Below are positions 1-2,199 of a stretch of DNA of 2,199 nucleotides, in pieces (the first letter of the stretch is position 1; every line of letters starts with the position of its first letter). The notes under the pieces are model-generated. The model did no database searches. It saw nothing but the letters and a program-made list of their open reading frames with translations, and had not been told where the DNA came from. The DNA is from Naegleria gruberi (lineage: Eukaryota). Location of the stretch: assembly GCA_000004985.1 (NCBI GenBank), contig GG739282.1. One strand, 5' to 3'. A program made the translations under genes and the position numbers.

Positions 1-350
1 AGGCAATAAAAGACACACATTATCAGTCATTGTAATAACAAATGCTCAACCTTTTGTTATAATATGTGAAATCTGTTGACAGAACAAAATGAAATACAAA
101 AAGTCTACTAATAAAGAGTTCTTACCAAGAAATCACCGAAAAACTCATGTAAAATGAAGAATGGAAAATCATTTTTAAGGGGTAAATAAATGTAATCTGA
201 CAGATAAATGAATTTGCGAGGAATTATGATGAAAAGGATGTAGTGAGAATGGGATTTGATAAAGACAGGATGTGTAAAAAACATGAGGAGGAGTATGATG
301 ATGAATAAAAGGGAAATGATTTTTCTAACATAGATAAATATAATTTTTGT

Positions 351-351
351 T

Positions 352-385
<34 letters not shown>

Positions 386-1613
386 CCCAATAATTTATCA
401 AAAAAATAAAATACAAAAAATCAATTCTCCTATAACAACAAAATAAATTGTGAAAATGTACAAAAATTATATTCAAACTCGAATTTAGATCGAGAAACAC
501 ACTAAACCACCAAACGGTACTACTAAGATAATTCTTGGTTGCATTGTAATTGCATGAAATTTTTGTAATCAATTCGAATGCCTTCTTGACATTGTCAGCT
601 CCAGCAATTTCTCCAATATCAATGGCTGCAATTGTATTATTAGCATCAAGTTTCTGGTCAGAATCGCACTCAACTCTCACCAATGAATTATCATTCCATT
701 CAATTTTCCATTCTCCAATTAAGATCCCTGTGTGAACAACTCCATAATTATTTACATTAAGAATGTCTGCGAATGTAGCCATTGCCTTCTTGGTTAATTC
801 GTGTTTTCTTAAAGATGAAACCAACAACTTGACGCTCACAACTGCTGGAATATTGGAAACAATTCTTGAATTTTTCTTCATTGTAGGACGAACAAAGTGA
901 AAATGCATGAATCTGTCTTCACAGACATATCTTTGAGCTTCCAAATCTAAACTTTCACTATATCCAAGCTTCTCTGGTGTAGTGTTGAATTCTTTAAGGT
1001 ATGCTCTAATCTTTTTCTTGGCTAGCTCAACTCCTTTAAATTCGGCTTGTGATAATCTCCAGCTTTCTATTGGAATTTGAACATCATATTCTTGATTTTC
1101 ATTCTCTACACCAGAAGATTCAGAGTTAACATATGGCCTAGTACTATTATTACATAACTTTAGGAAAGTACTTGTAGTGGTTGGATTATTGGAATGCACT
1201 TCACTTTCAGATTCGCTATTTGATGAAACACTTTTGTCTTCTTTCATGAAGAATAACTTTCTCTCATCCTCAAACTTTGCAATCACAACTTGATAAACAA
1301 AGAACTTGGATTCTCCTTCATCATTTACATACTTATTCACAACATCGATCAATCTTTCCTTCTCCACTTCAATCTCTTCCTTTGTTTTCATTTTACAAAG
1401 TTTATCATAATCTGCTCCATTAAATTTGGCATTCTTCTCCAGAGCTTGTTTTACTTTCTCACTTTCGAATTTGTAATGTTTACACAAAACAACTAGTTCG
1501 AGATTTGTTAATTTGTGGAGAGGTTTTTGGAGAAGTTTTTTAATGTCAATTACCGATGGTGTGCTACATATTCTGCTTGGTGGAGGTGCAATACTGGAAG
1601 AAAACTGTCCCAT
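351..1613 (-). CDS. Single long ORF encoding a 420-aa protein. It has an N-terminal myristoylation motif (MGQFSSS), a ~250-aa region of unknown function, and a C-terminal putative permuted-papain-fold (PPPDE/DeSI- or LRAT-like) thiol peptidase/acyltransferase domain. The 3' boundary is uncertain because the ORF reads through a microsatellite.
   Basis: Only long ORF in six frames (1263 nt in ~70% AT DNA, where random ORFs are short). Coherent codon bias: GGA, AGA, CCA, GAA/GAT, AAG/AAA. ATG is preceded by A8 (plus 1614-1621), i.e. aaaaaaaaATG. Protein-like composition with recognisable motifs: His294 'VVHTGILIGEW' and Cys354 'ISCNYN'. Antisense ORFs 550..735 and 1290..1496 are short and low-complexity. 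Confidence 0.75.
355..382. repeat. (AT)14 dinucleotide microsatellite (28 nt perfect).
   Basis: Read directly: 'atatatatatatatatatatatatatat' from 355 to 382. It overlaps the last 9 codons of the ORF (IYIYIYIY) and sits immediately before its stop (TGA = plus 351..353). Confidence 0.95.
459..851 (-). other. Putative permuted papain-fold catalytic domain (PPPDE/DeSI-DUF862-like, or more generally the LRAT/NlpC-P60 superfamily), residues ~255-385. Candidate catalytic His294 is at codon 732..734 and Cys354 at codon 552..554.
   Basis: Motif order and spacing recalled from PPPDE proteins. First beta-strand 'VSVKLLVSS' (cf. VYLNVYDL). 'GVVHTGILIGEWKIEW' (cf. GIWHTGIVV.. / FHSGIEVYGREF). 'AIDIGEIAGADNVKKAFELITK' (cf. 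VVLGSTDF.EDDIEKIVEELGK). 'ISCNYNATKNY' (cf. KNCNHFSSAL). 'TVWWFSVF' (cf. IPRWINRLAYF). The His-to-Cys distance is 60 aa. Judged by eye, not by alignment software. Confidence 0.45.
1086..1232 (-). other. Ser/Glu/Asn-rich acidic low-complexity linker (residues ~128-176: SVSSNSESESEVHSNNPTTTST...NSESSGVENENQEYD). It is predicted disordered and has multiple S-x-x-E/D (CK2-type) phospho-acceptor contexts.
   Basis: Read directly from the translation. The compositional bias sits between the helical N-terminal region and the catalytic domain. Confidence 0.5.
1593..1610 (-). other. N-myristoylation consensus at the protein N-terminus (M-G-Q-F-S-S-S: Gly2 and Ser6).
   Basis: Matches the N-myristoyltransferase substrate rule G-x-x-x-S/T at positions 2-6, with small residues following. 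This is a sequence motif only. Confidence 0.5.
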
Positions 1614-1752
1614 TTTTTTTTAATATTTGACTTGTAATCAAGGTTTCTAATTAGTTTTATTGGGAATGAGAAAGACGAAACGTGATTTCACAAATCTAAA
1701 ATAGAAGCGTTTGCATGCTTTTAGTTTAATCGTGATTGTTGTGAGGAAACAA

Positions 1753-1769
1753 TGTATTCTATGAATACA
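1753..1769. promoter_or_regulatory. 17-bp palindrome TGTATTC-tat-GAATACA (7-bp inverted arms, 3-nt spacer). It lies 140-156 bp upstream of the minus-strand ATG and is a candidate dimeric transcription-factor site.
   Basis: Read directly: 1753-1759 'tgtattc', 1760-1762 'tat', 1763-1769 'gaataca'. The arms are exact reverse complements. The position is promoter-proximal for the 351..1613 gene. Confidence 0.25.
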
Positions 1770-1891
1770 CAGAATTAATATGCATTGAAAAGATGTCCAA
1801 ATGAGATCAATTTCAAAGTAATGAATGACAAATACCTTTCTAAAGAATGAAGAAATTTTACAAAGTTTAATATTTCCAAATATCAATAGAA

Positions 1892-1900
1892 ATATATAAA
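1892..1900. promoter_or_regulatory. TATA-like element 'atatataaa', ~280 bp upstream of the minus-strand ATG. Nearly symmetric, so its orientation is ambiguous.
   Basis: Read directly. AT-rich DNA produces such strings by chance, so this is weak. Confidence 0.12.
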
Positions 1901-2199
1901 TTAATAGTTGAATGGCATGTCGAATGTAACCAAGCTTCTTACAGTTGAATCAGTAGTTGGTAGATAGAAACTCACACTCATATCAGATTTGAGAATGAAT
2001 CAATTTTTTGATGATAGCAACAAAATTCTGAATTCTTTCACTATTGTTTTCTATTCTGTCATCCTACGACCAGGTATCAGCTGTGAAATAACCAGAACAT
2101 ATTATGTTTTATTCCGATCAAAAGCTTTCCACTACAATAATTCATCAATATTATCATCATTTCATAAATATTTAATATTCTATTTTCCACCGTAGCTAA

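What the first reader, a model, noticed from the sequence alone, without database searches (positions are those of the whole stretch)
351..1613. Myristoylation-motif protein with a C-terminal PPPDE/DeSI-like permuted-papain domain behind a long, unassignable N-terminal extension
From memory, PPPDE/DeSI (DUF862) proteins are usually short, with the catalytic domain at the very N-terminus. Here the candidate His/Cys domain sits at residues ~255-385. It is preceded by ~250 aa that include a Gly2 myristoylation consensus, a charged helical block (res. 20-125) and an acidic Ser/Glu linker. A lipid anchor plus a deSUMOylase/deubiquitinase-like or acyltransferase-like papain fold would suggest a membrane-targeted thiol enzyme. 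The architecture could be lineage-specific.
Basis: partly seen in the sequence, partly recalled or inferred. Interest (0 to 1): 0.6.

Follow-up and report, generated by a model that had tools for sequence, protein, structure and literature searches.

The report
Truncated copy of Naegleria PPPDE-like gene
The reading frame is real and does belong to a PPPDE-like (permuted papain) thiol-enzyme family of the amoeba Naegleria gruberi, but this small contig holds only the first 362 codons of a gene that exists in full (524 codons) elsewhere in the same genome, and the catalytic cysteine is not encoded here.

Summary
The window is a whole 2,199-bp Naegleria gruberi scaffold, not nematode DNA. The ORF at 351..1613 (-) is real, but only codons 1-362 (528..1613) are coding.

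- **Twin gene.** Those 362 codons are 360/362 identical to NAEGRDRAFT_72064. That 524-aa protein lies on a 500-kb scaffold and continues ...NY-SLLGA-NCQHF... for 162 more residues.
- **Break.** The window leaves that sequence right after Tyr362. Residues 363-420 read through AT-rich non-coding DNA, including (TA)14.
- **Catalytic residues.** His294 is the family's conserved His (34/35). Cys354 is not the nucleophile (21/35). The family triad is His294-Tyr362-Cys369, and Cys369 is absent from the window.
- **Gly2.** It is kept in 20 of 35 relatives.
- **Distribution.** Every named relative is from Heterolobosea. UniProt already labels some paralogs as PPPDE- or SAM-domain proteins.

This is an ordinary, lineage-specific variant seen through a truncated copy. 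Interest is low to moderate.

The parts
528..1613 (-). True coding part: codons 1-362 of a truncated copy of N. gruberi gene NAEGRDRAFT_72064
   Evidence: 100% identical to NCBI 'predicted protein, partial [Naegleria gruberi]'. 360/362 identical to the 524-aa P0054. All homologue alignments end at residue 362.
1593..1613 (-). Met1-Gly2 N-myristoylation-type motif (MGQFSSS)
   Evidence: Direct reading fits PROSITE PS00008. Gly2 is present in 20 of 35 family members and Ser/Thr at position 6 in 18. The modification itself was not tested.
1224..1544 (-). Helical N-terminal domain (residues 24-130), probably a divergent SAM domain with a ~20-residue insertion
1068..1223 (-). Ser/Glu/Asn/Thr-rich linker (residues 131-182), predicted disordered
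   Evidence: pLDDT <50 for residues 136-172. Poorly aligned across the family.
876..1067 (-). Family-specific helical pre-domain (residues 183-246) with the motif AQ(N/R)(L/Y)VCxDRF
   Evidence: Helices 189-208, 222-230 and 232-246 at pLDDT 90-97. Present in 33 of 35 members, with moderately conserved columns.
528..851 (-). PPPDE-like permuted-papain core, N-terminal two thirds only (residues 255-362): beta strands, His294, helix 339-359, Tyr362
732..734 (-). His294 codon (CAC), the catalytic-type His of the family
   Evidence: Conserved 34/35. Aligned to His38 of DeSI-1 in 'GIWHTS'.
528..530 (-). Tyr362 codon (TAT): third triad residue and last codon shared with the full-length gene
   Evidence: Conserved 34/35. 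Aligned to the Tyr 7 residues before the Cys in DeSI-1. The His-Tyr-Cys triad of PPPDE proteins is described in PMC9012467.
552..554 (-).
   Evidence: Only 21/35 conserved, replaced by T/S/A/L/I. It lies inside helix 339-359.
351..527 (-). Non-coding read-through tail of the ORF (residues 363-420), including (TA)14 at 355-382
   Evidence: No homology to the family continuation in any frame. GC 0.22 and codon score -0.51 bits/codon. TRF finds the AT repeat.

Best explanation
**What the window holds (shown).** The window is an orphan 2.2-kb Naegleria gruberi scaffold. It carries the first 362 codons of a gene whose full 524-codon version, NAEGRDRAFT_72064, sits on a 500-kb scaffold of the same assembly.

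**Layout of the full-length protein (shown by alignment and models).**
- Met-Gly start with an N-myristoylation-type motif.
- A divergent SAM-like helical domain.
- A disordered acidic/Ser linker.
- A three-helix pre-domain.
- A PPPDE-like permuted-papain (NlpC/P60) core with a His294-Tyr362-Cys369 triad.
- A conserved ~150-residue C-terminal domain.

**The break (shown).** In the window the sequence departs from the full-length gene immediately after Tyr362. The Cys-bearing helix (NCQHF) and the C-terminal domain are missing. The ORF instead runs 58 codons through AT-rich non-coding DNA to a chance stop.

**How the full-length enzyme probably works (inferred).**
- It is probably a membrane-associated thiol hydrolase.
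- Cys369, activated by His294 and oriented by Tyr362, would attack an isopeptide bond (ubiquitin- or SUMO-type) or a thioester (S-acyl) bond.
- The myristoyl group would place it on membranes.
- The SAM-like domain would mediate self- or hetero-association.

**Consequence.** The copy in this window, as assembled, cannot be catalytically active. It is either an assembly or haplotype fragment, or a real truncated duplicate.
For: **Identity**
- 100% match to an N. gruberi partial protein whose contig is 2,199 bp long.
- P0054 (XP_002672923.1, 524 aa, on a 499,907-bp contig) is 360/362 identical over residues 1-362. It then continues SLLGANCQHF...

**Truncation**
- tblastn of paralog C-termini finds nothing beyond window position 528, in any frame.
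- composition and codon score of the tail are non-coding-like.
- Direct reading: the minus strand reads ...AAT TAT CTT AGT AGT ACC. No GT donor lies where splicing could give ...NY|S....
- the N. lovaniensis paralog gene is a single 1,560-nt exon.

**Fold**
- window model, pLDDT 81.
- Foldseek top hits are PPPDE1 (E 0.014, probability 1.00) and DeSI-1 (E 0.05, probability 0.99).
- model of the 95-97%-identical complete unit (95% to the window over their shared part; 97% to the full-length twin), pLDDT 86, pTM 0.86.

**Motifs**
- His294 34/35, Tyr362 34/35, Cys of NCQ 31/33, Cys354 21/35.
- a domain-only profile hits only 2wp7, 3ebq, PLAAT4 and RARRES3 in the whole PDB. It places His, Tyr and Cys on the DeSI-1 catalytic residues.
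- PF05903 matches 13 of 35 members. It scores E 1.4e-4 on the full-length twin.

**SAM-like domain and membrane placement**
- for the SAM-like domain.
- a C2 domain in paralog P0003.
- Gly2 in 20/35.

**Chemistry of relatives**
- PMC9012467: PPPDE1/2 and CLN5 are Cys-based S-depalmitoylases with a His-Tyr-Cys triad and only weak deSUMOylase/deubiquitinase activity.
- PMC6759571: Arabidopsis DeSI3a is a membrane-bound deSUMOylase.
Against: - Pfam PF05903 stays below its curated cut-off for single units: 22.1-24.4 bits against 29.2. There is no hit at all on the window ORF.
- Sequence-profile E-values to the solved PPPDE structures are weak: 0.063 and 0.41.
- The SAM assignment depends on paralogs. 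The window's own subfamily profile finds no SAM domain in the PDB. The structure model was built with an alignment that includes canonical-SAM paralogs.
- No DNA of the full-length locus could be fetched. So the breakpoint was located from protein comparison only. Artefact and real truncation cannot be told apart.
- Substrate, myristoylation and membrane location are all inferred, not shown.
Confidence: 0.8

Rival explanations
1. First reader's version. The 420-aa ORF is a complete protein whose PPPDE-like domain (residues ~255-385) uses a His294/Cys354 dyad.
For: The ORF is open for 420 codons. His294 and Cys354 exist. Cys354 is the majority residue in its column, 21/35.
Against: Cys354 is replaced by T/S/A/L/I in 14 of 35 members. 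The NCQHF Cys is kept in 31/33 and aligns to DeSI-1 Cys108. A 99.4%-identical full-length gene continues differently after residue 362. The tail has non-coding composition and includes a (TA)14 repeat.
Confidence: 0.03
2. The break after codon 362 is an artefact or haplotype fragment of the draft assembly (a chimeric join or an unplaced allelic contig). The organism has only intact copies of the gene.
For: The scaffold is only 2,199 bp long. It differs from the full-length gene by 2 of 362 residues, which is allele-like. The break lies about 530 nt from the contig end, and low-complexity (TA)14 is nearby. A third, 97%-identical copy sits on another small 10-kb scaffold.
Against: Nothing direct. 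The region downstream of the break looks like ordinary Naegleria non-coding DNA. Tandemly expanding families often leave real gene fragments: tandem paralogs are seen, and a fused gene model.
Confidence: 0.5
3. The truncation is real. The window is a recently duplicated gene fragment or a structural-variant allele, that is, a pseudogene or a Cys-less product.
For: The family is large and tandemly arranged in N. gruberi. Codons 1-362 are intact, with no frameshift or stop. The junction is not at a splice-compatible site (direct reading).
Against: No independent sequence supports the junction. The exact ORF product is not on record in any other assembly.
Confidence: 0.4
4. The sequence after codon 362 is a long intron, and the exon encoding NCQHF... 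lies beyond the contig end.
For: GT dinucleotides occur 5 and 8 nt after codon 362 (direct reading). The NCBI model is flagged partial.
Against: No GT is placed so that splicing would reproduce ...NY-S-L-L-G... of the 99.4%-identical gene (direct reading). No family-like exon lies in the remaining 527 nt. The N. lovaniensis paralog is intronless.
Confidence: 0.07
5. The catalytic domain belongs functionally to the LRAT/PLAAT (H-box/NC-box) acyltransferase-phospholipase branch rather than to PPPDE.
Confidence: 0.12

Closest known systems
DeSI-1/PPPDE2 and DeSI-2/PPPDE1 (Pfam PF05903 Peptidase_C97; PDB 2wp7, 3ebq)
   Same: - His in a G-x-aromatic-H-T/S motif.
- Tyr 7 residues before an N-C motif Cys, giving a His-Tyr-Cys triad.
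   Different: - Only 13-19% identity, and Pfam scores below the curated cut-off.
- DeSI proteins are ~170 aa single-domain proteins with the domain at the N-terminus.
- Here the core is preceded by about 250 residues (Gly2 motif, SAM-like domain, linker, helical pre-domain) and followed by a ~150-residue extra domain.
- The copy in the window lacks the Cys.
CLN5 (PDB 6r99), a Cys-based S-depalmitoylase
   Different: CLN5 is a lysosomal, glycosylated luminal protein with other extensions. No sequence similarity is detectable.
PLAAT/HRASLS and LRAT (Pfam PF04970; PDB 7zot, 2lkt)
   Same: His before Cys (permuted). An NC(E/Q)HFV motif on the catalytic helix. Membrane-associated enzymes.
Arabidopsis DeSI3a
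   Same: A PPPDE-family enzyme that works at the cell membrane (PMC6759571). This is a precedent for a membrane-placed PPPDE.
   Different: No SAM domain or C-terminal domain is reported for it. Its relationship to the Naegleria family was not tested here.
SAM domains of aveugle/Hyphen, CNK2, SAMD12, polyhomeotic (Pfam PF00536/PF07647)
   Different: The window's subfamily has a ~20-residue insertion and has lost the conserved Trp. It has no direct Pfam or PDB sequence hit. The link is by profile-profile comparison, 87%.

Membership tests
PPPDE / Peptidase_C97 (PF05903) | Match to the Pfam model at or above its gathering score (29.2 bits) | tested here: not met
   - Window ORF: no hit.
- Full-length twin P0054: 22.1 bits, E 1.4e-4.
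- 95-97%-identical unit (95% to the window, 97% to P0054): 22.9 bits.
- P0003: 24.4 bits.
- Only P0002, which holds two units, sums to 43.4 bits.
- 13 of 35 members hit at E <= 0.1.

The matches are significant by E-value but sub-threshold, so this is a divergent relative.
PPPDE / Peptidase_C97 (PF05903) | Circularly permuted papain (NlpC/P60) fold with closest similarity to solved PPPDE structures | tested here: met
   [not shown]
PPPDE / Peptidase_C97 (PF05903) | Catalytic His on a beta strand in a G-x-x-H-T/S motif | tested here: met
   G291-V-V-H294-T295. His is 34/35 and Gly 34/35. It aligns to DeSI-1 'GIWHTS'.
PPPDE / Peptidase_C97 (PF05903) | Polar third residue (Tyr) 7 residues upstream of the Cys | tested here: met
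   Tyr362 is conserved 34/35. The spacing Y362-C369 in P0054 equals Y101-C108 in PPPDE1.
PPPDE / Peptidase_C97 (PF05903) | Nucleophile Cys in an N-C motif at the start of the catalytic helix | tested here: not met
   It is absent from the window in all six frames. It is present in the full-length twin (C369 in NCQHF) and in 31 of 33 family members. So the family meets this feature and this copy does not.
PPPDE / Peptidase_C97 (PF05903) | Thiol-dependent isopeptidase or thioesterase activity | not testable with these tools
   Needs a biochemical assay of the 524-aa protein.
LRAT / PLAAT (PF04970) | Match to the Pfam model at its gathering score (24.3 bits), with H-box and NCEHF box | tested here: not met
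   Best score 23.9 bits on the two-unit P0002. 15.1 bits on the single unit. E 0.43 on P0054. 4 of 35 members at E <= 0.1.
SAM domain (PF00536 / PF07647) | Sequence match to SAM models | tested here: inconclusive
   - Window ORF: none.
- Subfamily-only profile against the PDB: none.
- Paralogs P0021, P0027, P0030, P0037 and P0038 pass, E 1e-13 to 4e-4.
- hhalign of the window subfamily against those N-termini: probability 87%, E 3.8e-6.
SAM domain (PF00536 / PF07647) | Compact five-helix SAM fold | tested here: met
   [not shown]
N-myristoylated proteins | Met-Gly start fitting the NMT consensus (PROSITE PS00008), with Gly2 conserved | tested here: met
   MGQFSSS fits by direct reading. Gly2 is present in 20/35 and Ser/Thr6 in 18/35 members.
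N-myristoylated proteins | Actual attachment of myristate by N-myristoyltransferase | not testable with these tools
   Needs metabolic labelling or mass spectrometry. A literature search found no Naegleria NMT study.

The most novel reading that the evidence does not exclude
The Heterolobosea-specific family is a new architectural class of PPPDE enzymes. At least 39 clusters at 50% identity begin with Met-Gly and carry a SAM or SAM-like domain, a PPPDE-like core and a private C-terminal domain. In this reading they are lipid-anchored, SAM-assembled thiol hydrolases that remove S-acyl groups or ubiquitin-like modifiers from membrane proteins. A still bolder sub-reading is that the truncated copy in this window is real and expressed. 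It would then be a Cys-less decoy that co-assembles with the full-length enzyme through its SAM-like domain.
Probability: 0.2. Interest if true: 0.5.

Novelty: new variant of a known kind. Interest (0 to 1): 0.25.

Why it matters
For genome annotation, this orphan scaffold should be treated as a redundant or truncated copy of NAEGRDRAFT_72064. The 420-aa ORF, and the 370-aa partial model, should not be taken as a protein.

For biology, Naegleria and Willaertia have expanded a PPPDE-like thiol-hydrolase family whose layout has no published description that I could find. The layout is a Gly2 motif, a SAM or SAM-like domain, a helical pre-domain, the PPPDE core and a private C-terminal domain.

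PPPDE enzymes have recently been shown to be S-depalmitoylases as well as weak deSUMOylases/deubiquitinases (PMC9012467). A membrane-anchored, possibly oligomerising branch could therefore help define what PPPDE enzymes really act on. Nothing here overturns existing knowledge.

Tried and rejected
- **Pfam and PDB sequence searches on the raw 420-aa ORF.** They gave nothing useful: DUF3853 at E 0.02 and a photosynthetic reaction-centre chain at E 2.2, caused by the junk tail. Both were dismissed as chance.
- **Word-index protein search.** It found only the self hit. With the family profile it scored only 4 proteins because of the candidate cap. The exhaustive phmmer run was needed.
- **A missing exon in window 1-527.** I looked by three-frame translation and by tblastn with five paralog C-termini. 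Nothing was found.
- **Transposon ends or duplications at the break.** Only short AT-rich chance repeats turned up.
- **Rfam.** No RNA family matched.
- **DNA of the N. gruberi paralogs and of the full-length twin.** The proteins tried were P0001, P0002, P0003, P0005, P0054 and the 420-aa ORF. None is on record. Only the N. lovaniensis paralog P0004 was retrievable.
- **SAM control.** The SAM hits of the whole-family profile proved to be driven by distant paralogs. The subfamily-only control removed them. The SAM call therefore rests on hhalign and on fold, and is given as probable, not certain.
- **Literature.** No paper covers SAM+PPPDE or Naegleria PPPDE proteins beyond one passing mention in a review.
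Full report
**1. What is in the window**

The window has one long ORF, 351..1613 on the minus strand, 420 codons. Searching its first 362 residues returned a 100% match to 'predicted protein, partial [Naegleria gruberi]'. That protein is 370 aa, and its longest contig is 2,199 bp. So the window is an entire small scaffold of the N. gruberi draft genome.

**2. Only 362 of the 420 codons are coding**

An exhaustive phmmer search found 39 relatives. Pairwise comparison of the full 420-aa ORF with the closest ones always ends at residue 362.

The relatives go on with '...Y-x5-N-C-Q-H-F-V...' and about 150 more conserved residues. The window instead reads LSSTVWWFSVF...IYIYIYIYM.

That tail looks non-coding on three counts:
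- Its GC is 0.22, against 0.343 for codons 1-362.
- Its codon-usage score is -0.51 bits/codon, whereas every 58-codon window of the body scores +0.05 to +0.74.
- It runs through a perfect (TA)14 repeat.

A tblastn search with five paralog C-termini found nothing in any frame of the remaining 527 nt.

**3. A full-length twin exists in the same genome**

The 90%-identity cluster of the partial protein holds a second member, P0054. This is NAEGRDRAFT_72064 (XP_002672923.1, UniProt D2VSU5), 524 aa, on a 499,907-bp scaffold.
- It is 360/362 identical to the window ORF (H140D, N307Y).
- After Tyr362 it continues SLLGAN-C369-QHFVSDLL... to residue 524.
- A third copy, 97% identical, forms the C-terminal part of the 893-aa model NAEGRDRAFT_54750 on a 10-kb scaffold.

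The window therefore carries a truncated, near-identical copy.

The junction is not a simple intron:
- The minus strand reads ...AAG AAT TAT | CTT AGT AGT ACC.... No GT lies where splicing could reproduce ...N-Y-S-L-L-G (direct reading).
- The retrievable N. lovaniensis paralog is a single 1,560-nt exon.

I could not fetch DNA of the full-length locus. So I cannot say whether the break is an assembly or haplotype artefact, or a real gene fragment. I rate these at about 0.5 and 0.4, and a long intron at about 0.07.

**4. The catalytic domain**

Sequence evidence:
- The window ORF itself has no Pfam PPPDE or LRAT hit, because the most diagnostic motif is missing.
- The full-length twin hits PF05903 (Peptidase_C97/PPPDE) at E 1.4e-4 and 22.1 bits, below the curated 29.2.
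- The 95-97%-identical unit (95% to the window over their shared part; 97% to the full-length twin) gives 22.9 bits.
- 13 of 35 family members hit PF05903, and 4 hit LRAT weakly.

Structural evidence:
- The AlphaFold model of window residues 1-362 has pLDDT 81. Foldseek against the PDB puts PPPDE1 (3ebq, probability 1.00) and DeSI-1 (2wp7, probability 0.99) first.
- The model of the complete 95-97%-identical unit has pLDDT 86 and pTM 0.86.

Residue correspondence:
- A profile of the domain alone hits only four PDB sequences: the two PPPDE structures (E 0.063 and 0.41) and two PLAAT proteins.
- Its alignment puts the family His (window His294, in G-V-V-H-T) on DeSI-1 His38 (GIWHTS).
- It puts the family Tyr (window Tyr362) and the NCQHF Cys on the YNLFEH-NC-NTF of DeSI-1.
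- The Tyr-to-Cys spacing of 7 equals that of PPPDE1, whose His38-Tyr101-Cys108 triad is described in PMC9012467.

Conservation:

| Residue | Conserved in family |
|---|---|
| His294 | 34/35 |
| Tyr362 | 34/35 |
| NCQ Cys | 31/33 |
| Cys354 | 21/35 (T/S/A/L/I elsewhere) |

Its Cys is wrong. The true nucleophile, Cys369 of the twin, is not encoded in the window.

**5. The N-terminal 250 residues**

- **Gly2.** MGQFSSS fits the N-myristoylation consensus. Gly2 recurs in 20 of 35 relatives, for example MGNTSS, MGQSYW, MGNYFSQ and MGSKQST.
- **Helical block.** Residues 24-130 form a confident helical domain, pLDDT 92-96.
- **SAM evidence from the whole family.** The whole-family profile hit more than 25 SAM domains in the PDB, the best at E 1e-4.
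- **Control.** A profile of the window's own subfamily alone hit none. Those hits therefore come from more distant paralogs, which carry Pfam-significant SAM domains at the same place, E 1e-13 to 4e-4.
- **Link to those paralogs.** Profile-profile comparison of the two groups gives probability 87%, E 3.8e-6. The window's subfamily has a ~20-residue insertion.

I therefore call the block a probable, divergent SAM domain, with confidence about 0.7.

Residues 136-172 are predicted disordered. Residues 183-246 form a conserved three-helix pre-domain present in 33 of 35 members.

**6. Family and distribution**

Every named relative comes from Naegleria gruberi, N. lovaniensis or Willaertia magna. 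The rest are unnamed environmental sequences.

UniProt already labels some paralogs 'PPPDE domain-containing protein' or 'SAM domain-containing protein'. One paralog adds a C2 domain. Some paralogs lie in tandem. I found no paper describing this architecture.

**7. Likely mechanism (inferred)**

The full-length protein would be a thiol hydrolase. Cys369 would be activated by His294, with Tyr362 as the third residue. It would act on isopeptide (Ub/SUMO-type) or S-acyl thioester bonds, which are the activities shown for PPPDE1/2 and CLN5 (PMC9012467) and for DeSI3a (PMC6759571).

The Gly2 motif and the C2 domain in a paralog suggest action at membranes. DeSI3a is a precedent for a membrane-bound PPPDE enzyme. 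The SAM-like domain suggests self-association. An LRAT/PLAAT-like acyltransferase or phospholipase chemistry is a weaker alternative, about 0.12.

The copy in this window lacks the nucleophile and cannot be active as assembled.

**8. Verdict**

This is a lineage-specific variant of a known enzyme kind, seen through a truncated and redundant scaffold. Interest is 0.25.

Noticed in passing
P0002 (NAEGRDRAFT_54750), residues 1-893; not in the window: This 893-aa model looks like a fusion of neighbouring genes. A protein kinase domain and a first PPPDE-like unit (nearly identical to part of P0003) are spliced into residue ~140 of a 97%-identical copy of the window's gene. The second unit's own N-terminus is skipped.
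   Followed up: partly
[not shown]
   Followed up: partly
window 355-382: A perfect (TA)14 microsatellite. It is what the ORF tail translates as IYIYIYIY.
   Followed up: yes
window 100-400, + strand: A purine-rich stretch with GC skew +0.49. It holds no ORF of note and has no Rfam match. It looks like ordinary AT-rich intergenic DNA.
   Followed up: partly
window 1512-1540: A 12-nt near-tandem repeat (TTTTTGGAGAAG, 2.4 copies) inside the coding region, about codons 25-34. It is probably insignificant.
   Followed up: no
P0056/P0013 (NAEGRDRAFT_50633 and 50635) and Willaertia P0007/P0009: Paralogs share scaffolds and have near-consecutive locus numbers. This suggests the family expanded in tandem in N. 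gruberi and Willaertia magna.
   Followed up: no
P0003, P0017, P0020: Some family members are multi-domain. P0003 has a C2 domain (Pfam E 1e-13). P0017 and P0020 are 1,778 and 1,521 aa with the PPPDE-like unit near the C-terminus.
   Followed up: no
window codons 140 and 307 (1194-1196 and 693-695): These are the only two differences from the full-length twin: His140 against Asp, and Asn307 against Tyr. At position 307 the twin and the third copy both have Tyr, so the window's Asn is the odd one out.
   Followed up: partly
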